Assembly: GCF_947568905.1 (NCBI RefSeq)
Contig: NC_079166.1
Location: forward strand, 91,202,001 to 91,266,000
Direction of reading: 5' to 3'
DNA: 64,000 nt
DNA from: Ostrea edulis
Taxonomy: Eukaryota
The notes beneath the pieces were generated by a model that was given only the letters and a program-made list of their open reading frames with translations, did not search any database and had not been told where the DNA came from. Below are positions 1 through 64,000 of this stretch, piece by piece; position 1 is the first letter of the stretch, and every line of letters begins with the position of its first letter. A program made the translations under genes and the position numbers.

Positions 1-269
1 TACAGACGTTTGTGACCTTTTGACCCCCTTATGTCATTAGTTAACATTAGTCATTGATACACAGATCCTCTACATCCGAGTCGCACTTTTTTTTTTTACA
101 GGATTCATACAGTGTACATTTATTTAAACAGATATTTGTTAAGGATCCATATAATATACAATAGTAAAAACATATTTGTTATATACAATAGTAAAAGCAC
201 ATATTTGTTAATGGAAGGTTTATTTCGAAAGCAAACGGTGTTGCAAAAATGAACGGTATTTATTTGTGT

Positions 270-390
270 AACAGGAACGGAAAAATGCAACGGACTAGAC
301 CGGAATCTGGGCCCCCTAAATGTCCCGTCAGGTGCTTTATTAAATGAGCTATTTTGTCACCGGTGATCTAACCCGCCTGAGCGCTACATT
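270..390 (-). mobile_element. Degenerate tRNA-derived SINE head
   Basis: Reverse complement of 291-353 reads TAGCTCATTTAATAAAGCACCTGAC...CAGATTCCGGTCTAGTCCG, a decayed A-box/B-box tRNA-like head; no intact cloverleaf or CCA. Confidence 0.4.
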
Positions 391-414
391 TTTCCTTCCT
401 TAAATATCTTCACG

Positions 415-1476
415 TCTATCAGTTTTTCTGTAAACCTATCAGTGACAGCTCTCCTGTATACTTATCAGTGACAGTTCCGTAGTTCTCTTGTATACCTATC
501 AGTGGCAGTCCCGTACCTCTATGGTGTCCGGATAGGGCCATTTGCAAAAGCGTGACTGCGCTTTAGTCACAACACGCCGTCACGCCAACAAGCAACGCGC
601 CTTCGCGCTCTCACGCCAACAAGCAACGCGCCTTCGCGCAGACAAGTAACACGCCTTCGCGCTCTCACGACAACAAGCAACGCGCCTTCGCGCTCTCACG
701 CCAACAAGCATTACGCCTTCGCGCAACGTTGCTTGTCTGCGCGAAGGCGCGTTGCTTGTTGTCGTGAGAGTGCGAAGGCGCGTTGCTTGTCTGCGCGAAG
801 GCGCGTTGCTTGTTGGCGTGAGAGCGCGAAGGCGCGTTGCTTGTTGTCGTGAGAGTGCGAAGGCGCGTTGCTTGTTGGCGTGACAGCGTGTTGTGACTAA
901 CGCGCAGTCACGCTTTTGCAAATGGCCCTATTTAGACACCATATACCTCTCTTGTTCAGATATCAGTGATAGTTCCGTAGCTCTCCTGTATACCCATCAG
1001 TGACAGTCCCGTAGCTCTTCTGTATACCTATCAGTGACAGTCCCGTAGCTCTTCTGTATACCTATCAGTGACAGTCCCGTAGCTCTCCTGTAAACCTGTT
1101 AGTGGCAGTCCCGTAGCTCTCCTGTAAACCTGTCAGGGACAGTCCCGTAGCTCTACTGTATACCTATCAGTGACTGTGCTGTAGCTCTTCTGTATACCTA
1201 TCGGTGACAGTCCCGTAGCTCTCCTGTATACCTCTCAGTGACAGTCCCGTAGCTCCTCTGTATACCTATCAGGGACAGTCCCGTAGCTCTCTTGTATACC
1301 TATCAGTGACAGTTCCGTAGCTCTCCTGTATACCTATCAGTGACAGTCCCGTAGCTCTCCTGTATACCTTTTAGTGACAGTTCCGCAGCTCCTCTGTGTA
1401 CCTCTCAGTGACAGTCCCGTAGCTCTCATGTATCCCTATCAGTGACAGTCCCGTAGCTCTCTTGTATACCTATCAG
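415..1476. repeat. 34-35 bp minisatellite, interrupted by a palindromic element
   Basis: Unit TACCTATCAGTGACAGTCCCGTAGCTCTCCTGTA (period 34 at 1263/1297); about 3 units before 520 and about 15 after 944. Confidence 0.95.
520..943. mobile_element. Foldback-type non-autonomous DNA element (424-bp near-perfect palindrome)
   Basis: Ends TATGGTGTC...GACACCATA; arms mirror each other around GCAACGTTGC (723-732); internal 31-bp repeats invert between arms; candidate 6-bp TSD TACCTC at 514-519 and 944-949. Confidence 0.85.
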
Positions 1477-3743
1477 TTGAAACATAACATGCGCACTTTT
1501 AATGTGTGTAAGCCATGCTATTTGGGAAATGCTCAATCGTTGTATGCATCTTTCATCTCGAATGGCTTATACATGTGCATGCATTGCGAATATCAACCAT
1601 GGTTAGACATTGATATGGTACTTAAATCATTGAATAACTTTTGAAGTGATGACTGAGCAACGATGCTGTGGCCTAGAATGTTTTAGAGAATTGATGTTTA
1701 TGCTTGTTAAAGTTATGATGAAGACCTATTGTTATAAGTATGATAAAGACTGGGAGGAAGGGGTTCACCTTGTTTTTATTGCTGCAAGAAAAGCAATTCA
1801 AGAGTCTCTAAGATTCAGTTCCTTTGACTTAGTGTTTGGCCATACAGCTAGAGGTCCTTTGAAATTGTTGGAAAAAATTGCTAACGGAACCTAGTGTTCT
1901 TAACCTTTTAGAATGTGTATCTAATTTCAAAGAGAAACTTCGTAATGCTTGTGACTTAGCGAAATATAATCTCAAGAGTTCTCAAGCTGAAATGAAAGGT
2001 TGGTATGACAAAGATGCTAGGGACAGAGGTTTTAAACCAGGAGATAAGGTTCTTGTGTTTTTAACTGTTTCTGGCCATCCTTTGCAGGCCAGGTATTATG
2101 GTCCTTATGAAATTGAAAGCAATCTTAGTGATGTGAACTATGTTGTTAAGACACCTGAAAAATGAGTTTGTCAAATTAAGATTGATCACTGTTCGTTATC
2201 TCCACAATTCATTAACATTTGAAAGAATATTTTGGTAGATGTGACCGAAATTCTGTAAAATCAATTCCACTTGAACCAATGTTCAAACATTACAAAATTG
2301 TACTGTGAATGAACTGAGTGTAGAAACTTGTCAAACAAAACTTCAACTAGAATGTCCGCTAGAAGAACTCAAATTCTTGGCAATCTGGATATCAAACTTG
2401 GACATTCGAATATTCACCAAGAGAACAAGTTCAACGTCTCATGGCTAATTATCCTTCAATCTTCTCAGATGTTCTATAAAAGATCATTTCCGCTTGTCAT
2501 GATGTTATAGTTGGTGACGCTTTACCCATCAAGCAGCGTCCCTATCGTTTACACCCATTAAAATTGCAATACTTAAGAACAGAAGTGTAATACATGATGG
2601 ACAATGACATCGAATCAAGTAAAAGTGACCGGAGCTCACCTTGCACTCTAGTACTGAAAGCTGATGATACCTACAGATTATATACTGACTTTAGAAAAGA
2701 GAATTCTGTCACGAAAACATACTCTTATCCGATTCTTAGAATTGATGAATGTATTGACAAAATCGGAAATACCAAATTCATCAGTAAATTCGACATGTTG
2801 AAGGGTAACAGGCAAGTACCATTGACTGAAAGAGCCAAAGAAATCTCTGCATGTTTGACTCCCGATGGCTTCTTTCAATACAAGGTGATGCCGTTTCGTA
2901 TGAAAAATGCTCCAGCGACCTTTCAGCGTGTGATTCATTCCCTTCTTCATGACCTTCAAGGATGTGAAGCCTAATTGATGATGTAATCATCTACAGCGGC
3001 ACTCGGCAGGAACACTCGACATTATTGCAGGAGCAAATTTAACAGTGAACCTTGCAAAAAGTGACTTTTGTCATGCTACTGAAGAATATTTAGGTCATAA
3101 ATTAGGTCAGGGTTATGTTATTCCTATTCTGGTTAAAGTGAAGGATTTTGCAAAGTTACCGATTCCCACAAACACGAAAGAGATTTTTGGGCATGACAGG
3201 TTTTTATAGAACATTTTGTCCAAATTTGTCTTTACATGTAACAGTTGGTCCACTTACCAACTTATTGCAAAAGAGGGCTAATTTTGTATGGACAAAGGAC
3301 TGCGATGAATCATTTTGTAAAATGAAGTCTGTTCTCATAAGTAGTCCAGTCCTTTCAGCTCCTAATTTTTCTAAGCAATTTAAGCTTACTGTAGATGCTA
3401 ATGATGTAGGAATCGGTGATGTTTTGTTTCAAGAACACAATGACAATGTAGATAGAGTTGTTTCTTATTTTTTAAAGAAACTAAAATGTCAACAGAATCA
3501 TTTAACCATTGAAAAAGAGTATGTTACTTTAATGTTAGCTTTGCAACATTTTGATGTTTATTTGAAAGTTACTGCGCATCCAATTTTTGTTTTTACGGAT
3601 CACAACCCTCTCACCTTTTTGCATGAAATGTCAAACAAAAATCAAAGACCTGCATGAGGGAATTTATTAGCTCCACTTTTTTGGCACGCTGTTTTTGGCT
3701 ATATTTAGCTCTAAAACTTCATAGTTATTTCGGATTTCGTTGA

Positions 3744-3787
3744 GCATCACTGAAGAGACATTATTTGTCGAAATGCGCATCTGGTGC
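3744..3787 (+). ncRNA. Minimal type I hammerhead ribozyme, copy 1
   Basis: GCAUCA-CUGAAGA-GACA uuauu UGUC-GAAA-U gcgc A-U-C / UGGUGC: full core, 6-bp stem I, 4-bp stem II, palindromic AUGCGCAU stem III; predicted cleavage after 3781. Confidence 0.88.
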
Positions 3788-4093
3788 ATCAAAATTGGTA
3801 CCGTATAAGTTTTACATTATGACCCCTGGGTCGAGGCCTCTGCTGGTGGACTGTTAGTCACCGAGGGTCTCTACAGCCCAGTAGCTAAGTACTTCGTTAC
3901 TAGCTTGAAAATACGGATGTATATTTAATTGCTGTTACAAAATTTAGAAATTCATTTCAAAATTAAGGATTATCTCCCTCATGCATAGCTCTTATCCTTG
4001 GACGAATTTGGCTCCACTTTTTGGCACGCTGTTTTTGGCTATATTTAGCTCTAAAATTTCATAGTTATTTCGGATTTCAAACATTTCGGTTGA

Positions 4094-4137
4094 GCATCAC
4101 TGAAGAGACATTATTTGTCGAAATGCGCATCTGGTGC
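4094..4137 (+). ncRNA. Minimal type I hammerhead ribozyme, copy 2
   Basis: Identical to copy 1; predicted cleavage after 4131, 350 nt from copy 1. Confidence 0.88.
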
Positions 4138-4339
4138 ATCAAAATTGGTACCGTATAAGTTTTACATTAGTACAAAAGTATGATGTTGATATCAAACATA
4201 TCAAAGGCAGAGACAATGTTACAGCAGATGCTTTATCAAGAGTAGTGTGAGTATGTTTTGTTATTTTGTTGTTTCTTTGATTGATGTACATTGTATATTT
4301 GAGTTTATCATTGTCATTCAAACTTGTTTAAGGGGGAGG

Positions 4340-4775
4340 TGTTGTGAATAATGCAATCTGCACTAAATTGAGACCTGTGAGCTAGAGTGTTCTAGAGAAT
4401 CAATTTTTATACTTCTTGTAACACTTGTGGCCTAAATTGTTCTCGATCCCATGCTATTTTTAGCAGAAAGATGACGTAATGGTTGCATCATTTTCTTTCA
4501 GGATTGTACTAGAAAATTCCTTCCTGTTATAAATACACTGAAATTCTTATGATAAAAAAGCTCTTGTTAGACACTTTTTACATATTTGGGATTTAATTAT
4601 ACTGGGAGCTAGGATTTTGGAATTACTAATTTTGTGTGTGTAGATTGTGTTTGGATTTATTGTTCAACTACCGTAAGTTAATATTTTGCTATTGTTACAA
4701 ATTTCTTTCAATTATTAATTATAGATCTTGTCAATTGTTTGATTGTCTTTTGTTAGTAAATCTTGCTGCGCTACA
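4340..4775 (+). repeat. Probable 3' LTR with upstream polypurine tract
   Basis: PPT AAGGGGGAGG (4330-4339) directly followed by TGT; candidate ACA end at 4773-4775. No second LTR in the window, so the right boundary is inferred. Confidence 0.6.
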
Positions 4776-5559
4776 TTAGGGGTTTCTTCTGTTCCACAGC
4801 AATGCTGATTGGAGGAAAAATTCGTTTGATTTCTTAGTAAAAAAAAAAAAATCGTCCGGAGTTCATCTAAGCAAGCTACTTTTCTATTGAATGCTTCTTC
4901 CCCGTTCTAATTTTAGCGCTATTTATAGAACGGAAATATCCATATAAGCATTGTAAACGAAATGTCTTTGTTTGATTTTTTTCCATTGCTACCTAAATTA
5001 ATCACAACCAAGGATATGAATGAAATACAAAATTAATTCAAAGAAAGAACACACATAGTGATGACGTGGAAGAAAAGTCAACTTCATAACATAGGACACT
5101 GATTGGTAAACGTAGACATATTACACAAATGCCCGGTATAATATCGTCTGCATTACGAGTTCGATAACATGACAGAGCAAGCGGTGACTTTTGATCTTGG
5201 AGATATTATTGAAATTTTATAGTGTGACGTGGGGCTGCAACGAGAGCGATTTCGTTGTATCAAAATTTGATGTACTTTAGCATTGTATTTAGTTTTGCCT
5301 TTCTGGGAGTGGCTGCCAACCTGTTTCTAAATATAGTGAATCACGTGGTGATATTATAGGTAATCCCGTACTCATTCTCGCTGCGTATAGTTGAACTAAT
5401 TTAAAAAAAAGTTTTTCCACATATTGTAATGGACACCCATCCTACACAATAGAACAGTATTCAAGTAGTGGTCTGATAAAGGTATAGTACACATGTACCT
5501 GGTCGATAGTGAATTTCTACAAATGGTGAATTTTGACTTGTTTTAGAAGACCCAAACTT

Positions 5560-6450
5560 TGATAGGCCTTTTTTTTTTTGCTATGCTATATGTATTCTGA
5601 CCAGCTAAGATCAGGACTAAAACGAATACTACTTGTTTGTGAGACGTCAGGAATTCTGATGGACAACGTTGAATTTGAAATTGACTTTGGTCTTAGTGTG
5701 AAAAAGAAGGCTTTAGTTTTTGAAGGGCTGAATTTAAGCAGCCATTTAGATGATCATCTATCTGATATACTTAAAAATATGATTCAATATATGATATTCA
5801 ACATCTGCTGCATGTACATTTATATTGTATGATGTATATTGTGATGGGTTGTCATCTGCAAATAGTCTATATAATGAGATAATATTTTCTGCTACGTCAT
5901 TTACATAGATTAAACATAGCAAAGGACCATGGACTGACCCCTGTGGTACACCAGTGTTTATGATTTTACAAGATGATAGCATATCTTTATACATAACTCG
6001 TTCGATTCCAAAAGTAACTTCCAAACCTACTAAGTAAATTGCCATAGATACCATACATTTTTAATTTAGATCAGGCCTTCATGCCAGATTCTATCGAACG
6101 CCTTAGACAGATCTCAAAAACCATGCAACAATTCTTTTGGAAATTACTTTGACAGTGCTGTGATAAATTTCAAGTAACTGTTAAAACACTAGAATGACCT
6201 GGCAGAAACCCCAATTGAAACTGTTAGATGAAAGGTGAGGATAACTTGTGATTGTACAAGTGTTTTGAATATAATTATTTCCATAATTTTGCTAACACAG
6301 CTGAAAAGTGACACTGGTGTGTAATTGATTGCTACAGATAGGTCATCTTTAATAAAACAGTGACAATACATAAACACTTTTCCATCATTATATAATTTTT
6401 CTTTGAATTACTATTAAGAGACCTAGTTCTTTTCATATAAAACTGACCAA
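5560..6450 (-). mobile_element. Non-LTR retrotransposon RT fragment (CR1/Jockey-like), decayed
   Basis: NYTPVSLFSCVSKIME, GVPQGSVHGPLL, RLFADD and FSPSKTKA motifs spread over frameshifted frames. Confidence 0.85.
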
Positions 6451-7252
6451 TGACTGCATTCACTGTCATAAATACAATTATACTGTCTTGTTTCACGTGG
6501 ATGCGCATTTTTAAATAAGATTTAATGCGAAGTAAGATAAAGCCCGTTAAATTAATTCAAATTAAATAGCGTTCACACGATGGTAATGCAAAGTAAAATA
6601 ATGCGCATACAATTCTGCGGTTGAACTACTTATGCAATTCATAATCGCATAGGGGAGGTGTCTGTACGCCCAAAACGCCCGTTTGGACAGCTTAAGCTTA
6701 TATCTTGTGAAATTCAGAAGGCATTATTTTCACTGCACACCAAGTCTAAGTTTTTGATCTGAACGCGACCAAATCTACACGATTCATTATACCATGTAGC
6801 TGCAGAACTGTAGCTCTCTGAAAAATACTGGGGCATATCTGATCTGATCTGTGCCAATATTTTTTTTTCTTCCACAGAGCTACAGTTCTATAGCTTCATG
6901 GAATGAGGGTCTTAATGTTTTTGGGAAGAAAATTATTTAAGTTTCCAAAATGTCTCAAATATCCCCCTTTAGAAAGAATCTAAGCCCTTCGGTTCCGTTC
7001 CAGTGTGTTCTAACCGATTTGTTGAAATTGACATTGAATTTTGAACATTTGAAGAAGAAAAAAAACCCCACGATAAACAGAAGACCTTCGATAAGTATTG
7101 CTTATTTGTGCCGTTAGTCGAGATAAGCCAAATTTGGAAAATTGGGATCTCTGATTTTGAGTCTTCGATAAATCAGATAACACCAATGCCTATGCTACAT
7201 GGATTTTATTAGTATAATTAGAAACGTGTTTTAATTATAAGTCTTCTGATCG

Positions 7253-8362
7253 TCATTCTCCGGTTTTCATGAAATCGGATTGTTTCGGAGTCCACTCCAC
7301 CGTAATGGATTCCAGCTTTGTTCCGCAGCATTCCCTGCACTGCGTCACGGATGCACGCGCCTTCTCCGTCACCTTATCCATAACTTCTCTGAATACGTGC
7401 TTGATATCACAGAAGGTAAACCATGGGACAGGCGTGGCAGCGTAGGCGATGCAGCTCAGGACGTACACAGCATCGAAAGTTTGGATGCTCGGAAGACACC
7501 AGGAACTTTTACAGACAACTAAATTCAGCGTCATTATCATTAACGGTGCGTGCATCAGGCAGAATACCGCTGAAGAAACAGTTGACGCTATCAACATGGA
7601 ACGCAGCGTCTCGTCCTCACGCAATGCGTCATCACCCAGTAAATGATCATAAGACGCTTTTTTGAACCGATAGTAAAGAAAAACGGCTACGCTGAGGATT
7701 AGAAGAATGAAATAGAGAACATTGAAGAGAATCACTCCGGCGTGTCTGTAGCTTCTCTCCAGGAAATGTAGGCACATTAGAGAACCGAATTTCTTCGCGA
7801 ATTCAGGCAGATCGGCCACCTCTCCCATTATGATCATGGGGGACAAAACGACTTCCAGCAGCCACGGCAGGGCGAACAGTGCGTACGGGAAAATGGACCA
7901 GCCACGAGAGGTGATGTTGGACGGAGCTGAGAGAGACTGGCGTACTTTCAGAAAGAGGCTGGTTATTATGGCAATCTGGATCATGCTCATTATGTGTGAA
8001 GAGGTGAATTTGAAAACGGAGAAAACCTTGCAGAGAACCATGCCGTGTATCCACTCTCTGTAAATATGGCGGCTATCGCCGAGGGCGTTAGTGATAGTAC
8101 CGAAAATGAGATTGCATACACACATACCCGCAACGTTCCATAGGAAAACAGAAGATCGCAGCTCCTTACGCGAGAGAATGATCAGAAGCAAGGTCAGATT
8201 GGAGAAGACCGCTATCACACTGATAGCGGATACGGAAATGATGACGGGCCCCCTGTTCATTGACTGGTATATCCATTTCGTGGTATTCTGGATTGTGAGG
8301 TTTCCGGTCACATTGGAGAGTGGCGTGACTGTTGTGAAATTTACAAGTGGTGTGATGCTTAC
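7253..8362 (-). CDS. 7TM class-A-like GPCR, main coding exon (about 370 aa with the upstream ATG)
   Basis: Seven hydrophobic segments; N-terminal sequons NFT/NVT/NLT/NTT; ECL1 W..G..LC; ECL2 Cys; TM6 FCLMHAP. The ORF track start is a GTG; the frame extends to a pyrimidine-rich CAG acceptor at 8363-8365 and is closed upstream without an ATG. Confidence 0.85.
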   Translation of the reverse strand, partial: VSITPLVNFTTVTPLSNVTGNLTIQNTTKWIYQSMNRGPVIISVSAISVIAVFSNLTLLLIILSRKELRSSVFLWNVAGMCVCNLIFGTITNALGDSRHIYREWIHGMVLCKVFSVFKFTSSHIMSMIQIAIITSLFLKVRQSLSAPSNITSRGWSIFPYALFALPWLLEVVLSPMIIMGEVADLPEFAKKFGSLMCLHFLERSYRHAGVILFNVLYFILLILSVAVFLYYRFKKASYDHLLGDDALREDETLRSMLIASTVSSAVFCLMHAPLMIMTLNLVVCKSSWCLPSIQTFDAVYVLSCIAYAATPVPWFTFCDIKHVFREVMDKVTEKARASVTQCRECCGTKLESITVEWTPKQSDFMKTGE

Positions 8363-8889
8363 CTGTAGCGAGAAAAAAGTAAATGATGCGATACTTACTT
8401 GTAGCGAGAAAAAAAGTACATGATATAATTATATCTGATTTGCTTCTTATCGCGGTAAACAGTTATGATACTCTGACCCCGATAATTTGTGATGAACTAC
8501 AATAAAGCATTCGTTTTGTATCACCCTGAAAACACAGCGATAAAATATAAACTTCTTTTTGATTAGGAATTTCATGGATTTAGCATTATCACTTTTGAAA
8601 ATTATCTCGCACTTGCAGATTTTTAATCTTGGCAATTTCAACATAGACACCCATAATTTTTATTTGAATTTAAAATTCTTAGGATAGGACGATTTTATAA
8701 ACTTTAGGTATGTAACGTTGGAAACCTTTATAGTAAGACAAAAATGTTAAAAGATTTATCATAAATTTATTGTAATTGAGGAAAGACCATACCTGTAACT
8801 GATGTAAAGGAGACTGTATGATTGTTTTTCCATTAGGATTGTTGAATTAGATATTTATTATGGAAATCCAACCCTGATGATTATAATTC

Positions 8890-9060
8890 AGTGGAAAGTT
8901 TGAGTCTTGATCTATGTTTACCCCGACTCATCTCACAGCTGCGGCCGTAAGCGCTAAACATGGGTATAAATTTGTGGTACTTCACCTACAGCTGGTAGCG
9001 TCTCAATTCGAGTGAAAAATTCTCGACTGGACGTAAAACCAACAATCAACCAACCAACCT
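8890..9060 (+). mobile_element. SINE 3' tail
   Basis: Similar to the SINE tail at 24560-24680; ends in CAAC-type simple repeat. Confidence 0.65.
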
Positions 9061-9574
9061 AGATGGTTCCTTTGAATATCCTTAAATTCGAAATGACCAC
9101 AATATTGAAAGATAGAGGCGCCATTACCAAACTAAAGAAAACTGTAAACACTTTATTGGGAATTAAGAATTAGATTGAATGGGGACATATCATAATGATT
9201 AATAAGGACATTAAGAAATGGATAGTTACTCTGAATTATGTGTAATGCCGCATTGGAAGTTCTGTCTGTTATTATCTAGGTCACACGTGTAATTTCATCA
9301 CATCTTCAAATGCTGAGATTCCTTCAAAATTCGTCTTTATATTCTTTTTTTAAAATCATCGTTCAAATATGATCGTCATGAAAAAAATATAAATAGGCAT
9401 AATGATGGGCATACCATTTCTGTCATTAACATACGCAATTACGTATTCTGATGAAACACAAAACTGGGATGTGTGAGCTTTTTGAGGTGACAGATGCTCT
9501 TAAAATCATCACAATCCAGTTGTTTCAAATAGAGTTTCAGTCTATGTTTCCTATTCATTGGCGGGGAAGAGTTT

Positions 9575-9990
9575 GTTAACGTGTCAACGCCTGACGCGAC
9601 ATGAAACCTCCGTTTTTAAGGTCATACTGTAGAATCATTTAAATTCGTGAGGGCCAATTATTGTGGATTGCTGAATTTTTACGGGTTCGTGGGGGACGTA
9701 ATTTCATGGATTTATATATTTGTAAGAAAGATTACTCTGGAATGTCTTTATTCGTTGAGGATGTAAATTCGTGGGTGAGAGGTACATGTACCCACGAATT
9801 CCAAGAAGATTGAGCCACCACGAATTCTAATGATTCCACAGTATTCAAAATACCCGTGATTTTTACCTCTACATGCCAAGCGTTTGGCGAAGGAGCGATC
9901 ACTACAATATGTACCTATGTTTACGTCTTAGGTTTGACGCGGCCACGACACGAGCGGCATTCGAACGGTTACGAAGCGAACGCTCTGGCA
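9575..9990 (-). mobile_element. tRNA-derived SINE interrupted by a MITE
   Basis: Shares GTCAAACCTAAGACGTAAA..GCTCCTTCGCCAAAC-like body with the SINE at 22760-24680. Confidence 0.7.
9627..9841. mobile_element. Tc1/mariner-type MITE (215 bp)
   Basis: TA|CTGTAGAATCATT ... AATGATTCCACAG|TA; 12/13 TIR match and TA TSD. Confidence 0.8.
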
Positions 9991-10571
9991 CGGTGCTGCC
10001 GCGAACACTTGTTATCATAGATGACTTTCACTTGATGCGGGGGGTATATACCTCAGACAAACTTCCTAATAGGAAACAAAAATGTCAAAATATTTAGCAA
10101 AATCTGCGGGAATGTTTGCCTTCTTGCATGGATTTTTCAAATTCAAAAAGGAAAATACATTTTGTAAGGGAAAATAGATTTCCTATACGAAAAAAAAATT
10201 TCATAGATTTTATCAAGGTATTCCATAATCCTTTTATTATTTCCTACATGTTTTTCCCAATTTTCGAGAGGAGACTTAAAATCTCTATAGGGTTTTAAGA
10301 TTTTCCTAAGTATATTGGTAAATCCAGGAAGAATGTATTTCCCTCTATAGGAAAATTTAGAACTATAAAAAGTTAATCATCATTTCTGTGAAAATATGTC
10401 CTAAAGTCTGCACGAAAAATAAATTTGCCAAGATTGCGATACTATGTATATATCTTTCCGGTTTTGAGAATTTCCAAAAATAGCTTTTACTATAATTTGT
10501 TTCCCAAACGCTGGGTAGTTTTGACAGAAAAGTAAAAAAAAAAAAAAATAAATTAAAAAAATGAAACTTAC

Positions 10572-10574
10572 CAT
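10572..10574 (-). CDS. GPCR first coding exon (initiator ATG only)
   Basis: GGCATG|GTAAGT: consensus phase-0 donor straight after an ATG, matching the phase-0 acceptor at 8362; gives MVSITPLVNFTT... Confidence 0.6.
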
Positions 10575-11849
10575 GCCTGAATTTTTCCGAGATTCTAACA
10601 CCTCTCTAACGGGGCCACATTACACTCTGACTCCCACCGACTTAAAACAAGATTATCTAGTATCGAGATAATTTGTTTATCTGAACCAGACAGCGCTGAA
10701 ATGAGTTCTTAATAACGTAGTTGATGAAACATTTAATGACGGATTATCATAAATGTGATACATACTAATTAGTTCTTGATTGCGAGGATGGTAGTGATGG
10801 AAATTTGCATTTTTGTTTGATAACATTGTTAGATAATACATACTGTATACAAATGATCTCTAACTGCGACCTTCTCTTTCACATCTAATAATGAGTAACG
10901 ATCCGACGATTATTATAGACACGACTCACACTCCAACACGAACAGAAAATAAAATGGCTCTCATTTCCCCTGGTATATCTTCATTTCCAAATAAAACAAA
11001 CAGAAACCATTGCAAAGTCCTTGGTGTCATCTTATTTGTTTTACGTCGCCTGGAAAACGTGTCCCTTCTATTAGCACGTCACGAGCTTCAGGTGGGGTAT
11101 CACAAATTTCAGCCTTTGCTTGGCGCTCAGGGTCTTTCTTATTCTTAATTATCAAATAATAACCAAAAATCAAGATCTTAACAAATACATAAAAAGTTAA
11201 GACCGTAAACTAAATTAATTGGGGGGGGGGGGGGGGGTGAGTGTAAAAAAGCCATGAAATTTAAGACAAGATATGAACAAAATAAAATAAATAAAACCCA
11301 ACTAAAAACGAAATGCGAAAATGGAAATAAATAAATTAATGATAATAGTAAAAAAAAAAAATTAAAAGTTCTATAATTCTAAATTGAGTATTAAAACTAT
11401 AAGCCTAAAAACGAAATGTAAAAATAGAAATTCAAAAATAAAAAAAGAAATCAAGCACGAAAATTATGAAGTATAACAACAGTTTAAAAAATAGAAATTA
11501 AGCCAAGTGTTAAGATAATGAATTGAAACACAAATGTAAATGTAAATAGTTGTGGTACGATATCCCTCCAATATTATCGGGAACAAAGACGTAGAGTGTA
11601 AATTAACATAAATGTGATGAATTTTAATTGTTTCTTGATTGTGAGGTATGGGGTGATGGGGATTTGTGTTTATGTATAGATAAAACAGGTTATACTGTCT
11701 CACAGCCTGCCTTTCCTGCCAATATTTATCTGAATGGTTTAACACCTACACGTTATTTATTCAATTTCTAAACGAGGGCACGATATCCCTGTATTCTGAC
11801 AATTTCCTCAACTCTTGGTGCCCTACCCAGAGTTTAAAGCACATAAGCA

Positions 11850-12270
11850 TAGTTCATGTCCTATGGTATGATACAGACATGCAATCAATTCATTTATTCA
11901 TTTAGTGTTTGGTTAAAGAGATTAAACATGGACAGTATTTTGGGCACTCTTCATCCTCTCCCCGAAAGATGGACAACATTTTTGGGCACTCCCCATCCCA
12001 TCCCCCAAACATGGACAATATTTTTGGGCATTCCCCATCCCATCCCCCAAACATGGACAATATTTTGGACACCCCTCTCCCCTCCTCTTCATGTCTACTC
12101 CAGGGATTTATTCAAAGTGTGGAACCCTTATGCACAGTTAGTGTATATATCCTTTTATGTATCATAAGAAGTGATTCGACTCTATTATGATTATGAAGAC
12201 AGACGGAAGGACAGACCAGGGCATCACACCATATACACTGTAATACGCCCACGTCATAATGCAAACATAC
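11850..12270. mobile_element. HINE-like (non-autonomous Helentron) remnant with 41-42 bp internal repeats
   Basis: Four units (11927, 11968, 12010, 12052) followed by a GACAGACGGAAGGACAGAC microsatellite-like stretch. Confidence 0.5.
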
Positions 12271-12494
12271 TAAAAGCAGGTTGATATTGGATGACTTCAT
12301 TCACCGACATGTTTTCATTGAAAGAGATACGTTGTTCGTTAACCTCTGTCAAGGAGGTTTGTCTTGATTATTTTAAATGAAAAACAAAACTTCAAATGAC
12401 TAAATATATGTATTGATTACAGTACTTCACACAGAGTAAATATATAGGAACGTCAGTTAGCAAAGTCACATTAGCCGAGTGTTACCAAAATGAC

Positions 12495-12540
<46 letters not shown>

Positions 12541-13039
12541 AAAAAAAAAACCAGCTTTACAAATTACAGTACATGGAAAAAACAACAAAAACATCACTAA
12601 CATTTTCAAATTCATATACCTTGCAATCTTTCGTTGTAATTTTGACATCAGAATTTCTGTTGTTTATGTAGAAAGAATGGGCTAAAGATTATTGTATAGA
12701 AGTAAATAATTCGCTGTGGATTTTTCTTACATGAATGATTCTGGGTTGTTTTTAATTCTCAGAGTTATATTTCTCCATATTTTAACGCATTCCTGGGTTT
12801 TAATCACAGTTCATAATTAAACAAAAGTTCATACGTCCTAGCTGACGGTTCCTTCAATGTGACAAAGACATTGTAGTGTAACACATACATAAAAATCTTA
12901 CAACAAATACGGATATAAATATTTGTTTCAAAGAAATCAACAGGAGCCCCATGATCGTCTGCTTCATTTATCTTAAGATATGAAAGAAAGAAATTTCATT
13001 TTTTGAAAATACATGAGAAAATGAATTGCGACGCTTTAC

Positions 13040-15146
13040 GCCGGTGTAGAGGCAAATTTTGACTCCCATAGAATAATGACAGAGGGTCATTTTTCGACGT
13101 CGAAAAGTGACTCCCGGTCATTATTCGACGTAGAATAATGGCCCCTTTTGCCCGTAGAAAAAATGCTTTTTCAAAAAATCAGTCCATTTCACGTTTAGAA
13201 AAATGACCCCCGTAGAATAATGACCCCCTTGTAAATTTTATTAAGGATTATTTCTCTGGTAATGCCTAAGGGAGACAGTCCAACATTGTCATATTATAAG
13301 TAAATCTATCATTCATATGAAACGTAACCAGATTAAAACATATTAGGAATTGTAATTTTGTTTAAAAATAGTGAGGGGCACCAAAGAAATTCACCTTAAA
13401 CACATCTTGACTTGACAAGAAAAAAATAAATAAATAAAATAAAAAACACGTAGGATATCCTTCTGACACTCCAAAATCCTATTTCGTGGGGCGGGGGGGG
13501 GGACTTTACACTTTCCTTGTCACTTTTTGGGGGTGCACTTTATATACTTTGCTTGTATGCCATTTCCTACTGACTTCATTAATCAAGTTTCATGTATTTT
13601 CATGTCTCCCGAAGAAAATTTTGAAGAATTCAAGATTCATGGCCTCTGGAGGGTCTTCCGACTGTAATGGCTCAAAATTGTTTTATTTGTGGGTTCTAAC
13701 TAACAATCCCAGTCTGATAAAAATGAGATCCTCCATCTGCTCCTTTGTTGTTATCTTGTAGAGACAATATGAAAACAAAGGAGCGGATCGGGGATCTTAT
13801 TCTAATCAGATTGTAAAAAAGCCTTACATAAGGGGGCGCACAACCATATTTCTTCCCCCTTTGAAAAGTGTGGGGGCATGTGCCCCGGCTGTATCTTCCC
13901 CTACTCCCCTGTACTGTGTACGACATACTGCACTTTTGAACATTGCAATGGGGGGGGGGGGGGGGGGGGGTCCCCTTCTAATATAAATGAGATATAACTA
14001 TTTTCACCGTGAGAAAATTTGTCTTGTAACTAACCATTTTATGACGGTTTAAAACGTAACTCGGTCCAAAAAAATGTAGTACAGAGAGAATAGGTTATGT
14101 ACATGCAAGAAATAATGCGTTGAGTGCTGAAGACCTGCATATTAGAATTGAGTATTTTTTTTAACGGTGGTATATTCTCATCTGATCAATCTATGTTAAT
14201 TTTGTGTTAAAAAAGTGAGGGGGCACAAACCCACTTGTGCCCCCCCCCCCCCTCTTCCAAAAGTGAGGGGACACGTGCCCCCGTCCCCTTGTCCTACACC
14301 CCTGATAGGCATAAATTATCCAGTGAAATGCTATAGTCTACCCAAAGTTATCGTTCGCATACTCACTAATACCTCTATCAACACTTACTCATTTTTCACA
14401 ATTTTTGAAAAACGATAATGATGCGTAAATGAAATAAGCTATTGACTTTAGTTGCAAACAATGTATGTCAGTTCATCAGTTTTAAGAAGATTTCACGCCT
14501 CTCTGTGACACAAGAAGTATTGTATTTAGACGCAGCTCTTTTTTATGTGTGTGTTTGATTACACAAGATCTATACATGTAAATAGATAGCATAAATACAT
14601 TGGTAGATTCAGAGGGAGGTGTGGAGGTTTTATAGGTTGTACCTCTGCCTATCCTTACAAAATGTTGCTTAATGAGGTAAAAATAACACATTTTGAGAAT
14701 GGAACTCCCCTTTTGAAAACTAAAATTTATGGTAGAACCCCTTTTTGAAAATTCTCTGGATCCGTCCCTGAAATACGCGGGGTTTTTTTCAGTTGTAATT
14801 GGTCATGGAACCTACAGTGGGTTTTCCTCAAATTTAATGAACTAGTTCTTACTTTTATTTTATTAACCGTGAAAAAAATTTACACATGGAATAAATTTGA
14901 TAAGAGGAGCAGCAGGAACGATAACTCTGGGTAAATAATAACCTGAATCCTTTAAAATAAATCAATCTGCTAAGAAAAGGAGGGGGTAATTTTTCTACGG
15001 GGGTCATTACTTTTCAGGTATGGCACGCAAAATAATGACCCCTGGGTCTTCTCTCTACAAAATTATCCAATTTTTCTACGGCTAGGAGGTCATTTTTCGA
15101 CGTCGAAAATTATTCTATGGGAGTCAAAATTTGCCTCTACACCGGC
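13040..15146. mobile_element. 2.1-kb non-autonomous TIR element
   Basis: Perfect 38-bp TIR GCCGGTGTAGAGGCAAATTTTGACTCCCATAGAATAAT (13040-13077 / 15109-15146); subterminal TAGAA(T/A)AATGACC and TTTTCGACGTCGAAAA repeats; no coding capacity; TSD unclear. Confidence 0.8.
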
Positions 15147-15904
15147 ACACTTCAAAACGCGCGTTAGCTTCTTTATTGCGAGGTCAATATTAGTCTCAAG
15201 TTGATTATGTAAACTAGTCCAACTTTTAATTTCCTAAGATGTTAAGCAGATTGTTATGCATTGATTATTATATCATAGATCATCAAGGCAAACTCTGGAA
15301 CCTCTAAATGCCACAATTCGTTACCTTTGTGCTGTGATATTTCGCATTTGACGTGTGCTGTGAGAAACTATATGTACTAATAGGTCTAAATTACATTTTA
15401 TAATATTGTATTTATGTAAAAAAAAAAAAATTATGGGGGAGATACAAATAACTTTGTGCACAATAATTTGTTGTCTGTCAAAAAAGAAAGAAAGCATTTT
15501 TAAAGATAAAATAGTTATACACATTATCGCCAGGTATTGTTTATTAGGTGTGTTTTTTTTTAAAGAATATTGAACAATCGACAATATATTCATTTTATAA
15601 ATAAGCCTATAGAGAGTTTGTTCAATATTGAAGAAAACTGATATCAACCATTACTGGTAACACGATGTACACGGTGAAGAAAGAGACTGATAGCATCTAT
15701 TAGAAAGCAGACTGAAAATACCCCATCGTATAACGTCGACGATATGAATAACCAATCATTAAGACTTTCATACTATTATCATACATTTTCAATTTTTCCC
15801 TCCTAATCTCATCAGCTTACGAGGGGACATAACGGCTCCGTGAAACATATCTTGGTAAAGTTCAACGTTGAATTTTGTTAAAACACACTGAAATACAAGC
15901 GACA

Positions 15905-16160
15905 TTTACAAAGGAAAATACAACAACCCTGCTGGTTATCTTTACACTAGAAAATACAACAACCCTGCTGGTTATCTTAACACTAGAAAATACAACAACC
16001 CTGCTGCTTATCTTTACACTAGAAAATACAACAACCCTGCTGGTTATCTTTACACTAGAAAATACAACAACCCTGCTGGTTATCTTTACACTAGAAAATA
16101 CAACAACCCTGCTGGTTATCTTTACACTAGAAAATACAACAACCCTGCTGGTTATCTTTA
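15905..16160. repeat. 36-bp minisatellite, about 7 units
   Basis: Unit AAAATACAACAACCCTGCTGGTTATCTTTACACTAG. Confidence 0.95.
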
Positions 16161-16436
16161 AAGAGTGTAACATGAAATACAGTCAAGCTTCGTTATCTCA
16201 AACTCAATAGGGCCGAGGGAAAAACGTCGAGATATCCCTGGATTCAAGATATTGAGGTTGAAAAAGATAACGAAAATGTAGCTAGGACTTCCAGCCCACC
16301 TCGACGTGTCAATGGTATTCAAAGTATCCATGTTCAAGATACTCAAGCAAGTTCAAATGTGTTGAGTTTTTGTGCATGTCCAAAACAAATAGCTTTTCCA
16401 TAGAAATTCAGTGTAAAATATTTTTCAACACAAGGA

Positions 16437-16701
16437 ATCCTGTATGTAACTCAATGTCCCTTCATTTAGTTGTATCCTGTATTTAACTCAATGTCCCTTC
16501 ATTTAGTTGTATCCTGTATTTAACTCAATGTCCCTTCATTTAGTTGTATCCTGTATTTAACTCAATGTCCCTTCATTTAGTTGTATCCTGTATTTAACTC
16601 AATGTTCCTTCATTCAGTTGTATCCCGTATTTAACTCAATGTCCCTTCATTCAGTTGTATCCTGTATTTAAATCAATGTCCCTTCATTCAGTTGTATCCT
16701 G
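16437..16701. repeat. 37-bp minisatellite, about 7 units, overlapping the patatin stop codon
   Basis: Unit ATCCTGTATTTAACTCAATGTCCCTTCATTTAGTTGT (period 37 at 16448/16485). Confidence 0.95.
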
Positions 16702-16746
16702 TGGTGAATTTCCACCAAAATAAGCTCTGATTGCATATTCACCCTG
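16684..16746 (-). CDS. Patatin-like phospholipase, last coding exon (QGEYAIRAYFGGNSPQDTTE*)
   Basis: Acceptor TTTATTTCACAG (NAGNAG), phase 0, TGA at 16684-16686. Confidence 0.7.
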   Translation of the reverse strand, partial: QGEYAIRAYFGGNSPQDTTE

Positions 16747-16842
16747 CTGTGAAATAAAATAGAAGCCAATAGTTCTTCTTGTCTGTAACATATTGTTTCA
16801 TATATTGTGCATATATTGTGCATACAATTTATTTTGTGATGG

Positions 16843-17020
16843 TGAAAGATGAAGATAACGAACAGTGATCAATCTCATAACTCCTATAAGCAATACAGGA
16901 TAGAGAGTTGGGCAAACACAGATCACTGGATATACCAGAGGTGAGATCAGGTGCCTAGGAGGAGTAAGCATCCCCTGTCGACCGGTAACACCCGCCGTTA
17001 GCCCTATATATTGATCAGGT
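16843..17020 (-). mobile_element. Penelope-like RT family (family B), 3' UTR fragment
   Basis: Shares the GAGATTGATCACTGTTCGTTATCTTCA terminus and GGGATGCTTACTCCTCCTAGGCACCTGATC block with the other copies. Confidence 0.8.
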
Positions 17021-17076
17021 GATTCAAAAAATACGCTAGGAAGCATATCCTACTTAGACTGGAGAAATTTAGTTAC

Positions 17077-17181
17077 TTTTGTCAAAAACTTTTTGTCCCA
17101 CTCTTCCATCTTGAAATCTGTTGTGCCAATGTACTTCGTTTCTATAGTAATTGTTCGCCAATCATTGCGTTCATGATAATC
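17077..17181 (-). CDS. Patatin-like phospholipase exon (DYHERNDWRTITIETKYIGTTDFKMEEWDKKFLTK)
   Basis: TTGCAG acceptor, GTAACT donor, phase 0-0; resembles the RT..I.T.Y..TTDF C-terminal motif I recall for this family. Confidence 0.8.
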
Positions 17182-17245
17182 CTGCAATGTAAGGTTAAAA
17201 TGTAGAGCAAACGTAAAATACTTACACACACACACACACACACAC

Positions 17246-17283
<38 letters not shown>

Positions 17284-17406
17284 CTCTAAACACTTTGTAG
17301 AAATATTTCGACCGTGTTACCGGTCTTCTTAAGTCGTGTTTATCTCTCATAGCAACGCAACGCAAGGCTACCTTAGTTTTATTTTTCTTTATATATTACT
17401 TCGAAA

Positions 17407-17465
<59 letters not shown>

Positions 17466-17504
17466 CAATTACAACTACAAAATACCACAACAATTACACC
17501 TTAC

Positions 17505-17669
17505 CCCGTACACATCATCGGCTTTCGATGTAACATCGAGCAAATCTGTTACACCATGCACAAAATCAAACAATCCACTAATTTTTTTTTTTGGATTATT
17601 TGTCATCCATTCCGCTAAAGGTCTCCTTGTTATTTCATAAATGGCACTTTCCAGATCCCGAAACGTAAA
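17505..17669 (-). CDS. Patatin-like phospholipase exon (FTFRDLESAI...ADDVYG)
   Basis: TTCCTTGTACAG acceptor, GTAAGG donor, 165 nt, phase 0-0, no stops. Confidence 0.75.
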
Positions 17670-17966
17670 CTGTACAAGGAAGTGATAAAATGACATGTAA
17701 TTCTACAGGACCATTCATTAAATTTGAATATATAGAAATGAAATCAAGAAAGATAGCTATTGTATAATAACACAATTTCTTATATATTGCCATGAAAACT
17801 TTGAAACACGTAATTGGCAGTGGATAGACATTGTTATCAAATATGTTCAATAAAAATGGCTCCTTCGATCTATGCAAAAGATTTTACAATCCATCAGATG
17901 AGCACTGAGTGTGAATGTTTTATGCTTTTGTTTGTCAGATTTCTGATTCAATGATAACTCTCTTAC

Positions 17967-17990
17967 ACGAATGTCCCCTTCTCTTTGTTC
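17967..17990 (-). CDS. Candidate 24-nt microexon (EQREGDIR)
   Basis: TAATTTCAG acceptor, GTAAGA donor, phase 0-0. Confidence 0.45.
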
Positions 17991-18146
17991 CTGAAATTAG
18001 AATTAAGAACTGATGGAAAAACTAAGACAAAAGGGGAATAGAATTAAACTTTGCTTCCAATTGCTGGCGAAAGACGAACGACGGACATATGTATTGTTAA
18101 TGGGTTAATTACACTCACATTTGGAAAAAACAAGTGGTCGAAATTA

Positions 18147-18193
<47 letters not shown>

Positions 18194-18767
18194 CTGCAAT
18201 GGTTGATTTCCTTACTTTTTCTAACTTCCTCTTTAACTCTGGAGCGTTATTAAGGATATCTAGAATACTGTCCCTTGAAACCATCGTGAAATCTGGTTGG
18301 TTGTCTCCAGTTCTCAAAACCTACAATCAACAATTAGGTAAAGTTAAATTGGTCCTTCTTTAGAAAAATGAATGGCATTAAAGAAAGTTGTAGACATTTT
18401 TGTTTTAGGATGCAATAAGATTACAATGAAAAGGTGAAGATAAGGAACAGTGATCAATTTCATAACTCCTATAGGAATACAAAATTAAAAGTTTGGCAAA
18501 TACAGACCTCTGGATATACCGGAGGAAGGATCAGGTACATAGGAGGAGTAAGCACCCCCTGTCGACCAGTAACAGCCGCCGTGATTATTATACCTTCCTT
18601 AGGTAAACGGAGTAATTTACAGTCAAAATCAGTGTGTAAAGAACGGTCTAACAATTGATATGAAACATGTCCGACAGCATTTGACCCGATGAGAGGTTGT
18701 ATTAGCAAACGGAATCATTATAAGGAGTATATTTGTAAAATTCTGACTTTAAACGAGATTGTTGGTT

Positions 18768-19101
18768 GGCCTCTGCTGGTGGACTGTTAGTCCCTGAGGG
18801 TCTTTACAGCCCAGTGGCTAAGTATTTCGTTACTAGCTTGAAAATACGGATGTATATTTAATTGCTGTTATAAAATTTAGAAATTCATTTCAAAATTAAG
18901 GATTATCTCCCTCACGCATAGCTCTTATCCTTTGAGGAAATTGACTCCACTTTTTTCGCACACTGTTTTTCGCTATAATAGCTCTAAAACTTCATTGTTA
19001 TTTCGGATTTCAAACATTTCGGTTGAGCATCACTGAAGAGACATTATTTGTCGAAATGCGCATATGGTGCATCAAAATTGGTACCGTATAAGTTTTACAT
19101 T
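18768..19101 (+). mobile_element. Hammerhead-bearing 350-nt family, 5'-truncated monomer
   Basis: Highly similar to 3835-4168; ends in TTTTACATT; flanked by ATTGTTG at 18758-18764 and 19099-19105. Confidence 0.9.
19027..19070 (+). ncRNA. Minimal type I hammerhead ribozyme, copy 3 (AUA cleavage triplet)
   Basis: Same fold; C17 replaced by A, which the NUH rule allows. Confidence 0.82.
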
Positions 19102-19739
19102 GTTGAAATCCTTGTGACATCTGCATATTTTTAGGAGCCTGCCTCGATTTAGATACTGTTCATACGCAGAACAAGCTCTTGCGTAACGAATCAGTTGAGA
19201 GACATAAACACAATATGCAGGCGATAATGGAATTTTGCTAGAGAAATACGGGAAGTTGACGATGAAGAAGCATAAGTAATCGCGTATGTCATAAAGTTTG
19301 GAGTTGCCATCTATGTTGAACTAGAAATACGTACATATCACATGGATGTCCCGCCTAATGTAACATTTTAAATGCAATACAAAACCAGGGATTCATCGGT
19401 ACCCTCTCATGGATGGCCCGAATAAAAAGAGAAAACCTTTCAAACACTCTTCATTATCAGTCTAATGCATGGTTTCTATGGTAGAGTGAAGTATTCTAAT
19501 TCAAAAACATAACCTTTTCTCGAAAAGTGTTTTATCTATAAACTTTTTGACTCAGGTATCACCCATTTGTTTCACTCTGAATATCATTCAAATTTACCAA
19601 AATTCTAAGAAAGTTGCTATAGATGAATATTTATTTTGCATTGGTTAATGGTGCCTAGCTATAAATAGAAAGGTTATCATTATTCAAAATTACTTCTAAC
19701 AAAAAATAAAAACATACACTCACATGAAATACAAATCCT

Positions 19740-20190
19740 CATTTAAATACATGGACACGACAAACTTTATATGTTCTGGTTATATTCAGAAAGGGCAAAA
19801 CACATTCCTCAATTAATTGCTTTGAAACTGAGCTAACCATCGAATAGGAAATAATGAGGTTAAGGTCACAGGAAAAGTCAAGGTAAAAAAAAAACCTCTC
19901 ACAGTTGAATAACTACCACTAACATGTATCAGTTTTCATAAAAATGTTGTCAATAGTTGCTATGAAACTAAGCGTTTTCCTCGGATAGGGAAAGTGAGGT
20001 CAAGGTCAAAGAAATTGTCCAGGTCAAAACATAAATGTCTCCAATATGTGCCAGAATAGGGTTTGATAAAAATGTCTTGCATAGTTCTTTGAAACTGAGC
20101 TAAACGCAAATTATGGCAGGAGGAAAGACGGAAGGACGGATATGACAAACACAATACGTCCCGGCCATATTCATGGCAGGGCGTAATAAG
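19740..20190. mobile_element. HINE-like remnant
   Basis: AGGTCAAGGTCA-type internal repeats, GACGGAAGGACGGA stretch and terminal hairpin CGTCCCGGCC...GGCAGGGCG. Confidence 0.55.
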
Positions 20191-20443
20191 ATATCTATCT
20201 ACTCCCTCTAGGCACATGCTCCATTTCCAGTGGTCCGCGTTTACCCTACTCTTAATGTGTATTGTTTATAGGAATTATGAGATCGAATACTATTCGTGAG
20301 CTTCACCTCTTCAGTTATTGGTCATATAAATACCACTACATCCATGCAAGAAAAACGTGACATTAAATCACTAGGATTCATCTACATACTAGTCATGACC
20401 AACCTGCCCATACTGATCGATGGTCATTTCACAGCGGGGTTAA

Positions 20444-21302
20444 GGTGTTCCGAGTAAAATAATAAGTAATAACAGAATATTCATATAAAAGTAGAATTCT
20501 TTCAAGCGTCGCATATTTGTAGTAAAAATCGTTTGTCAATACATAAACAAACATCGTATCACGTGGGGAAATCCTTTGCTTAACTATTACGTCGTCATAC
20601 AAGTGACGTAGAGCTATTTTTATCCGCTAGACCTTTAGTTGTTTATCACCTCGGTGCAGTTGAAAGATGCACTCAAATCATTTGCAGTTTGGGCTTGATA
20701 TGTCGACATTGATATGGTAAATTTAAAGAGTGATACGGATCGGTACAATATCCTCTCAAATATAGCAATTTCCATAATCTCAACTCAAATGTTGGGCATT
20801 TTCCACATTCACATCCAAATCGTATCTAAACGAGGCAAAATATTGTACCTTCCGTATCAAAATCCTAAATCTGCAACTAGTTACCTTTCTGAATATGCCT
20901 TGATCGAAATAAAATATCGTCATCTTTCACCTGTATCTAGTCGATATGTACATGCGTTTGTTTTCTTTATTCCAAATGACTATACACATCGGGGGCGATA
21001 TCAAGGTCACAAAGTGATGTAAAGATTACTTTACAGTCTTTCGTGCACATACTATATATAAAAATATGAGACATATATTATCGAAGAAAACTGGGGAAAA
21101 ATCATCTGACAAACAGATTTAAACACATACAGCTTGTACACTAGATAACGGCAATGATTAGCGAGAAAATATTATGACATTTGCCCCGCGATACAACTAT
21201 AGACCTGTACGTCGTGACGTACTTTTATATTGTGACGTCATATAGTATGAAGTGCACCGAGGTATATTTTATGATGTTTGTTTTAACTTTACTCGGGGCA
21301 CC
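20444..21302. mobile_element. Kolobok-like non-autonomous element (TTAA TSD)
   Basis: TTAA|GGTGTTCCGAGTAAA ... TTTACTCGGGGCACC|TTAA. Confidence 0.7.
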
Positions 21303-21306
21303 TTAA

Positions 21307-21547
21307 CCCTGCTGCGTTGGCAAATATTTCTAAGTAGAGAATGAATCGAAATAGAAAATAAATAACACTATTTTGTATTTCTTATCATAGTTATGAGATT
21401 GATCACTGTTCGTTATCTTCACATTCTAATGCATGCTGAAAAACCCATGACCTTCTGACATGAAAACCATTCAGGGTCATCAGCTAGTCATATCTAGCCT
21501 TAACTAGGATCAATGCCTAACTGTTAATCAACGAATTTGCAGCAGGG
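21307..21547. mobile_element. piggyBac-like MITE (TTAA TSD)
   Basis: TTAA|CCCTGCTGC ... GCAGCAGGG|TTAA; 9-bp perfect TIR; contains a family B 3' end at about 21365-21425. Confidence 0.55.
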
Positions 21548-21554
21548 TTAAGGT

Positions 21555-21810
21555 CACGTCAGACAGCATTTGACCCAATGATAGGTTGTATTGACGAACT
21601 AGATCGTTATAACGAACATAGAATTTGCGAAATGCTGACTTCAGTCGAGACTACATAAATATGGAAATTGACGACACTGGAGCTGAAATTATCCCGTTTG
21701 TCATAGAGATGAGTTGTTAGTTTGCCGTTAATACCTACTTTCAATGAAATATCTAAGTATAAAGCAGAAGTGGACAACTCTGTGGTATCTTATTTCGAGT
21801 TCACAGGGAC
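21555..21810 (-). mobile_element. Family B RT fragment with internal deletion
   Basis: PCELE..DTTE.STSA.YLDI...NGKLTTHLYDKRD..VVNF fused to SRLKSAFRKFY.RYNDLV.QYNLSLGQMLSDV. Confidence 0.75.
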
Positions 21811-22558
21811 ATTCTAATTGATATTAAAAAACTAGAATAGAGGATTTTGAAATGTGAACGGTGCTGACTGATGATGGTGTGGTATACGTATAGTTAAATT
21901 CTATATGAAATTTAATTTCAATATAGCAATTATTTCATTTCACGAAGAAAAAGTAATATGCAACTTGGTTTAAAAAAAATCTATGCTAACAATCAAAACA
22001 TGAGGTAATTTAATTCATATCATATATTTATCGAGTAATAAGTGATTTTGACCGCCGACTTGTCTTGTGAAACTTCACAGATTTACCCTCAAATGTGCCA
22101 ATATTCAGTGATATTCCAATATTCTAATATTACATGAAAGGTGAAGACAAAGATCAGTGATCAATCTCATTACTATAATGATAAGAGATTTCACACTGAT
22201 ATGTAAATGCATAGTGAACTTCAATACATGTGACAGGAGTGTGATGTTAACTACATTTAAAACGTCTGAATAGCATTAAAGCTGTACAAAATTTCGAAGT
22301 GTATGTCTAATTCAAGAAACAAGCTGTATTTGCAAAAGACCTATTATTTACTATTGTAACAAATTTACCTTTCATTTCAATTTGAAATATGATTTTGACC
22401 CTCAAATATTATTACTGGTAGCAAGTAATTTGCTCATCTTCATCTTTTAGTCTCTCATAGTACAAGATGAGAATTTATATGGTTAATAATGCAATGAAAC
22501 AGACAGATAACAATACTGAACCACGTGAACTGAAAACAGTTTTCAAGTGCTGACTTAC

Positions 22559-22631
22559 CCCGAGCAGTTTATTGATGCAGGAAATTGTTTCGAGTCCTCT
22601 ATTCATAGCTTTGACTCTTTCAATATATTTC
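22559..22631 (-). CDS. Patatin-like phospholipase exon (RKYIERVKAMNRGLETISCINKLLG)
   Basis: TTTTCAACAG acceptor, GTAAGT donor, phase 2-0. Confidence 0.7.
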
Positions 22632-22759
22632 CTGTTGAAAATATTTACAAAAGTTAGAACAAAATAACAGTACAACAAATTAAACTGTCTCTTGAGAGCT
22701 TGTTTGTTTGACTGTTGTTTTACTTTCATTTAAGAAACTTTTACTCTTTTGTTGTACCC

Positions 22760-24680
22760 GTCGTGGTAGTTAGGTGGTAGAGCTTTTGCTTTGTAACTGG
22801 GAGATCGTGAGTTCGAGCCCCGTTTATGCTATGACCCTGTCACACCTAACACATATACATATATACAGATCCTGAAGCGTACTGCTACACTATTTAAACC
22901 CTTCAAATCGTTCAGCGTTCCATTTCCCAGCTTTTTGATGAGAACGGAACGCTTTGGACTGGAAACGGAATATTTGAACACCGTTCGTTTCCTCAAAGCG
23001 TTCGTTCTCGCATGGCCATCCGAAACTCGCTTCAGTCTTTCAATGTAGGTTAACGTGGCGCTTTGTCGAGATGAAAAAGAATACTGCTCTAGATCTGGCA
23101 CGGTATTTTAAAGTTGTACAAGCGTGGACAGTTCTACAGTTCAGATCTGTAAAAGTTTACAGACAAATTACCAGTCCATCACGACACGAAAGAGCATATT
23201 TTCATTTTAGGTTAATAGCCAAATGAAAAATATTAAATTATAATATCTACTTTTAATACAGATAACTCTTAAACTAGTATCGATTTGACATGCTTTGGTG
23301 ACAGTGTTGGAAATTTGAAATGAATTACCTTCTTGTTAGAACTTCAACCCGTGTGGTGTCATTGTATGAGGATAAAAGAGTATGTAGATTAACGATATAC
23401 AAGTTTACGGTAGACTGGGCACATAGTCCACACTATAGGTCCCCTTTTCTGGTGACATTGACTTCCTTGATAACCCTCTTTAAATGTTGGCAGATGTGTT
23501 TAAAAACATTTAATGTACGTGTACCGAATGGCTGCCATTACGTGTACCATCATTCAACATGATAAGTCACCATGATATTGAAACAATGCAGGTATTCGCT
23601 TATCGCATTTAAACACAACATAAATCATTTTAAAAATAATTATTAACGACATTTTAGATGAAATTCCTGATTATTATTAAATTACGTGTATCAATATACT
23701 GTACATGTATTCATTTTGGATATGCCCATTCTGAGTATGAATAAGATTTTAAAAACTCTAAACGGTTTCATGCGCTATATATACTGTACATGATGTAAAT
23801 GCATAAGTTTGTATGTTTTAACAGCTCTGAGCCCCTGATTGAAGTTAACAAAAAATACATGTAGTACATGTTCACACCGACTTCCTCTTTAAAATACCTC
23901 TACAGTATTCAATCAATATATTTCAGAACATTGTTTTAAGTAAGTGTGACATTGTTTTTGAAATCGGAGTTGAAATCGATTTTTAAAAATCAAACCAAAG
24001 TAGTTTTCTATTGAACACATGAAGTACATGTCCCCCGTGTGGACTTTAAGACACGTATAATCGTATACATTACTCTACATTCATTCCCCTTTCCTTCCAT
24101 TTTAAAATAGTCATAATTTCAATTAGATTAATGTTTTATTTAGGCAAGGATTTTTCTTCTTCCCATAACGTTGTATTCAGAAACACAGGGAGGGTCCGAA
24201 ATGTATAATTTGAAATCAAGGCTAATCCGTTTGTTCCTATCTTAATCCAAAGCGTTCTGTTCTTGATAAGAACCGATCGTTCCCAATCTCAAAGCGTTTC
24301 GTTGTTCTCGATGAGAACCGTTCGTTTCCAATCTCAAAGGGTCCCCTTCAAACCGTTCAACATTTGTTTCCGAATCAAAATCGTTCATTTAGCATTCCTT
24401 CACCGTTCCACTGGTGTAGTAGTGCGCTTCAGGATCTGTAGTGAATGCTCCTTCATCAAGCACTTAGCATTTGAAAGTGAGAATCAGGGGTATTTTAGAT
24501 ATTACTTTAAACGTGAAGGTCCCTTGTCGTAGCAGGTGTTGTTGCACGTTAAATAATCTACACTGCTACACCTTGAGTGCTAACCATAGGTCTTAATTTG
24601 TTGAACTTCACTTACAGCTCTTGACGTCACAATATGAGTAAAACATTTTCGATATGACGTAAAACAATCAAACAACCAAT
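22760..24680 (+). mobile_element. tRNA-derived SINE split by a 1.57-kb insertion
   Basis: A/B-box head (TAGGTGGTAGAG, GTTCGAGCC) at 22760-22863; body and tail resume at 24441. Confidence 0.7.
22866..24438. mobile_element. Tc1/mariner-type non-autonomous element (TA TSD)
   Basis: TA|CAGATCCTGAAGCGTACTGCTACAC vs CAGATCCTGAAGCGCACTACTACAC on the opposite end (23/25); CGTTC-rich subterminal repeats. Confidence 0.75.
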
Positions 24681-24828
24681 ATATAGGTGAAGTGTTACAG
24701 ATTTGGATCCCTGTATGACGCTCAAGGTGAAGATTCATTTTCATGTCAACGCTTACCGTCCTTTCGCAAAAGTGCATTCCAATTCAATTGATATGAATGA
24801 CGTGCATTAGATATACGTCACCATGATA

Positions 24829-25061
24829 ATGAAAGGTGAAGATAATAAACAGTAATCACTTTCTTAACTCCTATAAGCAATACAAGCACAGACCTCTGGA
24901 TATACCAGCGGTGGGATCAGATGCTCAGGAGGAGACCGGTTACACCCGCCGTGAGTCCTATATCTCGATCAGGTAAATGGAGTTATCCGTGGTCAAAATC
25001 AGTATGCCAAGAACGGCTTACCAATAGGTATGAAACACGATAGACAGCATTTGACCTAATG
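24829..25061 (-). mobile_element. Family B 3' fragment
   Basis: Same terminus and UTR blocks as 16843 and 18426. Confidence 0.75.
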
Positions 25062-25691
25062 CAGTCCTATACGATAATCCAAATTGTACAGGTAAAGATG
25101 ATGAAAAGGTAATGTAAAGATAAGGAACACTCTTGTTCAAAATCAGTATTTCGCAAATTAATAGTTGATGTAATAATCTTATTTGCAAATACAACTCGGC
25201 ATTAAGTCGAATGCTGTCTGATGTGTTTCATACCAAGTGTTAAGACTCAAAGATGGGGTGACCAGTTAAAAACGGATAGTTATTCACCTAGCCAACATAT
25301 CTCAACACTGGATTTTCCAAAGCGCCTGGTTCGCCTTGCTCTCAGTTTTATATTCTTACAGGGATTTTTTGCATTGATCACTCTCTGTTATTTTCACTTC
25401 CTCTTTCTAAAGAAATAGTAATGCATATTTTCACATGAGACTGTTGTAGCACCAGAAGAGATGATGCATTACATTCTCATTTTCTTTGTAGAGGTATTGT
25501 CGTATCAGTAGCATTATGCACAATCAACCGCTAATGTTTAAATATTTCAATTAGATTCACGTCCATAATTTCTTGAGTTTTTTTTAAATGAAATGAGAAA
25601 AAAAACCTGATTTCTGATGGAAACAACTCGCTTTGTAGCGTTCATCTAACGACCGTACTAACATGGATTGTAAACTAAACATGAAGTTCAC

Positions 25692-25723
25692 CTTGCTAGT
25701 TCTGTGTCCCATAGTGTGACATT
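25692..25723 (-). CDS. Candidate 32-nt exon (NVTLWDTELAR)
   Basis: TTTCATTACAG acceptor, GTGAAC donor, phase 0-2, which bridges the flanking exons. Confidence 0.55.
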
Positions 25724-25910
25724 CTGTAATGAAATGAAAATAAATTCATTTTATGTTTGCCTGGTTAAACAATTGTAAAACAAGAACAAGAAACATAAAT
25801 ATTACGTGTTTTATACTTCAGCATATTGCTTGCTATAATCACGGTATGTATGAAATGAAAATTGAAAACAAAGACATCAAGTATAACAAAATGTTATTGT
25901 AAAACATCTG

Positions 25911-26041
25911 NNNNNNNNNNNNNNNNNNNNNNNNNNNNNNNNNNNNNNNNNNNNNNNNNNNNNNNNNNNNNNNNNNNNNNNNNNNNNNNNNNNNNNNNNN
26001 NNNNNNNNNNNNNNNNNNNNNNNNNNNNNNNNNNNNNNNNN
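25911..26041. other. Assembly gap (131 N) inside the patatin gene
   Basis: Run of N. Confidence 1.
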
Positions 26042-26849
26042 TGTATTTTTCCAAAAACCCATATAGTCTGTTTTTCTTTATAAGTGATGTACAGTATCTA
26101 TAGTATATATGTGCCCGAGGGTAATAACCCTACTTAGACCTGATAATTTGTTTATGTCTCGCTGCTAAACAGTCCATAATAGTTTTGTTATCCTGAAGAA
26201 TCTGAACGTTAAACAAACTATCACATATTTATTGACTTGTACCATGTATCTTTTTCACTCAAAACGTCAGCAAATTCGTAATAACTTTCTCTGCAGAACA
26301 TTCTGATAAATTTTCAATAGTTTTCGAGGGGTGAAATCGATGTTACACTCAACTACATACAACATTTTGCTTTACACTCAATTTCACACATTTATTAGAT
26401 ATATATGTTAATGAAAGCAAAATATTGAGGTTTGAGAACGTTAAAGAGAAAGCTTTTAATTGTGACGTCACAGTAGAAAAACATAACGTCAAATGTAAAC
26501 ATTTCGCAACGTATTTCAAAACAAAAACGTAAACATCAAGTGAAATGCAAAATTGCATTAGAATGGAAATATTTTTCTTCTCAATTGTTATTTGTGACCG
26601 TTAATGTTGACACTGAAGTTTACGATTAAAGATCCCGCAATTTTCAAATGTTTTCAATAGAGCTTTCTCGCTTGTGCCGTTACAAGTTATCTTCTAAAGT
26701 GATACAACACAATTGTTTACCCTGCGCGTGAGGGAAACATCATGAATTGTCTCCCCTAACGTGACCAGCCCTCGACCAATGAAATTGACTGTATTATTTT
26801 GAAGATAATAATACCAAATATTTGATGTTTTTCAAAAAATATGACATAC

Positions 26850-26885
26850 CTCTGTCTGATCTGTTGTCTGTTTCTTTTCCATTAC
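26850..26885 (-). CDS. Candidate 36-nt exon (VMEKKQTTDQTE)
   Basis: CTTTTACAG acceptor, GTATGT donor, phase 0-0. Confidence 0.55.
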
Positions 26886-27470
26886 CTGTAAAAGCAACTC
26901 TTGTATTCTAAATTTCATCGATATTGCGTTTCATTCATGTATTACGTAAACCTTTGCACGAAGATCTTGACCAACAACCTAAATTTGTTAACTAAATACA
27001 CACTTTTTAGAAGCGGCTATTCTAACATGCAGATACGCAAGTATATATTTTCTGAGTCATTTGTAAATGAATGTTGTGCTGTCAATTGATATTGAAAAAG
27101 AGTGGATGTATAGTGTGACCAAAAAAAAAAAAAAAAAAAACAAGGAAAAAAAGGAAACGAAAATGAGAAACAAAAACCGGCGATATTAGGCCGAAATTAT
27201 AATTAGTTATATGACTTAAAACGGAAATGACAATATCGCAAAATATAAATTGTACTTAAGTAATACCTAAAGTAGCTAAATTATGCCGTTCAAAGCAATA
27301 AAATAATGGAACAGAGTTAAAGAGATAAGAAAGGTTATCTCATTAGAGTTCCTGTCACATTATATATATCTGAAACGCTTTAAGAAATATAGAAGCAATA
27401 TGCATTCTGTCATAACAATTATGAAGTAGATGAAAAGAAAGTTAAGAGTTCGTAAAAAAAAAAAATGTAC

Positions 27471-27607
27471 CACACGCAATCCGAGAGTTTTTTTTCCCCC
27501 GTCAGTGTTCTCAAATCGATTTGTTCTCAACGTCTTGCAGAGGTCTTGGAAATCGCCTCCAAACTTTGCAGGGAATGCGTCTCCAGGATCCATAGATAGC
27601 CACCATC
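27471..27607 (-). CDS. Patatin-like phospholipase exon (GWWLSMDPGDAF...TLGLRV)
   Basis: CTTTGCAG acceptor, phase 1; joins upstream CFD to give IHCFDGWWLSM; GTACAT donor. Confidence 0.8.
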
Positions 27608-27689
27608 CTGCAAAGAAGAAAATGTTATAGATACATGCCTCTTCTGAGAGTTTAACCTGAAAGCTCTGGCATGGCAGTTCAATGTTCTG

Positions 27690-27955
27690 CCGATCGGGCT
27701 GAAGGGTCAACTCGCTAGGCAGAGGTAGTAGGAAAATCACGAACACATTGTCCTTCTCCAGAGGGAGAGAGGTGTTCCGACTATCAGAGTGTCAACGTAT
27801 GCATTGCGAAGTTAAGGGGAAAAGTACTCCATCCCTTCACATCGTACTCAAATCCAACGCCGGCTTCAAATTTAATAGACACCACGTTGCCTATGCAGAG
27901 GATTGAACCGAACCTCTCGCACGGCAGTCAAGTGCTCTAATGGATCGAGCTAGAT
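27690..27955 (-). mobile_element. Degenerate tRNA-derived SINE
   Basis: Minus strand TAGCTCGA..TTAGAGC ... GGTTCAATCC A/B-box-like head. Confidence 0.45.
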
Positions 27956-28858
27956 TGTTAAACCAACTAGCTAGTGTTTATAGAAATACAAAGTATCTAA
28001 CATTACTACTCCTATATATTCATTATATGATTTTAGAATTGAACTACAAAATAAAATCTTTATTCAAAACATCGACTTACAATAATGTTAAATTACATAT
28101 TATGAATGTGGTCGTATAGAATTGCGCAAACTAATGAGAGAAATTGTACATCGGATGGGTGTTGATTGTCACCAATATATTTCAATTACTCCACTCTGAT
28201 TTATTTATTCATCTTTTAGTCAGTTTAAAAACCGAGGTATCATTGGTAATGATATCAATACGTGCATTATCACATATATTCGCATTATCAACGTGCACTT
28301 GATTGATCTAGAGTAGTGAAGCATTTGGAATTGTGAACGAAAATAATTTTGGTCTTTACTTGTTACTCAGTATCTAAAATAAAAACATTGATTAATATTT
28401 AACAGAGAAATCATTGAAACTGACTAAAAGAAGATTACCAAACAATATATTGTTCATTTTTGTTTACAGCTAGCGTGCAATAACGCTAACCCATAACCGC
28501 AACGTTTCGATGTTGATCCTGCTATTTTTGAAAAATTGGGTGTTCAGTAATGTTCCAGATAATACATGATAAAATTCATTAGAATTTGTAAACATATTGA
28601 AAATAAGAAAGCATGAAAGATGCAATGATTTAACTTATTACCGGTACTCTCTATTAACGAAGCAGAATCAACACACATTTCTGAAAGAATAAAGATGAAC
28701 CGAATCTTCCATGATATCAATGAGTATTTTACGTATCACCTTATTTTGTTCAACTCTTGACGTTTGATTTGATAGCGCTGTTCTAGAGTTTGTATGTTAT
28801 TTCATCCCATTCAATATCTTTGATAATTTAATAATTCAATAATCACCTTTAATACAAT

Positions 28859-29442
28859 AACTAGAGATTGTTTTATGAAAAGCAAATGTCTCCCCAGCTC
28901 CCCGATTTAGATGTGCTTCAAATGAAACCTCCTCCTCTTAATCTACTGCATGGTATGGAGGAGAAAGCATGAACAGCAACATATACATAATGAACTTTAA
29001 TAAGCCACATAGAAATGTTCACAAGCTATTTTACATCCTCCACCCCGCTTAGATCAACTATACGTTTTAGGAAAATAATTGAATCTTCTTCTTCCGACAA
29101 CATGCACATCTACAAATAGCAATGATGCATTATACAAAGTTCCAAATCTATCATAATTATATGACATATAGTAAATGTGTTCACAAGCTATTTTACAGTA
29201 TCCACCCCTCTTAAATCCACTATAAGTTTTAGGAAAATATATGGACCCTCCTGTCCCGACAATATGCACATCTACAAATGGCATTGAAGCATCGCACAAA
29301 GTTTTAAGTCTATCCGATAAGCCACACAGGAGGAGAAGTGTTCACACGATTTTATAACAGACAGACGTACAACGGACAGACGGACGAACGGACGGACAGA
29401 AAGTACAAAATCATGTCTCCCCCTGAAAGACAGGAGACAAAA
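28859..29442 (-). mobile_element. HINE/pearl-like non-autonomous Helentron with ~162-bp internal tandem repeats
   Basis: Sub-TIR ATGTCTCCCC at 28886 and 29413, inverted GGAGACA at 29433, GACA/GACG microsatellite at about 29355-29400, units at 29017/29179/29340. Confidence 0.8.
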
Positions 29443-29499
29443 CTTTCACGGACACATGTATAGAAATGTCAATAATTATTTAGTTCATACTTCGATGTC

Positions 29500-31925
29500 G
29501 AAGATGACCATAATTTCATCTCTACTAATTCCTGCGTTCAGTGTTGTGAGTTGGAAGATGGCTGTCAAGTTCACTTCCCGTATTGAACGTGTTTCCACAT
29601 TCCGGACAAGACGCTCCGGATGGAGCTGCTGTCGATGCCTTTCTTTCCTTACGCATATCCTCTTCTGTTTTATGAGGCAGATAAGATTCTTCTCGTGTAT
29701 CGTTGCTCCCATCTTCAAATTAAAGCACCAGGCACTTCGGTCAAGAACAGGATCTTCACATTTATCAGGTTCGATGTAGAACAACTTTGTGGATACTTTC
29801 AGAGAGTCTTTGTACCGTTTCTCTGACCAACTCTGGAGCGTGAGTCATTTTCTACCTACCCGTAACAAAACTGTTTCGGGATGCAGGTGTCATTTATTCA
29901 TCAAAGATGACCAGCCCAGGGGAGTTGGCCTGACCACAGCAGGGTGTTGATGCTGTACATCCTAGCATGGCTTAGAACCTCAGTATCTGGGATATTGTCC
30001 TGTCATCTGATGCCCACAATTTTCCGTAGGCACACTGTGTGGAAGTGGTTTAGGTTTATGGTATGTGTCTGGTATACCGTCCAGGTCTCACTTTCATAGA
30101 GTATGGTTGTCAGTAAAACTGCCCTGTACAAGCTGAACTTTGTCGCTGCGTAAATGTCTTGGCGGCCCCATACATTTTTGTGCAGACAGTCAAAGGCTGA
30201 GCTTGTTTTAATTATACGGAAGTTGAATTCGTCATCAATGTGGACGTTTCTGGATAAGGTGCTTCCAAGATATGTTAACTTTTCCACAGGGTTGAGTCAC
30301 TCAGACTTGATGTAGATGTTCGGCTCAATGTCCAACCTAAGTTGTCACAAGCATCCGAAAACCTGTTCAGGCTTTATTACACGCCAAGTTTTGTTAAGGC
30401 AATAAGGGCACAATCATCTGCAAAGAGGTCTCTCAGTTTGTTTTCCAAAATGAACTTTAGTCTGGGCTTCCAGGCGCTGCAGGTTGAAGACTCCCCAACC
30501 ATGCGATGGTTGCTGTCAATGTCTGGGTCACTCTCAAAGAAGGCATATGTCAGCATAGCAGTGAACATTATGCTGTGTAGCGTTGGGGTTAAATGCAACC
30601 TTGCTTGACACCATCATCGGGAACGTTGGCCTGCATGCCATTATGGAATTGTCGTAAAATCGTGATGAACTTTGGTGGGCAGTCACATTTCTCCATGAAT
30701 GAAAATAAACCAATGCTGTTGACGATATCAAATGTTTTCGCGAGGTCTATCAATGTTGTGTAGAGGCTGGTGTTCTGTTCTTGCCATTTCCCATGCAGTT
30801 GTTTGGCAGCAAAGATCATGTCCATTGTTCCATGACCTGAACGGAATCCGCACTGACTTTCAGGTTGGAGACCATTTCAAGGTGGCAAATAAGTCTGTTT
30901 AACAGTATGAGTGTAAGAAACTTTCCCGCGATGGATACGAGTGAAATTCCTCTGTGGTTGTTTTAGGACTGTATGTTTCTTTTAAGCTTGTAGAGGTGAA
31001 CCATTGAAGCATTATTAAGGTCCTGTGGTAATGTTTCCTTTACCCATATTAACTGGAAAAGTTTGGTCAGTGTGTGAGTCGTGGCTTATAGACTTCGGCT
31101 GGAATGGCGTCCGCCCCATTAAATTTGCTAGTTGACATTTGCTTTATAGCCTTTTCGGTCTCTGTAGCAGTAGGGTCGTCAAGTGCTGTGTCAGTTGGGT
31201 TCTGAGTTAGGCGATTGATTGCCTTCTTGCTGACTGACGATGACATGCTTAGGTCCAACTCGAAGTGCTGCGTCCACCTATCAAGAATAACAGGCCTGTC
31301 TGTGATAAGTTGGGTTCCATCAGCAGAGATCAGTGGTGATGTTCCTGCAGGCTGAGGTCCATACATTGTTCTAACGGCTTTCGAATGGTGGGTGTCAGCG
31401 TAGCATCGGCCTTTTAATAGAGCCATTTGTCCTTCATATGCCTTAATTCAATCTGGACAGTCTGCCTTACTTGGTGTAGAGCAGCTGTATTGTCTGGAGT
31501 CTTGTTTGAAAGTTTTACCTTTATGGCCTGTTTTTCTAATCAAGCAACTTGCCTCGTTGTTTTCACCAAAACCAGTCCTGGTAAGAGTGCGTTTTAGGAC
31601 CCAGTATGTTACTGCATCTCGAGTGTATAGTGTTCCTGAAATTTGCCCAGTCCTGCTCATTGTTTTCAGAGTTCAAAGGAAATGAATCAAGTTTCCCATC
31701 CAACTCACTAGCGACTTGCTGCTTGACGTTGACAGCATGTCAATATGCAGGTGGTGTCTTCAACTGTGGACGATTAGGTGGTTAAATATCAAAGTTGAGC
31801 TTGCATATGATGAGGAGGCTCCACACCTTAACTTCGTCACTCGCACATCATTCCTATATCTAGTTCTGACAATAACTGTCATCCCAGGTTTCTACATCCA
31901 ACCCGACACTGGCATGTACAGAAGC
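29500..31925 (-). mobile_element. RTE-clade LINE (BovB-like), decayed: end of APE, RT and C-terminal CCHH finger
   Basis: QCGFR..HGTMDMIFA, GVKQG, LFADDCAL, LTYLGSTLS, LLTTILYESETW, QRKRYKD.LK, CPECG..F....L..H...H motifs with frameshifts; intronic and in sense to the patatin gene. Confidence 0.9.
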
Positions 31926-32145
31926 GTAACTATTTATAGATAAAGCGCCACAGATTGACCAATACAAGCACTTATGACCGTAGCAGTTCTTAAATGTACC
32001 TTTTCGAAAGTGTTAATGTTAGCGCAAGATGGACGACGAATGAGAACAGATCGCAATTGTTTACCTCCGTATCCCCCATCCCTAGACGGGGGAGTATAAA
32101 CCTTTAAAATCAAACAAATTTGACTGGTATCAAATCAAATCATAC

Positions 32146-32241
32146 CGTCAAAACAGTGAATGGGGAAGTTGCATATAACACCACCGTCAACGTAGTATTC
32201 ATTCTCATCATAAAATGGTATTGTTACAGGTTCGAAAAGCA
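32146..32241 (-). CDS. Patatin-like phospholipase exon with catalytic Asp (YYVDGGVICNFPIHCFD)
   Basis: TATTTCAG acceptor, GTATGA donor, phase 1-1; DGG motif. Confidence 0.9.
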
Positions 32242-32406
32242 CTGAAATAGAATATATATTGTTCAATTATCTAAGAAGTAACGAAACAACGGACATTGTA
32301 ATAAACCGTGTAAAACAACTGGCATTCTTGTACTTTGGCCATTAAAGATGATGTAATTCCAACTTTACAAATCTATCAAAATAATCTATGAAAAATAATA
32401 ACTTAC

Positions 32407-32542
32407 AAGGAATGGACATGGACATTATGACAGCATCCCTCACAGGGAAATCGGGTGTGGTCTTGGGGTGATAGTATTCTTCCGTTTGAGTTGAAACGTT
32501 GCTTACGATCACACATAGCTCAAATCCGAATAGATCATATAC
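32407..32542 (-). CDS. Patatin-like phospholipase exon (VYDLFGFELCV...KTTPDFPVRDAVIMSMSIP)
   Basis: TTTGTAG acceptor, GTAAGT donor, phase 0-1; TTPD..AV.MSMSIP motif. Confidence 0.9.
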
Positions 32543-33096
32543 CTACAAACAACATACACAGCTCAAATCCAAATATATCATATACCTAAAAAATTGATTT
32601 GACTACTTGTTTTAGAAACATTAAATATTTTTCTACGGACATTATTAGATCACTGTGTGTTATCTTTACCTTTCATGTCAGCAGTCAGACTGAATATTAT
32701 AACAATACATGCTATTTTGATCTAGATGTAATATGCGTCATCATAACGTTGAATATTCCGTTTGTTTCGTGATTCCCCTTGCGATTTTATTCCATTGAGA
32801 CATTAGAAAATTTATCAGACATTAGATACACTGACTATTTATGATTGAGATGTTTACCATATTGATTACACCTTTGGGATAGGTAGAGTCCCAACCACAC
32901 ACATCCCAAAAGAAAGCAAAAAGTAAGATTTCATTGTATTTCATGCTGGCATATTTTCAAATGTACCTTGTTTGAATGAATAATGTTAATATTCATTATG
33001 AAATCGGGGAAATAATACTATCGATTTTTATTCAGGAGTCTACCTATTATACGCATGTTATATGTCTCCTTGAATCTGATATATGTATGCTTCAAA

Positions 33097-33134
<38 letters not shown>

Positions 33135-33153
33135 TTGCGTGTGTGTGTAAAAA

Positions 33154-33935
33154 GGTACCAATTTTGATGCACCAGATGCGCATTTCGACAAAATATGTCT
33201 CTTCAGGTGTCACACCGGTAATTATTTTCACTATATATTACTATAGAGGAAAAAAATCATTAAAAATCAGTTTACAGAATTGATGCCGAATAACGCTGTC
33301 GGAAACGTTCTATGTTGCCTATGTCGTCTGCCGACACCAGAAAAACAACACCCTACGCGGCATTTTTGAAAAAAAAAATACCCGCAAACAAGACTACCCT
33401 CAAACCCACGTGTTTTTCGCATGTGTGTAAACAGCCGGAGTGCACCTCAGGAAGTAGCCTCAGCTACCTACAGCAAATAGTTCCTTTGTATACACTTGGT
33501 TATTTCTACAAATTACACAAAATTTCCTAATCAGGGGTACACAAATTCAGAGAAAAGAAGAAGAGGAAATGAGAAAAATCGCGCAAAGAAAAAAACATTT
33601 CTTTAAATATATGGAACTACAATTGACGAAGTTCAATTACCGGTATGATACCTTCAGTGATGCTCAAGCCGAAATTGTGGACATTCGAAATAACAATAAA
33701 CTTGTAAGAGCTAAAAGAAAACTAGAGTGCCAAAAACTGGAGCCAAATTGGTCCAAGGATAAGAGCTATGCGTGAAGGAGATAATCCTTAATTCTGAAAT
33801 GAATTTCTAAATTTCATCCCAGCAATTAAACATACATCCGTATTTTCAAGCTAATAACAAAGTACTTAGCTACTGGGCTCTGTAGAGACCCTCGTGGACT
33901 AACAATTCACCAGGAGAGGCCTCGACGCAGGAGTT
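33154..33935 (-). mobile_element. Hammerhead-bearing family monomer split by a MITE inside the ribozyme core
   Basis: 33652-33935 is the 5' part ending GAGCATCACTGAAG; 33154-33206 is the 3' part starting CTGAAGAGAC. Confidence 0.85.
33207..33651. mobile_element. 445-bp MITE
   Basis: TIR GTGTCACACCGGTAATT / GTATCATACCGGTAATT (15/17); duplication CTTCAG at 33201-33206 and 33652-33657 (can also be read as a 4-bp TTCA TSD). Confidence 0.85.
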
Positions 33936-34031
33936 ATAATGTAATATATATATAATTCAATAAAAAGCAGGAAAATATGCAGTTCCAAAATATATTCAAA
34001 TATATTCAAATCCACAGCCACACTCCACAGC

Positions 34032-34690
34032 CAAAGACAACCATCTAACTTGAAAAAATTACTTTTAAACGCGGAAAATATTTTACTGTAAATGATAACA
34101 TGACATGCAAGTCGAAAAACTTACTATACTGCATAATTTGCAACGGGTGTGGCGAGGAATATTATATATTGGACAAACCGGAACACAACTAACAGCCAGG
34201 ATGCGTGTCCATCGCCAACAAATTAACGATCCCAGTACAAGAAATACCCCATGCAGCAAACACTTCGACACCTGTGCTAGAGGCAACTACAGCGTATTTC
34301 CATTTTATAAACTTAAAACAGAATCAACGTCCATGAGACTTGCTGAAGAAAATTATTTGATTAAACTGTGTTCTCCTAAACTAAACAAACTTTAATCAAT
34401 ACATATATGAAACACTCTGATTGTTAAACCTCTCAATTCATCAACTTTAATCATTTTCATGCTTATTTTGTCCAAGTTACATTTCCCGAACTTTTGTATT
34501 ATGACATCATGTATCTATTCCCTCCTTGCAAAGACTATCATGACGTCGTGACGTCACAATAGACGTCTCGAAGATAAACACCTTTATGTTAAATCCAGAA
34601 AGCGCTAGTGATTTAAATATATTTTGGAACTGCAAATTGTCCTGCTTTTTTATTGAATTATTTTGACTGTGTGATATCAACTCTTTCTAT
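34032..34690 (+). mobile_element. 5'-truncated Penelope-like element: GIY-YIG endonuclease fragment plus 3' UTR/pLTR
   Basis: RQPSNLKKL..MTCKSKNLLYCIICNGCGE(fs)YIGQTGTQLTARMRVHR...CSKHF...EENYLI..PKLN*; typical PLE C-terminal GIY-YIG with one frameshift. Confidence 0.85.
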
Positions 34691-34694
34691 TTGG

Positions 34695-34757
<63 letters not shown>

Positions 34758-35338
34758 CCTCAGTATGATAATTCTATGCAACGCGTAATCTGATTGGTTT
34801 AGACAGTCACGTGCCAGGGATGACAAAACTTCATATCTCACTCTCAAACATCATATTTCCCCATCATATTTCGCCCCCTGGGAAGCCTCGTTTATTTTCG
34901 ATAAATTAACGTTAAAGTAGACGAAGTGTATTATGACGTCACAATAAGTCCGAGTCATTCTACTTTCATAGTTCGAAAGGCACAAAATATGCAGGTCTCT
35001 GTATATAGTTTTAAAATCGTCTGAATTTGGTTGATATAAAAACAAGCAAGTAAATCAGCATTCATGGACAATGCCTGGAAATACTAAAACTGGTTATCAT
35101 ATCACTAATTTTGTTGTTTGTACCTTCTAATACGTTGACAGCGCGGTGTTACTGTTTAGGCGATCTCAGCTACATACAATGTATATAGATGAGCGGACTC
35201 CAATTTCAAATGCATTTTTGTAGTCTTGCTTTGTTTTGGTATAATAAACAATTTATTGAATGAATGTTCGGGAGATATGAAAATATATGATTTTTCTTGG
35301 GTGAACAAAAATTCATATCTCCCTCACTATCATGCAAG

Positions 35339-35379
<41 letters not shown>

Positions 35380-35787
35380 TACGCTGTCTTTATGAGGTCA
35401 TAATAACAATGTATAGTTATGCCATTGTTGTTTTTCTTTGAACAAGGTACGATTGTGTACATAAAAAGCCCCCCCCCCCCCAAAAAAAAATCCCAGTTTT
35501 AAATGTGTCTTGAAATAAGTTTGATCTGTGTTTTCAGAAAGTTGAATATATATAAAGTATACTGTATCAACTAAATCAAAGTTAGTGCTTATCAGATGTT
35601 GATTCTATTAATACATGCACCAGGAGGTACAATATTTATATACCTTTTCCACTACTTTCATGTACTGTATTTTGATGCAACACTTCTATGTTTATATGAT
35701 TCTGAACGATCGAAAAATTATGATACAAAACTATCAATAAAACATTTTTTTCATTGATTTGATGTTCAATACTATATTTTCCATTAC

Positions 35788-36011
35788 CTCTTTGAACGTG
35801 ATATTTGGTTTGTCTTTGATCGTTTTCTTGTCGGAATTTGACTCTTTTTCTGACTTCTCTTTTTCTTGGACCTGTTTCGTGAATTCGTATCCAATCCAGT
35901 CATGAAATGATGTGGTGGAGTACAGTCCATAGTTGTGGACAGCTGAGATAATGGCTCTTAAGTACTTCTGTCCAGGTATTACAGAAAGCATCTTATCGTA
36001 CCATTTGTCTC
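35788..36011 (-). CDS. Patatin-like phospholipase exon (GDKWYDKML...YGLYSTTSFHDWI...NITFKE)
   Basis: TTCCACAG acceptor, GTAATG donor, phase 1-0. Confidence 0.85.
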
Positions 36012-36558
36012 CTGTGGAACACACCAAAAGCCTGGATGAAACTTCAATAGACATCCCCCGCCAGAAGTAGTTATTCTTTTGGTGCAATTAATGATGAAAT
36101 GAAATATTACTTTATTTCCTTAACTGAAAGAGTTGAACAAAATTTAAGATGATTTGTTCAAAAACTAAGAAAATAATTATCATTTAGCCAGGAAACGTAA
36201 TAGAGAATCATTTCATGGTATATTCAGCTTGTTATCCCTCTTTAGGCCATCTTAAATGTCTTACTACTATTCTTGGTCAAAATAAAAAAAAAGAACAACT
36301 TTAAAACGCATGAAATAATAGCAATATTTAAAGGAATCCTACTTATAAGTTATATATTCTAGTCTATTGAAAATGAATAATTTTCTATTCAATGAATGTA
36401 GACTACATGATCAGAACATTGCGGTCACCTAAAAGAGATTAAAAGAAACAATGTTTTTTTTTTACACTATAGGCATCAGAGCGACTGTCTATCCAACTAA
36501 GTTATATATATTTATACCATTTTGGCGGCGAACATAGTGCAAATTAGTTAGATTACTA

Positions 36559-36636
36559 TGAGCATTACTGAAGAGACATTATTTGTCGAAATGCGCATCT
36601 GGTGCATCAAAATTGGTACCGTATAAGTTTTATATT
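36559..36636 (+). ncRNA. Minimal hammerhead copy 4 in a heavily 5'-truncated fragment
   Basis: GCAUUA-CUGAAGA...GAAA-UGCGCAUC/UGGUGC at 36562-36605; the C-to-U change keeps stem I as a G-U pair. Confidence 0.8.
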
Positions 36637-36654
36637 CTAGACAGATGTGCTAAA

Positions 36655-36822
36655 ACATACTGCAAATTAATGATCGATAGTTAAATTACTATGATGAAAT
36701 GCAAATTAATGATCGATAGTTAAATTACTATGATGAAATGCAAATTAATGATCGATAGTTAAATTACTATGATGAAATGCAAATTTAATGATCGATAGTT
36801 AAATTACTATGATGAAGTGCAA
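36655..36822. repeat. 39-bp tandem repeat, about 4 units
   Basis: Unit TGCAAATTAATGATCGATAGTTAAATTACTATGATGAAA. Confidence 0.95.
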
Positions 36823-37976
36823 AAGATGTATTATTGATTGTTTGTTTTACGTTCATTAAAGAATTATTTATTTACATCTTGACGTCATTAAATCTAGCTG
36901 TAAACTGAATGGTATAACATCAGTACGTTTCCTGAGGGATTAGCTAAACCCGTTTTGGACCCAAACTCTGAAAGGGATCTAACTCTGATCCAGATAAAAA
37001 AAACTAACCCTTCGCTTCAAATGCCTAAAAATATTAAACTAGGTGCGCTATGCTTTATTTGCTTAGATTAATGTTTTAACTACTTGCATACCAAATTTCA
37101 AGTCGCAGGTTCTTTAAATAACAAAGATATACGTCATCGTCCTCTCGATTTCACTTGTTTATTTTTACTAGGATATTTACCGGTCCAGGTCACGGAGTCA
37201 TTTCTCGCCTGTGACAGCAGCGAAATTCAGACTAGTGTGGAAGATTTCCGATCTGTCAATTACAATTGCACTTCAATTATACGCTACTTACTTGTTAGTT
37301 AGTTGTTAACATCTATCATGTTCAATAAAATATGTAAGTACCAAGCAGATGTGTAAGACTCTGTGGTGTCTTTTTTTTCGAGTTCGCTGAGGTATATTGA
37401 ATCGAGATATGGATGAAAATGATTACTGCTACATGTAAACGGCGTCGATATATCTAACTGTCGAGTTCAAATATGAATAAAACTGAAATGGACTTCGTCT
37501 TTTGAAAGGGAATGAGGTCTATAATTTGGATTACGAGATGTGGAATTAAAGCCAAGTTAAAATGAGTCCTGCCAACTATCCATTTGCTAGGTTTGTCAGT
37601 TGGAGGTAATACGTATATGTATTACTCTGTAACCTATATAAATCGTCTAACAATTCTGGCTTACTAAACAAGAAGAATAGATGGTGCGCGATTTTGTTTT
37701 GATGTGTGTAATACATTTTGATATTCTTCTTATACATTTGGTACATTCTTACAATTTTAATTCATAAAAAAGATTACGATACCCTCGAAAGCAACCATGT
37801 AACTTTCTATGAAGGCCTTTATGGAGACTTGAAACTTCTACACAAATTAACATCTCGATCCACATATCAAACAAACATTTAGAAGATATGAACAGAATAT
37901 TGTGTATAAAATCCACGCATGGGGAATTGTTGTGTGTATCTAGATGATGAACTAGAATAAAATTTTAAATTGATAC

Positions 37977-38124
37977 CCATCAGCATTTCATAGAAATCTT
38001 GCTTTAGTAATTCTTCCATTCGTTCTGTTGAACATCCCAGCGCTAAAAATGCTGCACAAATGGCACCAGCACTCGCACCACCGAATCGTGTGACCTTTTC
38101 CTTGATTTTCCTTTCTGTCAGTTC
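37977..38124 (-). CDS. Patatin-like phospholipase exon with nucleophile elbow (RFGGASAGAI)
   Basis: G-x-S-x-G motif; CAATAAG acceptor, GTATCA donor, phase 0-1. Confidence 0.9.
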
Positions 38125-38240
38125 CTTATTGATTTCAATATTAAGTAAAACAACACTGTAAGTAGAGTCTGCTGATCGTAAACAGTTAACTAACGGTAAG
38201 AAACATTACAAGAAACGATTGCGCAGATCATTCCATGTAC

Positions 38241-38323
38241 CTTGATAGCACCACAGTAAGCTATTCCCTTTGCTCCTCCTCCTTGGAAAACGAGCGCATT
38301 GATATCTCCTGGACTTAGTCTTT
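38241..38323 (-). CDS. Patatin-like phospholipase exon with oxyanion motif (ALVFQGGGAKGIAYCGAIK)
   Basis: CATTACAG acceptor, GTACAT donor, phase 1-0. The 13 exons from here to the stop total 1322 nt, plus 1 upstream nt = 441 codons. Confidence 0.9.
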
Positions 38324-41158
38324 CTGTAATGATGAAAATATAATGAAAATAATAACAAGCTATAACTGTGGTAAGATGCCAACACAAATGTCCCTGAACA
38401 CCTCCCCATGTCTGAAATAATGTTTGATGCCGATACTAACAAAAATCCCAGAAACTAAAGGAGTAGGTACAGTTTCTACAGTCATCTGGCCCAAAATATT
38501 GATGATTTCACTTGGAGCTCAAATCCTGGCATTCAATTAAGGAATAGTTTAGCAAACCCAAAAGTCACTCAGTTTGATCAACAAAATGATTAGTGTCCTA
38601 TGACGAGAGCTTGAAGTTGGCATAAAATTGCAAAAATGCCATTTTCAATGAAAATATCCACAAATTCAGGTGGTTTTCCTTTTAGAAAACATACAGCGCA
38701 TGCGTCGAGCAAATTCATATTGAAGCATGTTTTTCATCTCAAAATGATACACAATATATATCATTTTCATTTTGCTCGACAAATGCGCACATCTTTTCCT
38801 GAGCAATAATTTGTATGACATTTGACAGTTTTCAGGCTTATTTTGAGAAAAAGGCGGGGAATGTCTTATTCATGATGTCATAATGCTATCCATTTAGGAC
38901 TATCATTCTGATTTTGTTGACATAGTATACCTAGCATTTATTTTACTTTCTTAAAACACTGATTTTAAGGTTAATTCCAGACACATTTTATAGAGAGAAT
39001 TTTTTTGGGCCTTTTTATGTATACAACCGTACCTTGTTCTTTGTTTGAAATCCGACTAACTTGAATTTTGGCAGCCATTTGTTTAAATATCGGCCATTTT
39101 GAAACAATTGAAAATTTAATAGAAGGAAATAATGGTGCTAGAAATTAACTGTGTACCTGACATCAGAATCCAAATGACGTAGATAATTTAACACTTTGAA
39201 ATATTTTGGTATATGGCGGCCATACCAAAAGTGGCGGCTCAAAAAAATTTAGAATTTGGTTTAACCCTTTCTCAACCGTACCGGTCAATTTGACCGGTGG
39301 CGCGTAAAAACAGGACTACACAAAAAAGGACTGCCTCTAAATCTTTGAAACTACGGCAATAATATCATATTTTTTGATTTTTTTTTTCTGTTTTTTTATC
39401 TATGTAAAAATCAATTAAGTAAGTAGAGGCATTAGATTAAGAAAAGCATTTAAAGTGAAGGATGGCTTCGTCTAAATATGACGCAATGCTTTGTCGCAAG
39501 GTGATTTTCCCCCTCGATATGATTTTTTTTATTTGTCTTAAGAATTCAAGATTTTTTTTTATAGTTTTGAAAATCATATATTCCCTGCTTTCAGAAGCTA
39601 CAAAAATTACTTTTAATGCCTGGAGAAGTTATAAGAAAATCGCAATGTTTTGCACATGTACGTTTTCTTACGATTTTATTTCTCAATGTTCAAACAGATC
39701 GGCGTTTTACCTATATTCATATATGGAAATAGGGACAAGTAAATTTAGCCTGTAAAAGTAGAGGAAATTTCCCTTTTGGTGGGCTCTTATTCGTGTTATA
39801 ATTCTCGTTAGTTTTTGTATTACGATAAAATGAAATTGGGACATGCTGCGCGGTTTTCTTTAGAATTAGCGACAAAACGTCGTCGCTAAAAGCAATCGAC
39901 GTGCATCGCACAATAAAGTGGTGAAAAGTTGAAAACTATTTGTATTGTCCTCTATTAGTAAATTCAGTACCTTTTGATAAACAATATACATACATGTATA
40001 TGTATGGATAATCAGTCAGGTATTCTCTGCTTTAAAAACAAACATAAACCAATATTGGTATATAACAGTTACACAACCTACATGTAACTTCATAAAACAC
40101 CTATTGAGAATGTTACATCGGCAAAGTAAATTCAAAAAAAGATAAATAAAATACTTCAATTTCAGATATAAACGTTATATTTGTTTGGAATAGTAATATT
40201 TTGTTTTCCTACCAAACAAAGAAAACCAAAAAGAAGTTCGCATATAGCCTAGCAGAGAATCATAATCAAAAGATTTATATTGTGCGCTATCAACGTTAGT
40301 TCTCGAAAGCGCTTTGCAAATGTGAGAGAAAAATAATACAAAATCGATGTGAACATACATGTGAATAAAATACTCCTAGTGTCAGAATTAAAATGCATAA
40401 TTATAATTATTGATATATAGCGCCTAATACAATTACCCTGATAACTTATATAAAACAATTTCGTACGTGTCAGAGGTAGTTGGAGAAGATGCAGAGATTC
40501 GGATCTTAGTGATCGTGTGGGATTGTAACTTGTAAGGATATCCTTTATGTAAACTGGAGATTGTTGATAGATTTAAAAGTATGAAGAAGGATCCGGATCT
40601 TATATTGAATTCTGTCTTCAACTGGGAGCCAGGGAAGATCTATTAGAATAGGAATAATATGGTCCGAGTTTCTTAGCGTGTTATCAATCTTGCAACTATG
40701 TTTTGTGCCTCTGAAAATTGCGGGTATGTTGAGAATGAACACCATAAAGCAATACATTTCCGTAATCTAATCTAGATATGACAAAGGAGTTTGCTAGAGT
40801 TTTACATGCTTCATCATTAATAAATAAATGGACAGATACAGCCAATTCTATGAATGTTCAAGACAGCGTTTGTTCATGGTAAAGGATTTGTCAAGGATTA
40901 CACCTACCTTTTTATTTTACGAAAGATGAATCACTTACAACACAGATCAAATTCAATATCAAAACTGATCATATCTTTAAGTCTGTGTTTTGGTGCGAAG
41001 ACTACAAGTTCAGTTTTATCTTCATTAAGTTTGAGGAGGTTAATACTAATTCACATACGTATGTCCGATAAATATCTAGAGAGTATGTTCTATTTCGAGA
41101 GCATGCATGTATTACATAGTTTATGTATGCGTATTATCATACATTCCGGCTTTTTATA

Positions 41159-41940
41159 CCGAGCGAAGCTTGGATGGGCCGAAGCAAGGCTCTAAAGGTA
41201 ACACGTATGTAAAATGAAAAATGAGAAAATCAGCAAATGAATAGATATAATCTGTACATACGTTAACTGAAAATTTTCTGATCCATATGGGCGCCGCCAT
41301 ATTGCTTTGTTCATTAATTGCTTATGAAGTTATTCGTGTTTTATTTTGAATGCCAAAAATACAAGACTGACGTGCACTTTGTAATTCAAACACCCACTTT
41401 GTTAAAAATGAATGGTATGGTTATTACTGTTACAGTTTTTAGCCAATCATCAAATAGATAAACAGTAATACGACTAAATTATGAACGAGTTCATGTTCTT
41501 TTTAAAAATAAGAATATATGATATACTTACCGTTACATTTTTACCATTTTGAATTTATTGGTTAATTTTGTTTAGTTTTAACGGTCTTTTCAATTGCAAA
41601 CGGGATGTATTGTTATTGTTTATAATTGTTTGCCTTGAAAAAAAGAGAACAACGTCGAGGCTAAATGTGACGTCACAATGCACGGTTTACGTCGCCTTGC
41701 TTTTTTCCCCGCGTTAAATGAACAGGCGATCCTGTAAAACTGTTATCCCCATTTATCCTCTTTTAATATTGACATGTTACTGGGTGTTTAGCGCAAGGAA
41801 AATTTTATAAAAATATATATATATATATTAAAATGAATCATAATGTACCGTACTTAACGGAATTATAAGTATCACTTGGGACACACCAATGACCATGTTA
41901 TGCTTCGCTCGGTCCAAAGGTCACACCGTATACATATTAA
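41159..41940. mobile_element. ~780-bp insertion present only in duplicate copy 1
   Basis: 12-bp inverted repeat ACCGAGCGAAGC (41158-41169) / GCTTCGCTCGGT (41902-41913); empty site TTTTATA-G-ATATGG at about 45624-45637. Confidence 0.65.
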
Positions 41941-44199
41941 ATATGGTCGGGACCCACCACGTTCTGTGGTAGATATGGAATCACTAACTTTCGATTTAGC
42001 AGAATATTTAAAGCGGTTTTTTCATGTTCTTTATTGAATTGAGTTTGTAGTAATGTAAAGTGGAAACACGCATACAAAAATACGTTTTAAACCTTTCATA
42101 CAGATTTATACTCGGTGATAAACGTACAGGAGGAAGCTTCACTTTCAGTGACTATAATAAGAGTTTAAACATAGTACAGTTATAGATATTAGAGAAAGAA
42201 AGAGAAAACTTTACTCAGTAAATTGATCAATATTACCACAAATCACACATACATGTATTCTAGTGATACTTAATTGTTTTCTTTATACCTCTGTATGTAG
42301 AAAGAATATTTCAAGGTCTTGTACCTTGGAGACGTCTCTTACTTTTATTTTTCACCCCAGCATGCTTAGGCGTATATGTCGGTTTTCGTTGATATTCTGC
42401 AAGAAATACCATGCTAAAGGTTTATACACCATATGATGTTTAAATCGTGATTACTTCTAAAAGCTATAAACACTTTTGAATATTCGAAATGACTGAAAAA
42501 GCACAATTTAAGGAAAATATCGGAGAAATCTAAAAATTCTAATTCCGATGAACCCACATCTAGGAATCCATATTCGTTACGAAGGAAAGAAATGAGCCAG
42601 CAAACAGGCATTGTGAGATGTGATCGATCTGTACATGTGTAAACTATATTGTATGCTATCTTCATTGTTTTACAACCAAGCTTCTGTCGAATGCGGTACC
42701 CAAGTAGGTGGGATGTCCGCTTTCAAGAAATTTTATATCCCTCAGCGCATGCGTGCTTTGTGTTGTGAGCATGTTTTGTGGGTCTTCCGCCTTCCTATAC
42801 ATTCAATAAATAATTGTCATAGACCGATGCAGGTGTTTTCTGACGGGGAACAGTGACCCTGCGATATAACTATGTACGTTTGAACCAATCTTTTGAACCA
42901 TATTTAGAAAAGAAAACTTAAGGTACAGTAACTGCGATAACTTCAATACGTAAACTTACTTTCAAGGAAACAATGCAGATCTGATTTTTAAAAATGCCAT
43001 TCTTTAAAGTGAATCTTTTTATTCAAAATAGCCTATATTGTTTATTAACATCAACCTAAAGAGTATAATATCTAATTAGGGGAATGCAATCCGCAAATAT
43101 GATGAACATTCATTGTTGCAATGGTTCGATGACAATATAAACTGTTACATAAGTTCCCTATGAATCAATTTTTGGTACAGAGGACTCTGCAGTATCAGAA
43201 AACAGGAAATACACATTTTTGTAAACATTGGAAAAATGATGAAATATTAAGTATTCAATTAATGTAGCATTTCGGGTTATATTTCTGTATTGATTCATAT
43301 CCTCAGCAGAATTTAAAGAACATTGGTTTAGAGTGCAAATAGATGAGAAGGGTTTTACATAGCAGTATTAGATAATCATTTCCTGTAGAAAATTGTACTA
43401 CTCAAACGGCGATACTTTTTATTCCATTTCATTTTAGTTTTCTGCTTTTGTTTCCTCTCCATCGGGATTTTTAACAGGCTGAATAAAACAAAAGCCGCAG
43501 AAAATTCAGACATTATTTACATTGCACATTGTAACAGGTGCACAGTCCGATCATCATTGGCGCAGTCATCTTTTGAGTATGTAAAATTACACAAGGGATT
43601 GCTGGCAGAAATCTGTCAGCGTGTATTTGATTGCCTTAACGAATGGTCATGCGGACGAAACCCACGATTGGGTTATTTCAGATCCTTGAGCAGTAATCTA
43701 CAACTGTACGTGAGCAGATCAAAGGGTCTTATTTTAATCAGATTGATGTTATTCACTGATAAGGAACTATCGTTGTCTACAAATCTAAGCAATTCTTACT
43801 TCCGAGATGCAAGGTATATTTCAAGATTTAGTACCTTTCTCATTTCCATCTTCATTCGATGTTGCTGAAACATCTGATGTATTGACTTTCATTGAAACAC
43901 GACGTGCTGTTAGAAATACGAAACGAAACGCTTAGATAACATCATAATTCGCGTAACGTTATGTTTGCTGCGAATTGAGCCCGTGCCTGCCGCCGGATGG
44001 GACCACTAACCTACCTATAAACTAGTATATGTAGGTTATGTATTTATAATTAATAACAGCTCTGTTTCAAAGTCAAGGCCATTGGACAATGTCAGATCAT
44101 AACCTTGATGAATATATAAAATTGAAATTAATGATGAAAAATACAATTAACTGGATTTTGTTGCCATTGTTGTTGTTTTGTTGTTTTGTGTCAAACTCA

Positions 44200-44408
44200 A
44201 TATTTTTTTCAGTTATCTGGTTTGCGCCCAGTTTTTATTGGTGGAAGAGAGAACCCAGATACAATGTACCTGGAAGAGACCACCGACCTTCCGAAAATAA
44301 ACTGGGAAACTTTCTCACTTACCGGTGCGAGGAGGATTCCATCCCGCGCGGAACAGAGGTGGTATTGAAAGCGATGCTCCAACCACTGGGTCACGGATGC
44401 CCCTTGCC
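44200..44408 (-). mobile_element. tRNA-derived SINE with V/Meta-type central domain
   Basis: TGACCCAGTGG head, GGAATCC B-box remnant, GGTCGGTGGTCTCTTCC...CTTCCACCAATAAAAACTG core. Confidence 0.65.
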
Positions 44409-44759
44409 ACTGCAATCAAAATTTTAATCAAAGGATTTATATAGCGCCACATCAACATTAGTTCTCAAAAGCGTTTTACAAATGTGAGAGAAAAGGTAAT
44501 ATAAAATCGATGTACACATACATGTGAATAAAACATTCATAGTGTCAGAATTAAAATGCATAATTATTATTGATATATAGCGCCTAATGTAATGATAAAA
44601 TTACCCTAATAATTTATTAAACAATTTAAAATAACCCTTAGGAATAATTAAATACATACAAAGGGCATAATTATAAAAACATTTTTGTTGTTGTAAAAAA
44701 CAAATTAACAGCACTGTATGAGTTGTAATATAAGAGCACTAAGTAAGTACAAACAATCA

Positions 44760-45600
44760 CAAATGCAAAGCTAATCTAAAAAGATGCGTTCTGAGGTCCG
44801 CTTTAAAACTAGACAGTGAAGTACATTGTCTGAATTTAAAAGGCAGAGAGTTCCAGAAACTCGATGCGGACTTATCCATCGATCCTCCATGTTTTCATAC
44901 ATGTCCGAGATATCTGGAGAAGATGCAGAGATTCGGATCTTAATGATCGTGTGGGATTGTAAACTGTAAGGATATCCTTTATGTAAACTGGAGATAGGTT
45001 TTTGAGAGATTTGAAAGTAGAAAGTAGGATCTTATATTGAATTCTGTATTCAACTGGGAGCCGGTGAAGATTTATTAAAACGGGAGTAATATGGTCGTTT
45101 TTTTTTAGCGTGTTATTAATCTTGCAGCTGTTTGGTGCCGCCCTCTGAAGTTTGCTGGTGTGTTGAATATGAACACCATAAAGCAATGCATTTCCGAAAT
45201 CTAATCTGGATGTAACTAACGAGTTTACCAGAGTTTTACATGCTTTACATGTTTTACATTACAACCTTTCACATGCTTCAACTTTAAGAAATTGCCGGAT
45301 ACAGCCAATTCTGCGAATGTTCAAGACAGTGTTTTTCCATGGTAAGGCATTTGTCAAAAAACATGCCTATTTTTTTTTTTTTTTTTTTTACGAAAGATGA
45401 ATAACTTACAATACAGCCATTAAATTCATATCAAAATTGCTCATGTCTTTAAGTCTGTGTTTTGGTGCGAAGACTACAAGTTCAGTTTTATCTTCATTGA
45501 GTTTGAGGATGTTGATACTCATCCACTTACATATGTCCGATAAACATTTTGAGAGTTTGTTCTATTTCCAGAGAATGCATGCATTACATTGTCAATGCAT
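44760..45600 (-). mobile_element. L2-clade LINE 3' fragment (paralogous copies at 40440-41110 and 47640-48185)
   Basis: DHITPVLINLH.LPVEYRIQYKILL.TFKSL..L.P.YI, RSLRS, WNSLP..R...SLSSFK..L.THLF motifs. Confidence 0.85.
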
Positions 45601-48475
45601 GTGTAATATCATACATTCTGGCTTTTTATAGATATGGTGGGGATCCACCAAGTTCTGTGATAGAGGTGGAATTAAAAACTATCGATTGAGCAGAATTTTT
45701 AAAGTGGCTTTTTCATGTGCCTTATTCAATTGGGTTTGTAGTAATGTATAGTGTAAACACGCATACAAGGAATAAGCATACAAATTTATACTCGGTATGA
45801 AACGTACAGGAAGAAGCTTGACTTTCAGTGACTATAAGAAGAGTTTAAACATAGTTAAGTTAGTGATATTTGAGAAATAAAGAGAAAAAATCTACTCAGT
45901 ATATTAATCAACATTGCCACAAAACACACATACATGTATTCTAGTGATATTTCATTGTTGTTTTTTTTTATACCTCTGTATGTCAAAAGAATATTTCAAG
46001 GTCTTGTACCTTGGAGACGTCTCTTACTTTTACTTTTAACCCCAGCATGCTTAGGTGTATGCGTCGCTATTTCTGGATATTCTGCAAGAAATACCATGCT
46101 AAAGGTTTATACACCATATTATGATTGAATCGTGATTACCTCTAAAAGCTATACACACTTTTGAATATTCAAAATGACTGACAAAGCACAATTTAAGGAA
46201 AATATTGGAGAACTCTACAATTCTATTTCCGATGAACCCACATCTAGGAATCCATATTAGTAACTAAGGATAGAAATGAACCAGTGAAGAGGCATTCTGA
46301 AATGCGATCTGTGTAAAATATTGTATGCTATCTTCATTGCTTTACAACAAAGCTTCTGTCGAATGCGGTACACAAGTAGGTAGGGTGTCCGCTTCCTAAG
46401 CATATTTTATCCCGCAGCGCATTCGTGTTGTGTCTTGTACGCATGTTTGTGTTTTCTGGGTCTTCCGCCTTCCTATTCCTTAAATAATAGATTATCATAG
46501 ATCGATGCAGGTGTTTTCTGAAGGGGAACAGTGACCCTGCGATATACATATGTACACGAGAACACAATCTATATAAGAAAATTAAGGTACAGTGTAACTG
46601 CGATAAGTACAATACGTAAACTTACGTTCAAGGAAACTATGCAGATCTGATAAAAATAAATACCCAGTTTTTAAGCGAATGTTGTTTTTTTTATCTACTC
46701 AAAATAGCCTATATTGTTTTTAAACATAAACCCAAAGAGCATAATACCTAATTAGGGGTATGCAATCCGTAAATATTATGAAAATTCATTACTGTAATGG
46801 TTAATGACAATATAAACTGTTACAACATTTCCCTATGAATCAATTTTTGGTACAGAGGACTCTGCAGTATCAGAAAACAGGAAATACACATTTTTTTTAA
46901 CTTTGCAAAAATGATGAAATATTAAGTATTCAACTAATGTAGCATTTGGATTATATTTCTGTATTAATTGATATTTTAAGCAGAATTTAAAATGTATATC
47001 AAGAACATTGGTTTAGAGTGCTAATAGATGAGAAGGGATTTACATAGACCAACTCTCTATTTTGTATTACTTATAGGAGTTATGAGATTGATCACTGTTC
47101 GTTATCTTCACCTTTCGTAAAAGTATTGGATAATCATTTCCTGTAGAAAACTACTCTAACAGTGATCTTTCATTGCATTTCATTTTAGTTTTCTGATTTT
47201 GTTTCCTCTCCATCAGGATTTTTAACAGGCTGAAAAAATCAAGAGTCGCAGAGAATTCAGAGATTATTTACATTGCATGTTTTAACAGGTGCGCAGCACA
47301 GAACATCAATGGCGCGGCCATCTTTTATATATGTAAAATTACACAAGGGAGCGCTGGTAGAAATCGGTCAGCGTGTATTTGATTGGCTTAACGAATGGTC
47401 ATGCGGACGAGACCCACGATTAGAGTATTTCAGATCCTTCAGCAGCGATCTACAACTGTACGTGAGCAGATCAAAGGATCTTATTTAAATCAAATTGATA
47501 TTATTCACTGATAAAGAAATATCGTTATCTAAAAATCTAAGCAATTCTTACCTCCGAGATGCAAGGGATATTCTAAGATTTAGTACCTTTCTCATTTGCA
47601 TCTTCATCCGGTGTTGTTGAAGCAAACGTCGACCCATATATTTTTTCGTACGTGTCCGAGGTAGCTGGAGAAAATGCAGGGATTAGGATGTTAGTGATCG
47701 TGTGGGATTGTAAACTGTAAGGATATCCTTTACAGATTTAAAAGAATGAAAAAGGATCCGGATCTTATATTGAATTCTGTCTTCAACTGGGAGCCAGGGA
47801 AGATCTATTAGAATAGGAGTAATATGGTCCGAGTTTCTTAGCGTGTTATCAATCTTGCAGCTGTGTTTTGTGCCTCTGAAAATTGCGGGTGTGTTGAGAA
47901 TGAACACCATGAAGCAATGGATTTCCGTAATCTAATCTTGATATGACTAACGAGTTTGCTAGAGTTTTACATGCTTCATCATTAATAAATAAATGGACAG
48001 ATACAGCCAATTCTGCGAATGTTCAAGACAGAGTTTGTCCATGGTAAGGGATTTGTCGAGGAATACACCTTTTGTTTTGTTTTGTTTTTTTTGTTTTTTT
48101 GTTTTTTACGAAAGATGAATCACTTACAACACAGCCATCAAATCAAGATCAAAACTGCTCATATCTTTAAGTCTGTGTTTTAAAGACTAGACAGTGGAGT
48201 ACATTTTCTGAGTTTAAAAGGGGAATAGTGACCCTGCGATATACATATGTACACGGGAACGAACATAATTTATATTTAAAAAATTAAGGTACAGTATAAC
48301 TACGATAAGTTCAATGCATAAACTTACGTTCAAGGAAACTACGCAGATCTGATTTTAAAATATCCCTATTTTATTAGTGAATGTTTTTCCTCCTCAAAAT
48401 AGCCTGTATTGTCGACTTTGAACGAGACCATTGAAACCCTTATATATCTAGATCTCAAACTCTGTACAACTGCAC

Positions 48476-48578
48476 CTTCCCACTGATGACAGGGTTTCAG
48501 TTGTTCCCACTGAAGTTCTCCCGGCTTCTTCGAGATTTCATCAGTACTAGTTCTTGTTATCCACGAAGAAAACGACAT
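48476..48578 (-). CDS. Possible first coding exon of the patatin gene (MSFSSWITRTS...HQWE)
   Basis: Clean acceptor TTTCATTTTTCAG at 48608-48609 and ACAACATG start; a phase-1 G fits the next exon, but the donor GTGCAG is weak. Confidence 0.3.
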
Positions 48579-49631
48579 GTTGTTGCTTCAAGTATAGCTC
48601 TTGGCTCCTGAAAAATGAAAGTATTGGTAGAAATTAAAATCCTTATCTTTTTTAAGGTATGATAAATTTGGACCCCATCATTTACACTAAATGTAGTTTC
48701 TGAAGATTTGAAATAAAGCTTTTACAAAATATATATTATACACCGCATTAAAATGACCAACGACACGAGCAACCAGATTGTCACATTTTCAGGATGACCT
48801 GTCCTTTCTCCAGGACAAATGAAATGGTTTACATAAGATGCCTAATAGTAACAGAAAATAACAAAACAACAAAGAATACACCTAGCACTACACGTGTTTG
48901 GTTAATTTACTCTTGCTAATCAATGTTATGTAACGTAATCAAATTTTCCAAACCTATCATCAATAATCAGCTACACTTCATGTTAAACCTGAAATAAAAC
49001 TAGTATACCCCTTTATCTAATCAGAGTAAGTTTTTTATCCTGCTCCTGACAGGTTAGTGTGTTTAAAACTAGAACATGATTTTGAAGAATTTAGTTGTTG
49101 GAAAGGGAAGGTGAATATATTGTCAATATTTATACCCTAAGTGTTCTTTTTTAAAATTATAATTTATGATATTGGTAGTAGAGACTTGTAACTAAGTCAA
49201 ATTTTGTAAATTCATTATTTATTTAATATATTGTTGTGAGTTTTTTAAAAATGAACATCGATTCTTAAAATGCCGTTATAAATTTGAAAGGAAGAGTTAT
49301 GAAGAATATGTTTTTGTCCACAATTGTGTATGAAGATTTAATATCTAGACCAATGATTCCAAAATATTGATGTATGAAATGAAAGGAGAAGATAACGAAC
49401 AGTGATCAATCTCGTACCATCTACTATGTCAAGTTTTATCTCAAAGTTTGACACAAGGCTTTAATTAATTTGCATCTTTATAAACTGACAACAATCCAAA
49501 TATGTTCTTTTAAACTCTTGAATTATATATCATCAATTCTGTTGTTTATAACGTGATATTTATTTCCAATCTCTGAGCATTGATTTTCTTTCATATCTAT
49601 ATGTATATTGTTAGACATTATGAGAAGGCAT

Positions 49632-52600
49632 TGATCTGCTGTAATGATAGATTAGTGCCTCTGATGTAGTGATTGATTAGTGTATCTGATGTAGTAATTG
49701 ATTAGTGTGTCTGTATTGATTAATTAGTGTATCTGATATAGTGATTGATTAGTGTATCTCATGCAGTGATTAATTAGTGTATCTGATGTAGTGATTGATT
49801 AGTTTATCTGATGTAGTGATTGATTAGTGTATCTGATGCAGTGATTAATTAGTGTATCTGATGTAGTGATTGCTTAGTGTGTCTGATGTAGAGATTGATT
49901 AGTGTATCTGATGTAGTGATTGATTAGTGTACGATGTAGTGATTGATTAGTGTATCTGATGTAGTGATTGATTACTGTCTCAGATGTAGTGATTGATTAG
50001 TGTATCCAATGTAGTGATTGATTAGTGTATCTGATGTAGTGATTGATTAGTGTATCTGATGCAGTGATTAATTAGTTTATCTGATGTAGTGATTGCTTAG
50101 TGTGTCTGATGTAGTGATTGATTAGTGTCTCTGATGTAGTGATAGATTAGTGTATCTGCAGTGATTGATTAGTGTATCTGATGTAGTGATTGGCTAGTAT
50201 CTCTGTAGTGATTGATTAGTGTGTCTGATGTAGTGATTGATTACTGTCTCAGATGTAGTGATTAGTGTATGATGTAGTAACTGATTAGTGTGTCTGATGT
50301 AGTGATTGATTAGTGTATGATGTGGTAACTGATTAGTGTGTCTGATGTAGTGATTGATTAGTGTATCTGATGTAGTGATTGATTGGTGTATCTGATGTAG
50401 TGATTGAGTAGTGTATCTGATGAAACGACTGATTAGTGTTTCTGATGTAGTGACTGATTAGTGTATCTGATGAAGTGATTGATTACTGTCTCAGATGTAG
50501 TGATTGATTAGTGTATCCAATGTAGTGATTGATTAGTGTATCTGATGTAGTGATTGATTAGTGTATCTGATGTAGTGATTGATTAGTTATGATGTAGTAA
50601 CTGATTAGTGTATCTGATGTAGTGATTGATTAGTGTGTCTGATGTAGTGATTGATTAGTGTATCTGATGTAGTGATTGATTAGTGTATCTGATGCAGTGA
50701 TTGATTAGTGTATCTGATGTAGTGATTGGCTAGTGTCTCTGTAGTGATTGATTAGTGTGTCTGATGTAGTGATTGATTAGTGTCTCTGATATAGTGATTG
50801 ATTAGTGTATCTGATGTAGTGATTGATTAGTGTATCTGATGCAGTGATTAATTAGTTTATCTGATGTAGGGATTGATTAGTGTCTCTGATGTAGGGATTG
50901 ATTAGTGTATCTGATGTAGTGATTGATTAGTGTGTCTGATGTAGTGATTGATTAGTGTATCTGATGTAGTGAATGATTAGTGTGTCTGATGTAGTGATAG
51001 ATTAGTGTATCTGCAGTGATTGATTAGTGTATCTGATGTAGTGATTGAGTAGTGTCTCTGATGAAACGACTGATTAGTGTTTCTGATGTAGTGACTGATT
51101 AGTGTTTCTGATGTAGTGACTGATTAGTGTATGATGTAGTGATTGATTAGTGTATCTGATGAATTGATTGATTACTGTCTCAAATGTAGTGATTGATTAG
51201 TTTATCCATTGTAGTGATTGATTAGTGTATCTGATGTAGTGATTGATTAGTGTATCTGATGTAGTGATTGATTAGTGTATATGATGTAGTGATTGGCTAG
51301 TGTCTCTGTAGTGATTGATTAGTGTGTCTGATGTAGTGATTGATTAGTGTCTGATGTAGTGATTAGTGTATGATGTAGTAACTGATTAGTGTGTCTGATG
51401 TAGTGATTGATTAGTGTATGATGTAGTAACTGATTAGTGTGTCTGATGTAGTTATTGATTAGTCTTTGATGTAGTGATTGATTAGTGTATCTGATGTAGT
51501 TATTGATTAGTGTATCTGATGTAGTTATTGATTAGTCTTTGATGTAGTGATTGATTAGTGTATGATGTAGTAACTGACTAGTGTGTCTGATGTAGTTATT
51601 GATTAGTCTTTGATGTAGTGATTGATTAGTGTATCTGATGTAGTGATTGATTAGTGTATCTGATGTAGTGACTGATTAGTGTTTCTGATGTAGTGACTGA
51701 TTAGTGTATGATGTAGTAAATGATTAGTGTATCTGATGAATTGATTGATTACTGTCTCAGATGTAGTAAATGATTAGTGTATCTGATGTAGTAAATGATT
51801 AGTGTATCTGATGTAGTGATTGATTAGTGTATCTGATGTAGTGATTGATTAGTGTGTCTGATGTAGTGATTGATTAGTGTATCTGATGTAGTGATTGATT
51901 AGTGTATCTGATGCTGTGATTAATTAGTTTATCTGATGTAGTGATTGATTAGTGTATCTGATGTAGTGATTGATTAGTGTATCTGATGTAGTGATTGATT
52001 GGTGTGTCTGATGTAGAGATTGATTAGTGTATCTGATGTAATGATTGATTGGTGTCTTATATAGTGATTTACTAATGTAGTTACTGATTAGTGTATCTGT
52101 AGTGATTGATTAGTGTATCCAATGTAGTGATTGATTAGTGTATCTGATGTAGTGATTGATTAGTGTATCTGATGTAGTGATTGATTAGTGTATCTGATGT
52201 AGTGATTGATTAGTGTATCTGATGTAGAGATTGATTAGTGTGTCTGCTGTAGAGATTGATTAGTGTGTCTGATGTAGTGATTGATTAGTGTGTCTGATGT
52301 AGTGATTGATTAGTGTATCTGATGTAGTGATTGATTAGTGTATCCAATGTAGTGATTGATTAGTGTGTCTGATGTAGTGATTGATTAGTGTATCTGATGT
52401 AGTGATTGATTAGTGTATCTGATGTAGTGATTGATTAGTGTATCTGATGTAGAGATTGATTAGTGTGTCTGCTGTAGAGATTGATTAGTGTGTCTGATGT
52501 AGTGATTGATTAGTGTATCTGATGTAGTGATTAATTAGTGTGTCTGATGTAGTGATTGATTAGTGTGTCTGATGTAGTGATTGATTAGTGTGTCTGCTGT

Positions 52601-54161
52601 AGAGATTGATTAGTGTGTCTGATTTAGTGATTGATTAGTGTATCTGATGTAGTGATTAATTAGTGTGTCTGATGTAGTGATTGATTAGTGTGTCTGATGT
52701 AGTAACTGATTAGTGTATCTGATGTAGTGATTGATTAGTGTATGATGTAGTAACTGATTAGTGTATCTGATGTAGTGATTGATTAGTGTGTCTGATGTAG
52801 TGATTGATTAGTGTGTCTGATGTAGTGATTGATTAGTGTGTCTGATGTAGTGATTAATTAGTGTCTCTGATGAAACGACTGATTAGTGTTTCTGATGTAG
52901 TGACTGATTAGTGTTTCTGATGTAGTGACTGATTAGTGTATCTGATGAATTGATTGATTACTGTCTCAAATGTAGTGATTGATTAGTTTATCCATTGTAG
53001 GGATTGATTAGTGTATCTGATGTAGTGATTGATTAGTGTATCTGATGTAGTGATTGATTAGTGTATCTGATGTAGTGATTGATTAGTGTATCTGATGTAG
53101 TGATTGATTAGTGTGTCTGATGTAGTGATTGATTAGTGTGTCTGATGTAGTGATTGATTAGTGTATCTGATGTAGTGATTGATTAGTGTGTCTGTATTGA
53201 TTAATTAGTGTATCTGATGTAGTGATTGATTAGTGTATCTGATGTAGTGATTGATTAGTGTATCTGATGTAGTGATTGATTAGTGTGTCTGATGTAGTGA
53301 TTGATTAGTGTATCTGATGTAGTGATTGCTTAGTGTGTCTGATGTAGAGATTGATTAGTGTGTCTGCTGTAGAGATTGATTAGTGTGTCTGATGTAGTGA
53401 TTGATTAGTGTATCTGATGTAGAGATTGATTAGTGTGTCTGATGTAGTGATTGATTAGTGTATCTGATGTAGAGATTGATTAGTGTATCTGATGTAGTGA
53501 TTGATTAGTGTATCTGATGTAGTGATTGATTAGTGTGTCTGATGTTGTGATTGATTAGTGTATCTGATGTAGTGATTGATTAGTGTGTCTGATGTAGAGA
53601 TTGATTAGTGTGTCTGATGTAGTGATTGATTAGTGTATCTGATGTAGAGATTGATTAGTGTATCTGATGTAGTGATTGATTAGTGTATCTGATGTAGTGA
53701 TTGATTAGTGTATCTGATGTAGTGATTGATTAGTGTGTCTGATGTAGTGATTGATTAGTGTATCTGATGTAGTGATTGCTTAGTGTGTCTGATGTAGTGA
53801 TTGATTAGTGTATCTGATGTAGAGATTGATTAGTGTATCTGATGTAGTGATTGATTAGTGTATCTGATGTAGAGATTGATTAGTGTGTCTGATGTAGTGA
53901 TTGATTAGTGTATCTGATGTAGAGATTGATTAGTGTATCTGATGTAGTGATTGATTAGTGTATCTGATGTAGTGATTGATTAGTGTGTCTGATGTTGTGA
54001 TTGATTAGTGTATCTGATGTAGTGATTGATTAGTGTGTCTGATGTAGTGATTGATTAGTGTGTCTGATGTAGAGATTGATTAGTGTATGATGTAGTAACT
54101 GACTAGTGTTTCTGATATAGTGATTGATTATCTAATGTAGTGATTGATTAGTGTCTCTGAT
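49632..54161. repeat. 25-bp satellite, about 180 units (4.5 kb)
   Basis: Unit CTGATGTAGTGATTGATTAGTGTAT (period 25 at 53042/53067). Confidence 0.98.
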
Positions 54162-56412
54162 TATATGATTTTTCAAGATTTTTTTTTAATCAACTCATGT
54201 AGCTTATTCGGAGGAGGGCGGGGGGGGGGGGGGGGGGGGGCTGAACCCAAGCACCTGTGGATGATCTTAGAATCTCATCAAAACCGAAACAAACGGTGTG
54301 ACGTCAAAATTATTAATTTTTCTGGTCTTGAATACAAAAGAGTTACACATCATGGCAGCCTCTATAGACCGCGGGGATTTCAATTTTTGACGTTTTCAAA
54401 TTAGTCCTGAAGCTTATCTAGGCCATATATCAACATATATCATATGATTAATCCTATCATTTATCATGTAAATATATTTTGGGTTGCCTTTCCCTTTAAT
54501 GAATTCCGCGGTTTGCAGATTCAAATCTAAATATTTATATTTTCAATGTGTTTATCTTAGATATCTTTACCAAATAAAACGTGATAAATGTGCGTATGAA
54601 TCTTGATAAATATAGTACGGCTGTTTTTTTTTTGTTTTTTTTTTTTACGGATGGGAATATTCCGAAAGAAATAAAAGTGAAATATATGCATAAAAAATAT
54701 TTTTGAAAATGTATGAGGGTATGAACAACAAGGCTACACGCCGGCATACTCTTTCACGAGCGCTAACGCGCGTCCTGAAGTATGATGACGTAAATGTACT
54801 TACATGTAGGTGCGAACTTCTTTATACAACATTCATCGTAACAACTGTACACTTTTCGAAAATGTTTAGTTAGCATTACTAAACCTCTTTCAACACACGG
54901 AACAGATGATAGGTAAATCTATAGAATGGTATCAATCTTACAAGTTTAAATTTCATATTACTTTGTGGTGAAAAAAGGCGAACATAACGAACAGTGATCA
55001 AAAGAATTAATAAATTAAAACAATATTTTAAAAAATGCTAATTCCAAAACTTCATTAAAAATTCATCCAAAATATACAGTATACTTTTCCGTCTATATAT
55101 TTTACGTAAGGAAATGATATTTTTAAAAGTCATATATTTAAAAAGTTAAACATAATTTATTTCTGATATGAACACGAACTTTCGATAAAGACAAACTGTA
55201 TAAGACCTGCGAAAGTTGTGAATGCATTAATATATTATTTTATTTTATTTGTAACACGCGATTTCATTGGCAGAGCACACGCCAAAAATTAAATTTGTAT
55301 TATATAACAAAACTTGGTATGGTGAAACGCCCTTTGACAACTAAAGACGCAGCAGTGACAGTAGTAAGCCTTCTATGAAGTGGAAAACCCCATGGGATTC
55401 ACACGACCTGAAGATGGGGGGGGGGGGGGGGGGGGGAGGTGTTAATGTACAACAAGTATACTTTGCCGGGCCCGATTTACTCCAATCGTGAAATCGTTCC
55501 CTTCGGTACATTAAGCCAATTTCGGTAGTATTATTTCCTACTTCAAAGTCCCAATCATTATAAGAGGAGAAATGCCTTGTCAGAGGGAAATGTGTCTAAT
55601 ACTTATTTTCTTACTTATACTAAATGATATGATGAAAACTTCATTACATTCATTCATATCTTATTTATTGACACCCTTAAATCATTGTATGAAAAAGCCA
55701 TAAGTGTGTATGCGGTGAGTCATTTGAAATTTGAATACTTTGTATCAATTATAGGTAGAATATCCAGACTCCTTAAATGGAGCCTGGTCTATCTATTGAA
55801 TATTTTATATTCCTATCATACATTGCAATGCAAACCCGCCATTCAATAATATCCCAAAACTTGCAGAAAATTCAGCTCCTAAAAAAAGTATTACGTAGTT
55901 TGAATTACTGTAATAGAAATCTGATAATGAATTCAAACCTTTCTTATAACCTCTAGTTGTATACCGTAAATAATAGATGTGGTGCTAGTATTTTACCCTT
56001 TTTAAAGGAAATTTAATGACTAAAGATCGTGTATGTATCTGCAAGCTCTCCAAATATCAAAAGCATGCAAATTTAGTTAATTCTCTAGGGATATTGGATA
56101 CTTCAACCCGTTTCCTAAATATATGTTCAAGATACATATACATAAGTTCATCTAGATGGATAAAAGATAATAGTATGATTTATATTTTTAAGTTGCGGTT
56201 GATGGGTGACTACATCATATCGTATTATAGTAACCCACAAAAAGGGGAAAAAGATAAATATATCACAAATCAATCTCTAATTGCAAAAGCCATGGGCTTT
56301 TTAATGGGGGAAATGTGAATACGAGCCCGCACGTATTCAATATTGTAAATCTCTCAGAGGTAGGACAGTAAGCTGCTACTACCGATCAACATATAACATG
56401 AAGCATTCCAAA

Positions 56413-56897
56413 GCCAATGTGAATAAAACGGAAACGATCCCTAAGTCAATACCAAAGTCAATGTGAATAAAACGGAAACGATCACTAAGTCAATACCAAA
56501 GTCAATGTGAATAAAACGGAAACGATCACTAAGTCAATACCAAAGTCAATGGGAATAAAACGGAAACGATCACTAGGTCAATACCAAAGTCAATGGGAAT
56601 AAAACGGAAACGATCACTAAGTCAATACCAAAGTCAATGGGAATAAAACGGAAACGATCACTAGGTCAATACCAAAGTCAATGTGAATAAAACGGAAACG
56701 ATCACTAGGTCAATACCAAAGTCAATGTGAATAAAACGGAAACGATCACTAGGTCAATACCAAAGTCAATGTGAATAAAATGGAAACGATCACTAGGTCA
56801 AGACCAAAGTCAATGTGAATAAAACGGAAACGATCACTAGGTCAATACCAAAGTCAATGTGAATAAAACGGAAACGATCACTAAGTCAATACCAAAG
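56413..56897. repeat. 44-bp minisatellite, about 11 units
   Basis: Unit GTCAATGTGAATAAAACGGAAACGATCACTAAGTCAATACCAAA. Confidence 0.97.
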
Positions 56898-58515
56898 TAA
56901 ACATTATTAAACTAAAACTTAAAGCAACATATATGCCATAATTCAATTTATTCTAATGATATTGATACTAGATAAATCTTACGTGCAAAATAGGTTTGAA
57001 GTGATGAATTGTCCGAGCAGCGATCCCCTCAATTTACTAGGAGTATGCAGAGGTTTAAATACCATTGCGGGAGTGTTCGAGATATGGCTCATTAAATAAT
57101 ATACATGTATGTATAATGTTGGGTTACTTTCTGTAATTACGCATTAAAATCCTGTCTTTCGACGAAAAACGCCTGTTCTTCGAAATAGAGATGTAATTTT
57201 GATATATTTATTTTGCATTATACACATATTTTAGTGCCGAATGATTTTTGCGGAATGTCAATTTGATCATTCACAAAGATCTGCGGGAATGTATTCTATT
57301 TAGAAATTGTTCGACAACAACGGTAATTTGTACCTAGAATTCTTATTAGTAGACACTTCCTTTACGGGGATCCTAAGTAGCGAACTTTGGGAATAAATAC
57401 ATGTACACAGACACATCTGGGATTCCCAGCACACACTGATAGACTTAGATACTGCATCTATTATCATTTCAGTGGATAATGTATTAAAATGAACCAAGCA
57501 TACTTCTACCACTGCATCCAAACTTTTCAATTGTACACCTACCGGGTATTCTCCATTAAACCGGACGTCCAATGTGCAGTAAAAAACGCCAAATATAATA
57601 ATAGCTGATATATAGTCAGACATTTTTTTTTTAAATATAAGAACATTTTACCTACATTGTTCTAAGTTTCATGACTCAGGCACTACCTGTCTTCATTTCA
57701 CAGTGGGCTGAGGGACAGTAGTAAGCTACGTGAACACTCTTCCACAATGGGGGATTTGATTGTAAAGTGAATTCCAATACTTATGTCATCTTTGTTGTAC
57801 TTTTTAAAACATTCTCTGTTGCCCAATGGCGTATACTGAAAACGTTTTGCCATGTTGCCTTTCGAATATTTTTTTTCCGAATTGTTGATAATTCTGTTTG
57901 ACTTCAAGACTGTGATAATACTGTTCTGTTTAGAATGCAAAAGAAGCAATGATGGTCCCAGGAAGCGGTTTCTTGTGTAACGTTGTATTATGCGTATTTG
58001 ACTATCATTCGTTAAAGTAGCATGTGTCAACCATAAGTTTTCTTTTAAGGAAGCTCTTTACACTAACATTTTAGTCAATGGCTCGTTAAAACACCTCTAA
58101 TGAAGTATGAGTTCACCATCGAAAGAGTGATACAAGCTCTCAATTATTTTACATGAAGTTTTTGTGATTTTTCCCTGAATGATATAAAAAGGTGTTTTGT
58201 GTGCAAATAAGATATTCTGGAGTCCAAATTTCGCTGTGATTTGGTGCATGATATGAATATCTAATAAAACATAGCTAAAGATTCAGATATAAACGTTTGA
58301 ATTTTTAAGAAAAAAATATTCATGAATATTGAAAACATTATTTGTTGATATTTTTTAAAATCTACAGATAGAATCTTCAATATAAAATAGTAAAAAAAAA
58401 ACACCAAAAAACCCACCAAAAACCAAACAAACAGCTGCGGTGGCGGAACCAGAGGGGTGGGGGGGTGGGTGGGGGGTGTTAAAGTAAAGGTGAGGACTTT
58501 CTAGGCTGTTAATCC

Positions 58516-58715
58516 NNNNNNNNNNNNNNNNNNNNNNNNNNNNNNNNNNNNNNNNNNNNNNNNNNNNNNNNNNNNNNNNNNNNNNNNNNNNNNNNNNNNN
58601 NNNNNNNNNNNNNNNNNNNNNNNNNNNNNNNNNNNNNNNNNNNNNNNNNNNNNNNNNNNNNNNNNNNNNNNNNNNNNNNNNNNNNNNNNNNNNNNNNNNN
58701 NNNNNNNNNNNNNNN
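58516..58715. other. Assembly gap (200 N)
   Basis: Run of N. Confidence 1.
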
Positions 58716-58780
58716 TGCACCAGATGCGCATTTCAACAAATAATGTCTCTTCAGTGATGTTCAACCGAAATGTTTGAAAT
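58716..58780 (-). ncRNA. Minimal hammerhead copy abutting the assembly gap
   Basis: ACAUCA-CUGAAGA-GACA..UGUU-GAAA-UGCGCAUC/UGGUGC at 58717-58760; G10.1-C11.1 has become G-U. Confidence 0.75.
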
Positions 58781-58884
58781 ACATATAAATACAATACAGG
58801 GACCCATTTCTATCATAGTATGAATACTGAGTCTATTAAATGCTATAATAGTTTATTTTGAATTAGTAAAGTGTCGATGCTTGT

Positions 58885-59472
58885 ACTGCATATCCTGTGC
58901 TTTTTCAATGTTAGTGATGCTGAATTTAAATGTTCCATTCTGTTAGCATTGCTGAATTTGAATGTTCTATTTTGTTTCAATGCTAGTATTGCTGAATGTG
59001 AATGTTTCCTTATGTTTCAATGCTAGTATTGCTAAAGTTGAATGTTCTATTCTGTTTCAAGGCTAGTGATGCTGAATTTGAATTTTCCTTTTTGTTTAAT
59101 GCTAGTATTGCTGAATTTGAATGTTCCATTCTGTTTTAATGCTGGTGTTGAATGTTCCATTCTGTTTTGATGCTAGTATCTCTGGTGTTGAATGTTCCAT
59201 TCTGTTTTGATGCTAGTATTGCTGGTTTTGAATGGTCCATTCTGTTTCAATGTTAGTGATGCTGAATTTAAATGCTCCATTCTGTTTCAACGCTAGTATT
59301 GCTGAACTTGAACGTTCTATTCTGTTTCAACGCTAGTATTGCTGGTTTTGAATGGTCCATTCTGTTTCATGGTAGTATTATTGAACTAAATGTTCCATAT
59401 TGTCTAGGTGTTAGTGATGTTGGTTTTGAGTGTCACATTCTTTTTCAATGTTAGTATTGCTGAATTTGAATT
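58885..59472. repeat. Diverged 40-bp minisatellite, about 14 units
   Basis: Unit approximately TGTTCCATTCTGTTTCAATGCTAGTATTGCTGAATTTGAA. Confidence 0.9.
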
Positions 59473-59479
59473 TGATAGT

Positions 59480-60520
59480 TTGTATGTAAGTTCTTTATGA
59501 TCTTGTGACACAATTTGACCTTCCTACTTTTACAATATAAAACTGATCAGTTGAATATTTTCTGAACTATTCAGATTAGGGCTTTGATATTTGGTTTATA
59601 ATTTTTATAACAATACTTTCTTATAATTTGGTCATTGACCTTGTGACCTTCTGACCTTGACATGGAAGTTCGACATACTTCTAATAACAATCTGACCTAT
59701 TCAATATCTCCTGAACTATTTTAGATAGAGCTTTGATGTTTTGTTTACAAATTTCTTAGGGCAATGTCTTTCATATCATAACATGATATATGACCTCGTC
59801 ACCTTGGTTTTATTCAGAACAGCAATAAAATGTTAGTCATATTGGTGTTGAGGCATTTTTGTGCAGAGTGAATTCATTTGCAATTATGTTGTGATCCTTC
59901 GGGCTAGGTTAGGGCTACAATATGGAGTTAAAATGTTTCATGGAAATAAAGATTGATAAAAAGTACAACAGCTGAACAACTGGAGGGCCAGGGTGATTTA
60001 GGTGAGCGATGTGGCCCAAGGTCCTCTTGCTGTTTTTGGCCAGGTTGCACAACGTGCCAATGGCTTATAGAATGATGATTGGCGAGCGGACGTCCTTGTA
60101 ATAGGGTACTTTGGTGTAATCATCTCCTCTCACACCACCAAGTTGACATTCCTCAAACTTTGTACAGTTGTTATGGATGAATTCAAGATGTGCATGTGTG
60201 TTTTTGAAGTGTATCAACCATTTTTTGCAAAGTTTACATGTAGTTGAACTTGATAATTTTAAGCATTTCTTGAATACACGGTACCTATTTTGTGTTTTCA
60301 ACTCCTCTCACACCTCTTACTTGACGTTCCGCAAACTTTGAACAGTTGTTATGAATACAGTGAAGATGTGCATGCGTCCTTTTGAGAGTGATCGGACATT
60401 CTTCAAATATTACATGTACCTGATGTAGTTGAACTCTTTGTCAATTTTAAGCAATATGGTACCTACTTGTGTAATCAACTCCTCTCACAGCTTTTACTCA
60501 ACATTTTTCAGACCTTGTAC
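59480..60520 (+). mobile_element. Two adjacent HINE/pearl-like remnants
   Basis: First ends AGGTGAGCGATGTGGCCCAAGGTCCTCTTG (about 60000-60030) after TGACCTTG repeats; second has about 178-bp units at 60124/60302/60479. Confidence 0.65.
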
Positions 60521-60870
60521 ATTATAGATATCATAAAACATTGAATATATACACGTGACATTTAAAAGTGCTTCCATTGTTTTGAAGGGAAAAAATACGT
60601 TTGATATATATATTTCAGTTTGTTTTGTACTGCTGTCTTCATGATAGATAACATTTCAAAGCAACACGGCCATTTTATTCTTGAATGAATTTTTCGATAA
60701 TTATATTTACAAAATTACAAAAAACAGGATTCAAACAGACAGCTAGATTTGCTTCCGTGAATCTCTAAATTGCGATGTGTCCATATTTTACCTTCACGGG
60801 TCAAAGTATTGCAAGAAAGCGAAAACTGCACATTCACATTCACGTCTCATGTAATTTTTTTCTAAAGCTG

Positions 60871-63069
60871 GCGGCCGTTTCACTAAACGATCGTAGATCG
60901 TAAACGTACTTACGTTTAAGATCATCTGACTCGCGCGTATACGAGCGTTTCACGAAACCTATCGTAGTCGTAACACTTGCGATTGCGATTTACGTCTGAC
61001 TTTTTAGAACTCTTTTCTTTATGGAGGTAGATTTAAAATTAATCCTACCATGGAAAGAAATATTCATTCATTATTTCCTCATGGTTTTAAACATATCCTT
61101 ATCGTCTGCAGTAACCCATGCAAGTTGTCAACAAAAATAATGGAAATTTTGAGCCCGATCTCTAGTGTAACGTAAAGAAAATTCCTAGAATGTTTAAACA
61201 ATTGATAGAATAATTTTTATTGACTTTCATGTAACTAAAATTGGGGGGGGGGGGGGGGGGGGTGATATAAGAAATAACATAAAAGATTTACATTTTAGAA
61301 TTTTAAATGTCATGTATCGATCTCCTCATGTGAGCCAAATTTCCATCAATAAGTAAATTATGTTCAACGGATTAAAAAAAAATAAGAAGAAAATGAAATT
61401 ATATTGATAAAAGGAAATAATAAAATGAAAATAAAATTGCACACAAGTAAAGGAAATTTTATTCTGCATCAAACCATGGATATGTACTCCGGCGTTTAAT
61501 CATTGTTGTAAAATATGCTATAACACTAATGACATATCTATTCACTTATTTGTATAAATTCAAACAAATCATCGGCTCAATTTGTCCCTAAAATGACTTG
61601 AAATTTATTCTCCCCATGCGTTTGTCTTTTATATAAATTTTTTTCCGTTTAGGCATATAAGCATATATGCTAACTTCCGTCTTTACGTGATGATGTGTAA
61701 TCCAGATCATTTATCAAAAAATATTATTGATATTACACTTTATGATGATTGATTTTTATATTGTTTAACGTCCCACTCGTAAATTTTCACTAATAAGGAG
61801 ACGTCACCATTGCCGGTAAAGGTCTGCAAAAATTTAGGCCTATACTCGGTGCTTACGGCCATTGAGCAGGGAGGGATCTTTATCGTGCTACACCTGCTGT
61901 GACACGGCCGGGACCTCAGTGTTTGCAGTCTCATCCGAAGGACCGCCCCATTTAGTCGCCTCCTACGACAAGCAAGAGGTACTGAGGACTTATTCTAACC
62001 CGGATCCCTACGGGAGTACACTTTATAAAAAGGGGTAGGAACCCCAAGGGTTTGATAATGACCCTTCCCTTGTCTGTGTATACATATAGGTCTAGTTTGT
62101 ATGTTTAATTTCTAACGACCTTCATTAAACTACAGAAACGATCCACTTGCAAAATTGGGATGTTAACCCCTCTCCCATTACCAAATCATTTTATTATCAT
62201 ATTTTCCTTAAAATGTGCATGTATTATGCAGTTAGTCAGTTGCATCAAAGGTATTGATCTGACGGGAAAAAAAAACTAGCTGAGTACGTCGAATCGCAAC
62301 GTCTCGGATCATTAAATCAACTGTTACTAAAGAAACTTAATTTCTGAACATGAGAATATTAATGTCTTGGATCCTGCCTAATGTTAAATATACATGTAAT
62401 CTAACGGTGATGCAGGCATATGTAGCTATACACCCCCTCCCCCCATATATTATTTTTCTAACAACTATTCTCGTTACTATTACATGCAAAGTTTGATATA
62501 TTGACAACAACACCCCCCCACCCCCCACCCCCACTCACTTTTTAAAATATGAATTCTTGCATTGCCTTTACATTTATTTCAGCAGACTGGTCACAGGGGC
62601 TAGGCCCGTTTTGGACCCGAACTCTGTGATACAATGAATTTACTATATATGTGGTATCACAGAACCCGGACCCAAAACGGACTTGACCCCTGTGAGACTG
62701 ACATTTCTGTGGTTGTGCGTAACAACGAAGGACAACTCTAATTGATTTAAGATTCGGACTCGGACTGTTCAATATTTTTGTGCAAAAGCAGACTGCAAGT
62801 CATTGTGATTGTTTTCTTCCTACAAAGTATAAACAAACTCGGTCAGGTAAATACTACCACAAAATGATCTCAGGCGGGGCCAGCATGGCGGCCATATTGC
62901 TCATTTACGTGCATGTAGGAGCACTTACGATAACCCTAGACCACTCGTAGGGTTACGATCAATACTGATCGTAAATCGCAAATCGTAACTTTTAGTGAAA
63001 CGGTCTTACGTGCTACGTTCACATTTAAGTCTACGTTTACGATCTACGATCGGTTAGTGAAACGACCGC
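60871..63069. mobile_element. PIF/Harbinger-like non-autonomous element (2.2 kb)
   Basis: TIR of about 38 bp, GCGGCCGTTTCACTAAACGATCGTAGATCGTAAACGTA vs GCGGTCGTTTCACTAACCGATCGTAGATCGTAAACGTA; 3-bp CTG TSD; ACGAT-rich subterminal repeats. Confidence 0.75.
61745..62010 (-). mobile_element. SINE nested in the Harbinger-like element
   Basis: CTTGCTTGTCGTAGGAGGCGACTAAATGGGG body; tail similar to the 8890-9060 family. Confidence 0.7.
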
Positions 63070-63421
63070 CTGCTTTTTTCAATGAAAGGTTTGTCATTAG
63101 TACTGAGGACTCCTACAGGCGTTTGAATGGCAAATATGTAATACAAGTTTATATATCTGGATCAAGGTCAGTTCTACGTCACGAGTGGTTAAATACCCGA
63201 CACGGAGTCCAGGTTAGGGAGACTTAACACTTCTGTTCAGCACGCGCTTACTGTTACGAGATGATGATACTTTTTATGAAATTACTCGACAATACTCGTA
63301 GAAGAATAGAACAGAAAACTGTTTCATTCCTTGCAACTGAATATGAAGTACTTATGTTGCACATGTATGTTGTTATGGGTTCGAACAAACCATGCACTCT
63401 GTCACCCCAGTCTTTATTATG

Positions 63422-64000
63422 AAAGGTGAAGATACCGAACAGTGATCAATCTCATAGCTCCTATAAAGGTGAAGATAACGAACAGTGATCAATCTCATAG
63501 CTCCTATAAAGGTGAAGATAACGAACAGTGATCAATCTCATAGCTCCTATAAAGGTGAAGATAACGAACAGTGATCAATCTCATAGCTCCTATAAAGGTG
63601 AAGATCACGAACAGTGATCAATCTCATAGCTCCTATAAAGGTGAAGATAACGAACAGTGATCAATCTCATAACTCCTATAAAAGTGAAGATACCGAACAG
63701 TGATCAATCTCATAACTTCTATAAAGGTGAAGATAACGAACAGTGATCAATCTCATAGCTCCTATAAAGGTGAATATAACGAACAGTGATCAATCTCGTA
63801 ACTCCTATAAAAGTGAAGATAACAAACAGTGATCAATCTCATAAGTCCGATAAAGGTGAAGGCAACAGTGATCAGTCTCATAACTCCTATAAAGGTGAAG
63901 ATACCGAACAGTGATCAGTCTCATAACTCCTATCAAGGTGAATATAATGAACAGTGATCAATCTCATAACTCCTATCAAGGTGAATATAACGAACAGTGA
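63422..64000 (-). repeat. 43-bp tandem array (13 or more units, runs off the window) equal to the family B 3' terminus
   Basis: Unit TAAAGGTGAAGATAACGAACAGTGATCAATCTCATAGCTCCTA, matching 18428-18471 and 16843-16886. Confidence 0.95.

What the first reader, a model, noticed from the sequence alone, without database searches (positions are those of the whole stretch)
3671..4168. Two hammerhead ribozymes exactly 350 nt apart: a candidate retrozyme / circular RNA unit
Seen: two identical minimal type I hammerheads (CUGAAGA core, G-C-closed stem II, GAAA, 6-bp stem I, palindromic AUGCGCAU stem III) with predicted cuts after 3781 and 4131, in a non-coding partial tandem inserted into an LTR element's RNase H. 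Established: minimal hammerheads with palindromic stem III act as dimers and mark Penelope pLTRs and metazoan non-LTR retrozymes, whose tandem units are processed into small linear and circular RNAs. Inference: transcription through this locus would excise a 350-nt monomer able to circularise and be copied by an RT in trans. The class is known from other metazoans; whether this family has been described I cannot check.
Basis: partly seen in the sequence, partly recalled or inferred. Interest (0 to 1): 0.9.

Follow-up and report, generated by a model that had tools for sequence, protein, structure and literature searches.

The report
Bivalve hammerhead retrozyme copy, one of thousands
This is a real pair of self-cutting hammerhead RNA motifs in a 500-base insertion. 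It is one ordinary copy of a very abundant non-coding mobile repeat of a kind already described in mussels, corals and salamanders, and no circular RNA was shown here.

Summary
Two identical type I hammerheads sit at 3744-3787 and 4094-4137. Their predicted cuts, after 3781 and 4131, are exactly 350 nt apart. The Rfam model RF00163 matches at full length with 31.2 bits, just under its 34-bit cut-off.

The pair lies in a clean 500-nt insertion (3670-4169) that splits the RNase H ORF of an LTR retrotransposon. Ten related copies of that host element are uninterrupted at this point.

The repeat is a non-coding, AT-rich, young family. The 895-Mb genome holds about 14,400 hammerheads of this sequence. 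Copies end 35-41 nt after the cut site, start anywhere, and hold less than one to five or more units. None of 30 sampled loci has a Penelope-like element (PLE) ORF of the tested family beside it. It is therefore not an ordinary PLE pseudo-LTR, though untested PLE families could differ.

Three PLE families in the same genome carry their own hammerheads. Helices I and II differ between families but stay paired.

The best reading is a metazoan non-LTR retrozyme, a SINE-like dependant of PLEs. That class was described in 2020. I found no paper on oysters, and the scan has already found this family elsewhere in this genome.

RNA-labelled libraries contain the unit, but only as contigs, so cutting and circles are unproven. 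A whole-genome count found no excess of copies starting at the cut site. Interest is low to moderate.

The parts
3670..4169 (+). Whole insertion: 1.43 units of the 350-nt repeat (5' partial unit, one full unit, 38-nt tail).
   Evidence: BLAST of the unit against the window. Empty sites in 10 paralogous LTR-element copies are contiguous across 3669|4170, with boundary uncertainty of up to 4 nt ('ATTA').
3670..3781 (+). 5' partial unit (about unit positions 229-350), with a 10-nt deletion next to 3739.
3744..3787 (+). Hammerhead 1. Helix I 3744-3749 pairs with 3782-3787. Core CUGAAGA is 3750-3756. Helix II is 3757-3769. GAAA is 3770-3773. The palindromic helix III AUGCGCAU is 3773-3780. C17 is 3781, and the predicted cut is after 3781.
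   Evidence: Rfam RF00163, 31.2 bits, E 1.2e-6, model 1-45. My motif scanner. Folds.
3782..4131 (+). Cut-to-cut monomer of 350 nt. GC is 38.9%. The longest ORF starting at Met is 27-30 aa.
   Evidence: It is 96-99% identical to many genomic copies.
4094..4137 (+). Hammerhead 2, identical to hammerhead 1. The predicted cut is after 4131.
4132..4169 (+). 3' tail of the element (unit positions 1-38). The family's 3' end is fixed here.
   Evidence: 29 of 30 loci end at unit positions 35-41, with the sequence ...TTTTACAT[TA].
3148..3669 (+). Host: RNase H part of the pol ORF of an LTR retrotransposon, upstream half. It carries a TGA at 3655-3657.
   Evidence: Pfam RT_RNaseH_2 5.1e-23 and RT_RNaseH 1.2e-19. 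ORF list.
4170..4247 (+). Host: continuation of the same reading frame (VQKYDVDIKHIKGRDNVTADALSRVV*).
   Evidence: Read from the sequence. Aligns with paralogous copies.
18768..19101 (+). Another copy of the family. It is 5'-truncated (unit positions 54-350 plus a 37-nt tail) and has one hammerhead with C17 changed to A.
33154..33952 (-). An older copy (about 86% identity). Its hammerhead is split by an insert of about 445 nt at 33207-33651, flanked by a duplicated CTGAAG.
36559..36636 (+). A 78-nt, 5'-truncated copy consisting of a hammerhead and a 37-nt tail only.
58723..58780 (-). A copy fragment that runs into an assembly gap of Ns. The gap was left untouched.

Best explanation
The stretch 3670-4169 is one recent insertion of an abundant, non-coding, non-autonomous retroelement of a bivalve genome. 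It is a metazoan 'non-LTR retrozyme': a 350-nt unit carrying a type I hammerhead.

Shown here:
- The hammerhead is a genuine near-canonical type I motif with a weak, palindromic helix III.
- The element is mobile. Paralogous empty sites exist, and about 14,400 hammerhead copies are dispersed on both strands.
- Copies share a 3' end 35-41 nt past the cut site. Their 5' ends vary, and they hold from less than one to at least five head-to-tail units.
- Copies are 96-99% alike.
- The element is not attached to PLE ORFs of the tested family.
- PLEs of the same genome carry hammerheads of the same build within roughly the last 50-100 nt of the element.

Inferred:
- A PLE-type reverse transcriptase starts cDNA synthesis by target-primed reverse transcription at a fixed site just 3' of the hammerhead. 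The short ATT/ATTA overlap with the target fits this.
- The template still has the cut-site junction intact. It is either a religated circular monomer copied round and round, or an uncleaved multimer.
- The enzyme falls off at variable distance, which gives the variable 5' ends and the partial tandems.
- In a transcript spanning this locus, the two hammerheads would pair through AUGCGCAU into a double hammerhead. That would release the 350-nt monomer 3782-4131, which a host RNA ligase could circularise.
For: Motif and structure. Rfam RF00163 gives a full-length match of 31.2 bits, E 1.2e-6.

Dimer: two hammerhead 44-mers co-fold at -27.3 kcal/mol with the 8-bp inter-copy helix III, against -7.8 for one alone, where helix III does not form. 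The MFE fold of 3700-4169 contains the pairs 3773-3780:4123-4130 and 3744-3749:4132-4137.

Covariation: PLE families A, B and C keep the CUGANGA...GAAA...UH core. Their helix I and II sequences are entirely different but still paired: tcac/gtga with TGGAT/ATCCA, atcta/tagat with GCCC/GGGC, tacact/agtgta with GCCG/CGGC. The repeat has gcatca/tggtgc with GACA/TGTC.

Mobility: the empty sites read ...TTTATTA|TTGCAAG... in 10 paralogous host elements.

Abundance: the 38-nt pattern with up to 2 mismatches gives 7313 + 7135 hits, and the reversed control gives 0.

Ends and arrays. About 17% of loci (14 of 83 in the listed sample) have two or more junctions.

Independence from PLEs: tblastn of the 765-aa family A PLE ORF (Pfam RVT_1; its C-terminal end is about 90% identical to the GIY-YIG fragment of this window) against the 30 loci with 1.5-kb flanks gave one weak hit.

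Constraint: the hammerhead region differs at 0.97% of positions, against 1.9-4.1% elsewhere.

RNA: contigs from libraries labelled RNA-seq cover almost the whole unit. Examples are a 377-nt contig on 3792-4167 and a 321-nt contig on 3848-4167. The host flanks have no coverage.

The class definition matches PMC7229834, PMC7761336 and bioRxiv 10.64898/2026.07.22.740005.
Against: No cleavage or circle is shown. All runs were contigs, so there are no molecule ends. RNA libraries can also contain DNA.

The Rfam score is below the gathering threshold.

The circular 350-nt unit is no more stable than shuffled sequence (-70.4 kcal/mol, z = +0.2). Published retrozyme circles are described as highly self-paired.

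No partner PLE was found. Local alignment scores of the unit against the 3' regions of PLE A, B and C equal the shuffle null.

Genomic copies show no pile-up of 5' ends at the cut site. A non-consensus base before the cut occurs in 390 of 9986 copies (3.9%), against 284 of 9394 (3.0%) at a matched control site. Three non-consensus bases occur in 23 copies, against 39 at the control. There is therefore no genomic trace that the ribozyme cuts the templates.

Most loci hold a single hammerhead. A plain SINE-like life cycle without circles explains them equally well.
Confidence: 0.85

Rival explanations
1. It is an ordinary Penelope-like element pseudo-LTR: a solo or truncated 3' end of an autonomous PLE, not a separate non-autonomous family.
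For: PLEs of this genome carry type I hammerheads with a palindromic helix III near their 3' ends, and they form partial tandems (PMC4209133, PMC8557442). The repeat's build is PLE-like: a fixed 3' end, variable 5' ends and partial tandems. Only three PLE families could be inspected.
Against: Among 30 loci with 1.5-kb flanks, only one had any RT-like match to the family A PLE ORF. That match was 37% identical, on the opposite strand, and several hundred bases beyond the repeats at that locus. The 350-nt unit repeats as a closed cycle in arrays of up to five units with no ORF. There is no similarity to the 3' UTRs of PLE A, B or C.
Confidence: 0.07
2. It is a SINE-like PLE dependant whose hammerhead serves mainly as the RT recognition or 3' module. 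The tandems arise by PLE-style template jumping on linear RNA, and circular RNA plays no part in transposition.
For: Most loci have one hammerhead and less than one unit. Copy lengths look like a simple decay from a fixed 3' start. There is no cut-site signature at 5' ends. The circle has no unusual stability. Hammerhead-bearing PLEs themselves make partial tandems (PMC8557442).
Against: Arrays of 3-5 full units with unit-exact periodicity are explained most simply by going round a circle. In mussel, coral and axolotl the homologous class accumulates as circles (PMC7229834). Nothing here excludes this rival. It differs from the best explanation only in the template.
Confidence: 0.3
3. It is a satellite or tandem-repeat fragment spread by DNA-level duplication, and the hammerhead-like motif is a non-functional relic or a chance match.
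For: No activity has been measured. The Rfam score is under the gathering threshold.
Against: The pattern is expected 0.00 times by chance and has 0 reversed-control hits, against about 14,400 real hits. The insertion is clean and has paralogous empty sites. Copies are dispersed on all large contigs and on both strands with unrelated flanks. The hammerhead is the least variable part of the unit. Helices covary across four families.
Confidence: 0.02

Closest known systems
Metazoan non-LTR retrozymes (Cervera & de la Pena 2020, PMC7229834), especially the 350-390-nt repeats of the mussel Mytilus galloprovincialis
   Same: A type I hammerhead sits in a short, AT-rich, non-coding unit of about 350 nt. 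Head-to-tail copies are dispersed in thousands. There is no LTR. The elements coexist with hammerhead-bearing PLEs. Helix III is weak.
   Different: The unit sequence is, as far as I could check, specific to this lineage. Here most loci are 5'-truncated single-hammerhead copies with a sharply fixed 3' end 35-41 nt past the cut. The predicted circle is not unusually self-paired. The circular RNA is not demonstrated. No paper on oysters was found.
Hammerheads in the pseudo-LTRs of Penelope-like elements (Cervera & de la Pena 2014, PMC4209133; Craig et al. 2021, PMC8557442)
   Same: Type I topology, a palindromic helix III suited to dimers, a position near the element's 3' end, and partial tandem insertions. 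Three such PLE families occur in this genome.
   Different: This repeat has no ORF and is not next to one. Its helix III is 2 bp plus GCGC with an AUC cut triplet, where the local PLEs have 1 bp plus GCGC with CUA. There is no sequence similarity outside the catalytic core.
Vertebrate non-LTR retrozymes as PLE derivatives (Li, Clavereau & Pollet 2026, bioRxiv 10.64898/2026.07.22.740005)
   Same: They have the same proposed relation: non-autonomous sequences that co-occur with PLEs. Monomer proportion and copy number vary.
   Different: In Xenopus many retrozyme families align with PLE termini. Here no such similarity was found with the three PLE families tested.
Newt satellite 2 and the Schistosoma Sm-alpha hammerhead repeats (from my own knowledge and the introduction of PMC7229834)
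   Same: Units of about 330 nt with type I hammerheads that work best as double hammerheads through a short palindromic helix III. Copies are tandem and dispersed.
   Different: The host phyla and the sequences differ. These repeats are now counted within the same retrozyme class.
Plant LTR retrozymes (PMC4918200)
   Same: Non-autonomous, bounded by hammerheads, and proposed to use a circular RNA intermediate.
   Different: Plants have type III hammerheads inside real LTRs, a PBS and PPT, 4-bp TSDs, GC above 55%, and mobilisation by Gypsy elements. None of this applies here.

Membership tests
Hammerhead ribozyme, type I (Rfam RF00163) | Conserved core CUGANGA ... GAAA ... UH with the cut after H | tested here: met
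   CUGAAGA, GAAA and AUC are present at both copies.
Hammerhead ribozyme, type I (Rfam RF00163) | Three helices around the core with helix I open (type I), and G10.1-C11.1 closing helix II | tested here: met
   Helix I has 6 bp, plus 4 more after a 1-nt bulge. Helix II has 4 bp and starts with G-C. Helix III is 2 bp plus a GCGC loop.
Hammerhead ribozyme, type I (Rfam RF00163) | Covariance-model score at or above Rfam's gathering score (34 bits) | tested here: not met
   31.2 bits, E 1.2e-6, full model 1-45 on an 81-nt search. There was no hit with the default filters.
Hammerhead ribozyme, type I (Rfam RF00163) | Helices supported by compensatory changes in relatives | tested here: met
   Four hammerhead families of this genome have wholly different but fully paired helices I and II around the same core. 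This was compared by eye and script, because MAFFT misaligned them.
Hammerhead ribozyme, type I (Rfam RF00163) | Self-cleavage at the predicted site | not testable with these tools
   Only folding is available. The dimer is favoured at -27.3 against 2 x -7.8 kcal/mol. Genomic 5' ends give no trace of cutting.
Metazoan non-LTR retrozyme | Type I hammerhead inside a short (150-450 bp) head-to-tail repeat of low GC | tested here: met
   The unit is 350 nt with 38.9% GC, in arrays of 1.1 to more than 5 units.
Metazoan non-LTR retrozyme | Non-coding, with no LTR, PBS or PPT | tested here: met
   The longest Met-started ORF is 27-30 aa in any frame of the cyclic unit. The terminal repeats are simply the next unit. 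PBS and PPT were not searched for specifically.
Metazoan non-LTR retrozyme | Dispersed multicopy retroelement with evidence of insertion | tested here: met
   About 14,400 hammerheads, paralogous empty sites and unrelated flanks at 30 loci.
Metazoan non-LTR retrozyme | Expressed as unit-length linear and circular RNA | tested here: inconclusive
   The unit is present as contigs in RNA-seq-labelled libraries of two studies, with the flanks silent. Contigs cannot show ends, strand or circles, and DNA carry-over is not excluded.
Metazoan non-LTR retrozyme | Coexistence with autonomous PLEs that carry hammerheads | tested here: met
   Family A has a 765-aa ORF with Pfam RVT_1. The GIY-YIG domain was detected on this window's fragment, to which that ORF's C-terminal end is about 90% identical. 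Families A, B and C each have a hammerhead.
Metazoan non-LTR retrozyme | Circle predicted to be stable and highly self-paired (a described feature, not strictly defining) | tested here: not met
   The circular MFE is -70.4 kcal/mol, against a shuffle mean of -71.7 with sd 5.6, z = +0.2.
PLE pseudo-LTR (ordinary part of an autonomous Penelope-like element) | Lies directly beside, and in the same orientation as, a PLE RT/GIY-YIG ORF | tested here: not met
   1 of 30 loci has a weak, opposite-strand RT match within 1.5 kb, using the family A ORF as query. The window copy lies inside an LTR element.
PLE pseudo-LTR (ordinary part of an autonomous Penelope-like element) | Sequence identity with the terminal region of a PLE | tested here: not met
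   Local alignment scores of 18-20 against a shuffle mean of 20-20.5 for PLE A, B and C. Other PLE families could not be fetched.

The most novel reading that the evidence does not exclude
The near-identical repeat, seen in RNA libraries labelled 'mollusc metagenome' and 'marine metagenome' and in part in five other coded organisms (A-E), might be a currently active, abundantly expressed circular RNA element shared between bivalve species by horizontal transfer.

Its hammerhead plus 37-nt tail would then be the long-sought recognition module that tells which PLE reverse transcriptase mobilises animal retrozymes. PMC7761336 states that no such conserved motif is known.
Probability: 0.1. Interest if true: 0.65.

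Novelty: new member of a known kind. Interest (0 to 1): 0.3.

Why it matters
The result adds a very large family to a known class of ribozyme-bearing mobile RNAs. The family has about 14,400 hammerheads in 895 Mb and, as far as I could find, has not been published for this lineage.

Two family-level facts constrain the still-unproven transposition mechanism. First, the 3' end is fixed 35-41 nt past the cut site, matching the near-terminal position of hammerheads in the PLEs of the same genome. Second, there is no excess of 5' ends at the cut site. Together they say that the copied RNA had an intact cut-site junction. It was therefore either a circle or an uncleaved RNA, and cDNA synthesis starts just downstream of the ribozyme.

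For genome annotation, Rfam's gathering threshold and default filters miss every copy. The copy in this window has no special importance.

Tried and rejected
- Rfam at gathering score on the whole window, and at E<=10 on 651 nt, returned no hammerhead. Only an 81-nt search did. The one E-value hit on 651 nt (MIR169_2, 17.3 bits against a cut-off of 50) is chance.

- I looked for the autonomous partner. I followed the GIY-YIG fragment at 34105-34392 to PLE family A and two more distant families. Each has its own hammerhead. None shares sequence with the repeat. A 'TTGGNACNGTATA' resemblance between the tails of family A and the repeat did not stand out in that local alignment, so I dropped it.

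- I tried to fetch 80 hammerhead-anchored loci for an unbiased census of 5' ends. I did not try to obtain the letters another way. I used whole-genome pattern counts instead.

- I tested the idea that copies starting exactly at the cut site (2 of my 30 loci, and an earlier scan note) are traces of ribozyme cutting. The counts show no enrichment over a matched control site, so I rejected it.

- The clustering of copy lengths just above one unit in my 30 loci was rejected as evidence for a circular template. That sample was selected for at least one full unit, and a simple decay of lengths gives the same picture.

- Read laying served contigs only. No molecule ends, strand or circle junction can be read from them. 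A 377-nt contig whose two ends overlap by about 26 nt is equally expected from tandem DNA.

- The MAFFT alignment of the four hammerhead families misplaced the helices. It was not used for pair counting.

- There is no hammerhead of opposite polarity in the unit, so viroid-like symmetric RNA replication is not suggested.

The N stretch next to 58723 was left as it is.
Full report
**What is there.** The window holds an 81-nt block at 3739-3819 that recurs at 100% identity at 4089-4169, exactly 350 nt downstream. A second block (3678-3738 / 4018-4078) is 98% identical and spaced 340 nt apart, because the first partial unit lacks 10 nt.

Each 81-nt block contains GCAUCA-CUGAAGA-GACA UUAUU UGUC-GAAA-UGCGCA-UC followed by UGGUGC. 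This is a type I hammerhead. Helix I has 6 bp, including one G-U pair. Helix II has 4 bp and starts with G-C. Helix III is A-U and U-A closing a GCGC loop, which is the palindrome AUGCGCAU. The cut triplet is AUC.

A pattern for the core plus helix III has 5 hits in the window and 0.00 expected from shuffles.

Rfam gave nothing on the whole window at gathering score or on 651 nt at E<=10. On 81 nt, where the filters are laxer, RF00163 Hammerhead_1 matches 3744-3787 over the whole model. The score is 31.2 bits, E 1.2e-6, three bits under the gathering score of 34.

**It is an insertion.** The ORF ending at 3657 has RT_RNaseH_2 and RT_RNaseH domains (5e-23 and 1e-19), and the ORF upstream has RVT_1. 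The reading frame continues after 4169 (...NLL | VQKYDVDIKHIKG...).

I searched the genome with 3250-3669 and compared ten related copies of this LTR element, which are 82-88% identical. All run straight from ...TTTATTA into TTGCAAGAG..., with nothing between them.

The element is therefore a clean insert of 500 nt, uncertain by up to 4 nt (3670-4169). It has no deletion and no duplication longer than the ambiguous ATTA.

**It is one copy of a huge family.** The genome (895 Mb, 52 contigs) has 7313 + 7135 matches to the 38-nt hammerhead with up to 2 mismatches. The reversed control has none. That is about one hammerhead per 62 kb. The window alone has five copies.

Full units elsewhere are 96-99% identical to this one. 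In 30 fetched loci, 29 copies end at unit positions 35-41 after the cut (...TTTTACAT, ACATT, ACATTA). Their 5' ends lie anywhere, and they hold one to five or more full units. The flanks are unrelated to each other.

From the listed hits, about 17% of loci (14 of 83) have two or more cut-site junctions. Most copies are 5'-truncated with a single hammerhead. The two-hammerhead state of this locus is common in absolute terms, on the order of 2,000 loci.

The unit has 38.9% GC and no Met-started ORF above 30 aa in any frame of the cyclic sequence. Across 107 alignments, the hammerhead differs at 0.97% of positions, against 1.9-4.1% elsewhere. Its most frequent changes are at the free N7 position and at a CpG.

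**Relation to Penelope-like elements.** The GIY-YIG fragment at 34105-34392 (Pfam GIY-YIG at the cut-off) led to a PLE family (A) with more than 1,400 candidate copies. Family A has an intact 765-aa ORF with a Pfam RVT_1 domain. Its C-terminal end is about 90% identical to that GIY-YIG fragment. I also inspected two more distant families, B and C.

Each family has its own type I hammerhead 200-250 nt after the ORF and within roughly the last 50-100 nt of the element, followed by (TA)n:

| Family | Helix I 5' | Core | Helix II | Core | Helix III | Cut | Helix I 3' |
|---|---|---|---|---|---|---|---|
| A | tcac | CUGAGGA | TGGAT..ATCCA | GAAA | GCGC | UA | gtga |
| B | atcta | CUGACGA | GCCC..GGGC | GAAA | GCGC | UA | tagat |
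| C | tacact | CUGAAGA | GCCG..CGGC | GAAA | GCGC | UA | agtgta |

Against the repeat's gcatca/tggtgc and GACA/TGTC, helices I and II are completely different yet fully paired, while the core is unchanged. This is good comparative support that these are real hammerheads.

The repeat is not a piece of these PLEs. Local alignment of the unit with their 3' regions scores at the shuffle mean. tblastn of the family A ORF against the 30 loci with 1.5-kb flanks gave one weak, opposite-strand RT hit. The autonomous partner therefore remains unidentified.

**How the ribozyme would work.** Alone, the 44-nt motif folds at -7.8 kcal/mol without helix III, and the hammerhead shape itself scores only -3.7. 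Two copies co-fold at -27.3 with helices I and II kept and an 8-bp AUGCGCAU/AUGCGCAU helix III between them.

The unconstrained MFE fold of the 470-nt transcript 3700-4169 (-102.8) already contains that inter-hammerhead helix (3773-3780 with 4123-4130). It also pairs the helix I 5' strand of hammerhead 1 with the strand just after the cut site of hammerhead 2. This is the geometry of a double hammerhead as described for newt and viroid RNAs (cited in PMC4209133).

This agrees with the literature: most metazoan type I hammerheads have helix I of 6 bp, helix II of 4 bp and a 1-2 bp helix III capped by a small palindromic loop, and they work as dimers (PMC4209133, PMC7229834). All of this is prediction. 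No cleavage was measured.

**Is there a trace of cutting or of circles?** Runs labelled RNA-seq hold the unit. They are small 'mollusc metagenome' libraries and a marine metatranscriptome, from two studies. Contigs cover 3789-4070, 3792-4167 and 3848-4167, and the host flanks have zero coverage. All runs were served as contigs, so they show presence in those libraries only. They do not show transcription with certainty, ends, strand or circles.

I then asked whether genomic copies tend to begin at the cut site, as they would if reverse transcriptase ran off cleaved templates. Whole-genome exact counts gave:

| Test | Cut site | Control site 9 nt downstream (same ATC context) |
|---|---|---|
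| Consensus C before the next 24 nt | 9596 | 9110 |
| Non-C before the next 24 nt | 390 (3.9%) | 284 (3.0%) |
| All three preceding bases non-consensus | 23 | 39 |

There is no pile-up. No sampled copy ends at the cut site either. 29 of 30 end 35-41 nt beyond it, and the other ends further inside the unit.

The copied RNAs therefore had an intact junction at the hammerhead nearest the 3' end. They were either religated circles or uncleaved transcripts. The data cannot tell these apart.

The predicted circle is not unusually stable (z = +0.2). Published retrozyme circles are described as highly self-paired (PMC7229834, PMC7761336).

**Comparison with what is known.** The features match the 'non-LTR retrozymes' of animals. 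That class has type I hammerheads in AT-rich tandem units of 150-450 bp, no LTR, PBS or PPT, thousands of copies, and coexistence with hammerhead-bearing PLEs. It is expressed as 170-400-nt linear and circular RNAs. The mussel units are 350-390 bp (PMC7229834). [quoted passage not shown]

I found no paper that describes them in oysters. Earlier notes of this scan call the genome an oyster. They had already found and followed up this family on other pieces of the same genome as an ordinary abundant repeat. I did not identify the species myself.

- the empty-site proof for this copy;
- the genome-wide count;
- the covariation across four hammerhead families of one genome;
- the negative cut-site census, which speaks against reading single 'starts at the cut site' cases as traces of ribozyme action.

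**Verdict.** Cleavage, circularisation and the mobilising enzyme remain inferred. This is a new member of a known kind. The particular locus is ordinary.

Noticed in passing
window 33207-33651 (- strand reading), inside the repeat copy 33154-33952: An insert of about 445 nt splits an older copy's hammerhead inside CUGAAG. The insert is flanked by a duplicated CTGAAG and has imperfect terminal inverted repeats (GTATCATACCGGTAATT... / ...AATTACCGGTGTGACAC). It looks like a small DNA transposon (MITE) with a 6-bp target duplication.
   Followed up: partly
window 34105-34392 (+); loci L032-L050, L063-L076, L077: Three Penelope-like element families (A, B, C) have their own type I hammerheads within roughly the last 50-100 nt of the element, followed by (TA)n. 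Family A has more than 1,400 candidate copies and intact 691-765-aa ORFs. Some family A copies carry an extra 45 nt or so before the (TA)n.
   Followed up: partly
window 19033-19064 (+): This copy has A instead of C at the cleavage position (AUA instead of AUC), which is still an allowed hammerhead triplet. 'A' is also common among the 390 non-C copies genome-wide, including a cluster of hits at C2:67.5-67.8 Mb that looks like a local duplication.
   Followed up: no
window 36640-36820 (+): A tandem repeat of about 43 nt (tgcaaattaatgatcgatagttaaattactatgatgaaa...) lies directly after the 78-nt truncated repeat copy.
   Followed up: no
window 58900-59250 (- strand reading): A tandem array with a unit of roughly 60 nt (...aacagaatggaacattcaa..cagcaatactagcat...) lies upstream of the repeat fragment that abuts the assembly gap. 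The Ns at about 58516-58718 were left untouched.
   Followed up: no
window 3655-3657 and the host element 1646-4247: The host LTR element is itself decayed. It has an in-frame TGA just before the insertion, and its pol is split into several ORFs. It is 82-88% identical to its paralogs, so it is much older than the repeat copy, which differs from the family majority at only two positions of the unit (79 and 276).
   Followed up: partly
runs X6-X24: Coded organisms A-E hold 11-43% of the sampled 31-mers of this stretch. The family, or at least its hammerhead, is therefore present nearly unchanged in other species.
   Followed up: no
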